The translations under genes were made by a program, and so were the position numbers. The notes below the pieces were generated by a model. That model worked only from the letters and a program-made list of their open reading frames with translations. It was not told the origin of the DNA and ran no database searches. DNA of 38,616 nucleotides, from positions 5,989 to 44,604 of the forward strand of contig CAZXUE010000006.1 in assembly GCA_964643895.1 (NCBI GenBank), in the 5' to 3' direction. The stretch comes from an uncultured Candidatus Saccharibacteria bacterium. Lineage in GTDB: Bacteria > Patescibacteriota > Saccharimonadia > Saccharimonadales > UBA7683. How positions within the stretch are numbered: position 1 is the first letter of the stretch; the number at the start of each line of letters is the position of its first letter. Of this stretch, positions 1 through 38,616 are shown piece after piece.

Positions 1-740
1 AAGAATATCACCGCCGCAGCGAGCATAAACGACGCAGCGAGCAGCCCAATGGCTCCGTTAGAAAGTACGTTACCGGTGAAGTACTGCCACACCTTAAGTG
101 TTGTTGTATGATAACGCCGCAACACGCCTTTTTGCTTTAATCTTGGAAATACTGTTGTTGGGCCATATATACCAAGTGAAAGTAGCGTAAAACCAAGTAT
201 TCCTGAGAAGGTGTAATCGAACTGCGTAAGGCCTTTTGTGGCAGTAGAGACCGTCTTAGCCTCGAATGGTACGGAGGTATCTACGAATTGCTTGTTAATC
301 TCTTTGAAGATTTCATTCATGATTGAGCCGAGTGTCTGGCCAGCTTGTTGGTTACTCTCGGCGTAAAGCACCTCGGCCTTACCTGTTGGATGTTGAGCTT
401 GTCCTACAGAACCAAAATCTTCGGGCAAAATAATAGCAGCATCGAGTTGGCCTCTGTTCATTTTTTCTTTGGCCTGTTCAACTGTTGTAATCTCGTTATC
501 AATCTTGAAGATCTCGTCTTTTTTAGCCTCTTCAACAAAGTTTTTAGCAAAATCAGTTTTTGAGTTGTTTAAAAGTGCAACCCGAAACGAGATATTGCTA
601 TCACCGCGGAAAATACTGCCAAATATTACCAAAAAGATGAGTGGGAATACGAATACAAAGAATATGCCCACCTTATCGCGAAATAGCCGCTTGATATCTA
701 TTTTTGCAAAAGTGAATACAGGTCGAAATGCGCGTTTCAT
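1..740 (-). CDS. ABC-2 type transporter permease (3' end runs off the window)
   Basis: Minus-strand frame is open from ATG 738-740 to the window edge, so it has no stop and is absent from the ORF track. My translation MKRAFRPVFTFAKIDIKRLFRDKVGIFFVFVFPLIFLVIFG... shows an N-terminal TM helix, a long loop and then a TM-rich region, as in ABC-2 permeases. The start lies 1 nt after the TAG of the ATPase gene. Confidence 0.7.
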   Translation of the reverse strand, partial: MKRAFRPVFTFAKIDIKRLFRDKVGIFFVFVFPLIFLVIFGSIFRGDSNISFRVALLNNSKTDFAKNFVEEAKKDEIFKIDNEITTVEQAKEKMNRGQLDAAIILPEDFGSVGQAQHPTGKAEVLYAESNQQAGQTLGSIMNEIFKEINKQFVDTSVPFEAKTVSTATKGLTQFDYTFSGILGFTLLSLGIYGPTTVFPRLKQKGVLRRYHTTTLKVWQYFTGNVLSNGAIGLLAASFMLAAAVIF

Positions 741-741
741 A

Positions 742-1509
742 CTAATCCCTCAGGGCCTTTCCGGTTAAATCAATGAAGACATCTTCAAGATTTGCCTGCT
801 CAACATGCTGCTCTTTTTTAAACCCACGTTTCAGCAGGGCCTTTACAAGATTTTTTGGCGTATCAAGGGCTACTATTTTACCTTCATCCATAATTGCGAT
901 GCGGTCGCACAATAGTTCAGCCTCATCCATATAGTGCGTGGTGATAATAACAGTGACCCCGCGCTTGCGGACGTCTTTAATTAAATCCCAGAGATTTCGG
1001 CGAGCCTGTGGATCCAAGCCGGTAGTTGGCTCATCTAAAAAGAAGACTTTGGGGCCATGCACAAGTGCTGCGGCAATAGAAAAACGTTGCCGTTGCCCGC
1101 CAGAAAGCTGCTCAACATAACTGTTGGCCTTTTCCTCCAGCTGCACATCTTTTAAGAATTTGAGCGGGTCGACTGTTTCTCCGTAGGTTGCTGAGAAAAA
1201 CTCTATGAGCTCGGTAAGTTTAGTCTTCTCTTCAAAAGACGGCGTTTGTGGCTGTACGCCAATTAAGGCTTTGATCTTTTCACTATCAGTGGTGATATCA
1301 ATACCCGCTAAGGTTGCGGAGCCGCTATCGATAGTTCTGATAGTCTCAAGCATCTCCAGCGTGGTAGTCTTACCAGCCCCATTTGGCCCTAGAATACCGA
1401 AGACCTCACCCTTCTTCACCTCAAAACTAACACCATCAACCACGTTCTTTTTATCATAGGTTTTGGTAAGATTTTTAACTTTTAGAATAGCTACTGTCGC
1501 TTTACTCAT
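742..1509 (-). CDS. ABC transporter ATP-binding protein
   Basis: Walker A GPNGAGKTT, ABC signature LSGGQRQR, Walker B VFFLDEPTTGLD, H-loop TTHYMDEA. Confidence 0.95.
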   Translation of the reverse strand: MSKATVAILKVKNLTKTYDKKNVVDGVSFEVKKGEVFGILGPNGAGKTTTLEMLETIRTIDSGSATLAGIDITTDSEKIKALIGVQPQTPSFEEKTKLTELIEFFSATYGETVDPLKFLKDVQLEEKANSYVEQLSGGQRQRFSIAAALVHGPKVFFLDEPTTGLDPQARRNLWDLIKDVRKRGVTVIITTHYMDEAELLCDRIAIMDEGKIVALDTPKNLVKALLKRGFKKEQHVEQANLEDVFIDLTGKALRD

Positions 1510-1588
1510 AAATAAAGTCTAGCGCGACAATATAGCTTTGTCCATAAGATACCGTGCCGGTTATGTATGTCGATATTATAAAATATGT

Positions 1589-2575
1589 CTAGTTCGTCAA
1601 CTTAGGCAGCGGCGCCCAGCCGTCATACCAGACATCCCAACTGCCCTCTTTGAGATCCTGGTTGCCACCCTTGGCCCTACGCAGTCCCTTGGTTGTACCA
1701 CCACCCTGAGCCTTGAGCGTATCGGTAAGCCAGTAATCCTCTTGCCACCGAGTGGTCTCACCTTTCACACATTTTCCTGGAACCGCACCAGTCTGCCACG
1801 TTGTCGCTTGCGTTTTCTGGAACCTGAGGGCATCTTCTCTTGGAGTAACCTTTTCTTGACCAAGTATTCTGGAGGTGTAAGTTACGGAACCCGTGCATTT
1901 AAGCTGAAACTTACCATTAATCTGTTCAAAGTACTGAGCTGTGGTCTTGCCACTATATTGCCACTTTTCACCCTTAACCATTTTGCGCGGCAAGAGGATA
2001 ATTGGTGATTTTGGATCGTAAACAATCTTGTTTGGTACACTGCTGGCACTCGGGCTTGTACTACTCTTGGCACAACTCGATGCTGTTTCACTGTAGCGGA
2101 GCGTGTTGTCGGCCCACCAGCTCAAAACAGTGGAGTGGCATCGCCGATCTTGGTTTTGCGGAGCCGCATTATACATCTTGAAGGTATACTGATCTTGCGG
2201 CTCGAACCACAGAACGGAACGCTCAGGGCTGCCGTTTACATAGTTGTTACCTTCTAGATACTGACTTTTGAACAGTTGGTTATTGGGGAAGTAGGCTGCA
2301 AAGTCGTAAGCTGGCGCCTGTTGTACGGCAGCGAAGCTTCGATAGACAAGGAACCCGCCCACCAGGCTAATGGTAAGCACTAGCGGCAATGCGCGTTTTA
2401 GATCTAATTTCTTTCCAAACTTTATGCCACTTGAACCCGCAATGAACTTGCCTTCTGCATCCCGTCCTGGATATTGAGGCTTCTGAAGGAGTCCTTTTAT
2501 TTTCTGTGTGAAAGAAGCCCTTGGAACCTTGTTTACGCCACTGAGGTCCACTTTGCCGTCTTTATTGCTTTCCAT
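1589..2575 (-). CDS. hypothetical membrane-anchored protein
   Basis: 328-aa ORF with a single TM segment (ALPLVLTISLVGGFLVYRSF) followed by a large extracytoplasmic domain. AAGGAA lies upstream of the ATG. No family recognised. Confidence 0.7.
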   Translation of the reverse strand: MESNKDGKVDLSGVNKVPRASFTQKIKGLLQKPQYPGRDAEGKFIAGSSGIKFGKKLDLKRALPLVLTISLVGGFLVYRSFAAVQQAPAYDFAAYFPNNQLFKSQYLEGNNYVNGSPERSVLWFEPQDQYTFKMYNAAPQNQDRRCHSTVLSWWADNTLRYSETASSCAKSSTSPSASSVPNKIVYDPKSPIILLPRKMVKGEKWQYSGKTTAQYFEQINGKFQLKCTGSVTYTSRILGQEKVTPREDALRFQKTQATTWQTGAVPGKCVKGETTRWQEDYWLTDTLKAQGGGTTKGLRRAKGGNQDLKEGSWDVWYDGWAPLPKLTN

Positions 2576-2635
2576 ATTATTCCTTTTTTAGTATAGATAT
2601 TTTAATCGTACCATAAGCATTTTATGTTTTGCAAA

Positions 2636-2670
2636 TACAAAAACAATACGACCCCAAGGCGGGGGTCGTA
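2636..2670 (-). terminator. rho-independent terminator downstream of the 68-aa gene
   Basis: Minus-strand RNA UACGACCCC-CGCCUU-GGGGUCGUA followed by UUGUUUUU, about 25 nt after the stop at 2693. Confidence 0.75.
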
Positions 2671-2692
2671 TTTGCATCTGAATGTATCAGAA

Positions 2693-2899
2693 CTATTTCT
2701 TCTTAAGAACGAGGAAGCCGTTGCGTGGGTTTTCTTCAACCTTGCGGTCTTCTGGAAGATCAGTTGCCTCACCTTTAGCGTTGGTGTCTGACTTGCTGAA
2801 GTAATAGATTCTTTGTTCTTTGCCACCACGAAGCTTTGTTACAGATGTGAACAAATAGTATGTTACACCTTTTGAGTTTGTGTGCGAATATTGTGCCAT
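2693..2899 (-). CDS. small basic hypothetical protein (68 aa)
   Basis: A strong AGGAGG lies upstream of the ATG and a dedicated terminator lies downstream. The antisense-overlapping 2602..2829 ORF is judged spurious. Confidence 0.75.
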   Translation of the reverse strand: MAQYSHTNSKGVTYYLFTSVTKLRGGKEQRIYYFSKSDTNAKGEATDLPEDRKVEENPRNGFLVLKKK

Positions 2900-2974
2900 A
2901 AGATTAACTCCTCCTTAGGTTATAGCGTACCCTTAGACTAGATCAGGTCATATCTGTTGTCAATAGGTAATAAT

Positions 2975-3595
2975 CTAAAAATTATTTCTCAGGCGCTTTC
3001 TAATAACTAATCTGACGAGCACGTATTCAAGTATCCGGCCCAGCAACCAGAGCAAAACCACCCCTGTTAATAGCAGTGAAAAACCAGCTAAATCCGGTGT
3101 CCAAAGCGGTGAAGCAAAGGAGTAAATAAATCGGTTCTTATCAGGGAGAACAATCTGCTGTGGACCAACCCCTGGATTATTAGTCACCGCATATTCAGCA
3201 GCACACTGGGCAATACTGGCAAGCGGTATGCCCCTGCGTTCACACGCCGCGGTAGCTTCGGCGTAGACATCTCTTCCGCTATTTTTATTAGCTGCCTCGA
3301 TGACCGCTTGAGCCTGTCGGTTGTATGTGTTCACCAACTCAACTGGACGCACAATTTTGGTGTTCATGTGGTGGAACACATGATAGTTAAGGCGCTCTAA
3401 CGCGCCAGTTACATCAGCTCCGTTTTTATCAGCCGCTACTACTGCATCACGCAGTGCAACCATCCTCAGGTTGTTCTGGCGCAGTAAAAAACCCGTACAG
3501 AGCACACCTACCACTAGTAATAAAACAAGCTGCCAACTTTTAACGTGCAATCGACGCCAATGTCGTAAAAACCGTTTTTCTTGCCACCCGTTCAT
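2975..3595 (-). CDS. hypothetical membrane protein (N- and C-terminal TM helices)
   Basis: 206-aa ORF with TM segments WQLVLLLVVGVLCTGFLL and FSLLLTGVVLLWLLG. No family recognised. Confidence 0.65.
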   Translation of the reverse strand: MNGWQEKRFLRHWRRLHVKSWQLVLLLVVGVLCTGFLLRQNNLRMVALRDAVVAADKNGADVTGALERLNYHVFHHMNTKIVRPVELVNTYNRQAQAVIEAANKNSGRDVYAEATAACERRGIPLASIAQCAAEYAVTNNPGVGPQQIVLPDKNRFIYSFASPLWTPDLAGFSLLLTGVVLLWLLGRILEYVLVRLVIRKRLRNNF

Positions 3596-3741
3596 TACTG
3601 TTTATTGTAGCAGATAGTAGTTCGCTGATGGTTGGACGTTTGATTGTTTTGAATTTCAGGGTTTCGGATTAGACCAGCGGTTCGATAGTAGGATCTAGTA
3701 TTTATTTGTTATTTGGTGCTTGGTGCTTAATAATTAAGGCT

Positions 3742-5013
3742 ATGCATGTCTATTTTTCTGGGATTGGCGGGGTTGGGATTGGCCCACTGGCACTATTAGC
3801 ACTTGATGCTGGGTTCACGGTAAGTGGCTCAGATCTGCAAGCATCCGAACTCACCAAATCACTTGAAGAGCGCGGAGCGAATGTAGTGATTGGTCAAGAC
3901 GGCAAAAATCTAAAGGCAACTCACCTGGAGCAGGCTATTGATTGGTTTGTATACACCTCCGCACTGCCATCCGATCATCCCGAGCTACGCGCGGCAAATG
4001 AACAAGGTATCAAAACCAGCAAGCGGGGGGATTTCTTAAACGATCTTCTTAAACAGCTTAATCTCAAGATGATTGCCGTGGCCGGTACACACGGCAAAAC
4101 CACCACTACCGGTATGTTAATTTGGCTTTTCGAGCAGCTCGATCTACCGGTGAGTTACTCGGTTGGCACCACTCTCTCATTTGGGCCGGCAGCTCAGTAC
4201 CAAAAAGGCTCCGAACACTTCGTATATGAGTGCGATGAGTTCGACCGAAACTTCTTGGAGTTTCATCCTGAGATCAGCCTAATTACTTCTCTCGATTACG
4301 ACCACCCAGACACATACCCTTCTAGGCAAGAATATTTTGATGCGTTTACCCAGTTTAGCGAGCAATCCAAGCTCAGTGTTCTCTGGGAGCAAGATGCCGA
4401 AAAAATTCAATCTGAGGGCAACCTTTTTGTCCTAACTAAACCGCAGGAACTTGGGCAAATTACGCTTGCTGGCGAGCATAATCGTCGTAATGCCTGGTTG
4501 GCCTGCAGCACCATTAACCGCCTGGGACTGGTTGAAAATGACCTCGTAAACTGGAAGATGCTCTTGAAAAAGGTGAGCAGCTTCCCGGGTACTAATCGCC
4601 GTTTTGAAAAGCTGGCCGAAAATATCTACACTGACTACGCGCATCACCCTGCCGAAATTAAGGCTACTTTACAGATGGCAACCGAGCTCAACTCGAATGT
4701 TGTGGCTATCTACCAGCCGCACCAGAACATTCGCCAACGTGAGCTGCTGGAAAATGATGGCTACAGTGATTGCTTCTCAGATGCAAAAAAGGTCTATTGG
4801 CTACCAACTTATTTGAGCCGCGAAAATGGTGCCAAGGTGATTTCACCCCAAGAACTCAGTGCAACCGCAAAAAATACACTGATTGAAATAGCTGATACGA
4901 ACGAACAGCTACGCCAAAAAATCAAGAAACACCAAGAAGATGGTGATCTAATAGTAGCAATGTCCGCTGGTGACTTAGATGCTTGGGTCAGAGAGCAACT
5001 GTACAATAATTGA
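3742..5013 (+). CDS. murC: UDP-N-acetylmuramate--L-alanine ligase (Mur ligase family)
   Basis: N-terminal GIGGVGIGPLA..VSGSD Rossmann motif, P-loop GTHGKTTTTGM, DEFDRNF...DYDHPD, and DYAHHPAEI. I place the start at the internal ATG 3742 (MHVYFSGIGG), which has AAGG upstream. The Mpl paralogue cannot be excluded. Confidence 0.75.
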   Translation: MHVYFSGIGGVGIGPLALLALDAGFTVSGSDLQASELTKSLEERGANVVIGQDGKNLKATHLEQAIDWFVYTSALPSDHPELRAANEQGIKTSKRGDFLNDLLKQLNLKMIAVAGTHGKTTTTGMLIWLFEQLDLPVSYSVGTTLSFGPAAQYQKGSEHFVYECDEFDRNFLEFHPEISLITSLDYDHPDTYPSRQEYFDAFTQFSEQSKLSVLWEQDAEKIQSEGNLFVLTKPQELGQITLAGEHNRRNAWLACSTINRLGLVENDLVNWKMLLKKVSSFPGTNRRFEKLAENIYTDYAHHPAEIKATLQMATELNSNVVAIYQPHQNIRQRELLENDGYSDCFSDAKKVYWLPTYLSRENGAKVISPQELSATAKNTLIEIADTNEQLRQKIKKHQEDGDLIVAMSAGDLDAWVREQLYNN

Positions 5014-5692
5014 TTGGGAGGCCTTCGGCGGTAAATTTTTGTTCATAGTGAGTTTTGATTTTGTATTCATCTGGAAGATTACTTTCGTGAAGATCAAATG
5101 AGAGTTCTTGAAAGTGCCATTTTTCAGCAACGAGCTGCTCTATACTCCAGAGAAACAGTTGACGATTATCAGTTTTGAATTTAAGCAATCCTGTGTCCTT
5201 CAATAATTTGCGATATTGTTGCAAAAATGAAATATGACTTAAACGATGTTTAGCACTCCGCTCTCTCGGAAACGGATCAGGAAAAGTAAGCCAGATTTCA
5301 TCAACACTACGAGGCTCAAACACTTGTTCGAGTTCGTTAAGGTGCATTCTTAAAAACGCAATGTTTTTCACCCTTTCTTCAAGCGCTTTTTTGGCGCTTG
5401 TATATAATCTATCCGATTTAATATCTACTGCTATGAAATCTTTTTCAGGATGTCTTCGCGCCAGCTCCAAGCTAAACTGCGCATTCCCTGCCGCCAACTC
5501 CAATACCAGTGGCCGTGTTTCCAGGGTGGCACCTCGAAAGTGAGGGAAGTGTGTTTTAATTTGCTTTTTTGCAAGATCCGGGCTGCTGCCACGGTTGAAT
5601 GTGAAGCAATTTTTGTAGCTTTCAAAATGTGCAAACTTCCATTTCTTGCGTTTTCGGGTAATATACAGCCCATCACGCGGTAAAGTTTGCAC
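4988..5692 (-). CDS. trmB: tRNA (guanine-N7)-methyltransferase
   Basis: LELAAGNAQFSLELA SAM motif, FIAVDIK, and EIWLTFPDPFPRERSAKHRL, typical of TrmB. The GTG start shares 1 nt with the mazG-like stop (TAGTG). Confidence 0.85.
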   Translation of the reverse strand: MQTLPRDGLYITRKRKKWKFAHFESYKNCFTFNRGSSPDLAKKQIKTHFPHFRGATLETRPLVLELAAGNAQFSLELARRHPEKDFIAVDIKSDRLYTSAKKALEERVKNIAFLRMHLNELEQVFEPRSVDEIWLTFPDPFPRERSAKHRLSHISFLQQYRKLLKDTGLLKFKTDNRQLFLWSIEQLVAEKWHFQELSFDLHESNLPDEYKIKTHYEQKFTAEGLPINYCTVAL

Positions 5693-6033
5693 TAACGATT
5701 ATCTCCGCTACCGTGTCTAACGCCGCGTGATTTTCGACTAAGTACTTTCTCCAGATTTTGCTGCGCTACCGCTTCTAAATCTGACCCGAGCAGTGTTGCC
5801 ACCGAGTTGATATACCAGAGTACATCACCGAGTTCTTTCAGAATTTCTTTTTTGTCATCTACAGAAAGTCTACCAGCTTTATCGCGAATGAGTTTTTTAA
5901 ATTTTTCAGCGACTTCACCGCTCTCTCCAATGAGACCGAAGACCTGAGAAATTAATACTGGTTCAAGGTCCTGCATGTCGTGCCCATCAAGTAGTGTGGT
6001 GATGGCTTGTTTTGAATAGTCGTTTATCGTCAT
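5692..6033 (-). CDS. MazG-like nucleotide pyrophosphohydrolase domain protein
   Basis: 113 aa with an ExxE metal motif (GESGEVAEKFKK) and LGDVLWY, typical of the small MazG family. Confidence 0.8.
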   Translation of the reverse strand: MTINDYSKQAITTLLDGHDMQDLEPVLISQVFGLIGESGEVAEKFKKLIRDKAGRLSVDDKKEILKELGDVLWYINSVATLLGSDLEAVAQQNLEKVLSRKSRGVRHGSGDNR

Positions 6034-6151
6034 GTTTACTCCTTTACGGCTACAACTGGCTGAGCCCCGTTTATTCTATTTAATCCGTACCCTCGATAGT
6101 ACCAGATCGGTCGTCTTAGCTAAAAGCATATGTGCTTTGTTATACTAATGT

Positions 6152-7027
6152 GTGATGAGCACCGAAGCAATTCTTAAGTCATTCCAGACCTGGTCAGTTG
6201 ATCATGGCTGGAAGATTGTTTTAATCCTTATTATAGCCAGCGTTGTGCGCCGTTTTGGTGAAGCATTTTTGCGTAAGTTTATTCATCGCAGCATTCAACA
6301 TTCTGATCGTTTTGAAAACGACCGCGACCGTAAGCTTCGCGCCGATACGCTCATTAGCTTGATTGGCTCTATCATGAAGGTCATTACCTGGATCTTAATT
6401 GCCTTGTTGGTGCTTTCCGAACTTGGCGTGCTCAAAGTTTTGGCGCCTATTTTAGCTGGCGCGCTGGCAGTCGGCGGTGTACTAAGCTTGTTGCTTGGAT
6501 TTGGTATTCAAACTTTTGTAAAGGATTTTATCAGCGGCATCTTTATTGTCGTGGAAAATCAGTACCGTGTAGGCGATGTGGTTTCTCTGACTGCTACTGG
6601 CGGGGATGTGGAGGGAACAGTTATTCGTATTACGCTCAGAACAACAGTACTTCGCGATAACGACGGAGCCATTCACTTCGTGCCAAATGGCAACATTAAT
6701 CGTGCGGCTAATCAAACTCTTGACTACGCTAAGGTAAACGTTGAACTAACATTGCCGCTTGAGGCTGATTTTGACAAAGCTGAACGGGAGATTGCCGCGC
6801 TCGGTCTTGCAATGGGACAAGAAGAGTTGTGGCAGAGTTCAATGGTGCAGGCTCCGTATTATCACGGTGTTCAAACGTTTGATAAAGATCATGTTACTGT
6901 TGAGGTGCGCGCCAAAACTATTCCCGCAGAGCAGTGGCGAGTTTCTTCGGAACTACAAAAGCGTTTAGCAAAACTGGTCAGTGATGCAGACTTCTTCGTG
7001 TCTAAGAAGAAGCCTGATAAAAAGTGA
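6152..7027 (+). CDS. small-conductance mechanosensitive channel (MscS family)
   Basis: Three TM helices followed by VGDVVSL...GTVIRITLRTTVLRDNDGAIHFVPNGNI, the MscS beta-domain signature. The start is GTG 6152 or ATG 6155, directly behind a TATACT -10-like hexamer. Confidence 0.85.
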   Translation: MMSTEAILKSFQTWSVDHGWKIVLILIIASVVRRFGEAFLRKFIHRSIQHSDRFENDRDRKLRADTLISLIGSIMKVITWILIALLVLSELGVLKVLAPILAGALAVGGVLSLLLGFGIQTFVKDFISGIFIVVENQYRVGDVVSLTATGGDVEGTVIRITLRTTVLRDNDGAIHFVPNGNINRAANQTLDYAKVNVELTLPLEADFDKAEREIAALGLAMGQEELWQSSMVQAPYYHGVQTFDKDHVTVEVRAKTIPAEQWRVSSELQKRLAKLVSDADFFVSKKKPDKK

Positions 7028-7169
7028 TTGGAACTAAGCATATGGCGTAACGCCACCGCTTTCTATTCCATCGCCTCGAGCTTGTCGAAAGATCTAGCTT
7101 CACTAGAGACAAGATCGCTGATCTCTCTCCCATAGTCGAGGTAACAGCCTTACTCTGAGGTCTACCAAG

Positions 7170-7544
7170 CTACAACGAGGGCTGATCAGGAGGCGTAAGT
7201 TGTAAGGCTTGATCGCTCAGATCATTTGCGTCAAATCTGCTTAAGCCGCTCAGCGCTTTTAATTCTTCTTCAAGGTACTGAATCTTGCGCTTTGTTGCCG
7301 GGGCATCAACCGGACTGCTAGTATCGGCCCCATCATCTGCGATGCCCAATGCCTGATTCCGATGTGCTGAACCGCCACGTTCAATATCATACTTACGGTT
7401 TGGGCTATTCCAATACAGCACATACGCGACCCCGACGATCATACTGGCAGCTGCAATCGCAATAGCAAGGGCGCTTACTAAATTGAGTTGGGGCGGCCAG
7501 AAGCGACGTACCTCCTGATCTGTCTGAGGCAGGTGCTCACTCAC
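7170..7544 (-). CDS. hypothetical membrane-anchored protein
   Basis: 124-aa ORF with one TM segment (LVSALAIAIAAASMIVGVAYVLYW). Its start overlaps the upstream gene's stop by 4 nt. Confidence 0.6.
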   Translation of the reverse strand: MSEHLPQTDQEVRRFWPPQLNLVSALAIAIAAASMIVGVAYVLYWNSPNRKYDIERGGSAHRNQALGIADDGADTSSPVDAPATKRKIQYLEEELKALSGLSRFDANDLSDQALQLTPPDQPSL

Positions 7545-8110
7545 GGCTGTGCTCCGCTCTGTCCGCTGGCCAGCAGCTGTTGATGGAGGTTTTCAAGATC
7601 AGTTTTAATATTTGGGCTTAATACACTTTGCAACAGCTCGATATCTTCGGCTACCTTGGTCCGCGCTGCGCGAGCTTCATTGAGTGCAGTTACAAACGTT
7701 TCTGTATTTACGCGGCAGTCTTTCACCTTTACAACTGCTTCGCGGGCCGAATCATACTGTTCGTAGCTATTTTTGAATTGCTCTATCAGACTTGCAAGGC
7801 GATCAACATTTGCTCTCATATCAGCCGCTTTTGGCTGATTGTTACGTTCGAGCCTTACTACAAAGTTCGTCATGCGTTGATGAATGTAGCGGTACGCTTG
7901 CAAACGGTCTACACGGCCACGTAGATCTCGAAGTTTTTGAATATTTTTAAGATAATTTTGAGCAAGAATACAACGATTTTCTACATCGGTTACACCCTCC
8001 TGCTGCTGAGCCGAAACGCGAGCAACATGTACTACACCCAGTAAGCTAAGGCCGAAAATTACCAAGATTAAAAATCGATATTTCACAGCTGCTATTGTAT
8101 CATCTTGCAA
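7541..8110 (-). CDS. hypothetical secreted helical protein
   Basis: 189-aa ORF with a signal-like N-terminus (FLILVIFGLSLLGVVHVARVSAQ) and a helical, coiled-coil-like remainder. It overlaps the glycosylase gene end by 11 nt. Confidence 0.6.
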   Translation of the reverse strand: MQDDTIAAVKYRFLILVIFGLSLLGVVHVARVSAQQQEGVTDVENRCILAQNYLKNIQKLRDLRGRVDRLQAYRYIHQRMTNFVVRLERNNQPKAADMRANVDRLASLIEQFKNSYEQYDSAREAVVKVKDCRVNTETFVTALNEARAARTKVAEDIELLQSVLSPNIKTDLENLHQQLLASGQSGAQP

Positions 8111-8918
8111 GTCGATACGTTTGATTATATTCAGTAATCATACCCTCGCTTACCAGATCGTCTAACACATCTTTTAAGCGGTCATCTTGAATAACCTGAA
8201 GGAAATTTGAATAAGCTACTGCTTCTCGTGTCAGGAGTTTTATAACCTGACCCCGCACAAATCGCTTTGAACCAACAAACGCACTTTGCTTGGTATGATG
8301 TTTGCTGCGCCGGCTCGGGTTTGGAAGCGTCTGTTTTAAATATGTCCCGTAATCCATAAGTGCCCAGTACCAATGCCGCGGATTTTTTCTATCAAGTGCC
8401 TGTTGAATAAATGGTAAAAGCTGTTGATCGCTTACCCCTTCTTGGTCTGCGAAGAAATGATGCAGAAAAACGGTTCTGATATTGGTTTCAATGAATACCT
8501 CAGGCTGATTAAAGCTGTAGACTAGCATTGCTGCAGCAGTATTTGGCCCGATTCCCGGCAAACGGACCAGCTCAGCTACAGTCTGCGGTATTTTCCCCGA
8601 GTATTCGGTATTGATCTGCCCTGCCGCCTGGTGCAAAAAACGCGCCCGGCGGTTATAGCCAAGTCCCGACCACTCAATCAGCACATCAGCCAACGATGCT
8701 TTGGCTAAATCTTGCAATGTAGGAAAACGATGCATAAAAGCGGCGAATTTCGGAATGACTCGCTTCACCTGTGTTTGCTGTAGCATCAATTCGGATATCA
8801 GAATGCGGTATGGCTCAAAGCTGCCACTTGGGTCAGGGATACGCCACGGCAGCACGCGTTGGTGCTTTAAATAATACTCGTACACCTCAGTTTGAAAATT
8901 GGCTATTTCCGCACTCAT
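8100..8918 (-). CDS. HhH-GPD DNA glycosylase, MutY/Nth-like, cysteine-free
   Basis: ISELMLQQTQV (MutY catalytic Glu context) and the HhH motif LPGIGPNTAAAML. No cysteine is present, so no 4Fe-4S loop. At 272 aa it is too short to carry a MutT-like C-terminal domain. Confidence 0.7.
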   Translation of the reverse strand: MSAEIANFQTEVYEYYLKHQRVLPWRIPDPSGSFEPYRILISELMLQQTQVKRVIPKFAAFMHRFPTLQDLAKASLADVLIEWSGLGYNRRARFLHQAAGQINTEYSGKIPQTVAELVRLPGIGPNTAAAMLVYSFNQPEVFIETNIRTVFLHHFFADQEGVSDQQLLPFIQQALDRKNPRHWYWALMDYGTYLKQTLPNPSRRSKHHTKQSAFVGSKRFVRGQVIKLLTREAVAYSNFLQVIQDDRLKDVLDDLVSEGMITEYNQTYRLAR

Positions 8919-8951
8919 CAGTACTTAACTATATCGATTAAGACAAGGATT

Positions 8952-10679
8952 TCAAAAGCCATACTGGCGCATCTGGCCAACATTTGAGACATCGCTGATT
9001 TTACTGAGCCGCCCGTTTGAAAGACTCACCACATAATCTGCGGTCTCCTGACTGGTAGCTATTCGCAGCACGACCAAGTCATCGGCAATAAATCGAAGTG
9101 GCGCTGTCAACCCGCCCACCTTAACCACTATCCTCTCTTCGCCGCTTTTAAGGTTTCGCACCAGGAGCGCTCCTTGACCATCGCGCTGATCCGCCCAAGC
9201 CACTTGCTCACCATTTGGACTAAGTGCAAAATGAAGCGACGCTCCTGGCCGGCGATCTATTGCCTTGGTTACCCCATTGCCCACTTGCAGCTCAAAGTGT
9301 GCACCGCTGTTATCTTGCAGCTCCAGCACGTTGTAGTTCGGCCGCGTTGCATAATTGATAAGTTTACCTCCAAGATAGCTCTTTCTATTCCCTGAACCAA
9401 TGTCAATGCTGGTAAGTTCAGCGTTTTCGATGGAGCGATAGGGATCGTTTGGCATAAAGAACACTTTGGTTTGTGCCACAACGGCAGCCGCAAAGTAGTT
9501 TGTCTGCGCCAGCTCGGCGAGCCGGCTATTAGCCACATTAAAGCTCATCAGACGGGAAAAGGCGGGATCATCATAGTTAAGCCCCGGGTCTGACTTGGTG
9601 TACATCATGGTACTATCAACCCAATCAAGCAGTTGGATATCACTACCCTCGTCGATCTTTTTCAGGCTTGCTTTTTCTAGGTCTACCGAGTAAATACCCG
9701 CGACTAAACGTCCGTTTTGAATTTTACCGTCACGGGTTGCCACCAAAAGCGCCTGCTTATTGCCACGGTGAATGGTGAATTGTAGTAGGTTTTCATCTTC
9801 TTTGCCGGTTGCTTCAATAATTTTACGTTGATCAGAGCCATCAAGATTGCTCGAGAAGAGATCGAAGCGTCCATCGCGTTTACTCAGGAAATAATTCTTC
9901 TGAGCAGATACGAGCGAGATCTCGCGGCTCTCGACAGTAGTATCAGTTTCCACTGTTTTGGCGAGATATCCCGGAGCAGTGATGATAACCTCTACCTGTT
10001 GTTGATCGGTTGGCGGTATAATGAGGCTGGCGCGGCCCGAAGCATCGCTTTTAGCGCTGCTTTTTTCAAATTTTATTTCCGCATCGGCTATTGACTGGCC
10101 GGAAAGCCAGTTCTTGATATCAAAGTCGAGCTGAATACCAATTACCTTCATGGCCAGTTGCGGCTTTGTAACACCAAATGAGCTGGTGATTGTTTGCGTA
10201 ACATCACCGTAGCCAGCCTTTTGGACTACCACCTTCTGCGGCCCAAGTCGAACCTTTGAGAAGCTCACGCGACCAAAGGAATCCGTCAATGACATGGCTC
10301 CGTTTTGTAACTTTACTGATGCGCGCGAAATCGGTTTATCGGCACCCTGCTCATGAACCGTTACCAAAAGTGTTGAGCGAAAACCAATAAAGTTTAAGAT
10401 TGGCCACCGTGTTTTTGGAACTGCAAGTAAACCCGCCACAGCTGTCATAAATAGTAGCAAGCCAAGTAGCATCATCTTCCGCTTAGCTCGCTTTTTTTCT
10501 TCCGGTGAGCGTAATTTTTTGGCAGTCTTCTTTGCCTCTTTTTTAGCACGAGAACTTTGTTTATCAGTATCTTCTAACGTTGTGTCTGAAATATCAACCG
10601 TTTCAAGCTCGGTTTCGTCAAGTTCAAACGATTGTTTTATTGGCTCCTCTGGCTCCTGCATGTGCTTATTCATTCCCAC
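8952..10679 (-). CDS. hypothetical membrane-anchored protein with beta-sandwich and PD40/TolB-like beta-propeller features
   Basis: 575-aa ORF with a Lys/Glu-rich N-terminus, one TM segment (LLGLLLFMTAVAGLLAV), and repeats such as DGRFDLFSSNLDGSDQRKI that resemble PD40 blades. Confidence 0.6.
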   Translation of the reverse strand: MGMNKHMQEPEEPIKQSFELDETELETVDISDTTLEDTDKQSSRAKKEAKKTAKKLRSPEEKKRAKRKMMLLGLLLFMTAVAGLLAVPKTRWPILNFIGFRSTLLVTVHEQGADKPISRASVKLQNGAMSLTDSFGRVSFSKVRLGPQKVVVQKAGYGDVTQTITSSFGVTKPQLAMKVIGIQLDFDIKNWLSGQSIADAEIKFEKSSAKSDASGRASLIIPPTDQQQVEVIITAPGYLAKTVETDTTVESREISLVSAQKNYFLSKRDGRFDLFSSNLDGSDQRKIIEATGKEDENLLQFTIHRGNKQALLVATRDGKIQNGRLVAGIYSVDLEKASLKKIDEGSDIQLLDWVDSTMMYTKSDPGLNYDDPAFSRLMSFNVANSRLAELAQTNYFAAAVVAQTKVFFMPNDPYRSIENAELTSIDIGSGNRKSYLGGKLINYATRPNYNVLELQDNSGAHFELQVGNGVTKAIDRRPGASLHFALSPNGEQVAWADQRDGQGALLVRNLKSGEERIVVKVGGLTAPLRFIADDLVVLRIATSQETADYVVSLSNGRLSKISDVSNVGQMRQYGF

Positions 10680-10688
10680 CCTCGTCGC

Positions 10689-12311
10689 CTATGCGTGCAC
10701 GATTACTTTAGTACCAACTGGAGCCCATTCAAAAATCCACTGGGCATCTGCATTTGTCATATTAACGCAGCCATGACTTGCCGGCGCTCCGAACTTTTCA
10801 CGCCACCAAGCTCCGTGCAGCGCATAGTCTTGATAGAAGTAGCTAACCCATTCTACGTTTGGAATATTATAGTAACTGCCATCAGCTTTTGAACCACCCT
10901 GCATCGTCTGAGAACGAACCCTTAACCATATTGCGTATTCGCCCACCGGTGTTTCATGGCCACGCATGCCCGAAGCTATAAGAAAGTTCTTAATTGGCGT
11001 TGCTTTTTCGTACGCAGTTGTCCGCTGTTCACTTAAATCAACTTCAATCCACTTATCGTATGCGTTCATATTTACTGTTTGATAGGCTGCTACTTTGATG
11101 TTCATAGTCTGGGCACTATCTTGCTTCGCTTTCAGCGACTGTGCAATTGCGTCAGCTAGCACATTCTTATCAGCCAGTTCAGTACCGTCACGGCCAGACT
11201 GCAACACAACTTCCGCACCAGTAGTCTCATCTTTGAGAACTTTTTTATCAACAGGAGCCTGTGAGATTTTTTTGCCAATACCATCTACGTAGCTTTGGAT
11301 CTTGGCGACATCAATGATGAGCTTAATGTTACCATCCTCCTGCGGCGTTGGAGTTACCCAAGATGCAATATCGCTTGGTCTCGCCTGATAGTTATAGCCA
11401 AGTCCAGCAAGAGTTACTCGGCGCGAAACAAGTGTATTAGCATCCGCAAGTAGCGGTTCTAGCTTCGCTTTAGTAATAGTCGGCGCCTTTGCTGCGGTCG
11501 CAACGGTCAGCGTTGCGGTTTGTAGTTGTGAGGCAGTGTTCTGGATTTGGAGTTTTAGTTTTTTTGCATCTGCGCCTTGCCCGTCGGCTTGTTCAGTAAT
11601 TGCGAAGTTGCTACTGTCAGAATTAAACTGAAGTTGTGCGTCCTGTGGAGCCTTACTAAGCTCTGGCAGGTGCGTCTCGAGGTACTGCCCAAGTAAGGTA
11701 TCGTTAATGGTTACAACAGCCGGAACATCCTCGCTCTTCCAAAACGCTAGTTTAGCAAGTAAACCTCTCTGGCGTTTAGCCTGCAGCGCTCGGTCGATTG
11801 TTTGGTCAATATCAACCTTCAAGCCTATCTCTTGCGCCTTCGGCTCAAGCGTTTTTTCGCCAGTTTGTAGCTTAAGAGAAAAGTCCTCAAGCTGCTGCTC
11901 GAGTTGGCCTTTCAGTTCAGCACGTGTTTTTACTGAGGATGCAATGCTTGCCACCTTCACATTCGGTAGAGTTTTATCTTTGAAATACTGGCTTAGCACA
12001 CCACTTAGCACCAAGGCAATGAGTGCCACTACACCAGCCACGAGACCTGCAATCTTAGGCCAACGCTTCTGTTTGAGTTGTTTCAGCCCATCATGAGATC
12101 TATCGGATCTCTTCTGTTTTCTTGTATGGGTTTTTGCTTTTACCGATCGCTCAGGCGTATGCTCGGCTGGCACATCTACAGCAATATCCGCCTCCGCTGT
12201 AGTTGGTTCAGGAATGTGCGGCGCTTGTGGTACCACCTCAACTTCCACAGATGTTTGTTCTGCAGCTATTTTCTCCTGTTTCTCCGAATGTTCATGCCCT
12301 GATTTTGCCAT
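10689..12311 (-). CDS. L,D-transpeptidase (YkuD domain) with N-terminal anchor and peptidoglycan-binding-like region
   Basis: C-terminal YkuD catalytic motif SHGCVNM preceded by HGAWW. A TM anchor (IAGLVAGVVALIALVLSGVL) is present. Confidence 0.85.
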   Translation of the reverse strand: MAKSGHEHSEKQEKIAAEQTSVEVEVVPQAPHIPEPTTAEADIAVDVPAEHTPERSVKAKTHTRKQKRSDRSHDGLKQLKQKRWPKIAGLVAGVVALIALVLSGVLSQYFKDKTLPNVKVASIASSVKTRAELKGQLEQQLEDFSLKLQTGEKTLEPKAQEIGLKVDIDQTIDRALQAKRQRGLLAKLAFWKSEDVPAVVTINDTLLGQYLETHLPELSKAPQDAQLQFNSDSSNFAITEQADGQGADAKKLKLQIQNTASQLQTATLTVATAAKAPTITKAKLEPLLADANTLVSRRVTLAGLGYNYQARPSDIASWVTPTPQEDGNIKLIIDVAKIQSYVDGIGKKISQAPVDKKVLKDETTGAEVVLQSGRDGTELADKNVLADAIAQSLKAKQDSAQTMNIKVAAYQTVNMNAYDKWIEVDLSEQRTTAYEKATPIKNFLIASGMRGHETPVGEYAIWLRVRSQTMQGGSKADGSYYNIPNVEWVSYFYQDYALHGAWWREKFGAPASHGCVNMTNADAQWIFEWAPVGTKVIVHA

Positions 12312-12423
12312 AGCAATCTCGTTTTTGCTCTTACCTTCACCTTATCATGCTTATTATACCGCATACGCTTGATATTCAAGCATATTTTTTACAACTGTTC
12401 ACCAGATAGAAGCTCTCGCTACC

Positions 12424-12452
12424 TTGAGTTAAAAAGTTAAGAATGTTTTAAT
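12424..12452 (+). promoter_or_regulatory. candidate sigma70-like promoter with no downstream plus-strand CDS
   Basis: TTGAGT (12424-12429), a 17-nt spacer, then TTTAAT (12447-12452). Confidence 0.35.
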
Positions 12453-12579
12453 AATTCACGACGTGGAAGTCACGTAAGATTGGCTACTCATTATGCCCCT
12501 AATGTGTAGCTACATCTGTCGGAAGCGGCCGATCGCAGTCTTTGTTACCACGATCGGCCGCCAAGACCACGCTCATCAC

Positions 12580-12601
12580 ACAGCACTCTGGTGCTGTTTT
12601 T
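12580..12601 (+). terminator. orphan rho-independent terminator oriented for the plus strand
   Basis: ACAGCAC-TCTG-GTGCTGT followed by TTTTGTAT. On the minus strand the hairpin has no U-tract. No credible plus-strand CDS ends here. Confidence 0.6.
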
Positions 12602-12639
12602 GTATGGATCGCGTATGAACGATATCTGCGTTGCAAGAT

Positions 12640-13113
12640 CTACTGCTCGCCCGCTTGTTGTGCCGTACCCGCCAAGGCTATAAATCTTTCAACAACATCT
12701 GAGAGAGCTGGTTCATTTTCCGCGTCGAAGTCTGGACACGTATCTAGTATTACCAAGTCCGAATCCTTCTCGCTGCCAAGATTTTCATACCAATAAATCA
12801 CGCCACTCGGTACCTCACCGGTCCAGCCTGGTTCCAGAAATCTTTCAGCTATATCACCAGTTTGAAGGTCCACTGTTCGCAATTTACCGAAACCATCCTT
12901 AACCTCTAAGCTTAGTGGGTTACCATCCCCAATATAGGCACACGGCCGCATCTTAGTACGAACTTCAAGCAAGGCACGATCTTTATCTTTATATCCTGGC
13001 GACCTTAGAAGATGAATGTTAATTCCATCTTCAGCTATAGTCTCTAGTACCTCACTACCTTCTGGTAGATGTTGCTCGTATGTAGTCTGGCCGGTGTTTA
13101 TTTTTTCTAACAT
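12640..13113 (-). CDS. hypothetical protein (possibly cupin-like beta-barrel)
   Basis: 157-aa ORF and the last gene of the oxidoreductase operon. It looks beta-rich, but no firm motif was found. Confidence 0.55.
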   Translation of the reverse strand: MLEKINTGQTTYEQHLPEGSEVLETIAEDGINIHLLRSPGYKDKDRALLEVRTKMRPCAYIGDGNPLSLEVKDGFGKLRTVDLQTGDIAERFLEPGWTGEVPSGVIYWYENLGSEKDSDLVILDTCPDFDAENEPALSDVVERFIALAGTAQQAGEQ

Positions 13114-13167
13114 ACTTTGATGATAGCACTTTATTATATATTTGTCAAATATAGTAGCCTGGTGTGC

Positions 13168-14067
13168 TCACTTTTTGAGAACGTTTAGTGGGTCACCATT
13201 TAGGTACGATTCGACATTTCGAACTAAAATCTCTAGCCCGTTAGCGGACGCTTGTTTCGTAACGCCAGCCACATGCGGAGTAACAAGAATTTTTTGGTTT
13301 GCCAAACATTTCTTATAAAAGTCATTACTCACGTCAAAGAGTGGCTCAGGATCACAGTCAATTGCTGCACCAGCCAGCCTATCTAGATCCAAAGCGCTTG
13401 ATAAACCATTTACATCGTATGTAAAAGGACGAGCGAAGGTAATATAGAAGGAGCCTTTTTTCATAGACATGAAGAAGCCTTCATCAAGTAGGTTTTTGCT
13501 TGAGCTGTTACAGTTAAGTGCGTTTACCACTATATCTGCGTCGGCAACCTTTGCCTTAAGATCATCACCCCGTTCATAGTATGCAACTTTCACGCCAAAC
13601 GCTTCGTAGCGCTCACCTACTTCACTCCCAATAGCTCCATGGCCTATTATTATTGCTTTTTTACCTTCTAGGCTTTCAGTTGATGTGAACGGATGCTGAG
13701 TTGTTGTACGCAAGAAACTTGGAAACTTCCTAAACAAAGAAAGTGTCATGAACACTGTCCATTCAACTATAGATTTACGGTTTCCACCTTGTGCGTTAGC
13801 TACGTACACTCCTTTTTCTGCAAGTTTTTTTGAATCAAATTCGCCGAGTTCAGTATAGGGATAGGTTACGAGTATATTTTCTAGATCGTACAGCGCCTCG
13901 GGTAAGAAATCTCCCCAGGTACAGAGTACGTCATATTTTTTTGCTTTTTTGATCAACTCCTCTTTTGATGAAATTTCAGTATCCACATCTACTTCACCAA
14001 TCTTTTTAAGTCGTTCCATCTGCTCTTCGTTGAGCGCAAACGAGCCTGCGAGTAATATTTTCTTCAT
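13168..14067 (-). CDS. D-isomer-specific 2-hydroxyacid dehydrogenase family protein
   Basis: NAD-binding IIGHGAIGSEVG..VKVAYYER. Catalytic-region motifs ITFARP, DCDPEP and VTPHVAG carry the Arg/Glu/His positions. Confidence 0.85.
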   Translation of the reverse strand: MKKILLAGSFALNEEQMERLKKIGEVDVDTEISSKEELIKKAKKYDVLCTWGDFLPEALYDLENILVTYPYTELGEFDSKKLAEKGVYVANAQGGNRKSIVEWTVFMTLSLFRKFPSFLRTTTQHPFTSTESLEGKKAIIIGHGAIGSEVGERYEAFGVKVAYYERGDDLKAKVADADIVVNALNCNSSSKNLLDEGFFMSMKKGSFYITFARPFTYDVNGLSSALDLDRLAGAAIDCDPEPLFDVSNDFYKKCLANQKILVTPHVAGVTKQASANGLEILVRNVESYLNGDPLNVLKK

Positions 14068-14083
14068 ATTTCTCCTTAGTATG

Positions 14084-15022
14084 TTAGTTCACCTTATTTG
14101 GAAATTCGTTCTTAGCAGCATTTGTCATATTCTCAACCCACTTCACCATCGCATTATGCATGGTCTGATTAGTTGCCCAAGCGTAGGCTGGCGCTGCCCA
14201 GACATTGCCTTCATACGCGTTAAACTGCCCTGGTTCGGCCTCAAAACCGAAGCCGTACAATTGACCATCTTTAACCATCTGCAAAATCAGCTCTAGATTA
14301 AATAGGTGAGATTCAATCGCAACCAGTATTGCTGTGGGATTGAGTGTTTTCAGGCTATTGTTAGTTAAGATGTTTTTGGTTTCATCATTAAGCGACATGG
14401 TTGGGAAAATGACATCGGCTTCTGATAGCAAAACGTCGATGTCAACCAATCGATGCTCGGACTGCTTTGAGCTACGAGACCAGTAAATCACTTCCATCCC
14501 GAGGCCTCTGCAGCGATCAGCAATCGCTGTACCGATATGGCCTAGGCCTATAATACCCGCCTTTTTACCACGTAGTTCGACACCACGATATTTCATGTAA
14601 TCTTTATCAAAATCAAGCGGGAAGCCATCTTTGATCAGTCTCGGCATCTGGCGTGCAATATTAAGCATCATCATGGTTGCCCATTCCGCAACAGCTTCAG
14701 TTGAAAAGTTTTTAATGTCGCAAATTGGTATATTATTATCGTTTGCATAAAATTTATCGATCCAGTGAGTAGCGGTTGCGGCACCAAAAATACCCTTTAA
14801 ATTAGGTATGTTTTTATAATCATCAGATGCGAGCTTCCACTTTACATAATCTGGATTGAGACACAGAATTCTCGCTTCATCACCGTCAAACAGCGCTTTG
14901 TTTTCTAAAAGTGGTGCGATTTCTTTTGTAACTATTGGCTCAACACCTGCCTTCTCAAGCTTTTCTAATAACTCCTCTGTTATCAACTCATCCCACAATG
15001 GATCAAATATAAATGCCTTCAT
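14084..15022 (-). CDS. D-2-hydroxyacid dehydrogenase-like protein (divergent paralogue)
   Basis: NAD-binding GIIGLGHIGTAIADRCRGLGMEVIYWSR. By eye, the regions aligning with the catalytic Arg and His of the neighbouring paralogue read LVAIES and AAPAYAW. Confidence 0.75.
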   Translation of the reverse strand: MKAFIFDPLWDELITEELLEKLEKAGVEPIVTKEIAPLLENKALFDGDEARILCLNPDYVKWKLASDDYKNIPNLKGIFGAATATHWIDKFYANDNNIPICDIKNFSTEAVAEWATMMMLNIARQMPRLIKDGFPLDFDKDYMKYRGVELRGKKAGIIGLGHIGTAIADRCRGLGMEVIYWSRSSKQSEHRLVDIDVLLSEADVIFPTMSLNDETKNILTNNSLKTLNPTAILVAIESHLFNLELILQMVKDGQLYGFGFEAEPGQFNAYEGNVWAAPAYAWATNQTMHNAMVKWVENMTNAAKNEFPNKVN

Positions 15023-15028
15023 CTTTAA

Positions 15029-16132
15029 TTATCCCCTTAAGTTACTGTGTAAAATTTTTGCCTGTTCTGCGATTTTTTGTGCAAAATGTGGCCCGACACT
15101 CCAGCCAATACCACCGAAACCGTAAGCATGGTGAAGCCTTTCGTGCTTTTCATCAGGCGCGACTCGGATGCCGCCAGCGCTTACCTCTACCCGATAGCCA
15201 GCGCTATGAAGCAAAACTTCTGAGTTTTCGATTAACCCCTCCTTTAGTCCATCTACGATCCCGGTGCTAGCCACCCCATCAAGTAATCGACCTAATCTGT
15301 CGAATAACTCTTTAGCTTCTCGAGCTTCAGGAACTGGACGATCCGGGTCTTCAATATACAGCGCACCACACACCACAGTACCGTCTTCTCGCGGCATCAT
15401 TATAAGATCCTCAACGCTCAGTGCTTGTGCGGGATAGTATCCGACTTGCGGTTTAATTACAAAAGTGTGTCCTTTGAAGTAGTTAACCTCTGTGTGATCT
15501 AGTGCTTCGGCTCCGATACCCATTGCATTAATGATAACGCCGTCAAGCTCGTTGAGATCTTCTTCAGATATAACCTTTTGGTTAAATTCTACCCCTAGCT
15601 CTTCCGCCTTGTTAGCCAAGTAGGAAACCGTCTTCCTGCTATTAATGGAAAATGTATTGAATTTAAGTGCCGTATCGCATGCCAGCTCTTCTCCGTCAGG
15701 GTCCACAAAAGGAATGGTTGCTTCCAATTTTTCCTCAGTTGCATGCATAGCATCAGGTAAGCCCTCCGGCCACTCTTGATCCCTGGGGAGTAATTCGACG
15801 TTTCCCAGTTCTAAGACGCCCGTTTCGTGAGGGTCTTGGGCCATTTCAGCATAAAAGCCTCGGCTATGTTCAGCGACCTCTTGAAGTGAAACTCCTCCGA
15901 GCAGAGTATCGGCGTGTTCAGCGGGAACCCACGGTAGAAACTGACCTATTGCATTTGCAGATGTGCTATCTGCGCCACTGCCTGGCTTCCCTTCTCGACT
16001 ATGTACAGTAACCGCATGGCCTTCTCTGGCAAGCTCTATGGCAGTCAACAGGCCTATTACTCCGGCTCCTAGTACGTTGTACCTACCGCTTTGCAGCTCA
16101 TTGTTACTTTTCTCGGCCATAATTTCCATCAT
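15029..16132 (-). CDS. FAD-dependent oxidoreductase, D-amino-acid-oxidase-like (DAO family)
   Basis: N-terminal dinucleotide fold VLGAGVIGLLTAIELAREGHAVTV. C-terminal HAYGFGGIGWSVGP resembles the DAAO H-x-YGHGG-x-G signature. Confidence 0.75.
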   Translation of the reverse strand: MMEIMAEKSNNELQSGRYNVLGAGVIGLLTAIELAREGHAVTVHSREGKPGSGADSTSANAIGQFLPWVPAEHADTLLGGVSLQEVAEHSRGFYAEMAQDPHETGVLELGNVELLPRDQEWPEGLPDAMHATEEKLEATIPFVDPDGEELACDTALKFNTFSINSRKTVSYLANKAEELGVEFNQKVISEEDLNELDGVIINAMGIGAEALDHTEVNYFKGHTFVIKPQVGYYPAQALSVEDLIMMPREDGTVVCGALYIEDPDRPVPEAREAKELFDRLGRLLDGVASTGIVDGLKEGLIENSEVLLHSAGYRVEVSAGGIRVAPDEKHERLHHAYGFGGIGWSVGPHFAQKIAEQAKILHSNLRG

Positions 16133-16168
16133 ATGTTATTTATCACCTTCTTTAAACACTTGCTCATA

Positions 16169-16197
16169 TTGACATAATATGGTTAAAATGCTAAACT
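16169..16197 (+). promoter_or_regulatory. sigma70-like promoter of the TrmB-family regulator gene, probably giving a leaderless mRNA
   Basis: TTGACA (16169-16174), a 17-nt spacer, then TAAACT (16192-16197). The ATG at 16205 lies only 7 nt after the -10 hexamer and has no SD sequence. Confidence 0.6.
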
Positions 16198-16204
16198 GTT
16201 CACT

Positions 16205-16990
16205 ATGTTGAACAACAAAAACAATGTTTTGCTTCAGCTGTACAGATTAGGTTTAAGCGCGGATGAGGGTAAAGTATATCTAGCCTTACTTGAACAGCCA
16301 CTAAGCCATCTTGAGATTGCGCGTAAAACAGGTGTTAACCGCACAAAAGTGTATCGCATTGCCGACGAACTAATTAAGCGAGGTTTGGTGGCCGAAAACC
16401 AAGATGAAACTGGTCGGCAACTAGCGGCAAACGACCCCGCTAATCTTGAGATTGTTTTGAAAACTGAGGAAGAAGTGGTCGAACGCAAGAAATCTGTTTT
16501 AAAAACTGCGCTGCCTGATCTGCAATCACTCTATATGCTCGGGGATTTGCCTGGCGAAATCGACTTTGAAGTTAACACATACGAAGGCGTGGATGGCTTT
16601 AAGCAAATGCTCTGGAATGAGCTACGGACCGAGGGAGAGGCACTGGTTTTTGGCGACGGAGCGATTCAGGATTTAGTCAACAGCCCACGCTGGGCAGAGA
16701 AGCACCGTGAGAAAACCGTTGCGGCTGGTTATAAAATTCGCGAGATCTTAAACCCCGACGGCAAGCCAAGTGAGTTCACTAAAAACAAAGATTTTATTGA
16801 GCAGTCGTACCAGCGAAGAAGCATCTCCCAAGAGATACTACCCCTTGCCCACCAGCTGTGTATCTACAACAATACTGTTGCGATCTACCACTGGCGTAAC
16901 GACAAAAAAGTTGGTGCCGAAATTATCAACAAATCGTTCGCAGATATGCAGCGATCAATATTTGAAAATTATTGGAAGATCGCTGAATGA
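16205..16990 (+). CDS. TrmB-family transcriptional regulator
   Basis: N-terminal winged HTH LGLSADEGKVYLALLEQPLSHLEIARKTGVNRTKVYRIADELIKRGLV, typical of the TrmB family. The gene is divergent from the oxidoreductase operon. Confidence 0.8.
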   Translation: MLNNKNNVLLQLYRLGLSADEGKVYLALLEQPLSHLEIARKTGVNRTKVYRIADELIKRGLVAENQDETGRQLAANDPANLEIVLKTEEEVVERKKSVLKTALPDLQSLYMLGDLPGEIDFEVNTYEGVDGFKQMLWNELRTEGEALVFGDGAIQDLVNSPRWAEKHREKTVAAGYKIREILNPDGKPSEFTKNKDFIEQSYQRRSISQEILPLAHQLCIYNNTVAIYHWRNDKKVGAEIINKSFADMQRSIFENYWKIAE

Positions 16991-16992
16991 TA

Positions 16993-17928
16993 TTAGATAA
17001 GATGGGGTAAGACAAAACTGACCATCATTGGGATATAGACGATTGCAAAGATGGTGCTCGTAAATACGATCAATGCAGCGCGCTCTGGTTCAGCCTTGAG
17101 GAATGAGGCGTACGCAACCGTATTGGCGGCAATTGGTACAATCGCCATCAAGAATGCGACTTGATACACACCGTTGGCGTTGATGAAAAGATGCGTATAT
17201 TGTCGGTCAATGGAGATCAAAGCGATCACAACAACTGGCCAAACTATAAACTTTGGTACAAACGACCTCACGATAACTCTGAAATCAAGATGTGCCTTGG
17301 TTAATTCACTCAGTGCAAGCCCCACTAATAGTGAACCGAGCAAAACGTAAGCACCCCTAAAGTTTGGGATAAATTCGGCGTAGACTGGCCCTAGCTTAAT
17401 ATTGAGTTGCTGTATGATAACCGCCGCAACAAACGCATACAACACAGGTAAGCGAAGGAGTTTGTGTAGGCTTTCTTTGATGCCGTGTTCACCTTCTGCA
17501 ATCAGCACAAATCCAACGGTGGTCTCATAAACAAGGTAGCCGAATATGCAGAGTACGACCAAGCCGATAACCTCTTCGCCAAATAGTGCAAGCGCAACAG
17601 GCAAACCAAAGTAGCCCGTATTGCCCGAGCCTGCTGCAAAGGCAAGCATGCCTCTCATCTTTTTGGGCTTCACTCGAGAGTTCAAAAAATATGAAGTAAG
17701 CGCGATACCGGAGCATAGGCAGAAGAAAATAACGGGCAGCAAGAGAGTTTCTTTTGTGAGCTTGGTTGTATAGACAGAGTTGAAGATAACCACTGGCGCA
17801 ACGAGGTAAATGAGTAGACTTGAGACTGCCTCTTTCTTAACTGAGAGCTTTCTACCAATAATAAATCCTGCACCAATCAGCGCATATATCGGAATGAGCT
17901 TAGCAATAAAGTTAAGGAAAAGTTCCAT
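16993..17928 (-). CDS. AEC (auxin efflux carrier) family transporter
   Basis: 311 aa with about 10 TM helices and the two-half architecture typical of the membrane transport protein / AEC family. Its ATG overlaps the aspS stop (TAATG). Confidence 0.75.
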   Translation of the reverse strand: MELFLNFIAKLIPIYALIGAGFIIGRKLSVKKEAVSSLLIYLVAPVVIFNSVYTTKLTKETLLLPVIFFCLCSGIALTSYFLNSRVKPKKMRGMLAFAAGSGNTGYFGLPVALALFGEEVIGLVVLCIFGYLVYETTVGFVLIAEGEHGIKESLHKLLRLPVLYAFVAAVIIQQLNIKLGPVYAEFIPNFRGAYVLLGSLLVGLALSELTKAHLDFRVIVRSFVPKFIVWPVVVIALISIDRQYTHLFINANGVYQVAFLMAIVPIAANTVAYASFLKAEPERAALIVFTSTIFAIVYIPMMVSFVLPHLI

Positions 17929-19241
17929 TACGGCGTTAACCGGTTGATGTCGCGAGGAAAGAGAGTGGCCTCTTTCACGTTGTTGAGACCGATGATTTTT
18001 TGGGTGAGACGCTCTAGGCCAAGACCGAAGCCGCCATGAGGCGGCAGGCCATATTTGAAGGCACTGAGATAGTGTTTGAAGCCTGGGTTATCCGGCTCAA
18101 CACCAAGCTTATCTTTGAGTTGTTGCACCAAAACTGGATAGCGATGTTCGCGCATTGGGCAAGTCATGATCTCGACACCTCTAAATAAGAAATCTGAGCG
18201 CTCGGCTAAATCTGGCTTGTCTTCCATCTTTTTATGATAGAACTTCATTTCGTCTGCTGGCCACTCGGTGACAAAAACAGCCTCGATACCAAGGTTCTTT
18301 TTGGCGTACTCGCAGATCCACTTTTCTTCAGCAGGGGTGAGATCTTTTTTGTCCTCAACTACTGTTTTATTGTGCTTTTCAAACAACTCGTGCACCTCAC
18401 CAAGCGGGATTGAAACTGCGTGTTCGCTTAAGACTGGCTTGCTGGTGTTCCAGCGTTTCAGTTCGGTTTCGTAGCTTGCCCAGACATCATTAACAACTCT
18501 AACGAGCAGCTGGTGAGCAAACTCACGCAGCTCGTCGAAAGTTATAAAACCTAGCTCGGCATCGATTGTGATGTATTCGGTCATGTGACGAGTAGTAGCG
18601 CTGAGCTCAGCACGATAGGTTGGATTGGTTTCGAAAACACGCTCAAAAACGCCAACCATCATCTGCTTATAAAACTGGGCAGATTGCGCCAGAGTTGCAG
18701 TTTTGCCAAAATAATCGAGCGTGAAGGTTTCGGCGCCACCTTCTGTGGCCTCTGCTAACAGCTTCGGGGTATTCATCTCGGTGAATCCCTGTTCTTTGAA
18801 ATACTGTCGTGCCGATTCAAGTACCTTGGCTTGTATTTTAAAGATCGCGGTTTCCTGTAAGTTGCGGAGGCCGATTGGTCGGTTATCAAAAAGTGTGTCG
18901 AGGTTTTCTGGCTTGTGGCCAAGAGGCTTGTCTATTTCTATAATCGGCTCGTCAGTGACAGGTGAAATGATATCAAGCACTGGTTCGTGCAACTCTGCAC
19001 CACCTGGAGCACGCTCATCCTCAAAGACTGTGCCGGTTACGGCAAGAACTGTCCCGATTTGCAGGCCGCGGAGCTTTTCAACTTCGTCTTTATCTTCTAC
19101 CAACACCTGAACCAGACCCTGTCGATCGCGTACGTTAATAAAAGTCAGTCCGCCCATGAGACGTTTTTTGTGGAGCCAGCCTTTTATCGTTACTTCTCTT
19201 CCAATATATTGTTTTACTTCGCCGCTCAGCGTTCGTGTCAT
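17928..19241 (-). CDS. aspS: aspartate--tRNA ligase, archaeal/eukaryotic type (class IIb)
   Basis: OB-fold FINVRDRQGLVQVLV, class II motifs, YLSAFKYGLPPHGGFGLGLERL and the C-terminal FPRDINRLTP. I place the start at ATG 19241 (MTRTLSGEV) rather than at the ORF-track start 19307. Confidence 0.85.
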   Translation of the reverse strand: MTRTLSGEVKQYIGREVTIKGWLHKKRLMGGLTFINVRDRQGLVQVLVEDKDEVEKLRGLQIGTVLAVTGTVFEDERAPGGAELHEPVLDIISPVTDEPIIEIDKPLGHKPENLDTLFDNRPIGLRNLQETAIFKIQAKVLESARQYFKEQGFTEMNTPKLLAEATEGGAETFTLDYFGKTATLAQSAQFYKQMMVGVFERVFETNPTYRAELSATTRHMTEYITIDAELGFITFDELREFAHQLLVRVVNDVWASYETELKRWNTSKPVLSEHAVSIPLGEVHELFEKHNKTVVEDKKDLTPAEEKWICEYAKKNLGIEAVFVTEWPADEMKFYHKKMEDKPDLAERSDFLFRGVEIMTCPMREHRYPVLVQQLKDKLGVEPDNPGFKHYLSAFKYGLPPHGGFGLGLERLTQKIIGLNNVKEATLFPRDINRLTP

Positions 19242-19378
19242 AACGTATTTCCTTATATAAGTTTCTGGTAAATCTTGTGATGCGGGGCTCGAGCGCAATA
19301 AATCCAAGCGTTTTATTCGCCTGCCCGTAAATTCATATTATTCTTTACCAGATGTATCATCGGAGGCTATTATAGCAG

Positions 19379-20284
19379 CTAGTCCTTAACGACACCAATA
19401 AGGTGCTTCATAAGGTCGGCGACTGTTACGATGCCGCTGAAGTTAGTATCGCTGTTGCGTACGAAGAGCAGATACTGCTTCTCACTCAAAAAGGCTTCGG
19501 CGAGCTCGTACAGTGAGGTGGTTTCCTCGACCCACGAGATTTGTGAAGACATTACTTCGCGCACCGTTGAGCGTTGCTTAGCCTGTTGGATATCGGAAAG
19601 ATCACTTAAATCAAGGAGACCTTCTGGTTCACCTTTTTTAGTAGCGACTGGAAAGTAGCCGTGGCCGCTTTTTTGCAGATCACTGAGCACAATCGGACCC
19701 AAAGTTGATGAGGGCTCAACCATGGTTACGCGCCGTTTTGGCGTCATGATATCTTTCACGGTCTTCTCGCTTGCAGTAAGCAGCAACTCTACACGCTGTC
19801 GTTCCGCGGGTACGAGCACCGTGCTTGGCAATGTTCTCACAGTATCAATGAATTCTTCTCGAGATTGCAGCTTCCGTTCGCTTAGTAGTGGAAACGCAAC
19901 ATACTTCAGAATAAACTGGAGCTGTGTGGCTAGCTTACATACAAACTCGTAGTGGAGTTCAAAAAGTGAAGCAGCGATATTTGAGAGAATTGAGAGTTTT
20001 GAGACAAAGTAAAGCACAGCGATTCCGGCAAGTGCGTACAGCAGACCAGCTAGCGATTGTTCGAGATACACCAGCAGTCCGGCTGTGGCGGCTATCAGCA
20101 CGGCCTGATCAAACACGCGAAGTGTCGCAATGCCCTGGTAGTTTTTATTTACGAGTTTTTGTACTTTGTTATTGCTCTGTCGCAATTCAAATGGCGAGAC
20201 GTAGTAGCGCCGAAGATCGAGTGCAAAAAAGTAAAGCAGCGCGGCCATATCTATCCCCAACACCACCCAGAGAACAGTTCTCAT
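19379..20284 (-). CDS. CNNM/CorC-like membrane protein with a CBS pair (DUF21-CBS type)
   Basis: N-terminal TM region followed by TVKDIMTPKRRV and a second CBS-like repeat (VREVMSS...VTVADLMKHL). The CorC_HlyC C-terminal domain is absent. Confidence 0.7.
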   Translation of the reverse strand: MRTVLWVVLGIDMAALLYFFALDLRRYYVSPFELRQSNNKVQKLVNKNYQGIATLRVFDQAVLIAATAGLLVYLEQSLAGLLYALAGIAVLYFVSKLSILSNIAASLFELHYEFVCKLATQLQFILKYVAFPLLSERKLQSREEFIDTVRTLPSTVLVPAERQRVELLLTASEKTVKDIMTPKRRVTMVEPSSTLGPIVLSDLQKSGHGYFPVATKKGEPEGLLDLSDLSDIQQAKQRSTVREVMSSQISWVEETTSLYELAEAFLSEKQYLLFVRNSDTNFSGIVTVADLMKHLIGVVKD

Positions 20285-20367
20285 AAGAATGATTGTATCT
20301 GCTTAAACTTTTTTTGCAAACAGTCGAAAATGCTATACTAAATGTACTACAAGATACGAGGAGTAAT

Positions 20368-21039
20368 ATGAATAGATTTTGGATTGTTCTAACAATAGTA
20401 GTTGTGGGTCTTATTGCCGCATTTGTCTTTACTGGCAAAGAGAAGAACCAGCAAAGTACTTTTAGCGGTGACGCTACTAAAATTCAGGAGGAAGACCACG
20501 TTATGAAGGCCCCGAACGAAAAAGTAGTTTTGATTGAATACGGCGATTACCAGTGCCCAGCGTGTGGTGCTGCATATGCACCAATAAAAGCAGCTGTTGA
20601 GCAATTGAAAGATCAAGTAACCTTTGTTTTTAGAAACCTGCCGCTCACTTCGCTTCATCCAAACGCTTTTGCAGCCGCCCGTGCAGCTGAAGCTGCTGCT
20701 AAACAAGGAAAGTTCTGGGAAATGCACGACCGCTTATATGAAACACAGAACTCATGGGGCAATGTTGCAACCAATCAGCAAGCGCTTTTTGAAGGTTATG
20801 CCGAGGAGCTTGGGCTTAATATGGAACAATTTAAAACCGACTATGCGAGTGAAGAAACCGCAAACCGTATTAATCGAGATGTAGCGAGCGCGAAATCTGG
20901 TTTTAACGCCAGCGGCACTCCTACGCTTATCTTGAATGGTGAGAAGATTGAAAATCCAACCAGCACCACTGATGCCTACGTAAAAGTTCTTACTGAAGCC
21001 ATTACAAAAGCGGGCGGCTCTGTACCCGCCGCTGAGTAG
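20368..21039 (+). CDS. DsbA-family thiol:disulfide oxidoreductase (membrane-anchored)
   Basis: CxxC active site YQCPACG in a thioredoxin-fold context, with the N-terminal anchor FWIVLTIVVVGLIAAFVF. The start is placed at ATG 20368, which has AGGAG upstream. Confidence 0.8.
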   Translation: MNRFWIVLTIVVVGLIAAFVFTGKEKNQQSTFSGDATKIQEEDHVMKAPNEKVVLIEYGDYQCPACGAAYAPIKAAVEQLKDQVTFVFRNLPLTSLHPNAFAAARAAEAAAKQGKFWEMHDRLYETQNSWGNVATNQQALFEGYAEELGLNMEQFKTDYASEETANRINRDVASAKSGFNASGTPTLILNGEKIENPTSTTDAYVKVLTEAITKAGGSVPAAE

Positions 21040-21076
21040 CAACTTATACAAAGATTAGCAGTTAAAGGAAACAAAC

Positions 21077-22768
21077 ATGGATGGTGATGCACTCTTTATA
21101 CAACTAAGTCTTGTCATAGCACTCGGCGCAGGTTTGGCTGTTGTGATGCGTTTACTACGCCAGCCGCTTATTATTGGTCATATTATCACCGGCATCCTGG
21201 CTGGCCCGGCTGTTTTTAATATCATCAAAGACGACCACGGGTTTAGCTTTTTAAGCACTTTTGGCGTGGCACTTCTGCTGTTTATAGTTGGGTTGGAACT
21301 GAGTCTGAAGATCATTAGCCGACTCAGCAAGGTGGTATTCATCACCACCTTTGTGCAAATGAGTGTTATAACCATTGCCGGAGCGTTTGTGGCTCGGCAA
21401 CTCGACTTTGGCCGGCTGGAATCGCTCATTATCGGTTTGTGTCTCAGCATGAGCAGCACGATTATTATCGTTACCCTGCTACAACAGAAGAAGGAACTCA
21501 TGCGCTTGTTCGCTCAAATTGCTGTTGGTGTGTTAATTTTGCAAGATCTCGTGGCCACCGCTGGTAAAATTACTCTCTCAGCTCGTTCAGCCGGCAGCAC
21601 GCCGCTTGAGGTTAGCCTGCTCTTTGGTCGTGGTATATTCTTTGTGCTGCTACTCTATGTTGTAAGTAGGTATCTTCTGCCACGATTGGCTAAGTTCCTG
21701 GAATCTTCAAAAGAACTTTTGCTGGTGCTTTCAATTGGCTGGGCCCTCGGAATCTCCGTATTGTTCGCCAAAATTGGTTTTTCGTTTGAAGTCGGTGCAC
21801 TACTTGCCGGCATGAGTATGGCCGGGCTTTCTCTCAGCCACGAGGTTGCCTCGCGACTACGGCCAATGCGCGATTTCTTCATTGTGGTTTTTCTTATTAC
21901 GCTTGGCCACAGCCTGGCGCCGGCCCAGATTACAGAGGCACTTCCAGCAGCACTGGCGTTTTCACTGGTAGTGATTATATTAAAACCTTTTATCATTCTC
22001 GTGACACTCGGCATACAAGGCTATACAAAACGAGCCAGCTTCAAAACGGCGGTTGCCCTTGGCCAAATTAGTGAATTCTCATTAGTATTTGTGGTAGCAG
22101 CCGCCCATCATCAGTATGTGAGTGAGCAAGTGCAGGCTGTGATTGGCCTTACCGCACTGATTACCTTCGCCATCTCAACCTACCTGATCAAATACTCTGA
22201 CAGCTTGTATACACTGTTTGAAAAACATCTGAAATTGTTTGAGCGAAAAGTTACCCAGCTTGAGCAAAAAAGCACCATGCAAACCTACAGCGTAGTGCTG
22301 TTTGGTTACCGAAAAGGTGGTGCTGAATTTATTCGCACCTTTACCCACATGAAGAAGCGGTTTATAGTCGTTGACTACGACCCCGAGGCTATTGAGCTGA
22401 TTGAAAAACAGCATGTGAACTTTCTGTATGGTGATGCTACCGATGCCGAGCTGATTGAAGAGTTGCAGCTTGATAAAACCAAACTGGTAGTTTCGACAAT
22501 CAGCGATTTTTCTGCCAACGAATTTTTAGCCCACTGGCTGAAGCAGCATAACCCGGGCGCAGTATTCGTAGCATCGGCTGAAGACGCCTATCATGCAGCA
22601 CATCTTTACGCCGAAGGTGCAGCTTACGTTATGATGCCGCACTTCATCGGCTCCGAAAAAATTAGTACATTCATCAAGCGAACCGGCTTCAAAAAATCCG
22701 AGTTCAACAAATTCCGAGAAAAACACCTCCAATACCTCGAAACCCACTATGCGGAAGAACCTGCTTAA
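21077..22768 (+). CDS. monovalent cation:proton antiporter (CPA2/Kef type) with C-terminal RCK/TrkA-N domain
   Basis: About 12 TM helices of the Na+/H+ exchanger type, followed by a soluble Rossmann-like segment VVLFGYRKGGAEF..FIVVDYDPE..LYGDATD. Confidence 0.8.
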   Translation: MDGDALFIQLSLVIALGAGLAVVMRLLRQPLIIGHIITGILAGPAVFNIIKDDHGFSFLSTFGVALLLFIVGLELSLKIISRLSKVVFITTFVQMSVITIAGAFVARQLDFGRLESLIIGLCLSMSSTIIIVTLLQQKKELMRLFAQIAVGVLILQDLVATAGKITLSARSAGSTPLEVSLLFGRGIFFVLLLYVVSRYLLPRLAKFLESSKELLLVLSIGWALGISVLFAKIGFSFEVGALLAGMSMAGLSLSHEVASRLRPMRDFFIVVFLITLGHSLAPAQITEALPAALAFSLVVIILKPFIILVTLGIQGYTKRASFKTAVALGQISEFSLVFVVAAAHHQYVSEQVQAVIGLTALITFAISTYLIKYSDSLYTLFEKHLKLFERKVTQLEQKSTMQTYSVVLFGYRKGGAEFIRTFTHMKKRFIVVDYDPEAIELIEKQHVNFLYGDATDAELIEELQLDKTKLVVSTISDFSANEFLAHWLKQHNPGAVFVASAEDAYHAAHLYAEGAAYVMMPHFIGSEKISTFIKRTGFKKSEFNKFREKHLQYLETHYAEEPA

Positions 22769-22789
22769 TATATTTGCTATCCTAAGAGC

Positions 22790-23494
22790 ATGAATATATC
22801 AAATAAAATAGTAATCGACAGCTGGTCCGAGTTTAGCGAGGAAGATCTTAAACGGTTTGGCGATGATGGAGACTTCGCTCGGCAAGAACTTATTGACCCC
22901 GTTATATTTCAAATGCTGGGAGCTACGAAAGGGCTGAATATTCTAGATGCTGGTTGTGGCAACGGCTACTTATCGCGAAAATTGGCGCGTGCAGGAGGAA
23001 GTGTAACTGGCGTAGAACCCGCGGCAAGCCTCTTTGAGTACTGTGCTAGGAAAGAGCGAGAAGAAAGTTTAGGCATCACTTACTTTCAGCATGATCTTGC
23101 CAATCTAGATTTCGCTAAGAATTTTGATAAAATTCTTGTTATTAATGTCTTGATGGATATTCCCGATTACTTTGCAGCCTTAAAAAACTGTGTACGGGTG
23201 CTCAAAAAAGGTGGCGACGTCATCATCTCTATTCTACACCCGGCGTTCCCGGGCTTTGAGGCAGATTGGCAAAAACTCGGGCATGTAGAAATAAGCGAAT
23301 ACTTTAACCCCAAGCCCACAAAACAACGCTACGGCCACCTTTTTATGAGACCCATCTCAACCTACCTGAATGACCTTATATCGCTCGGTTGCGTGATTAC
23401 GCATGTTCACGAACCACGGCTTGCGGATAATAAGTCTCGTTCCAGAAACGCACATGTACCGCAATTCTTGATCATTCAAGCGAAAAAACAATAA
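22790..23494 (+). CDS. class I SAM-dependent methyltransferase
   Basis: Motif I ILDAGCGNGYLS, with the post-I acidic residue in VTGVEPA and motif LKKGGDVIIS. Confidence 0.8.
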   Translation: MNISNKIVIDSWSEFSEEDLKRFGDDGDFARQELIDPVIFQMLGATKGLNILDAGCGNGYLSRKLARAGGSVTGVEPAASLFEYCARKEREESLGITYFQHDLANLDFAKNFDKILVINVLMDIPDYFAALKNCVRVLKKGGDVIISILHPAFPGFEADWQKLGHVEISEYFNPKPTKQRYGHLFMRPISTYLNDLISLGCVITHVHEPRLADNKSRSRNAHVPQFLIIQAKKQ

Positions 23495-23542
23495 ATAGCC
23501 GCTACCCTGCTGAAGCTTGATCCTCAAGCAATAATACTGTCG

Positions 23543-24193
23543 TTATTGCAAGATTGCTTGCACCGCCCTGATCACTGGGGTTCGTGCGTTTTTGGTAAAG
23601 TCGTGATTGGCAGGAAGTGTTATTGCTTTTGAGGGTACGATGTTGAAATGGGTTTCGCCTAAAATTTCGTCATTTGCGGCCGTAATAATCGTGAGTTTAC
23701 TCATTTGAGCGAGTGCCTGATAGCATTCCATCGCATCAATACTACCCAGGCTTGACCAGTACTGCGCTGGGATGATCGTAGTGCTTCCATCTCTTCTTGT
23801 TACTTTTGAGATAGCCTTAAAGTTGATAGTGCTGTTCGGTCGATTGCGAAACAGGTCCGCAAATTGGTCAATATCGGTATTGTCGGGCGGAGCAAGAAAG
23901 ATAATACTGCGCACACCTCTTGGGTTGGCAAGTGCTGCCGCTAAGCAGCCCTGCGAATGGCAAATGAGATCAACGGTTTCATATTTTGTACGAGCGAGCC
24001 TTATCTGTTCGCTTAATAGGCCCGCCTGTTGATTGAGCGTTGCAGCGGTGAGCGTGTTCTCTTCAATATTTATCTGATTATAGTCAAATTGTACGTGCTC
24101 AAAACTAGGTAGGGCTTCGGCGATATCAGTGAATAATCCCCTGTCATCCTTTTGAACACCAAATCCGTGTGAATAAATTATCGCTTGCATCAC
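23543..24193 (-). CDS. alpha/beta hydrolase fold protein
   Basis: Nucleophile-elbow-like CHSQGC, the N-terminal oxyanion region YSHGFG, and about 216 aa. The substrate is unknown. Confidence 0.6.
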   Translation of the reverse strand: MMQAIIYSHGFGVQKDDRGLFTDIAEALPSFEHVQFDYNQINIEENTLTAATLNQQAGLLSEQIRLARTKYETVDLICHSQGCLAAALANPRGVRSIIFLAPPDNTDIDQFADLFRNRPNSTINFKAISKVTRRDGSTTIIPAQYWSSLGSIDAMECYQALAQMSKLTIITAANDEILGETHFNIVPSKAITLPANHDFTKNARTPVIRAVQAILQ

Positions 24194-24206
24194 TTTATAT
24201 TCTATC

Positions 24207-25625
24207 TTATTTTCTACCGAAGTAGAGGATGCCCGTGATCATCCAGAAGGCGCAAATGCCGGCAGCGATGGCGGTGAACATTGGCAAACCAATGGTGATA
24301 ATAGCGGGCATGGAAAGGGCGGTAATGATACCACCCCCCACGAAGGGTTCAAACATGAGCTGCTTAAACCCGAAGCTTTCGGCAGCGTTAGTTTTATCAT
24401 TTGGGTCAACCATGTGAAGAAACAGTAAGCCCGTGGCGGTCATGCCCATACTCTGCGCCGCATTAACAATGGCATTTGGGAACCAGTTCTTTTTGAACAT
24501 GTGCCGTGCAAGAACCAGAAATCCAAATAAAATCCAGAGAATGCCGGTAGCGGCCAGCACCAAGAAGATGCCAATATTATTACCTATTGTATTGAGCGAC
24601 ATTGTCGCAACCGCCGTAGCAATCAAAACACTGAGTGCAATGCTGCTCAGTAGCTCCACTAATGGGCGAGAGGTCTGAAGACCAAGTTTTGACCAAATAA
24701 CCTGCGCCACCATACCACCAAACATACAGAACGGGAAGAACGGTACATAGCGCAGCGCTGTTACATCATGTCTTCCCCAAGTGAGATCTTCTATTTTTAG
24801 TAATCCCTGATAAATCAGCCAGCCGAAGAAAACACTCAAACCAATTAAAATAATGTGGCTCACAATCCATTTTGGCGTTAAATGTTCACGAAGCTTGATT
24901 CCCCGCTTGTTGAGCTCATGAATAATACGGCGGTGATAAATGCGCTCGCGCAGATTTGTTTTGTAAACTGCTTTAATGTGCCCGCGACGGCGGCCCCAAT
25001 TAACCATCAGCACTCCACTGATAAGCGCTGTGCATAAACTGAGTGTTGCCAGACCAAGCGCAATTTCCTGCCCATCACGAAAACCAAGATTATTAAAGAC
25101 CGGCGACAAGCCCGAAACTGTACCGTGGCCGCCTTCAAAGCTAATCTCGATTAATGCGGCAGTGATATCGCGTGTTTTAAAGAACGGGATCAATACCAGC
25201 ATGGTTACTAAACCGCCGAGCGCATACTGGCCCCACGCCAACATTTGCCCAAAGGCTACTTGTGGGCCAGCCAACTTCCACATCTTTTTAAGCGGAAAGA
25301 GCGGCCGGGCCAGGAACAAGCAGGCAAACACTACATTAATGAGCTGCTTTGGTAATAGTCTCCAAAATTCATAAAACGTGGCATTTAACTGCCAGTCAGG
25401 AAAATGGTTGCCAGCAATTTGTGGCCCAACCAGCAACAACAAAAAACCGGCCACCAAAGAACCAGGCAAATAGGCGCGGCTAATTAACGGCAAACGAACA
25501 ATCAGATAGCCTGCCATCAAGAATCCCCCGATCACGAGGAGTGAATATGTTTGTGTTGCGATCACAGAGGTAGTATAGCATAAGCGGTTTGATAATTCGT
25601 TGATAGCAGATCGTTTATCGAACAA
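24207..25625 (-). CDS. sodium/glutamate symporter-like (GltS/ESS family) membrane transporter
   Basis: Polytopic protein with two homologous halves. FEGGHGTVSGL resembles the conserved GGHGT of GltS. The start codon is uncertain (TTG at 25625 in the ORF track). Confidence 0.55.
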   Translation of the reverse strand: MFDKRSAINELSNRLCYTTSVIATQTYSLLVIGGFLMAGYLIVRLPLISRAYLPGSLVAGFLLLLVGPQIAGNHFPDWQLNATFYEFWRLLPKQLINVVFACLFLARPLFPLKKMWKLAGPQVAFGQMLAWGQYALGGLVTMLVLIPFFKTRDITAALIEISFEGGHGTVSGLSPVFNNLGFRDGQEIALGLATLSLCTALISGVLMVNWGRRRGHIKAVYKTNLRERIYHRRIIHELNKRGIKLREHLTPKWIVSHIILIGLSVFFGWLIYQGLLKIEDLTWGRHDVTALRYVPFFPFCMFGGMVAQVIWSKLGLQTSRPLVELLSSIALSVLIATAVATMSLNTIGNNIGIFLVLAATGILWILFGFLVLARHMFKKNWFPNAIVNAAQSMGMTATGLLFLHMVDPNDKTNAAESFGFKQLMFEPFVGGGIITALSMPAIITIGLPMFTAIAAGICAFWMITGILYFGRK

Positions 25626-25659
25626 AAACGAACCACGACCACCAACTTACAAACTAGTC

Positions 25660-26259
25660 CTACATATAAAGCTGATGGGAGGCACAGTATTGATACACGG
25701 CATCGGGTAAATCATTTGCGGCTTGTTGAGCAGCAATTACCTCGCGGATCTTTTTTGAGCTAATGTGCGGATGATGATTTTCAATTAAACGAATTGCCGG
25801 TGAGAACCCGAGTGCAGCCAGCTCTTCTAACTTTTCATCAAGCCATGCTTTTGTGTGGTCGTCTCGTAGTGCCACTATAAACCCACCGTATTCATGCTGT
25901 GCAGTGATGGATTGCCACCGCTTCATATGTTCAAAGACATCTGAGCCAACTAAAAACCAAAATTCGTTTTCCTTACCATAATGTGTACGTGCAACAGTTA
26001 GCATGTCTTGCATGGTATGCTGATGCGCCAGCTTATTTGAAAACTCGTAGTCATGGTCGACCTCTGATACACTTTCGGTCGCGCGCTGAATCATGGCCTG
26101 GCGATGGTCCCAGCTGGCAAACGGCTTCTTGCGGTAAGGGTTTTTCTCAGCTACAATTATCACCTTTTCAAGGTCAGATTCCGACACAGCTTTGATCGCA
26201 AACGCAATATGCCCAGTGTGAATGGGGTCAAATGTCCCAGCAAAAATTCCTATCTTCAT
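25660..26259 (-). CDS. nadD: nicotinate-nucleotide adenylyltransferase
   Basis: GIFAGTFDPIHTGHI (HxGH motif) and the C-terminal ISSKKIR (ISSTxIR-like). Its ATG overlaps the upstream gene's stop (ATGA). Confidence 0.85.
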   Translation of the reverse strand: MKIGIFAGTFDPIHTGHIAFAIKAVSESDLEKVIIVAEKNPYRKKPFASWDHRQAMIQRATESVSEVDHDYEFSNKLAHQHTMQDMLTVARTHYGKENEFWFLVGSDVFEHMKRWQSITAQHEYGGFIVALRDDHTKAWLDEKLEELAALGFSPAIRLIENHHPHISSKKIREVIAAQQAANDLPDAVYQYCASHQLYM

Positions 26260-27785
26260 AAGACTATTTTCTCATGCTCAGCTGATTTTGTCTTATCGTC
26301 ATTCTTGCCAACTACTTGTTTTTTGTTTGACCCAAACGGCCACTGGAGAAACGCTGTAGCTTTTTTGGTCACCTTTTTACCCACTTTACGCATTCTTTTA
26401 TATGTAGTTGACGGATTTCGACCATGATCAAATTCGTGTTGACAGCCACGGCACACACTGCAAGGGCCAACATCAGTCCTGCCTGGACGAGTTGGACAAG
26501 CATTAACTCGACAAACCCCCTTAGACCACCGCCAGCTCTCTTTACCGAGCTTCAATAGCTTCGTCATTGGATCGACTTCTACTCCCATTTTTTGTGTTTC
26601 TTCAGCTGAAATGCTCATACCGCAGAATGAGACCGATTCTTCCAAAACACGGTTAGAGTCGAGTACCGCGGAAGCACCAGCATAATCTCCGGCAGCCGTT
26701 AGGTCACTGGCTCTCATAAAACCAACTGCAGCTTTTTCACCAAAACACCCTACTGCATATGAAGGGTCCATCACACAAATTGCTCTTAAAATATTTGCAA
26801 CTTCCTGCTTAAACTGCGTCTGATATTGCTTCTCGGTGATCAAGCCCTCATTTTTTAAGCTATCGAGGCGTTCGGTAAAGTCAGCCAATTGCTCAACGTA
26901 GCACTGTGCGACACGCTCACGCTCCGCAGATTCACGTTGCAAATCTCCGTACTCGCTTTGCTCAGCATGAGCCTGTTCACCGTATCGTATTCTTGCACCA
27001 TGATGCTGATCAAGTCGCTTTAGTAACCCCAGAACACCTTGGCTCATTTCGTGCATAAGCTGCGTGCCAAGCACCGATACATCAGCATGTTGGGCAGAAC
27101 GTAGATTTACTCCTGCTCCTATAAGAAAGTCGGATGAGCGGACTGCATCACTATTGCTGCGGCTCACCTGCTGTGAGATACGCGTAAATGTACCATCACA
27201 ATTATTTCGTAACCGGCTGCTGCGTAACATACCCTTCTTGTTTGATGGCCGGTAGCCTATAAGCTCGGCTGAGTTTTCGCTTATTGCCCCTTCGGCAATA
27301 AAGTCGGAGATGGTTGCAACCTCAAGGGTATCAGGCAACTCTCCTTCGGCAATTTTCAGCTCTACCGCCTGTATGGTGAGCTCCTCGCAGATCTCCATAA
27401 AGCGCCGACGCTGTTCGTGTGCCGGTAATCTATCGCTATATGCATTTAGGAGTACTGAGAGCATAGTTTGATGAATTTCATCAAGACTGCCTGTTGTTTC
27501 TACAACTGAAAGATGGCCAGAAGCGGTAAGCGCCTCAAATAATAACGTGCGGGCGTCATCGAGATAGGTTTTATGAGATTTGTATGAAGTTTCAATACGT
27601 GTATGATTTTCTATCAATTCATGGGCTTGCCGCTCTATCTGCACACGATCAAACAAATCATCCGCCCCAATTAACGGCTCCACTAGTTCAAAATTAGCGG
27701 CAATTTCAGCAAACGCTGCCGCTTCATTTTGCGGGAGCTTAAACTCATCCGTACCCACCCGGTCTGTTGTTAGTACCCTCTCCAC
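26256..27785 (-). CDS. hypothetical cytosolic protein with C-terminal Cys-rich zinc-ribbon-like motif and Lys-rich tail
   Basis: 509-aa ORF with a GTG start 7 nt after GGAG. It has no signal peptide or TM segment. The C-terminus reads CRVNACPTRPGRTDVGPCSVCRGCQHEF followed by KRMRKVGKKVTKK. No family recognised. Confidence 0.75.
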   Translation of the reverse strand: MERVLTTDRVGTDEFKLPQNEAAAFAEIAANFELVEPLIGADDLFDRVQIERQAHELIENHTRIETSYKSHKTYLDDARTLLFEALTASGHLSVVETTGSLDEIHQTMLSVLLNAYSDRLPAHEQRRRFMEICEELTIQAVELKIAEGELPDTLEVATISDFIAEGAISENSAELIGYRPSNKKGMLRSSRLRNNCDGTFTRISQQVSRSNSDAVRSSDFLIGAGVNLRSAQHADVSVLGTQLMHEMSQGVLGLLKRLDQHHGARIRYGEQAHAEQSEYGDLQRESAERERVAQCYVEQLADFTERLDSLKNEGLITEKQYQTQFKQEVANILRAICVMDPSYAVGCFGEKAAVGFMRASDLTAAGDYAGASAVLDSNRVLEESVSFCGMSISAEETQKMGVEVDPMTKLLKLGKESWRWSKGVCRVNACPTRPGRTDVGPCSVCRGCQHEFDHGRNPSTTYKRMRKVGKKVTKKATAFLQWPFGSNKKQVVGKNDDKTKSAEHEKIVL

Positions 27786-27960
27786 TAAAAAACTCCTGCT
27801 GTTGGTGTTATACCGTGCAGGAGTTATAAAAAGACAAACCCTTATTTTTTGACTTTTTGTTTTCTCCTGCTCGGGAGACCTTACAAGGCTTTAAGCGTAT
27901 CGGACTTTAACCGTTGCGGCACAGCGTTGGATTTTCACCAAACTTCCGCTTTAAACCAAG
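27786..27960 (-). promoter_or_regulatory. cobalamin (B12) riboswitch-like leader, compact form
   Basis: Aptamer at 27887-27957 (minus strand): GGUUUAAAGC-GGAAGUUUGGUGAAAAUCCAACGCUGUGCCGCAACGGUUAAAGUCCGAUAC-GCUUAAAGCC. By eye it matches the B12 core (GGAAG, GGUGAAAAUCC, and the B12-box-like GCCGCAACGG). A 10-position P1 helix closes it, and an antiterminator/terminator switch follows. Confidence 0.65.
27787..27825 (-). terminator. intrinsic terminator / SD-sequestering hairpin (expression platform of the leader)
   Basis: Minus-strand RNA AACUCCUGC-(17-nt loop)-GCAGGAGUU followed by UUUUA and then the GTG start. The GGAG SD sits in the 3' arm. Confidence 0.7.
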
Positions 27961-27981
27961 GTCAGATTGTTAACAATTCTT

Positions 27982-28010
27982 ATTGTACGCTTGGCATAGC
28001 GTAGACGCAA
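27982..28010 (-). promoter_or_regulatory. sigma70-like promoter for the riboswitch-led operon
   Basis: On the minus strand, TTGCGT (28010-28005), a 17-nt spacer, then TACAAT (27987-27982), about 25 nt upstream of the aptamer P1. Confidence 0.55.
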
Positions 28011-28066
28011 GCATTTTGTACGCTAGAGAGTATTATTTGTCGAAATGAATATGCTTATGATAAAGT

Positions 28067-28414
28067 GTGAGCATGGCTACAAAAAAGAAGAACCCCATGG
28101 CACTGACACAAAAAGCTCGTAAAATCATGAGGGGTGATATCACCCGAAGCGTGGCAATCACCTCAATACTCTTGAATGTATTATTCTTGATTAGTATTTT
28201 CGTGATTACCAGTACTGACACATTTGATCGCCGTGTCTATATATCGGCTCGCGATCGCTACTGTGCCAACAATGTGGCTACCGAAGAACGAGCACAAGAA
28301 CTCGGTGATAGCAGCGCAGCTGTACGCGAACGACAGATTGACTGTATTGGCCCAGATTTCCGACCGTTTTACAAAGAGGCGGTTGATAAATACCGAGCGC
28401 AGACCGCTCAGTAA
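28067..28414 (+). CDS. hypothetical membrane-anchored protein
   Basis: 115-aa ORF with one TM segment (ITSILLNVLFLISIFVI). The start is GTG 28067 or ATG 28073. Confidence 0.6.
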   Translation: MSMATKKKNPMALTQKARKIMRGDITRSVAITSILLNVLFLISIFVITSTDTFDRRVYISARDRYCANNVATEERAQELGDSSAAVRERQIDCIGPDFRPFYKEAVDKYRAQTAQ

Positions 28415-28432
28415 GCCAAGATTTTTCGTCTT

Positions 28433-28882
28433 TTACTTTTTGCGTGATCTTATTTTTTCGTGGATATCCCGAAATTGACCTTGGAGTTCATCAAGTTCTG
28501 CATCGGTCAAGTCTTCAACATCGACAAATTCAGAACGCGCACTCCGGCTTGCATTGATTAGTTCATCAAGTTTGAGCTGCATGGCCCGGCCATCACGGTT
28601 TTGCGTATTTTGAATTACAAACACCATCAAAAAAGTGACGATGGTGGTGCCAGTATTAATAACCAGCTGCCAAGTATTTGAAAAGCTGAAAATTGGACCA
28701 GAAACACCCCATACTAAAATAGCGAGAACAGCGATATAAAAAGCAGTCGCACTCCCAAGCTTATTAGATATTTTTACTGAAACTTTATGAAAGGAATCTG
28801 CCTTAGATCTTGGCTTCTTTTTCGCATCAGCATCATGATGACGAACAACAAGTACTTTTAGGCGCTTGAGCTTTGTTTCCAT
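28433..28882 (-). CDS. low-affinity iron permease family protein
   Basis: FSNTWQLVINTGTTIVTFLMVFVIQNTQNRDGRAMQLKLDELI matches the conserved core of the low-affinity iron permease (Fet4-like bacterial) family as I recall it. Confidence 0.7.
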   Translation of the reverse strand: METKLKRLKVLVVRHHDADAKKKPRSKADSFHKVSVKISNKLGSATAFYIAVLAILVWGVSGPIFSFSNTWQLVINTGTTIVTFLMVFVIQNTQNRDGRAMQLKLDELINASRSARSEFVDVEDLTDAELDELQGQFRDIHEKIRSRKK

Positions 28883-29095
28883 GCTTGTAGTATGCCATAG
28901 ATGTGCACATTTTACATTATCCTGTGCCCAGAATAACTGGGTTTAAGATCTTTTGCTCACTATGAGAATATTCCTTAAACTCTAGACTTGGCACTGCTGA
29001 TTACTGGACATGTACTTGTTTATACCATTTGGCCCAAAGTTAAGGAGTTTTTAATATTTCTGTTGTACTATTTACGTAGAATTTACAGGTAAAAA

Positions 29096-29776
29096 ATGAA
29101 GATACTTCTTGCTGAAAACAACAGGTCTATCATTAAGCATATACAAAACTTGCTACGCAAAGAGTATGTTATTGATCTGGCACGGAGCGCCAAGGAAACA
29201 ACTGTTCAAGCAACCCTCTTCGAGTATCGTCTTATTATTGTAGGCCTTGATTTACCAGATGAGAATGGCTCAGAAGCATATAAGTTCATTCGTAAAAATT
29301 ACGTGAAAACTCCTATTCTGGCACTGGTTAATAACGCTACCCTAGGAACTATCGTTACTGCACTCGATAGTGGAGCTGATAGCTGCCTTTCGAGACCCTT
29401 TCATCCGACTGAGCTCAAGGCTCGAGTGCAAGCCCTGATGCGCCGTCAGCCATTTGCCTATGTGGACGACTTAATACGAATTGGCAACCTTGAAATCGAC
29501 ACCCGACAACGTCAAGTACAAAAAGACGGCATTATCATATCACTCAGGCGTAAAGAGTTTGATATTCTTCTCTACCTTGCCCGAAATCGCGGCCGGATTA
29601 TCTCTCGCAACATGATTATCAACCATGTTTGGGATGTACAACGTGAAAGCTGGGATGGCACTGTTGATGTTCATATTATGCACCTTCGCAATAAAATTGA
29701 TCGGCCATTTAACGACTCTTCAATTAAAACAGCCTATGGAATCGGTTACATAATTGATGACACTAAGAATAATTGA
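29096..29776 (+). CDS. OmpR-family response regulator, atypical receiver, orphan
   Basis: Receiver domain plus winged-helix output (LRRKEFDILLYLARNRGRIISR...VDVHIMHLRNKI). The acidic pocket DD reads EN, the conserved T reads V, and the K of KPF reads R (SRPF). No histidine kinase gene lies in the window. Confidence 0.8.
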   Translation: MKILLAENNRSIIKHIQNLLRKEYVIDLARSAKETTVQATLFEYRLIIVGLDLPDENGSEAYKFIRKNYVKTPILALVNNATLGTIVTALDSGADSCLSRPFHPTELKARVQALMRRQPFAYVDDLIRIGNLEIDTRQRQVQKDGIIISLRRKEFDILLYLARNRGRIISRNMIINHVWDVQRESWDGTVDVHIMHLRNKIDRPFNDSSIKTAYGIGYIIDDTKNN

Positions 29777-29795
29777 GGAATTCAGCTTAACTGTA

Positions 29796-29818
29796 AAAAC
29801 TGATGTATCAGTTTTATT
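29796..29818 (+). terminator. weak AT-rich hairpin terminator after the response regulator gene
   Basis: AAAACTGA-TGTA-TCAGTTTT followed by ATT. The stem is AT-rich, so the call is weak. Confidence 0.35.
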
Positions 29819-29944
29819 GAGCTTTTCGACCTGGGTCATATAATTCTCAAAATGGAGGCTCTCAAGGCTAACGACGGATCACAAAAAGTCTATGATTTAT
29901 GGCTATGCCGACGTATGCGTATAAATACACTGTCGCCAGTACCG

Positions 29945-30361
29945 CTAGTCTGCTTCATTTTTAGCTTCAGAGACGATCGGCGCCACATTAATAATCTGGT
30001 TGTTGCTTTGCCGGTAAATCACCGCTTTGCCGGTGTACATTAAGAGGTAGTCGCCTCTTGCAACATCTTGGTAAAAGTCCGGATTGGCTTTTTTAAGCCG
30101 CGGCACATCACTGACTTCAATCACCGTGGGGTCGCTGTCTTCTGGGAGCAAGAGGATCTTTTCTACCTGGGCAATGACCTTACTGGCTTCATCAGCTTTG
30201 TTCTTACTACGAGTAATGATGCTCGGGACAGCAAATGATATTACCAGCACAACCGCCAGAATCGTCCCGCCAATACCAAAAAGTTTTTTATTTGAAAGTG
30301 TGGTCTGCTTGGTTTGTTTTTCTGGCTGTGAAACGGTGATCTTCTTTTTTGTGCTTGCCAT
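29945..30361 (-). CDS. hypothetical membrane-anchored protein
   Basis: One TM segment (LFGIGGTILAVVLVISFAV). I prefer ATG 30361 (MASTKKK), 1 nt after the upstream stop; the ORF track starts at 30373. It is co-oriented and coupled with the tail-collar gene. Confidence 0.6.
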   Translation of the reverse strand: MASTKKKITVSQPEKQTKQTTLSNKKLFGIGGTILAVVLVISFAVPSIITRSKNKADEASKVIAQVEKILLLPEDSDPTVIEVSDVPRLKKANPDFYQDVARGDYLLMYTGKAVIYRQSNNQIINVAPIVSEAKNEAD

Positions 30362-30362
30362 A

Positions 30363-31691
30363 TTACAAACCAAGGTAAATAAACATATTAACGCTGAGTG
30401 AACGCGGAGTAATGCTGAGTTGTTGCTGCGCTACATTGCCATTGATGGAGTCGGTCGTGATCGTATGTGAGTGGTCGCCAGCCGAGGCTGTTGAACCCCC
30501 ATTAGTGGTAGGATACTGTGTAGCGGGCGGATGATCTACACCCTGCACCGGCCACACAGACCAGTTACCATTAGTAGGATCGGTATAGTTGTGGCTGTGT
30601 GCACCATTTGTACTCGTGCTACCACCTAACGTAAAGTTTGGCAGTTGATTACGTGCTATGGTGCGGCTATTGCTGCTTGTGATTGAACCAATCGCCTGCC
30701 CGTTTTGTACCAGAAAGGCACTGTCAGCATTTGGCAAGCCACCCGTTAAGCCAAGGGCTTCGGCAGCAACTTTCTGCTCTTCAGTTAAATCGTCTAGGCT
30801 GCGGCCGTCGAGCAGCACCCAGCCGCCATGATCAACTGTTTGCATACCGCTTTTGACATCACCCACTGAGATGCCCGTACCGCAGGTCCAGTCGCTGCCG
30901 CTGTATTTTATAATCTGACCTCCTTGGCAGTCGTTATCGTTCAGATCTGCAAACAAAATGGTGCCATCGGCAATTTTATCAGTAGTAATGGCGTTATTTG
31001 AGATCTTTATATTCGTTACACTTCCTTCTGCAAGCTTCGCAGTTACAATATTTCCATCAGCTACTTTTGCGGTTGTAACATTCTGGTCGGCAATCTTATC
31101 AGTCGTGATTGCACTATCCTCTACCTCTGAGTTACCGATACTTGTACCGAGTGTTGCAGCAATCACCCGCGAACCGGAAACCGTGATGCCGGTGCCAGCG
31201 TAGTAGTCTGCCAGTCCCAGCATGGGTGCCAAATCAACCGTTGCACCATTTGCCAGGGTCATGGTTTTACCATCAATTCTCACACCCGCTTCGGCACTAC
31301 CGAGCGGGTTGCCGTCCTCGTCCGTCATAACCCCAAGTTTTGAAAGATCGAGTGAATAACTCTTACCGTTTTCTCCCTTAACCGTCAAACTAGTGCCATC
31401 GCCCGAAAGATCAAACTGCGAAACCCCGCCGGCTTTTTGGGTAGCCACAAAATCAGCTATCTCTCCTAAATCCAGATTAATCAGGCGTCCGCTGGCATCA
31501 GTAAAGCTGGCCTTCCCATTAGGCGCCATACCAGAAAGCTTACCGCACAATTTGCTTACCCCCAGGACTTTGGCAAGTAATGAGTCGCTACATTGGTTCT
31601 TTACCACGATCACCGAAGCTAGCAAAGGTATAATTAATAAACCTGCAATTCCAGCAATAACAATATTCTTTTGTTTTGTATTCACTTTCAC
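30363..31691 (-). CDS. membrane-anchored surface protein with tail-fibre-like repeats and C-terminal phage tail-collar (MdpB-like) domain
   Basis: N-terminal anchor IVIAGIAGLLIIPLLASVIVV. 11-residue repeats ITTDKIADQNVTTAKVADGNIVTAKLAEGSVTNIKISNNAITTDKIADG. Collar-like WVLLDGRSL...LPNADSAFLV...LPNFTLGG..GAHSH...GDHSH...NMFIYLG. The GTG at 31685 has better spacing from GGAGGAG than the track start at 31691. Confidence 0.7.
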   Translation of the reverse strand: MKVNTKQKNIVIAGIAGLLIIPLLASVIVVKNQCSDSLLAKVLGVSKLCGKLSGMAPNGKASFTDASGRLINLDLGEIADFVATQKAGGVSQFDLSGDGTSLTVKGENGKSYSLDLSKLGVMTDEDGNPLGSAEAGVRIDGKTMTLANGATVDLAPMLGLADYYAGTGITVSGSRVIAATLGTSIGNSEVEDSAITTDKIADQNVTTAKVADGNIVTAKLAEGSVTNIKISNNAITTDKIADGTILFADLNDNDCQGGQIIKYSGSDWTCGTGISVGDVKSGMQTVDHGGWVLLDGRSLDDLTEEQKVAAEALGLTGGLPNADSAFLVQNGQAIGSITSSNSRTIARNQLPNFTLGGSTSTNGAHSHNYTDPTNGNWSVWPVQGVDHPPATQYPTTNGGSTASAGDHSHTITTDSINGNVAQQQLSITPRSLSVNMFIYLGL

Positions 31692-31772
31692 ACTCCTCCG
31701 CTTGAAACTTCTTTTGCTTATATAATAGTTGAGTCATTTTGCCAAAAGTAGTAGTTTAGTTGGGTTTATTTT

Positions 31773-31788
31773 TGTGAAGTATTTCACA
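31773..31788. promoter_or_regulatory. perfect CRP/FNR-type operator TGTGA-N6-TCACA
   Basis: TGTGAagtattTCACA lies in the 128-nt divergent intergenic region. Its centre is about 40 nt upstream of the Crp/Fnr gene ATG and about 90 nt upstream of the tail-collar gene start. Confidence 0.7.
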
Positions 31789-31819
31789 AAAAAGGAAAAT
31801 ACGGTATGTTAAATGGTAT

Positions 31820-32479
31820 ATGTTGGATTATATTGAAGTACCTGAAACTATAAAAACGTTTTTTGAAACGAATGGGCAGAGGTTAGAATACGACAAAAAA
31901 CAGGTGTTTGTTCGTGCCGATGATCCACAACCTTGGATCTACTATTTATCCGAGGGGATCGTTGAGGCAGCGTACTCGTTTGATAACGGCGTTGAGCGGT
32001 TACTTGGCTACTTTATCCCCCACGTCATCTTCTCACAAAACCGGCTGTTCCACCCCGAAGATGAAGGCGATCTACGGTACACCGCGATTGAAAAATCAAC
32101 CGTGCTTCGTATACATCGAGATGTGTTCTTACAACAACTGGCCATGGACCACACCTTCACACGCGAGTATCTTAAAAACACCCTGCTCATGCGAATTTTT
32201 ACCACCGATTTAGTCATTTACCTCGGCGAAGGCCACATCCGCAACCGCTGCATTCGCTGGCTACTCTTGATGGCAAAATACTATGGCGTGCCAGCAAAAA
32301 ACGGCACTGAAATCATTGTACCGTTCACCCAAGATACTATTGCAAACTTTCTCCACGCCAGCCGGGAAAGTGTCAGCAAAACGCTCCGTGAGTTCATCCG
32401 AAGCAGCCATATCAGTATCACCAAAAAACGAATTACCATTACCAATCTTGCTCAGCTAAAAAGCTTGCTGGAATATTAA
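31820..32479 (+). CDS. Crp/Fnr-family transcriptional regulator
   Basis: N-terminal cNMP-binding-like beta-roll and the C-terminal HTH TQDTIANFLHASRESVSKTLREF. The R-E pair matches the CRP recognition-helix positions that read TGTGA. Confidence 0.8.
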   Translation: MLDYIEVPETIKTFFETNGQRLEYDKKQVFVRADDPQPWIYYLSEGIVEAAYSFDNGVERLLGYFIPHVIFSQNRLFHPEDEGDLRYTAIEKSTVLRIHRDVFLQQLAMDHTFTREYLKNTLLMRIFTTDLVIYLGEGHIRNRCIRWLLLMAKYYGVPAKNGTEIIVPFTQDTIANFLHASRESVSKTLREFIRSSHISITKKRITITNLAQLKSLLEY

Positions 32480-32508
32480 AGACTATTAATATACGTTATC
32501 ATAAAGGC

Positions 32509-32817
32509 ATGGCTCTAAAAATTTCTCAAGGGACAGTTCACACGCTGCCGCAAGATTTGCGAGCGGCACTTAATGCTGATAAAAAAGTTTTAACACTGTG
32601 GGAAGATATCACTCCGTTGGCTCGTAATGAATTCATCTGCTGGGTTGAAAATGCCAAAGCAGTTGAAACCAGGACTCGTAGAATTAAGCGAACCGGAGAA
32701 GAACTCCTAGAAGGCAAACGTCGCCCATGCTGCTGGATCGGCTGCGTTCACCGCGCAGACAAAGCAATCAGCCCCACTCAAAAGTGGGTACTTGGTAGAA
32801 CGTCTAAAACTGCCTAG
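32509..32817 (+). CDS. YdeI/OmpD-associated family protein
   Basis: 102 aa. LTLWEDITPLARNEFICWVENAKAVETRTRRIKRTGEELLEGKRRPCCW is typical of the YdeI/OmdA domain. Confidence 0.7.
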   Translation: MALKISQGTVHTLPQDLRAALNADKKVLTLWEDITPLARNEFICWVENAKAVETRTRRIKRTGEELLEGKRRPCCWIGCVHRADKAISPTQKWVLGRTSKTA

Positions 32818-32960
32818 TCTGAGTCGCGGACATTAGCGATGGATCGGATTTAGAATTTGATCAACCCCCCACTTTTAGCTAGGCGGCTTTACTTGGTTTA
32901 AAACAGGGCCTAATCCGACTGCTAGCGGGGCAACTGTTAGCGCAAGAGATACTGGTAAGT

Positions 32961-32996
32961 GAAAATCCCGGTGTTCGAGAGATCCCCCGAACCACC
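32961..32996 (-). terminator. possible weak terminator of the adhesin gene
   Basis: Hairpin GGTGGTTCG-(10-nt loop)-CGAACACC on the minus strand, followed by GGGAUUUUCA, about 80 nt after the stop at 33077. Confidence 0.3.
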
Positions 32997-33070
32997 GTTG
33001 GTTGTGTATGCGACAAGCTATGCGCCAAGACCAACGGAATCAACAATGTTAGCGTGAATACTTACCGGAA

Positions 33071-33097
33071 TTTGGTTCAACTATCTTGTTTTGGCTC
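33071..33097. repeat. 27-nt direct repeat, copy A (covers the last 6 codons, stop and 6 nt of 3' UTR of the adhesin gene)
   Basis: TTTGGTTCAACTATCTtGTtTTGGCTC matches copy B at 35239-35265 in 25 of 27 positions. Confidence 0.85.
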
Positions 33098-35122
33098 GGA
33101 TATGCAGGTTTCTGGCTTAAGCTTAACTAATCCTAGAATAGACGAGAGTAAAAGCAGTGTAATGAAGCCAGCAAGAAGAGGAGTGTTGGTGCCAGTGCTA
33201 GCCAGCGAAGATGAATTACCAGCAGCATTCGTGTTACTCGTGTTCTGATCTTCTTCAAGTGCTGCCCCAGAGGGATCAACAATCACCCCATTAGGCGCGC
33301 CGTCATCGTCATACTCGCCGCCATCAGTAATCTCATACTGCACCAAGAAAACAACGTCGTCATCGATTAGCGCACCTAGATTTTGCGCGCCATCGATATT
33401 GGTGTATGAACCATTGGGTAGCCATTTGCGTACTTTGTAGGAATCGCTTCCTTCTACGCCATAATAGTACTGCCTAATTCTAGCCGTATCGCCACTACCG
33501 GAACAGCTTATATGAAAGCTCGCCAACCCAAACGGGTAGTTGTAGCCAGCATCAGGGTGTTCACTTGATTCACTGCCCACCTGGAAGCCAGCGATACTCT
33601 CACAGTCTGTCTCAAATACGGCATAATTACCGGTTACAGAATTTATGTAGCTGATTACGTTTGCCTGTTCGGCATCAGCAGTGCCGTCATCATTTGCATC
33701 TCCGCCATTTGGACCCGCCTGCTCAACTGAGTCTAAGCTTCCATCGGCGTCGGTGTCTATAATGGCTGCATTCACTGTAACATTGGTTGCGCTAACGGAT
33801 GCAGCAGGATCTCCGCTAGCATTTTGATACGAGAGCACTACAGTATACACACCGTTGGGTAATGTATTTTGAGAGGCTGATAAAAGCGGTGCGCCCGTGG
33901 CCAAAACGTCCGTTGGATTAATAAAATACTCATATGGACCAGTTGCGGGGCTTCCGATATTTAGATCAATGGTTATCATATCACTGCCAATAAAGGTAAG
34001 CCGCACACTACCGGAAAGCGGATTCTCTCCGAGCATAAAATCGACTGGAATTAAACCATAGGTAGTATTGCTAACAGGAGCATCCATAGTCGGAGCAATA
34101 GTAGTGCCTGGTTCTGCACTAGCGGCTATAACAATAGTAAAGGTATCCGTGACTGTGCCGCCGTTGCCGTCATCGGCAATTACGTCGATTGATAAAGTGC
34201 CCGCATCGCCGTTAGTTGGTGTGCCGCTAAATGTGCGCGTAACGGCATCGAATGATAGCCACGAAGGTAAAGCACCGCCGCCGGCAAGTTGGGCTGAGTA
34301 CGTTAGTGTTGTTCCGAAGTCAACATCGTCAAACGTATTGGCCGCGAATTGAAAATTAAATGCGGCATCTTCGGTGGCACTTTGGTTAGGAATGGGGTTG
34401 GCAGTAATGGGTGCGTCGTTAGCATTGGCAACCACAATATCAAACGTATCAGTAACAGTTCCGCCGCTACCATCGTCAGCGATCACTTCAACTGAGATAG
34501 TACCCACATCCTCATTGCTTGGCGTACCGCTGAACGTACGTGTTACGGGATCAAACGATAGCCACGTTGGCAAAGCTTCACCTCCAGCCAATTGTACCGA
34601 ATACGTCAGCGTATCACCTGGATCTAGATCATTAAACGTATTAATCGCGAACTGGAAGCTAAAAGCGGTGTCTTCAGTGGCGTTTTGGTTGGGAATGGGG
34701 TTGGTTATAGTAGGCTGAATCGAGCCTTCGTGATCCACGCTATAGATCTCTATGTCGAAAAAATCAGACACAGATGAACCACCGTCACTAGCGATCACTT
34801 CAACTGTTATATTACCTACATCGCCGTTACTCGGAGTACCGCTGAAAGTGCGCGTGGCGGGATCGAACGACAACCATGCCGGAAGAGGGGTGCCCCCCGG
34901 CATTTGAGCTGCGTAGGTAAGTGAATCGCTCAGGTCTGGGTCATTAAACGTATTGGCAGCAAATGAGAAGTTAAAGACGGCATTTTCGATTGCATTTTGG
35001 TTGGGAATTGGATTGACTACAGTAGGTTGTGCGGCCCATGCCGGTACGAAATGTCCTAAAATGACCCCTGTCATAATAAGAAGCAACACCCCAAGTAAGA
35101 ACTTCAATTTCAATTGACCCAC
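33077..35122 (-). CDS. cell-surface adhesin with three cadherin-like (dystroglycan-type / putative Ig) repeats and an LAXTG sorting signal
   Basis: Signal peptide ending AWA-AQ. Three repeats of about 101-104 aa (NPIPNQ...F.F.F..NTF.D.D...LTY.AQ..GG..LP.WLSFD...RTFSGTP...D.G). C-terminal LASTG (33191-33205), a hydrophobic stretch and KLK. GTG start. Confidence 0.8.
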   Translation of the reverse strand: MGQLKLKFLLGVLLLIMTGVILGHFVPAWAAQPTVVNPIPNQNAIENAVFNFSFAANTFNDPDLSDSLTYAAQMPGGTPLPAWLSFDPATRTFSGTPSNGDVGNITVEVIASDGGSSVSDFFDIEIYSVDHEGSIQPTITNPIPNQNATEDTAFSFQFAINTFNDLDPGDTLTYSVQLAGGEALPTWLSFDPVTRTFSGTPSNEDVGTISVEVIADDGSGGTVTDTFDIVVANANDAPITANPIPNQSATEDAAFNFQFAANTFDDVDFGTTLTYSAQLAGGGALPSWLSFDAVTRTFSGTPTNGDAGTLSIDVIADDGNGGTVTDTFTIVIAASAEPGTTIAPTMDAPVSNTTYGLIPVDFMLGENPLSGSVRLTFIGSDMITIDLNIGSPATGPYEYFINPTDVLATGAPLLSASQNTLPNGVYTVVLSYQNASGDPAASVSATNVTVNAAIIDTDADGSLDSVEQAGPNGGDANDDGTADAEQANVISYINSVTGNYAVFETDCESIAGFQVGSESSEHPDAGYNYPFGLASFHISCSGSGDTARIRQYYYGVEGSDSYKVRKWLPNGSYTNIDGAQNLGALIDDDVVFLVQYEITDGGEYDDDGAPNGVIVDPSGAALEEDQNTSNTNAAGNSSSLASTGTNTPLLAGFITLLLLSSILGLVKLKPETCISEPKQDS
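34121..35029 (-). repeat. three tandem coding repeats (about 303-312 nt each) inside the adhesin gene
   Basis: The NPIPNQ anchor recurs at aa 37, 141 and 242. The long spurious antisense ORFs at 34068..34352 and 34374..34718 reflect the same periodicity. Confidence 0.8.
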
Positions 35123-35238
35123 TTACGCTCCTCGACCTATTAATGCTTATGGCAAGCATACCACTAAGTACTCCTGGGTGTCGACATTGTTCTTTAAGTC
35201 ATATAGCAAAAGCCCCATAGCGTGAGTGGTTACTAGGC

Positions 35239-35265
35239 TTTGGTTCAACTATCTAGTATTGGCTC
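35239..35265. repeat. 27-nt direct repeat, copy B (upstream of the adhesin gene; reads ...EPILDS-stop on the minus strand)
   Basis: TTTGGTTCAACTATCTaGTaTTGGCTC. Weak similarity continues beyond it (CAGGT..C.GG with a 1-nt offset), which fits a decayed 3' end of a paralogous gene. Confidence 0.8.
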
Positions 35266-35370
35266 CCCCTCCAGGTCACGGACCCCATAACAGGGGTAGA
35301 ATGGTACAAATGGGACACGGCAGGCGTAGTATCAAAAGTGTCTCACATTGGTAGACATAAGGAGGTATTA

Positions 35371-35856
35371 ATGCCAAAAGCACCTAAGAAAACCGAACAA
35401 AAGCCGCACGAATTCACCGAAGAGGAGCTGCGCAGGCTGGTTGGATTTTTTGATGTCCTAATTGAAATGGACATGAAGCAGAAAAAGCTATACAAACGAC
35501 TCGATACCGAGCCAAAGGGTTTTGCCATGCCCGGCGAAGGCCGCGACTGTTCATTATGCGAACGTGGTGTATACGACGGTGATGGCTGGTTTGATAAATG
35601 GGGATTTAAATGCTCTAACTGCCAAGATGCGGTCAACAAGCGGAAGATCGCTGCTTCGCTCTGCCGAGACCACAAGCACGAGAAGGCAATACCCGACACT
35701 ACCCTGGCTATGAAGCTAGACGTTAAAGTGCATACCTTGCGTAAGTATATTCGCGAGGGTAAGATCATTGGTCGTCGCATACCGAATGGGCCAAATATGA
35801 TTTTGCGGAAGGATAATCCGAATTTGGGTGATGTTTTGGCGCAGCTTGCAAAATAA
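35371..35856 (+). CDS. hypothetical DNA-binding protein (CxxC...CxxC zinc ribbon plus C-terminal HTH, excisionase/MerR-like)
   Basis: A strong AAGGAGG lies 5 nt before ATG 35371. Motifs CSLCERG...CSNCQD, then LAMKLDVKVHTLRKYIREGKIIGRRIP. Confidence 0.65.
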   Translation: MPKAPKKTEQKPHEFTEEELRRLVGFFDVLIEMDMKQKKLYKRLDTEPKGFAMPGEGRDCSLCERGVYDGDGWFDKWGFKCSNCQDAVNKRKIAASLCRDHKHEKAIPDTTLAMKLDVKVHTLRKYIREGKIIGRRIPNGPNMILRKDNPNLGDVLAQLAK

Positions 35857-35879
35857 CTGATTTGATATAATTAGATTAT

Positions 35880-36380
35880 ATGGGCGAAATAATTAATGCC
35901 GTGTCAGATTTTGTGAAAGATTATGGAGGTTTGGGCTGGGTAATTGCCGCCGCAGCCCTAGCCTTCACCGTATTTCAGTTTTTATACAAGCGTAGGACTG
36001 GCGGAGTGAAACTTGACGTAACCTTTTCAAATGGCGTCCTGACGTACCCAAACGGTGAGCTGAGCGATCCGATGATATTCCTAAAAATCGCTAATACCGG
36101 TGGCAAAAAAGTTGTACTATGTAGCGTTTCGTTAAATATAAAAAGTAAACCCGCCAGCAGTGTTATTAATGGATATGGCCATCTGCAGCAGATGCCATAC
36201 GTTTTAGAGCCAGGCTACGACTATCAGGTTTGGTATGAACTTCTTCCTATAGCTAAGAATTTAAAGAAGAATGGACAATCGGGCAAGATTGCTATTCATG
36301 GTGAGTATTCCACGCAGGCAAATGGAAGATTTAAAGCCAAAAAGCCTTATAGGCTTGACGTTGATGGATGGACTAAATAG
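35880..36380 (+). CDS. hypothetical membrane-anchored protein
   Basis: 166-aa ORF with an N-terminal TM segment (GLGWVIAAAALAFTVFQFL) and a beta-rich C-terminal domain. Its 3' end overlaps the convergent gene by 8 nt. Confidence 0.55.
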   Translation: MGEIINAVSDFVKDYGGLGWVIAAAALAFTVFQFLYKRRTGGVKLDVTFSNGVLTYPNGELSDPMIFLKIANTGGKKVVLCSVSLNIKSKPASSVINGYGHLQQMPYVLEPGYDYQVWYELLPIAKNLKKNGQSGKIAIHGEYSTQANGRFKAKKPYRLDVDGWTK

Positions 36381-37587
36381 TAGACTTCAGCTTCACCAGA
36401 ATTTTACTCATTATTTCCGAGAAATGTTCATAATCAAAATCAACACTCATTAACGGGAGCCAAATTGTCCCACCGTTTTTGCCAGGGACGTGCATGATAT
36501 TTCGAGCAATAACTTTATAGTTATTTTTTATACGTGCCATTTCAAAGGCCATTGCCCTGTGTGCATCGTACATTTCCTGAGGTACTAGACGCGCTAACTG
36601 TGTCCAATCCATTTGTTTATCGACTATGGCATTTATTTCGATATCAGTGAGTGGCGTCTTTATCTCTTCAACCAAAGGCGTTTGCCGCATATCCCCTTCA
36701 TGCGCGATGAAATTACGGCGCTTTTTTAGAAATGCCATCCAGTGATTAATTTTCTTCACGGAAAGTTTTCTTGCAAGACCTGTACGTTTTTCCTTATTCC
36801 TTTTAATGAAGGTCGCTTTCTCTAGCCCTAGATCGCTATATTTATCACGAGGTATCTTCAATTTAAGAAAGTCGTTCAAAAGCCTCGCCATAGAGTCTAA
36901 GGCGCCAGCAAGCAAAAAATAATAGTTACTAATGTGATAGTTCAGCTCCAAGTTGTAAGTGTCGTCATCGCCGATGCCAGATCGCTCGGCTTTGCGAAGT
37001 CTTTTTACGTAATATTGTAGTAAATCCCTAGCATAATCAATCTGCTTAATCTTGTTTACTATGTATCGAATACGGTCAATCTGTTCACTGGTATACTTTG
37101 AGCTTCTTTGGCACTCCACCATGTAATTATAATAATCTTGACAGAGACCTGGCTGCTCCATGTAGCGTAATAGCGGCTGCATATTCCAGACAGGTTCACG
37201 TAATCTCCACGCGACACCGCTGCCTACTAAGAAATTTTCGATCGAATAAACAAGCTCTTCAATTGTTTGTACAATCTCAACCTTATAGAAGTTTTTGTTT
37301 GTGAATTTATCTGAATATGACCCGTCGAGATCTAATATTACATCAAGATCGTCTGAACCAATCTTTGCTAATAGGTTTTCCTCGCTTAGCGGACTATTAA
37401 ATTGCACCGATACTTTGAGGTTTGATCTTCCAATGTCAGATAGATATGTGTGTAAAATATCAATTTGCCCAAGAAGTTCAGCCAGGTCTGGGTTTGAGGC
37501 ATCTCCCAAAATTAAGACCTTCAAAGTATTAAACTGATGCAATATCGGTCTAAGCTCAGGGTAGATTACTCCATTTACCATCGGCAT
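36373..37587 (-). CDS. hypothetical protein with C-terminal HEPN-like Rx4H motif and N-terminal alpha/beta (Rossmann/TIR-like) module
   Basis: KKRRNFIAHEG (RNFIAH encoded at 36700-36717) is preceded by the helix NYHISNYYFLLAGALDSMARLL. The N-terminus has beta-alpha-beta strands (KVLILGD, KVSVQF, DVILDLDG). ATG 37587 lies 4 nt after the upstream TAG; the ORF track uses TTG 37599. The gene is AT-rich. Confidence 0.6.
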   Translation of the reverse strand: MPMVNGVIYPELRPILHQFNTLKVLILGDASNPDLAELLGQIDILHTYLSDIGRSNLKVSVQFNSPLSEENLLAKIGSDDLDVILDLDGSYSDKFTNKNFYKVEIVQTIEELVYSIENFLVGSGVAWRLREPVWNMQPLLRYMEQPGLCQDYYNYMVECQRSSKYTSEQIDRIRYIVNKIKQIDYARDLLQYYVKRLRKAERSGIGDDDTYNLELNYHISNYYFLLAGALDSMARLLNDFLKLKIPRDKYSDLGLEKATFIKRNKEKRTGLARKLSVKKINHWMAFLKKRRNFIAHEGDMRQTPLVEEIKTPLTDIEINAIVDKQMDWTQLARLVPQEMYDAHRAMAFEMARIKNNYKVIARNIMHVPGKNGGTIWLPLMSVDFDYEHFSEIMSKILVKLKSTI

Positions 37588-37591
37588 TGCG

Positions 37592-38616
37592 CTAAACAAC
37601 TTTCCCGGATGCTTCCTTTAGTTCCCTAAATATCTCAACCATTGCCCAAGTATCCATCTTGCAGTATTCAGTTAGGTCTGCGAGTATCTGATCCTTCTGG
37701 TCGGCTCGTGTTTCATCAAGCACCGCCTCCATCCAAAGTCGCTGGGCTGAGTTGCCGTCTTGAATACCAAGGTCTTTGTAGCTTAGCTCAGGGCACACTA
37801 CAGGCAGTACCTTTTTGATACTCGCGCTTCCCTCGCAGCGCGGATCGTCATACCATTTAGCCTTAAATGGGATCATGAGGTCGACGACACGCTCGTTAAT
37901 GGCCTTAATCTGCTCAGTATATTCCGGATACATCCGCCCCAGCTCTTCGTTTACCGATTTTTCAAAGCGCATATTCCAGGTAATAATTGAGCCGGAATCA
38001 CCCATGTCTGCTACTAGCTGCTTGGCTAAGTCTGGCGCTGGATTAGTGTTATCTTTGTGAAGATACTCTCTATGTTCTACTTCACCACCCGGTTCACGGA
38101 TGATATGCAGAGAATATTGAAACGGTACTTGCTGGTACGGTCGCTGGCCGTTGAAATATGGCACAAGGCCCTGCATCGTTTCATAGTCAAAAAAGTAGAG
38201 TGGATATTGTAGTTCACCCAAAAATCGTTCGATCTCTTGCTTGTTGATTTCGGCACGAGTATCTTCAGGCCAGATTTTAGGCTCGGGCGGAAATATATTT
38301 TCGTAAACCTTCATCCATTCAGATTTTGAACCAAGCTTAGCCAGTTCCGGATTTGGATCAGGCATTTCTGCTTGCGCGGCAGCTTTCTTTGCTGTTTCCA
38401 TGTATTCTGGAGTCTTTAAAGCAACTTCATTTACCTCATCGGTCACATCAGCAAACGTTGTTAGTTCTTTTGGGTTGACTTCACCCACCCGTACAGACTG
38501 ATTATTTACATGAATCACTGATATGTTTCGGACTGTAAAGCCATTTCCCTCAAGCACGGTCTTTTGGAACGCAAGATCGTATAGGTGATCGGGCTTAACG
38601 CGTGTGCTGGATTTAA
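37592..38616 (-). CDS. DUF2779-type protein: DEDD (DnaQ-like) exonuclease module plus the end of a PD-(D/E)xK nuclease module (5' end outside the window)
   Basis: The frame stays open upstream of the track start to the window edge (KSSTRVKPDHLYDLAFQKTVLEG...). YFFDYETM (DxE), PFQYSLH, ITWNMRFEKSV and YCKMDTWAMVEIF resemble Exo I-III motifs and the DUF2779 signature as I recall it. Confidence 0.65.
   Translation of the reverse strand, partial: KSSTRVKPDHLYDLAFQKTVLEGNGFTVRNISVIHVNNQSVRVGEVNPKELTTFADVTDEVNEVALKTPEYMETAKKAAAQAEMPDPNPELAKLGSKSEWMKVYENIFPPEPKIWPEDTRAEINKQEIERFLGELQYPLYFFDYETMQGLVPYFNGQRPYQQVPFQYSLHIIREPGGEVEHREYLHKDNTNPAPDLAKQLVADMGDSGSIITWNMRFEKSVNEELGRMYPEYTEQIKAINERVVDLMIPFKAKWYDDPRCEGSASIKKVLPVVCPELSYKDLGIQDGNSAQRLWMEAVLDETRADQKDQILADLTEYCKMDTWAMVEIFRELKEASGKVV

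What the first reader, a model, noticed from the sequence alone, without database searches (positions are those of the whole stretch)
26256..27785. Unrecognisable 509-aa zinc-ribbon protein as first gene of the B12-leader operon, translationally coupled to nadD
Genes behind cobalamin riboswitches are normally B12 transport or biosynthesis genes, or B12-independent isozymes. This ORF has none of those signatures by eye. It has no TM segment and no signal peptide and appears largely helical. Its C-terminus is the Cys cluster CRVNAC...CSVCRGC followed by a Lys-rich tail that looks suited to nucleic-acid binding. Its TGA overlaps the nadD ATG (ATGA at 26256-26259). The GltS-like transporter and an alpha/beta hydrolase follow with gaps of 35 and 14 nt. 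One possible link is that NadD consumes NaMN, which is also the phosphoribosyl donor used by CobT in cobamide lower-ligand activation. That link is pure inference. The protein may represent an undescribed B12-responsive function.
Basis: inference. Interest (0 to 1): 0.62.

Follow-up and report, generated by a model that had tools for sequence, protein, structure and literature searches.

The report
Orphan B12-riboswitch-controlled protein of Saccharibacteria
The 509-aa gene is real and belongs to a protein family with no known relatives or matching fold; it occurs only in Saccharibacteria and sits behind a vitamin-B12 riboswitch in every locus examined, so it is a strong candidate for an undescribed B12-related function in these tiny symbiotic bacteria.

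Summary
Window 26256-27785 (-) is a 509-aa ORF with a GTG start and an AGGAG Shine-Dalgarno 7 nt upstream. It lies behind a cobalamin aptamer (Rfam AdoCbl-II, 43.1 bits, above the 36.5-bit threshold) and a terminator hairpin that also buries the ribosome-binding site. Its TGA overlaps the nadD ATG.

The protein ("X509") matches nothing in Pfam, NCBIfam, PADLOC, PHROGs or PDB sequences. Two confident AlphaFold models (pLDDT 90 and 94) have no Foldseek match in the PDB or in viral structures. Its homologues (88 by word search, 477 clusters by profile) come from Saccharibacteria-type contigs.

A cobalamin aptamer lies directly upstream of the gene in all 35 loci that keep upstream DNA, down to about 20% protein identity. 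It appears nowhere else in about 420 kb, except before a B12-uptake-like gene pair.

nadD follows in most loci, usually overlapping or within 12 nt. In two lineages the riboswitch-X509 unit sits between a glutaredoxin and the BtuR/CobA adenosyltransferase. In another it sits next to DUF4430+DUF6580 genes that carry their own aptamer.

Best reading: a B12-repressed cytoplasmic factor for corrinoid salvage or handling. The function is inferred at about 0.4 confidence; the regulation is firm. The CobT/NaMN idea is untested, and the Lys-rich tail is not conserved.

The parts
27982..28010 (-). Possible promoter of the leader transcript (TTGCGT, 17-nt spacer, TACAAT)
   Evidence: Read from the sequence. 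It is too weak for the consensus scan. Inference only.
27886..27958 (-). Cobalamin riboswitch aptamer (short form that lacks the peripheral extension present in other loci)
   Evidence: Rfam RF01689, 43.1 bits against a 36.5-bit threshold. My own covariance model scores 93 bits. Covariation across 34 distinct homologous aptamers: 95% of cells paired, 8 of 13 pairs with compensatory changes, 0 of 500 shuffles as good.
27864..27877 (-). Small hairpin CUCCCGAGCAGGAG after the aptamer. Its position suggests it is the regulatory (P13-like) hairpin of cobalamin riboswitches. It carries the first copy of GCAGGAG.
   Evidence: Conserved as TCCCGAGCAGGA(G) in most loci. Its four pairs covary. It folds as a hairpin.
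27787..27825 (-). Intrinsic terminator that also sequesters the ribosome-binding site: AACUCCUGC, 17-nt loop, GCAGGAGUU, then a U-run. The 3' arm contains the AGGAG of the gene.
   Evidence: Minimum-free-energy fold of -27 kcal/mol, z = -2.3; sequence. ACUCCUGC can instead pair with the upstream GCAGGAG (27870-27864), giving an anti-terminator. The OFF-switch logic is inferred.
26256..27785 (-). X509: orphan 509-aa protein. Alpha/beta N-terminal domain (about residues 36-275), helical bundle (about 279-381), invariant Cys-Gly hairpin (C388), C-terminal zinc ribbon (C425, C430, C442, C445, plus C448) and a variable basic tail.
   Evidence: No family or fold match.
25660..26259 (-). nadD-like nicotinate/nicotinamide-mononucleotide adenylyltransferase. 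Its start overlaps the X509 stop (ATGA).
   Evidence: PF01467, E=2.6e-18. TIGR00482 scores 107.1 bits, just under the 112.45-bit cutoff. Overlap verified. It follows X509 in most loci. An RNA contig spans the junction.
24207..25625 (-). ESS/GltS-family membrane transporter with about 10 TM segments. Start codon uncertain; probably 25565-25517.
   Evidence: Homologues are named 'ESS family glutamate:Na+ symporter' and some carry PF03616. TM scan. Present only in L001, L002 and the window.
23543..24193 (-). Small alpha/beta (serine) hydrolase
   Evidence: Ser_hydrolase PF06821 scores 23.3 bits against a 22-bit cutoff. Found only in L002 and the window.

Best explanation
X509 is the founding member of a protein family found only in Saccharibacteria (class Saccharimonadia) that is the conserved target of a cobalamin OFF-riboswitch.

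How the switch works (inferred). When B12 is bound, the small hairpin after the aptamer stays closed. The segment ACUCCUGC then pairs with the GCAGGAG that carries the ribosome-binding site, forming a terminator with a U-run, so X509 and the translationally coupled nadD are not made. When B12 is scarce, ACUCCUGC pairs with the upstream GCAGGAG, transcription reads through and the ribosome-binding site is free.

The protein. It is soluble and cytoplasmic. It has an alpha/beta domain of undetected fold that carries the invariant polar residues (E84, H91, E124, R127, E131, Y178, K184, R188, S208, S210, D259, Y279). This is followed by a helical bundle, an invariant Cys-Gly hairpin (C388) and a Cys4 zinc ribbon.

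Most likely role (inferred, not shown). It is a B12-starvation-induced step in corrinoid salvage or handling. It would bind or chemically process imported cobalamin, for example by thiol-dependent reduction or removal of the upper ligand. It would act upstream of, or alongside, the CobA/BtuR adenosyltransferase that these bacteria carry.

nadD is co-transcribed in most lineages, but it is probably an operon passenger rather than the reason for the B12 control.
For: Shown:
- Rfam calls the aptamer in the window, and the terminator / ribosome-binding-site hairpin folds as described.
- Rfam calls or near-calls aptamers in 15 loci.
- A covariance model built on those finds an aptamer directly upstream of X509 in every remaining locus, E<=2.4e-9. 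It also finds one in L039.
- There is no other hit in about 420 kb, except before the DUF4430+DUF6580 pair in L018.
- Covariation supports the aptamer helices.
- The linkage holds in a subfamily only about 20% identical to the window protein (L028, L029).
- Metatranscriptome contigs run from the aptamer into X509 and across the X509/nadD junction.

Context linking X509 to B12 use:
- L020 and L039 read glutaredoxin, riboswitch, X509, BtuR/CobA (PF02572, E=3.5e-52), with gaps of 10-14 nt between X509 and BtuR.
- The usual Saccharibacteria arrangement is glutaredoxin then BtuR, with no riboswitch.
- In L018 the unit lies directly after a second aptamer that controls DUF4430 (a transcobalamin-like domain, from my own knowledge) and DUF6580.
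- BtuR is widespread in Saccharibacteria, so these bacteria use adenosylcobalamin and X509 is not the adenosyltransferase itself.
- In the loci where nadD is absent (L012, L013, L018, L020, L034, L039), the riboswitch stays with X509.
Against: - No biochemical or structural similarity to any corrinoid-binding or corrinoid-processing protein was found.
- Function rests on gene context in three lineages plus the regulation.
- BtuR itself is usually not riboswitch-controlled, so a dedicated BtuR partner that is B12-repressed is not an obvious design.
- The tight, often overlapping pairing with nadD in most of the loci examined is left unexplained.
- The glutaredoxin neighbour would fit a ribonucleotide-reductase-related role equally well.
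- I could not check which B12-dependent enzymes these genomes encode.
Confidence: 0.42

Rival explanations
1. X509 is a B12-independent replacement for a B12-dependent enzyme. It would be switched on only when cobalamin is lacking, as metE or nrdAB/nrdDG are in other bacteria.
For: Universal OFF-type riboswitch control of one soluble protein is the classic pattern for such isozymes (established knowledge; aptamer data). The glutaredoxin neighbour in L020 and L039 could be a reductant for a reductase. Invariant E, H, D and C residues could form a catalytic metal or thiol site.
Against: No similarity to the MetE/UROD barrels or to the ribonucleotide-reductase barrel, and only 11% strand. No radical-generating partner is encoded nearby. 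The very fast divergence, down to 20% identity within one class and undetectable by BLASTP between L020 and L039 although their BtuR proteins are 85% identical, is unusual for a core metabolic enzyme. Sharing an operon with the B12 adenosyltransferase fits salvage better.
Confidence: 0.2
2. X509 works with NadD in pyridine-nucleotide metabolism. It could be a non-homologous enzyme that makes NaMN or NMN, or one that uses NaAD or NAD. The pair is under B12 control for a physiological reason such as B12 acting as a proxy for host contact, or a link to lower-ligand chemistry.
For: X509 is followed by nadD, overlapping or within 12 nt, in most loci, down to 25% identity. The ATGA overlap in the window is confirmed. 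A transcript contig spans the junction. The conserved Ser/Arg/Lys/Glu face on a beta-hairpin could bind a nucleotide (inference).
Against: The riboswitch follows X509, not nadD, wherever the two are separated (L012, L013, L018, L020, L034, L039). The whole block (KefB, DsbA-like, CorC, AspS) is conserved synteny of unrelated genes, so adjacency alone is weak evidence. RNA contig depth over nadD (11-16) exceeds that over X509 (0-7), which hints at a separate promoter (a poor measure). No fold match to any known NAD-pathway enzyme.
Confidence: 0.15
3. X509 is a zinc-ribbon regulator or nucleic-acid-binding factor, rather than an enzyme or cofactor handler.
For: C-terminal Cys4 zinc ribbon with weak eS27-like profile hits. 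Basic tail, about 22% K+R in the last 50 residues across homologues.
Against: The tail is not conserved in sequence or length and is missing in many members. The strongest conservation is in the alpha/beta domain, not the ribbon. No DNA- or RNA-binding domain was detected.
Confidence: 0.07

Closest known systems
Cobalamin riboswitch regulons (btuB/btuFCD, ECF-CbrT, metE, nrd genes behind Rfam clan CL00101 aptamers)
   Same: Same regulatory element and the same OFF logic: an aptamer, a regulatory hairpin, and a terminator that masks the ribosome-binding site. As with those targets, the gene is tied to the aptamer across a whole lineage.
   Different: The regulated protein belongs to none of the known target families (transport, biosynthesis, adenosyltransferase, B12-independent isozymes). 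nadD has not, to my knowledge, been described as part of a B12-controlled operon.
PduS-PduO and FldA-CobA(BtuR): cobalamin reductase plus adenosyltransferase pairs. Also the CblC (MMACHC) processing enzyme.
   Same: Proposed working analogy only: a cytoplasmic protein that prepares imported cobalamin for the adenosyltransferase. X509 sits directly before BtuR, and after a glutaredoxin, in L020 and L039.
   Different: No sequence or fold similarity. No flavin-binding or Fe-S domain was recognised. Nothing about the chemistry has been tested.
Lineage-specific accessory B12 proteins (DUF4430 / transcobalamin-like binders, BtuG, BtuM)
   Same: Fast-evolving, lineage-restricted proteins of the B12 regulon. 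In L018, X509 lies next to a DUF4430+DUF6580 pair that has its own aptamer.
   Different: Those proteins are surface or membrane proteins. X509 has no signal peptide or TM segment and carries a zinc ribbon.

Membership tests
Cobalamin riboswitch (Rfam clan CL00101) | Match to a curated covariance model at or above its gathering score | tested here: met
   RF01689 scores 43.1 bits against 36.5 in the window. Also above threshold in L002, L015, L017, L018, L021, L022, L030 and L034.
Cobalamin riboswitch (Rfam clan CL00101) | Conserved core and helices supported by covariation | tested here: met
   The core CTGTGCCGCAAC[GT]GT is invariant or one mismatch off. 95.4% of cells are paired, 8 of 13 pairs show double changes, and 0 of 500 shuffles do as well.
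Cobalamin riboswitch (Rfam clan CL00101) | Expression platform able to switch the downstream gene | tested here: met
   Terminator hairpin plus U-run containing the AGGAG, with an alternative pairing to an upstream GCAGGAG. The direction of switching is inferred.
Cobalamin riboswitch (Rfam clan CL00101) | Binds a corrinoid; which form it prefers | not testable with these tools
   Needs in-line probing or ITC.
Known B12-regulon protein families (CobA/BtuR, PduO, CobT/U/S, CbiZ, MetE, ribonucleotide reductases, BtuF, CbrT) - for X509 | Significant profile or fold match | tested here: not met
   No Pfam or NCBIfam hit for the window protein or consistently among 60 homologues. One isolated PF01923 hit at E=0.013 in 1 of 60 is noise. 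No PDB sequence or fold match.
Zinc ribbon (C-terminal module of X509) | Two Cys knuckles on short beta-hairpins | tested here: met
   C425/C430 and C442/C445, replaced by CPxC...C..C in distant members. Model strands at 421-423 and 437-439. Weak eS27-like hits. Metal content untested.
NadD (nicotinate-nucleotide adenylyltransferase) - for the downstream gene | Cytidylyltransferase-like fold with the HxGH motif, and an equivalog-level score | tested here: inconclusive
   PF01467, E=2.6e-18. The GTFDPIHTGH motif is present. TIGR00482 scores 107.1 bits, below the 112.45-bit cutoff, in the window; the L017 orthologue passes at 115.4.
ESS/GltS glutamate:Na+ symporter - for the 472-aa membrane protein | Match to Pfam PF03616 | tested here: inconclusive
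   The window protein gives no hit even at E<=5. Close homologues carry PF03616 or the JGI name 'ESS family glutamate:Na+ symporter'.

The most novel reading that the evidence does not exclude
X509 is a new-fold enzyme or cofactor chaperone that carries out a step of vitamin-B12 handling not yet described in any organism. One candidate is a thiol/glutaredoxin-driven cobalamin reductase or dealkylase that feeds CobA/BtuR. Alternatively it is an entirely new B12-independent bypass enzyme. Either way it would be unique to Saccharibacteria.
Probability: 0.35. Interest if true: 0.85.

Novelty: categorically new. Interest (0 to 1): 0.72.

Why it matters
Saccharibacteria are ultrasmall epibionts with minimal genomes, and how they obtain and use cofactors is largely unknown.

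Here one orphan gene is the invariant target of their cobalamin riboswitch. An RNA sensor of known ligand points directly at a protein of unknown function and undetected fold. That makes the question "what else is needed to use B12?" testable with a single purified protein and a single aptamer.

If it is a salvage or processing factor, it adds a new component to corrinoid trafficking. If it is a bypass enzyme, it is a new B12-independent activity.

It also shows that nadD, a core NAD gene, sits in a B12-controlled operon across a whole bacterial class. I could not find this described in the literature I searched.

The regulatory element itself is an ordinary cobalamin riboswitch; the novelty lies in the protein and its linkage.

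Tried and rejected
Searches that found nothing for X509:
- Pfam, NCBIfam, PADLOC and PHROGs scans of X509 and distant relatives.
- PDB sequence and profile searches with three alignments; only zinc-ribbon noise.
- Foldseek of the full model against the PDB and BFVD, and of the N-terminal domain model against the PDB. No match at E<=1e-3, best query TM-score 0.23. Scattered Bet v 1/START-like and class D beta-lactamase hits at probability <0.3 were judged meaningless.
- tblastn against the plasmid and phage collections.
- Literature searches on Saccharibacteria or Patescibacteria with cobalamin, riboswitch, ribonucleotide reductase, DUF6580 or DUF4430 gave nothing relevant.

Ideas rejected:
- X509 as the adenosyltransferase: BtuR is present, and in L020 and L039 it is adjacent.
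- X509 as a ribonucleotide reductase, MetE, PncB or NadV: no barrel or phosphoribosyltransferase fold.
- X509 as an ADP-ribosyltransferase-like CobT analogue using NaAD: an attractive way to tie in nadD, but there is no fold support and no cobS.
- The 472-aa transporter as a new B12 transporter: it is an ESS/GltS family member, common in Saccharibacteria, and only locally inserted here.
- The 218-aa protein between glutaredoxin and BtuR in L040 as an X509 relative (hhalign probability 0.2%).

Technical failure: a scan for distant relatives with a 17-sequence alignment failed because no stretch was conserved enough. The narrower alignment returned only four loci.
Full report
**1. Observation.**
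Window 26256..27785 (-) is a 509-aa ORF that starts at a GTG. An AGGAG lies 7 nt upstream of it. Its TGA overlaps the ATG of a 199-aa nadD-like gene at 25660..26259, as CTT ATGA AGA.

Rfam places a cobalamin aptamer (RF01689) at 27958..27886 (-). It scores 43.1 bits against a gathering score of 36.5, and it is the only Rfam hit in the window.

Between the aptamer and the start codon the RNA folds into two elements:
- a small hairpin, CUCCCGAGCAGGAG (27877-27864);
- a 9-bp hairpin, AACUCCUGC...GCAGGAGUU (27825-27791), followed by a U-run. Its 3' arm contains the Shine-Dalgarno sequence.

ACUCCUGC can also pair with the upstream GCAGGAG. This gives the usual anti-terminator / terminator choice of an OFF switch. 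That logic is inferred from the sequence.

X509 has no TM-like segment.

Downstream lie two more genes on the same strand:
- A membrane protein with about 10 TM segments. Its homologues are ESS/GltS glutamate:Na+ symporters of 436-452 aa, so the 472-aa TTG start is probably too long.
- A small serine hydrolase.

**2. The protein has no known relatives.**
- Pfam, NCBIfam, PADLOC and PHROGs give nothing.
- Scanning all 60 aligned homologues against Pfam gives no recurrent family.
- PDB sequence and profile searches return only noise, or weak eS27-type zinc-ribbon hits for the C-terminus.
- AlphaFold2 with a 60-sequence alignment gives a confident model (pLDDT 90.3, pTM 0.85).
- The N-terminal domain alone (residues 36-275) gives pLDDT 93.9 and pTM 0.91.
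- Foldseek finds no match at E<=1e-3 in the PDB or BFVD for either model. The best query-normalised TM-score is 0.23.

So the fold is undetected among solved structures. AlphaFold DB could not be searched.

The model has four parts:
- an alpha/beta domain;
- a helical bundle (about residues 279-381);
- a beta-hairpin carrying an invariant Cys-Gly (C388);
- a Cys4 ribbon.

Residues invariant within the family are T80, E84, G90, S93, E124, R127, E131, S160, G177, Y178, N182, K184, G185, M186, R188, S208, S210, S286, G349, C388, G389, C442 and C445. Across relatives of about 20% identity, E84, G90, D259, Y279, C388 and two ribbon Cys remain. The Lys-rich tail varies in length and sequence.

**3. 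Distribution.**
A word-indexed search finds 88 homologues. All are unnamed or 'hypothetical', and the source names point to Saccharibacteria / Saccharimonadales. A few other labels are attached to loci that show the same gene order. A full profile search of 1.84 billion representatives finds 477 clusters at E<=1e-3. Distant members also lack Pfam domains. Runs holding the window sequence are wastewater, activated-sludge and river metagenomes.

**4. The riboswitch linkage is universal.**
- At gathering score, Rfam calls an aptamer before the gene in only some loci.
- The aptamer core, GGAA-hairpin-CTGTGCCGCAAC[GT]GT, is nevertheless present 100-250 nt upstream in nearly all of them.
- The two loci without that exact core (L031, L035) have an RF01482-type aptamer (E=2e-4 and 7e-4).
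- I built a covariance model from 15 Rfam-supported aptamers. It finds an aptamer directly upstream of the gene in every locus not used to build it, at E<=2.4e-9. It also finds one in L039.
- Over about 420 kb on both strands there are only two additional hits: a second aptamer in L018 before a DUF4430+DUF6580 pair, and a weak possible tandem copy in L009.

In all, 35 of 35 loci with upstream DNA have the aptamer (about 33 non-redundant, window included). Three loci (L023, L026, L027) are cut too close to the gene to judge.

The helices covary: 95.4% of cells are paired, 8 of 13 pairs show compensatory changes, and 0 of 500 shuffles do as well. The linkage also holds for a subfamily only about 20% identical to the window protein (L028, L029).

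**5. Gene context.**
nadD-like genes follow X509 in most loci, usually overlapping or within 12 nt. A convergent KefB-type antiporter follows them. One of the nadD orthologues passes the TIGR00482 cutoff.

The wider block is conserved synteny of unrelated housekeeping genes: Wzy, GtrA, a LexA-like gene and UppP on one side, and KefB, a DsbA-like gene, CorC and AspS/AsnS on the other. Adjacency alone is therefore weak evidence for a shared function.

The informative exceptions are these:
- L020 and L039 read glutaredoxin, riboswitch, X509, BtuR/CobA adenosyltransferase (PF02572, E=3.5e-52), with 10-14 nt between X509 and BtuR.
- The L039 protein is so diverged that only profile comparison recognises it (hhalign probability 86%, E=5e-6; C-terminal BLASTP E=5e-6). 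Yet its BtuR is 85% identical to that of L020.
- Elsewhere in Saccharibacteria, glutaredoxin and BtuR are adjacent without any riboswitch. In that lineage, the riboswitch-X509 module therefore sits exactly at the locus of the B12 adenosyltransferase.
- In L018 the module follows a separately riboswitch-controlled pair. One member is DUF4430 (a transcobalamin-like domain, from my own knowledge). The other is the membrane protein DUF6580.
- Wherever nadD is not adjacent (L012, L013, L018, L020, L034, L039), the aptamer stays with X509.

**6. Transcription.**
Contigs from two wastewater metatranscriptomes cover four stretches:
- 27397-27934, from the aptamer into X509;
- 25813-26581, across the X509/nadD junction;
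- 25225-25842, across the nadD/transporter junction;
- 23745-24335, across the transporter/hydrolase junction.

This is consistent with read-through and co-transcription. Contig depth is 0-7 over X509 and 11-16 over nadD and the transporter. That hints at an internal promoter, but contig depth is a poor measure and DNA carry-over cannot be excluded.

**7. Interpretation.**
- Firm: X509 is a real, conserved, lineage-restricted protein whose expression is governed by a cobalamin riboswitch throughout its family.
- Inferred, at about 0.4 confidence: it acts in corrinoid salvage or handling, upstream of or alongside BtuR.

The inference rests on three points. The riboswitch follows X509 rather than nadD. 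The gene context links it to BtuR, a glutaredoxin and a B12-uptake-like pair. And its fast, lineage-specific evolution resembles accessory B12 proteins more than core enzymes.

It is not the adenosyltransferase, because BtuR is widespread in these bacteria.

Rival explanations are a B12-independent bypass enzyme (0.2), an NAD-pathway partner of NadD (0.15) and a zinc-ribbon regulator (0.07).

No cobT, cobS or cobU gene was seen in any locus.

**8. Novelty.**
The riboswitch is an ordinary member of a known class. The protein is not assignable to any known family or solved fold. No paper in the searchable library mentions it or a Saccharibacteria cobalamin riboswitch. I therefore rate the protein and its linkage as categorically new, with the function still open.

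Noticed in passing
L018:4464-5766: Two cobalamin aptamers lie 1.2 kb apart. The first (4464-4606) precedes DUF4430 (4693-5094) and the membrane protein DUF6580 (5067-5645), a likely B12-uptake pair. The second (5644-5766) precedes X509.
   Followed up: partly
L009:5588-5862: Possible tandem aptamers before X509: 5588-5684 (54.5 bits) and a weaker second match at 5773-5862 (27 bits, E=3e-4).
   Followed up: no
C-termini of X509 homologues (P0001-P0088): 25 of 88 homologues end in Ala-Ala after a variable basic linker (..KHEKIAA, ..EDSTIKAA, ..RMAA). This is far more than chance and is reminiscent of an ssrA-like C-terminal degron or a docking peptide. The window protein ends in ..EHEKIVL.
   Followed up: partly
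L032:6983-7107, L033:412-536, L018:5683, L020:5719: Public gene calls and longest ORFs for X509 homologues often start inside or upstream of the riboswitch. Several database entries therefore carry false N-terminal extensions (lengths 550-630 aa).
   Followed up: partly
L002:6001-7502: The closest genome relative (86% identity) has X509 split into two ORFs (6001-7104 and 7140-7502). This is a frameshift or stop in the MAG, or a pseudogene.
   Followed up: no
L037/L038:7705-8555, L040:7002-8570: In Saccharibacteria a glutaredoxin gene sits just upstream of the CobA/BtuR adenosyltransferase, with no riboswitch. L040 has an unannotated 218-aa gene between them.
   Followed up: partly
window 28433-28882; L018, L026, L030, L031, L032, L034: The neighbourhood of X509 is rich in metal-ion transport genes: low-affinity iron permease PF04120, Nramp, ZIP, VIT1, TerC/DUF475, a P-type ATPase and CorC/CNNM.
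   Followed up: no
window 28067-28414 (+): A 115-aa ORF with one hydrophobic segment is transcribed divergently from the riboswitch. It is conserved at the same position in L001-L004 and matches no family.
   Followed up: no
window 36373-38557 (-): A HEPN (Cthe_2314-like) protein lies next to a DUF2779 protein. This could be a defence or toxin module.
   Followed up: no
window 24207-25625 (-): The start of the GltS/ESS-family transporter is uncertain (homologues are 436-452 aa, against 472 aa for the longest ORF). Its metatranscriptome contig depth is higher than that of X509, which suggests its own promoter.
   Followed up: partly

Follow-up and report, generated by a model that had tools for sequence, protein, structure and literature searches.

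A class-II cobalamin riboswitch with a putative kissing-loop hairpin and terminator/antiterminator platform ahead of a conserved, unannotated gene pair in Saccharibacteria

The locus described here lies on the minus strand of the window, by which we mean the whole stretch of DNA that was analysed (38,616 nucleotides), and comprises a candidate promoter, a structured leader and the two genes that follow it. Its features are listed below in the order of their coordinates.

25660-26259, minus strand: second regulated gene, a NadD-like nucleotidyltransferase (PF01467 at 2.6e-18)
26256-27785, minus strand: first regulated gene, a 509-aa protein with a GTG start and of no recognised family
27787-27825, minus strand: predicted terminator or sequestering hairpin, in which AACUCCUGC (27825-27817) pairs with GCAGGAGUU (27799-27791)
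27793-27796, minus strand: Shine-Dalgarno GGAG, 7 nt ahead of the start codon and within the terminator stem
27828-27858, minus strand: A/U-rich hairpin in the antiterminator loop, AAAAAGUCAAA / UUUGUCUUUUU, from folding
27863-27878, minus strand: P13 hairpin, UCUCC-CGAGCA-GGAGA, from RNAfold and covariation
27864-27870, minus strand: first copy of GCAGGAG, made of the last three bases of L13 and the 3' strand of P13; 5' strand of the antiterminator
27879-27886, minus strand: linker J1/13, UUGUAAGG, 8 nt, read from the sequence
27886-27958, minus strand: class-II cobalamin riboswitch aptamer (RF01689 match)
27887-27897, minus strand: 3' strand of P1, CGCUUAAAGCC, pairing with 27957-27947
27901-27913, minus strand: P6 hairpin, CGG-UUAAAGU-CCG, with no peripheral extension
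27915-27923, minus strand: P5 (U-A, G-C) with the loop L5 UGCCG (27921-27917), invariant
27926-27942, minus strand: P4 hairpin, stem UUGG/CCAA with a U.C at its base, loop L4 UGAAAAU
27947-27957, minus strand: 5' strand of P1, GGUUUAAAGCG, pairing with 27897-27887
27982-28010, minus strand: candidate promoter TTGCGT-17-TACAAT, read from the sequence

When the entire window was compared on both strands with 4227 Rfam families at curated thresholds, a sole match was obtained in the 38.6 kb, to RF01689 (AdoCbl-II), the class-II cobalamin riboswitch of clan CL00101, at 27958-27886 on the minus strand. It spans the full model (positions 1-81) and scores 43.1 bits against a gathering score of 36.5, with an E-value of 3.1e-7. 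A sequence-only reading of this DNA, whose quoted minus-strand RNA agrees with the letters, had proposed a cobalamin riboswitch of the small class-II or AdoCbl-variant type, and the gathering match bears out both parts of that proposal. The window copy has no P6 peripheral extension, its L6 being reduced to the 7 nt UUAAAGU, and it therefore belongs to class II. The J1/3 internal loop or T-loop contacting J6/3, which characterizes the class-IIa members of the env8 type, is absent from it: P1 is a single continuous helix running straight into the junction. The Rfam alignment shows deletions at seven consensus positions and flags three P3 pairs; with these deletions and no J1/3 T-loop, the ligand preference of the window copy is not readable from its sequence. 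Class-II members without J1/3 exist (PMC6158498), and the core of the B12-binding junction is conserved here at every position. Judged on these grounds the element is a cobalamin riboswitch of class II, and the RNA itself is an ordinary one that standard Rfam annotation would find; its family membership was computed, and that its ligand is a cobalamin is what we infer.

The aptamer is a four-way junction closed by P1 and formed with P4, P5 and P6, followed 8 nt downstream by the hairpin P13. In P1, 10 of 11 positions are paired, with one A.A mismatch, so that the helix proposed earlier stands while its count of 9 pairs in 10 positions has to be raised by an extra G-C pair. The compensatory changes put forward at the same time fared unequally: CGG pairing with CCG, where the consensus has CUG and CAG, is P6 and is supported by its covariation, whereas the helix GCGG/CCGC was rejected, since GCG forms the inner end of P1, where its partner is CGC (27897-27895), and GCCG belongs to L5. 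The L4 sequence UGAAAAU is the T-loop of the GGUGAAA motif.

Homologous leaders were collected by scanning one genome per GTDB species, which gave 26 loci encoding a homolog of the 509-aa protein. In 25 of the 26 the motif GCCGCAAC precedes the gene by 100-300 nt, the exception being a locus (L024) that begins inside the gene. Five orthologous leaders among the first 22 related loci match RF01689 or RF00174 at the Rfam gathering thresholds. A custom covariance model (R1), built from ten compact copies with the downstream hairpin included, recovered the element, correctly oriented, from all 25 loci with upstream DNA (32-103 bits), together with a second riboswitch copy in L019, and gave the window leader 85.8 bits over 27966-27860, P13 included. 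The riboswitch is associated with one unannotated gene pair in 25 of the 25 checkable genomes.

Since MAFFT placed P1 of the window one column off, the covariance-model realignment was used for covariation. The cells of this alignment are paired in 94.2% of cases, against 30-50% when the partners are slid by 1-3 columns, and double-sided changes are found in 107 cells against 33 +/- 5 in shuffles (0 of 500 as high); the alignment was fitted to the model and is biased towards the structure, the margin being nevertheless large. The covariation on which the sequence-only reading had made its proposal depend is found in these leaders: fourteen pairs, across P1, P4, P6 and additionally P13, change on both sides. 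Four of the five inner pairs of P1 do so, as do four of the five pairs of P4 (94% of cells paired), and in P6, which is 100% paired, G-C is replaced by U-A in 8 sequences. The segment CUGUGCCGCAAC of P5 and L5 is invariant across all true matches, and P5 is for that reason uninformative. A chance resemblance to the family, or a decayed relic deprived of regulatory role, is an explanation that the modest Rfam margin (6.6 bits over the threshold) might encourage, but the E-value of 3e-7, the covarying helices in 25 of 25 orthologous leaders and the conservation of the expression platform described below reduce its probability to almost nothing.

The same orthologous lineage is variable in its periphery. 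P6 insertions among the relatives range from 0 to about 190 nt, so that one lineage spans the boundary between class I and class II, and for L016 and L018 the best-scoring model is the class-I one, RF00174. Very large insertions, of about 190 nt in L009 (5590-5861) and about 100 nt in L012 (5772-5980), are found in otherwise identical aptamers. With the class-I riboswitches of RF00174 the window element shares its clan, its core and the logic connecting L5 to L13; it differs from them by its 7-nt L6 and by having no P7-P11 extension.

The sequence-only reading had overlooked P13 and the complementarity of its loop with L5. P13 is well supported by the alignment, where 4 of its 4 pairs covary and its stem takes the forms CUUC/GAAG, CUCU/AGAG, UUCC/GGAA and AUCC/GGAU among the relatives. 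Its loop L13 (27873-27868) is complementary to L5 through U27921-A27868, G27920-C27869, C27919-G27870, C27918-G27872 and G27917-C27873, A27871 being bulged. In the relatives L13 reads CG-N-GCA, with five invariant pairing bases and a bulged N that varies between A, U and G (L001, L005, L015), and its complementarity to UGCCG holds, according to the pair considered, in 27-29 of 29 rows; these pairs show no covariation because both loops are invariant. While the loop complementarity was computed, an L5-L13 kissing loop in solution, typical of cobalamin riboswitches, is suggested by this complementarity and by analogy, and by the same analogy it would couple ligand binding to the switch. The L5-L13 kissing loop of env8 is touched and stabilised by the ligand (PMC5028336), and according to Polaski 2016 every cobalamin kissing loop leaves one or more L13 nucleotides unpaired (PMC5028336). 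The linker preceding P13 measures 7 nt in wild-type env8, where regulation is lost at 0-4 nt and fades above 27 nt, giving an optimum of roughly 5-27 nt (PMC5028336); the 8 nt of the window J1/13 fall inside this working range.

Two class-II systems are useful for comparison. Structural data on the env8 riboswitch include PDB 4FRN. Another structure of it is PDB 4FRG (PMC6158498). Like env8HyCbl and env8Cbl-IIa (RF01689), the window RNA has a small four-way-junction aptamer with no P6 peripheral domain, a T-loop in L4, and a P13 situated a few nucleotides past P1, whose loop would kiss L5 with an unpaired base and whose 3' strand holds GGAG. Unlike env8, it has no J1/3 internal loop or T-loop and has one bulged base in L13 instead of two; moreover, the GGAG of its P13 would be not a working ribosome-binding site but an antiterminator strand for a hairpin about 70 nt downstream. 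The second system, the eut-associated RNA of Enterococcus faecalis, acts in trans within a small RNA and is not known to use a kissing-loop expression platform. It is a class-II member without J1/3 (PMC6158498), and the window RNA resembles it by its minimal class-II core with no identifiable J1/3 but differs from it as a cis-acting leader provided with P13.

The expression platform is built on a repeat. As the sequence-only reading had noticed, GCAGGAG occurs twice, at 27870-27864 and 27799-27793, and both copies are complementary to CUCCUGC at 27823-27817. The first copy overlaps the end of the P13 loop and its 3' strand and is therefore no free-standing repeat. The second takes part in a hairpin with a 9-bp stem (-14.9 kcal/mol by RNAfold) and a run of six U (27792-27787, two of them inside the stem), followed by an A and by the GTG at 27785; a stable G+C-containing stem thus stands directly before a U run, as in intrinsic terminators. 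The stem, the U run and the GGAG buried in it are as proposed earlier. Folding also produced the A/U-rich hairpin at 27828-27858, which is kept in the closest relatives alone (L001, L002, L004).

Transcripts of growing length, with ends from 27860 to the full length, were folded in silico. The transcript ending at 27860 forms P13 alone (-6.1 kcal/mol); in those ending at 27815 to 27795 the antiterminator 27870-27864/27823-27817 displaces P13 (-17.4 to -22.8 kcal/mol); and the full-length RNA alone prefers P13 together with the 9-bp hairpin, at -25.9 kcal/mol versus -22.8 kcal/mol for the forced ON form. This order of folding points to a kinetic decision, which is what a riboswitch acting on transcription should show. 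The two competing pairings, the succession in which they appear and the conservation of the design are computed results; actual termination would be their consequence. The terminator/antiterminator arrangement that had been proposed from the letters finds support both in this folding and in the similar logic of the relatives.

In the mechanism that we propose, bound cobalamin would stabilise the kissing loop between L5 (UGCCG) and L13 (CG-A-GCA, with A bulged) and lock P13. The first GCAGGAG would then be unavailable, and CUCCUGC (27823-27817) would stay free until the second GCAGGAG (27799-27793) emerges; the two would form the 9-bp hairpin which, with its U6, would stop the RNA polymerase before the start codon, and in transcripts that are read through the same hairpin would conceal the GGAG ribosome-binding site. 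In the absence of ligand P13 would be weak (about -6 kcal/mol), CUCCUGC would pair with the first GCAGGAG once transcribed, and this antiterminator would block the terminator during transcription, allowing the genes to be expressed. As a ligand-held P13 leads to the terminator and to the buried GGAG, the element would be an OFF switch. Our main reading, to which we give a probability of about 0.85, is that the leader is a B12-responsive OFF riboswitch of class II, whose kissing-loop and terminator/antiterminator platform controls the two-gene operon. The platform would then be a clean natural example of a kissing-loop hairpin serving as an antiterminator strand.

Comparison of the related leaders shows how regularly the downstream part is built. 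By script, at least 22 of 27 leaders have a stable hairpin and a U run immediately ahead of the start codon, and inspection by eye adds two more; the 3' strand of this hairpin holds the ribosome-binding site in those leaders, and the U run after the stem is U5-U7 in at least 22 of the 27. Antiterminators differ in sequence: GAGCAAG with CUUGCUC in L013, CCGAGCAG with CUGCUCGG in L003 and L008, and in L022 a duplicated CGAGCAGG as the antiterminator design. In L011, L016, L017, L018, L020 and L026, a simple duplex test found no antiterminator pairing that outperformed the shuffled controls. The U run is missing from L014. L021 (5675-5815) has no terminator at all; there the GGAG of P13 is the ribosome-binding site, with an AUG 9 nt downstream, which is the arrangement of env8. 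This plain translational design suggests that the window platform arose by duplication of the GCAGGAG segment.

These variants bear on the possibility that the same aptamer and kissing loop control translation alone, the hairpin hiding the ribosome-binding site and the U run being a spacer, with no termination. Translation is the main target of class-II members such as env8 (PMC5028336); L021 presents the translational form alone and L014 lacks the U run; the GGAG of the window lies inside the stem, 7 nt from the GTG; and the hairpin loop, at 17 nt, is long for an intrinsic terminator, which is why a consensus terminator scan did not list it. We nevertheless consider this explanation rather unlikely. 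The combination of a stem and U5-U7 in at least 22 of 27 leaders is more regular than a spacer requires, and as the full-length fold favours the hairpin even without ligand (-25.9 vs -22.8 kcal/mol), a purely thermodynamic translational switch would be mostly OFF, whereas the antiterminator is relevant only if the decision falls during transcription. The transcriptional and translational modes are in any case not exclusive.

A 9-codon upstream reading frame, UUG UCU UUU UAU AAC UCC UGC ACG GUA UAA (27806-27835, minus strand), with AAGGG ahead of it, overlaps the 5' strand of the terminator. It is in another frame in L001 and has 4 codons in L004; not being conserved in L004, this frame starting with UUG at 27835 is probably due to chance.

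The candidate promoter read from the sequence is present as described, with TTGCGT at 28010-28005, a 17-nt spacer and TACAAT at 27987-27982; a promoter scan did not list it because its -35 element matches TTGACA at 3 of 6 positions. L001-L004 and L008 retain either TACAAT or TATAAT. Just 5' of P1, at a fixed distance, 24 of 27 leaders carry TT[A/C/G]ACA(A), for which 0.06 occurrences per 90 nt would be expected by chance. The window version, TTAACAA (27967-27977, minus strand), is located within the 12-bp palindrome ATTGTTAACAAT about 8 nt past the likely -10 element, and the motif may correspond to the 5' end of the transcript or serve as a binding site. A second palindrome, TACGCT-ATGCCA-AGCGTA (27986-28003, minus strand), overlaps the promoter spacer and the -10 element and is the only ACGCT..AGCGT of the window. 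Related forms, ACTACATGTAGCGT and ACGCTAGCTACAGCGT, are found upstream of most orthologous riboswitches; across 307 kb of loci a strict pattern matches 11 times, and 9-10 of these matches fall at these riboswitch promoters. A protein regulator could act there in addition to the riboswitch, with the 27986-28003 palindrome as its candidate operator.

On the other side of this region, a divergent ORF of 115 aa (28067-28414, plus strand) presents one hydrophobic segment and no Pfam match. Its homologs in L001-L004 and L008 are 48-84% identical, and it is probably a real gene for a small membrane protein sharing its intergenic region with the riboswitch promoter. Further away (36373-38557, minus strand), adjacent genes encode a Cthe_2314-like HEPN domain and a DUF2779 protein and may form a defence or nuclease pair.

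The first gene of the operon encodes a protein that resists annotation. The 509-aa sequence has no Pfam or NCBIfam match even at E 10, and no relative was found by PDB sequence profile. An AlphaFold2 model obtained from 76 sequences is of good quality (pLDDT 90.2, pTM 0.85); Foldseek, run against PDB and BFVD, returned no match for it, the lowest E-value being 0.095. Its 88 homologs, where a source is named, come nearly all from Saccharibacteria or Saccharimonadales MAGs; a profile search of 1.8 billion representatives yielded 484 relatives, and ten distant ones that were looked up are unnamed or 'hypothetical'. The family possesses an invariant C388-G389 and a C-terminal cysteine cluster (C425/C430/C442/C445/C448).

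The start of the second gene overlaps the stop of the first by 4 nt, an arrangement by which the two are judged to be translationally coupled. The encoded protein carries an HxGH motif and has NadD enzymes as its best PDB relatives (E 6e-15), but it scores 107.1 bits against TIGR00482, below the cut-off of 112.45 for the equivalog NadD, nicotinate-nucleotide adenylyltransferase, and all NF0008xx NadD equivalog models lie far under their cut-offs. A NadD-like gene follows the homolog of the first gene in about 20 of the 26 loci and also in distant metagenome versions. Under similar riboswitches, such partners lie at the following positions:

L033, 7648-8298: NadD-like partner
L063, 3616-4167: NadD-like partner
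L052, 13681-14137: NadD-like partner
L069 (reverse complement), 5511-6203: NadD-like partner

In L052 and L069 the NadD-like gene is present although the first genes are not detectably homologous to the 509-aa protein. That the NadD-like partner persists even beside very distant or undetectably related first genes makes a functional pairing of the two seem likelier than a housekeeping nadD; the literature that we searched contained no relevant link between nadD and B12 riboswitches. We propose, at slightly less than even odds, that the 509-aa protein and its NadD-like partner constitute a conserved module which is switched on when B12 is scarce and has a new B12-linked function, either bypassing a B12-dependent step or capturing, processing or remodelling host cobamides.

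The gene that comes next (24207-25625, minus strand) encodes a GltS/ESS-type glutamate:Na+ symporter of ordinary type, predicted at 472 aa; as its homologs measure 436-452 aa, translation probably begins at a codon further downstream than the TTG at 25625. Being ordinary and present only in the closest relatives, it offers no B12 lead. A hydrolase further downstream is likewise restricted to the closest relatives.

The closest locus, L002, belongs to a Candidatus Saccharimonadales MAG and shares the gene order of the window, with 82-98% protein identity for most neighbourhood genes and a lower value, 66%, for the response regulator, so that the earlier guess of a CPR genome was right. The about 30 annotated genes of the 38-kb window include no cobalamin synthesis gene, the window being too small to settle the gene content of the genome.

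A metagenome scan for the L5...L13 DNA pattern returned at least 120 contigs. The first 100 loci listed contain 61 covariance-model matches in 59 loci; the pattern scan is noisy, and the remaining loci include a cluster of GGDEF genes and short high-GC ORFs. Among the matches listed, the genes downstream of the riboswitches include DUF4430 (at least 16 contigs) and DUF6580 genes, and judging from its N-terminal sequence the gene in L066 appears to be a PduO-type adenosyltransferase. We take all three kinds of gene to be B12-related. Clear or distant homologs of the 509-aa protein are found under riboswitches, among the matches listed, in L063, L033, L101, L046, L036 and L055. When the other long ORFs downstream of true riboswitches were compared by hhalign, homology to the 509-aa protein was limited to these six loci, which gives no support to a single large superfamily; several non-homologous first genes likewise end in Cys-rich tails. 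As a separate observation, L037, L042, L059 and 10 similar contigs carry the L5...L13 pattern 182 nt upstream of a GGDEF-domain gene. In these 13 nearly identical contigs the covariance model has no match at the pattern, which reflects either another riboswitch architecture or chance.

L019 contains two cobalamin riboswitches (4466-4605 and 5646-5765) in tandem operons, the first preceding a DUF4430 gene with a signal peptide and a DUF6580 membrane-protein gene, and the second a homolog of the 509-aa protein. The DUF4430 and DUF6580 proteins are presumably candidates for B12 binding or capture and for uptake. B12 auxotrophs use B12 sensors for the control of uptake genes. The sequence-only reading had found a B12 sensor unexpected in a reduced genome of this kind; the additional riboswitch of L019, ahead of DUF4430 and DUF6580 genes, speaks against this view, since with riboswitches controlling apparent uptake candidates as well as the 509-aa module, a B12 sensor in an auxotrophic lineage is not odd.

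The identity of the cargo also matters for the ligand. An aptamer of the cobalamin clan might sense something other than AdoCbl, MeCbl or HyCbl, for example another cobamide, cobinamide or a host-supplied corrinoid. We consider this improbable, because the core positions of the B12-binding junction are all conserved and because sister riboswitches precede the DUF4430, DUF6580 and PduO-type genes, taken as B12-related; what pleads for it is that the J1/3 element, which sets the selectivity of class IIa, is absent, that the cargo is no known B12 gene, and that cobalamin riboswitches are reported to respond broadly to corrinoids (PMC9600662).

With a B12-responsive OFF switch as the main reading, the riboswitch acts as a pointer and would provide a testable lead to a B12-related activity in host-dependent organisms. 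The literature searched contained no paper on natural B12 riboswitches in Saccharibacteria or other CPR bacteria. The part worth following is the conserved gene pair with its structural orphan, which on this reading is repressed by B12; if the proposed module is real, it would represent an enzyme family and a fold so far undescribed. Finally, inducible genetic tools for Saccharibacteria are still sought (PMC11665869), and the riboswitch offers a natural, ligand-controlled expression element for these bacteria.

What the first reader, a model, noticed from the sequence alone, without database searches (positions are those of the whole stretch)
36373..38616. Candidate undescribed defence cassette: DUF2779-type dual nuclease coupled to an HEPN-like (Rx4H) protein in an AT-rich island
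Two minus-strand genes are separated by only 4 nt (TAG 37592-37594, ATG 37585-37587). The upstream product carries the tail of a PD-(D/E)xK module (KSSTRVK...DLAFQ) fused to DEDD exonuclease-like motifs (FDYET, WNMRFE, CKMDTW). The downstream 404-408-aa product has an alpha/beta sensor-like N-terminal module and a C-terminal helical domain with RRNFIAHEG. This is the Rx4H signature of HEPN RNases used as effectors in abortive-infection, toxin-antitoxin and CRISPR-accessory systems. Sampled 60-nt lines of the HEPN-like gene gave 25-38% GC, against about 50% for the backbone, which suggests horizontal acquisition. I do not recall this pairing among named antiphage systems.
Basis: partly seen in the sequence, partly recalled or inferred. 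Interest (0 to 1): 0.72.

Follow-up and report, generated by a model that had tools for sequence, protein, structure and literature searches.

The report
Restriction-operon tail: DUF2779 nuclease plus HEPN
The two genes are the last genes of a restriction-modification defence operon in a Saccharibacteria genome: a predicted two-headed DNA nuclease found at the end of every such operon examined in this phylum, and a rare predicted RNA-cutting (HEPN) protein that is variable cargo rather than its fixed partner.

Summary
The sequence observation holds. Gene A (37592 to beyond 38616, minus strand) is a DUF2779 protein (Pfam E 5.5e-42). Gene B (36373-37587, minus strand) matches HEPN_Cthe2314 above Pfam's cut-off and has an invariant R291-x4-H296. 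A 4-nt gap separates them.

The window cuts an operon. In a relative that is 92% identical in DNA (L018), the operon reads HsdR, HsdM/S, a 229-aa gene, NUDIX/SRA, DUF2779, HEPN.

DUF2779 is abundant: more than 120 clusters at 63% identity or above, versus 35 clusters for the HEPN family. It lies at or near the 3' end of a restriction-modification-based operon in all 7 Saccharibacteria contexts that could be read upstream. NUDIX/SRA, reverse transcriptase, DUF4145, SIR2-HerA or Bro-N/Res genes sit between the methyltransferase and DUF2779.

The HEPN gene follows DUF2779 only in its closest clade (5 of 7 contexts at 62% identity or above, 0 of 9 below). Elsewhere it sits beside HsdR, a type IIS system, a TIR gene, or alone. 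Only the HEPN gene is AT-shifted (39.6% GC against 45.4% for the window).

This is a new variant of the known link between HEPN proteins and restriction-modification systems. It is not an autonomous two-gene system.

The parts
37592..38616 (-). 3' part (340 codons plus stop) of a DUF2779 gene, cut by the window end. The product is a predicted dual nuclease. The window holds the tail of the Cas4-like PD-(D/E)xK domain and the whole DEDDy-type RNase H-like 3'-5' exonuclease domain.
   Evidence: PF11074 E 5.5e-42, 143 bits. It is 91% identical to the full-length 454-aa orthologue in L018. Invariant residues are D99, D110-x2-E113-x-K115, Q131, D257-x-E259, E332 and Y431-x3-D435. The Cas4 PADLOC model matches L018 residues 83-179 at E 7.7e-4. 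The literature predicts both domains to be active nucleases (PMC3985635, PMC13621843). GC is 45.8%, equal to the backbone.
36373..37587 (-). Gene for a 404-aa protein: a Rossmann-like alpha/beta N-terminal domain (about residues 20-125), a helical linker, and a Cthe_2314-like HEPN domain carrying a beta-hairpin insert. It is a predicted metal-independent RNase effector.
   Evidence: PF18730 36.8 bits against a cut-off of 27.1. AF2 model pLDDT 86.7, pTM 0.83. The model of the C-terminal region has as its highest-probability Foldseek hits HEPN toxins (6m6w_D prob 0.91, 5yep_C 0.89, target-normalised TM 0.5-0.56), but with E 0.1-1.5. The family is small: 35 clusters at 90% identity and 218 representatives among 1.84 billion. 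GC is 39.6%.
36700..36717 (-). Codons for R291-N-F-I-A-H296, the Rx4H catalytic signature of HEPN RNases.
   Evidence: Read from the sequence. R291 and H296 are invariant in alignments A1 and A4.
35880..36380 (+). orf166: 166 aa with an N-terminal transmembrane helix (about residues 17-35) and a beta-rich domain. It converges on the HEPN gene, and the two 3' ends overlap by 8 nt. It is a co-conserved neighbour of the HEPN gene with unknown role.
   Evidence: Homologues lie next to the HEPN gene in the window, L018, L008 and L022 (convergent) and in L023 and L016 (immediately upstream, same strand; the L016 copy is frameshifted), across 43-99% HEPN identity. Only 11 clusters exist in 5.8 billion proteins, several on contigs of the same length as contigs carrying HEPN or DUF2779 homologues. 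There is no Pfam, PADLOC or PHROG match.
35338..35856 (+). 172-aa Zn-ribbon plus HTH protein. It is the conserved right flank of the defence locus and lies upstream of orf166 on the same strand.
   Evidence: Weak MerR/HTH_17-type hits. Homologues of 60-73% identity lie convergent downstream of the operon in L008, L018, L022, L031, L032 and L007, with or without the HEPN gene. DNA similarity to L018, L008 and L009 ends at window 35494 and 35259.
36342..36356 (-). Terminator-like hairpin (AAGCCTATAAGGCTT followed by a T-run) 17 nt after the HEPN stop codon. It is a candidate end of the operon transcript and lies inside the orf166 coding region.
   Evidence: Consensus scan. The number of such sites in the region is not above chance (4 found, 3.1 expected), so this is only a candidate.

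Best explanation
The two genes are the last two genes of a composite, restriction-modification (R-M)-centred defence operon. The operon sits in a variable defence locus of a Candidatus Saccharimonadales (Saccharibacteria) chromosome.

Shown:
- In the nearest relatives the operon is HsdR, HsdM/S (or an HsdR-like gene plus YgjP-like gene), NUDIX/SRA, DUF2779, HEPN. The genes share one strand, with overlaps or gaps of a few nucleotides.
- DUF2779 is the constant element. It lies at or near the 3' end of type I, type III and MmeI-like R-M operons across Saccharibacteria.
- A variable slot in front of it holds NUDIX/SRA, reverse transcriptase, DUF4145, SIR2-HerA or Bro-N/Res genes.
- A variable slot behind it holds, in one clade, this HEPN gene.

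Inferred mechanism:
- The R-M core cuts unmethylated incoming DNA.
- The DUF2779 protein has a Cas4-like 5'-3' nuclease and a DEDDy 3'-5' exonuclease in one chain. It acts on the DNA ends produced, degrading or processing restriction fragments.
- The HEPN protein is a latent RNase that dimerises to form an Rx4H active site. It is a second line of defence that cuts host or phage RNA and stops growth when restriction fails. This is the logic proposed for PrrC/RloC and for 16 other R-M-linked HEPN clades.
- Its Rossmann-like N-domain, and possibly the membrane-anchored orf166 protein, would control activation.
For: Domains:
- Pfam and alignment evidence for both proteins.

Operon continuation:
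- L018 is 92% identical in DNA to window 35494-38616 and extends 5.5 kb upstream. It carries an HsdR C-terminal part (PADLOC REase_I 2.2e-11), an HsdM+S fusion (MTase_I 1.8e-97), a 229-aa gene, NUDIX+SRA (PADLOC PDC-S07 3.7e-36), DUF2779 and HEPN.
- L008 (87% HEPN identity) reads HsdR-like, YgjP-like, NUDIX/SRA, DUF2779, HEPN.
- L001 (64%) reads HsdR, N6_Mtase, DUF2779, HEPN.
- L021/L022 (62%) read HsdR, RVT_1, DUF2779, HEPN.

DUF2779 without this HEPN protein, in the same position:
- L030: type III Res, then DUF2779.
- L031: HsdR-M-S, RT, then DUF2779.
- L032: HsdR-MS-S, DUF4145, then DUF2779.
- L038: PLD/SNF2, MmeI_Mtase, SIR2, HerA, then DUF2779.
- Junctions range from a 4-nt overlap to a 6-nt gap.

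Other points:
- DUF2779 homologues on plasmids of other phyla sit among AAA ATPase, DEAD helicase, DUF87, PLD and NERD genes.
- HEPN relatives without DUF2779 lie directly after HsdR (L007), next to an Alw26I-type RE and MTase (L005), next to a TIR protein and a resolvase (L010), or next to a C5 methylase (L023).
- The general R-M to HEPN back-up model comes from PMC3710099.
- The organism assignment rests on a cluster mate named Candidatus Saccharimonadales and on DUF2779 and HEPN homologues from Saccharibacteria MAGs.
Against: - The R-M genes are not in the window itself. They are inferred from relatives, and L018 and L008 already differ in the genes upstream of NUDIX/SRA.
- Nothing here shows biochemical activity or any phage phenotype.
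- The HEPN fold is supported only weakly by structure search (E above 0.1).
- Four HEPN contexts (L004, L012, L013, L020) show no R-M gene within 8 kb.
- DUF2779 has backbone GC and is very widespread in the phylum. A Mycoplasma homologue is quasi-essential (PMC13621843). It may therefore have a housekeeping role that does not depend on restriction.
- The counts rest on 16 HEPN contexts and 7 readable DUF2779 contexts, not on a genome-wide census.
Confidence: 0.6

Rival explanations
1. DUF2779 and the HEPN protein form an autonomous, previously undescribed two-gene antiphage system in which the nuclease and the RNase work as obligate partners.
For: - The adjacency, with a 2-7 nt gap, is kept in 5 distinct contexts behind different upstream genes (window/L018, L008, L019, L001, L021/22).
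- The identities of the two proteins co-vary: 99/91, 87/89, 76/76, 64/63 and 62/64%.
- No PADLOC model covers the pair.
Against: - DUF2779 has more than 120 clusters at 63% identity or above and over 5,700 hits. The HEPN family has 35 clusters.
- Four of 4 further DUF2779 contexts lack this HEPN protein.
- Eleven of 16 HEPN contexts lack DUF2779. These include L007 and L020 inside the close clade.
- The two genes differ in GC.
- Co-varying identity is expected for any two linked genes that are inherited together.
Confidence: 0.12
2. DUF2779 is a housekeeping DNA repair or nucleotide-salvage nuclease of Saccharibacteria. It happens to border a hotspot where defence genes integrate. The HEPN gene is simply cargo in that hotspot and has no functional tie to DUF2779.
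For: - DUF2779 has backbone GC and is very widespread in the phylum.
- The flanks are conserved: ParB/MTase on the left and HTH172 on the right. The content between them varies.
- A Mycoplasma DUF2779 gene is quasi-essential (PMC13621843).
Against: - DUF2779 is always co-directional with the preceding defence gene, whatever that gene is. The junction is an overlap or a gap of at most 21 nt.
- In other phyla DUF2779 is plasmid-borne and sits inside ATPase/helicase/nuclease clusters.
Confidence: 0.18
3. The HEPN protein and orf166 form a toxin-immunity (addiction or abortive-infection) pair. This pair moves as a unit and has landed behind DUF2779.
For: - Every orf166 homologue whose neighbourhood was read (5 contexts) lies next to this HEPN family.
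- Two different gene orders occur, across 43-99% HEPN identity.
- Both families are very small, 11 and 35 clusters.
- Both genes have GC below the backbone, 42.7% and 39.6%.
Against: - Eleven of 16 HEPN contexts have no orf166.
- In the window the two genes converge, so they are not co-transcribed.
- orf166 has a transmembrane anchor, which is unusual for a type II antitoxin.
- The L016 copy is frameshifted while the HEPN gene beside it is intact.
Confidence: 0.1

Closest known systems
R-M-linked HEPN nucleases: PrrC/EcoprrI, RloC, and the 16 R-M-associated HEPN clades of Anantharaman et al. 2013 (PMC3710099)
   Same: A protein with an Rx4H HEPN domain is encoded in the same operon as a type I R-M system. 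The expected logic is the same: a latent RNase serves as back-up when restriction fails.
   Different: - The N-terminal domain is a small Rossmann-like fold, not the ABC/NTPase domain of PrrC and RloC (no such Pfam hit).
- The gene sits at the 3' end of the operon behind accessory genes, not between hsd genes.
- The 2013 survey listed the Cthe_2314 family with 'None detected' for gene neighbourhood.
Pfam HEPN_Cthe2314 (PF18730)
   Same: The match is above the gathering score, and the Rx4H motif is conserved.
   Different: - The match is weak (36.8 bits, E 5e-9). Several close relatives fall below the precomputed Pfam call.
- This branch has its own N-domain and a beta-hairpin insert.
- No member of the family has been characterised.
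DUF2779 / PF11074 (UU173 family; MMSYN1_0389 of JCVI-syn3.0)
   Same: The architecture is the same: a Cas4-like PD-(D/E)xK domain plus a DEDD(y/h) RNase H-like exonuclease, with the catalytic residues kept (PMC3985635, PMC13621843).
   Different: - The Saccharibacteria proteins are about 450 aa, against about 650 aa for the UU173 model. The match to that model is only partial: 66 bits against a cut-off of 225.
- None of the 7 papers found that mention DUF2779 reports its constant position behind R-M operons.
HEPN-MNT toxin-antitoxin systems (HepT/MntA, SO_3166/SO_3165)
   Same: These give the best structural resemblance to the C-terminal domain: probability 0.77-0.91, target-normalised TM 0.50-0.56.
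   Different: - No nucleotidyltransferase antitoxin gene is adjacent.
- The protein is three times longer.
- The E-values are not significant.

Membership tests
HEPN superfamily, Cthe_2314-like family (PF18730) | Profile match above the curated cut-off | tested here: met
   36.8 bits against 27.1, E 5.1e-9, residues 178-337. The same family is precomputed for 21 of 35 relatives.
HEPN superfamily, Cthe_2314-like family (PF18730) | Conserved Rx4-6H motif | tested here: met
   R291 and H296 are invariant in 33 close sequences and 20 distant ones.
HEPN superfamily, Cthe_2314-like family (PF18730) | All-alpha, up-and-down helical bundle fold | tested here: inconclusive
   The model is helical around the motif. 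The highest-probability Foldseek hits are HEPN toxins, but E is 0.1-1.5. The whole-protein search gave no hit with E below 1e-3.
HEPN superfamily, Cthe_2314-like family (PF18730) | Metal-independent RNase activity | not testable with these tools
   Needs biochemistry.
DUF2779 (PF11074) | Profile match to the DUF2779 (RNase H-like) domain | tested here: met
   143.4 bits against 23.3, with the full 126-position profile matched.
DUF2779 (PF11074) | DEDD-type acidic residues plus Y/H-x3-4-D | tested here: met
   D257, E259, E332, Y431 and D435 are invariant in 18 sequences. The window has FDYET, WNMRFE and YCKMD.
DUF2779 (PF11074) | N-terminal Cas4/RecB-like PD-(D/E)xK domain | tested here: inconclusive
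   The window holds only the tail of this domain (K..Q motif). The L018 orthologue (91% identical) has D99, D110-x2-E113-x-K115 and a weak PADLOC Cas4 hit, E 7.7e-4. A PDB sequence-profile search found nothing.
PrrC/RloC-type anticodon nuclease | N-terminal ABC/NTPase domain with a P-loop | tested here: not met
   There is no ATPase family hit. The N-domain is a 4-stranded Rossmann-like fold without a Walker A motif.
PrrC/RloC-type anticodon nuclease | Encoded within a type I R-M operon | tested here: inconclusive
   This is true in relatives L018, L008, L001, L021/22 and L007. The window ends before that region.
HEPN-MNT toxin-antitoxin | Adjacent minimal nucleotidyltransferase antitoxin | tested here: not met
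   The neighbours are DUF2779 and orf166. Neither hits an NTP-transferase family.
Any system in PADLOC-DB v2 | Match of either protein to a system model | tested here: not met
   Zero families for both window proteins.
Type I restriction-modification operon | HsdR, HsdM and HsdS genes on the same strand upstream | tested here: inconclusive
   They are present in L018, which is 92% identical in DNA to the window's last 3.1 kb. They cannot be seen in the window itself.

The most novel reading that the evidence does not exclude
DUF2779 is a dedicated 'end-processing' module that Saccharibacteria, and perhaps other small-genome bacteria, attach behind many different R-M-based systems. It would destroy or recycle restricted DNA from both ends. 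That could link defence to nucleotide salvage in organisms that cannot make nucleotides. The HEPN protein together with the membrane-anchored orf166 would be a new, self-contained abortive-infection module that plugs in behind it.
Probability: 0.2. Interest if true: 0.7.

Novelty: new variant of a known kind. Interest (0 to 1): 0.42.

Why it matters
Saccharibacteria and other CPR bacteria rarely carry CRISPR and are thought to rely on restriction-modification, and their defence repertoire is little studied. Three results come out of this locus:

1. **First genomic context for a Cthe_2314-like HEPN branch.** The 2013 HEPN survey recorded no neighbourhood for this family.
2. **A testable regularity for DUF2779.** This uncharacterised dual nuclease lies at or near the end of composite R-M operons in the phylum, behind a swappable slot of second-line effectors.
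3. **A small new protein family.** orf166 is tied to the HEPN gene.

None of this changes the known concept of R-M systems backed up by an RNase. It does offer a tractable entry to the function of DUF2779, because Saccharibacteria can now be manipulated genetically (PMC10187176).

Tried and rejected
- **Foldseek, whole HEPN model, PDB and BFVD:** no hit with E below 1e-3. Only weak Rossmann-like matches appeared (PorX receiver domain, LacI, response regulators). The N-domain therefore stays unassigned.
- **PDB sequence-profile searches** with the HEPN and DUF2779 alignments: nothing.
- **PADLOC and PHROGs** on the HEPN protein, the DUF2779 protein, orf166 and HTH172: no family, except a weak Cas4 hit for DUF2779 and a weak mad1 hit for the L018 HTH172 homologue.
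- **tRNA genes and repeats as island borders:** no tRNA gene in the window and no convincing direct or inverted repeats around 34800-38616.
- **N-domain shared with other effectors:** not supported. Nearly all 218 representatives are 400-460 aa with the same two-part layout.
- **Small downstream proteins in loci without orf166** (L001 210 aa, L004 149 aa, L012 180 aa): tested as possible analogues of orf166. They show no similarity to it or to each other and have no transmembrane helix, and none of the three has a significant Pfam match.
- **L018 229-aa gene as the YgjP-like gene of L008:** rejected, as the two are unrelated.
- **Promoter and terminator scan:** counts are at chance level.
Full report
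**1. The observation**

Two minus-strand ORFs occupy the last 2.2 kb of the window. The upstream one runs off the window end and stops at TAG 37594-37592. The downstream one starts at ATG 37587-37585, leaving a 4-nt gap, and stops at 36375-36373. It encodes 404 aa, or 408 aa from an overlapping TTG at 37599.

The composition claim is overstated:
- The window averages 45.4% GC.
- The downstream gene is 39.6% GC. That is 2.6 SD below equal-sized windows and in the lowest 0.3% of them.
- The upstream gene is 45.8% GC, the same as the backbone.

**2. What the two proteins are**

*The upstream protein.* It matches Pfam DUF2779 over the whole profile (E 5.5e-42, 143 bits). It also matches RNase_H_2 and the NCBIfam UU173 family weakly.

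An alignment with the full-length orthologue of L018 (91% identical) and 16 relatives gives these invariant residues:
- D99, D110-x2-E113-x-K115 and Q131, a PD-(D/E)xK pattern of the Cas4/RecB type.
- D257-x-E259, E332 and Y431-x3-D435, a DEDDy pattern.

The PADLOC Cas4 model matches L018 residues 83-179 weakly. This agrees with two bioinformatic papers that predict both halves to be active nucleases (PMC3985635; PMC13621843). No experimental function is on record.

*The downstream protein.* It matches HEPN_Cthe2314 above the gathering score (36.8 against 27.1 bits). R291-x4-H296 is invariant in 33 relatives of 32-98% identity and in 20 relatives of 17-37% identity. In the distant set only G122 and E317 are equally conserved.

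The AlphaFold2 model is confident (pLDDT 86.7, pTM 0.83). It shows a four-stranded Rossmann-like N-domain (about residues 20-125), then a helical region carrying the motif, with a small beta-sheet insert.

Structure searches gave the following:
- Whole model against PDB and BFVD: nothing significant.
- Model of residues 130-404 alone: the highest-probability hits are HEPN toxins of HEPN/MNT systems (6m6w_D, 5yep_C, 7bxo, 7ae6, 8yuf, 1ylm; probability up to 0.91, target-normalised TM 0.5-0.56). The E-values are 0.1-1.5.

The HEPN call therefore rests on the profile match and the motif. The fold evidence is only compatible with it.

The N-domain has no identifiable relatives. It is almost always attached to this HEPN domain: 218 representatives among 1.84 billion, nearly all 400-460 aa.

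**3. The operon that the window cuts**

L018 is a metagenomic contig 92% identical in DNA to window 35494-38616, and it continues upstream. On one strand, with overlaps or small gaps, it carries:
- an HsdR C-terminal part at the contig end;
- an 809-aa HsdM+HsdS fusion;
- a 229-aa gene;
- a NUDIX+SRA protein (PADLOC candidate PDC-S07, 3.7e-36);
- DUF2779;
- the HEPN gene.

Other relatives read as follows:
- L008 (87% HEPN identity): HsdR-like, YgjP-like, NUDIX/SRA, DUF2779, HEPN.
- L001 (64%): HsdR, N6_Mtase, DUF2779, HEPN.
- L021/L022 (62%): HsdR, reverse transcriptase, DUF2779, HEPN.

The two genes of the finding are therefore the tail of an R-M operon. Which R-M genes precede them in this particular genome is inferred, not seen. 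L018 and L008 already differ upstream of the NUDIX/SRA gene.

**4. Do the two genes belong together?**

I read 16 distinct genomic contexts of the HEPN family.

DUF2779 is the immediate upstream neighbour in 5 of them. All 5 lie in the clade at 62% identity or above, so the score is 5 of 7 in that clade and 0 of 9 below it.

In the remaining 11 contexts the HEPN gene has these settings:
- directly after HsdR (L007);
- after an S24 peptidase (L020);
- beside an Alw26I-type endonuclease and methylase (L005);
- beside a TIR protein and a resolvase (L010);
- after a DUF6414 gene (L012);
- near a C5 methylase (L023);
- with no recognisable defence neighbour (L004, L013).

DUF2779 is far more common. 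It gives over 5,700 hits and more than 120 clusters at 63% identity or above, several named Candidatus Saccharibacteria. The HEPN family has 35 clusters.

Four more DUF2779 contexts, chosen only for contig length, all lack this HEPN protein. All place DUF2779 at or near the end of a defence operon:
- L030: type III-like, with N6_N4 methylase, Bro-N and Res.
- L031: HsdR-M-S, a 173-aa gene and a reverse transcriptase.
- L032: HsdR-MS-S and DUF4145.
- L038: PLD/SNF2, an MmeI-like methylase, SIR2 and HerA.

Counting the three HEPN-bearing operons that can be read upstream (L018/L008, L001, L021/22), DUF2779 follows an R-M-type core in 7 of 7 contexts. A variable slot lies in front of it.

On plasmids of other phyla, homologues of 29-36% identity lie among AAA ATPases, DEAD helicases, DUF87, NERD, PLD and dGTPase genes.

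The locus also has recurrent flanks:
- a divergent ParB_N/N6_N4 methylase gene on the left (L001, L031, L015);
- the 172-aa Zn-ribbon/HTH gene on the right, at window 35338-35856. It also appears in L008, L018, L022, L031, L032 and L007.

This is the picture of a defence hotspot. DUF2779 is a resident element with backbone GC. The HEPN gene is exchangeable cargo with low GC.

**5.

orf166 (35880-36380, plus strand) converges on the HEPN gene, and the two 3' ends overlap by 8 nt. It encodes one N-terminal transmembrane helix and a beta-rich domain.

Its homologues are next to the HEPN gene in five contexts, in two different layouts:
- convergent in the window/L018, L008 and L022;
- immediately upstream on the same strand in L023 and L016, where HEPN identity is only 43-46%. 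The L016 copy is frameshifted.

The family has only 11 clusters. No orf166 homologue was seen away from this HEPN family, but 11 of 16 HEPN contexts lack orf166. The link is real, and its meaning is unknown.

**6. Mechanism**

*Shown:* gene order, domain content, conservation of catalytic residues, and the pattern of co-occurrence.

*Inferred:*
- The R-M core restricts incoming DNA.
- The DUF2779 dual exonuclease works on the resulting DNA ends.
- The HEPN protein is a latent RNase that acts as a back-up when restriction fails. This is the model proposed for PrrC/EcoprrI, RloC and 16 R-M-linked HEPN clades (PMC3710099).
- The Rossmann-like N-domain and orf166 are candidates for control of the RNase.

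*Rivals:*
- an autonomous DUF2779-HEPN pair;
- DUF2779 as a housekeeping nuclease that merely borders a hotspot;
- a HEPN-orf166 toxin-immunity pair.

They are weighed in the structured sections of this report. None is excluded, and each is less consistent with the co-occurrence data.

**7. Comparison with known systems, and novelty**

- Links between HEPN proteins and R-M systems are well known.
- The Cthe_2314 HEPN family and the DUF2779 architecture are both already described.
- The protein is not a PrrC/RloC member, because it has no ATPase domain.
- It is not a HEPN-MNT toxin, because no MNT gene is adjacent.
- It is in no PADLOC system.

Three things appear not to be on record in the searched literature:
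- the constant placement of DUF2779 behind R-M operons in Saccharibacteria;
- a genomic context for this HEPN branch;
- the orf166 association.

I rate the finding a new variant of a known kind. It is of moderate interest, and it rests on a modest number of contexts.

**8. Organism**

A cluster mate at 90% identity or above of the window's 563-aa antiporter is annotated Candidatus Saccharimonadales. The HEPN family was found in only 3 of 185,579 species genomes, and two of the three records are titled Saccharibacteria MAGs.

Noticed in passing
window 35880-36380 (+): orf166 has one transmembrane helix and a beta-rich domain, and its family has only 11 clusters. It is co-conserved with the HEPN gene in two different gene orders across 43-99% HEPN identity. 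Its 3' end overlaps the HEPN 3' end by 8 nt.
   Followed up: partly
window 35338-35856 (+); DNA similarity to relatives ends at 35259-35494: This 172-aa Zn-ribbon/HTH gene is a conserved right flank of the R-M/DUF2779 locus in at least six Saccharibacteria contigs, with or without the HEPN gene. Synteny with the closest relatives ends here. The genes to the left of this point in the window, starting with the He_PIG protein, are not shared.
   Followed up: partly
window 27886-27958 (-): An AdoCbl-II (cobalamin) riboswitch (RF01689, 43.1 bits against a gathering score of 36.5) lies just upstream of a 509-aa ORF (26256-27785, minus strand) that has no Pfam match. The ORF is a candidate uncharacterised B12-related transporter or binding protein.
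   Followed up: no
window 33077-35122 (-): A 681-aa protein with three He_PIG/Big_9 Ig-like repeats, an N-terminal signal-like segment and a C-terminal hydrophobic tail. It is probably a surface protein.
   Followed up: no
L031 10952-11440 (+), Candidatus Saccharibacteria CP064995.1: A 163-aa protein two genes after DUF2779 carries an RNVVAH (Rx4H) motif but matches no Pfam family. It may be an unrelated small HEPN-like protein in the same cargo slot. A ThsB-type TIR gene follows it.
   Followed up: partly
L038 5971-9001; L022 2781-4385; L031 7892-8998; L032 7460-9004: The slot between the methyltransferase or restriction gene and DUF2779 holds a SIR2-HerA pair, a reverse transcriptase (two contexts) or a DUF4145 protein. 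Second-line effectors appear to be swapped in a modular way in front of a constant DUF2779 gene.
   Followed up: partly
L018 4402-5199 (+); L008 3114-3935: A NUDIX hydrolase fused to an SRA-like domain (a modified-base-binding fold) lies directly upstream of DUF2779. It hits the PADLOC candidate PDC-S07 at 3.7e-36 and phrog_15103 at 1e-35. It most likely lies just beyond the window end.
   Followed up: partly
L007 6222-6669 (-): The HTH172 homologue directly downstream of the HEPN gene matches in two frames, so it is frameshifted. This is also the context where HsdR is followed by the HEPN gene with no DUF2779.
   Followed up: no
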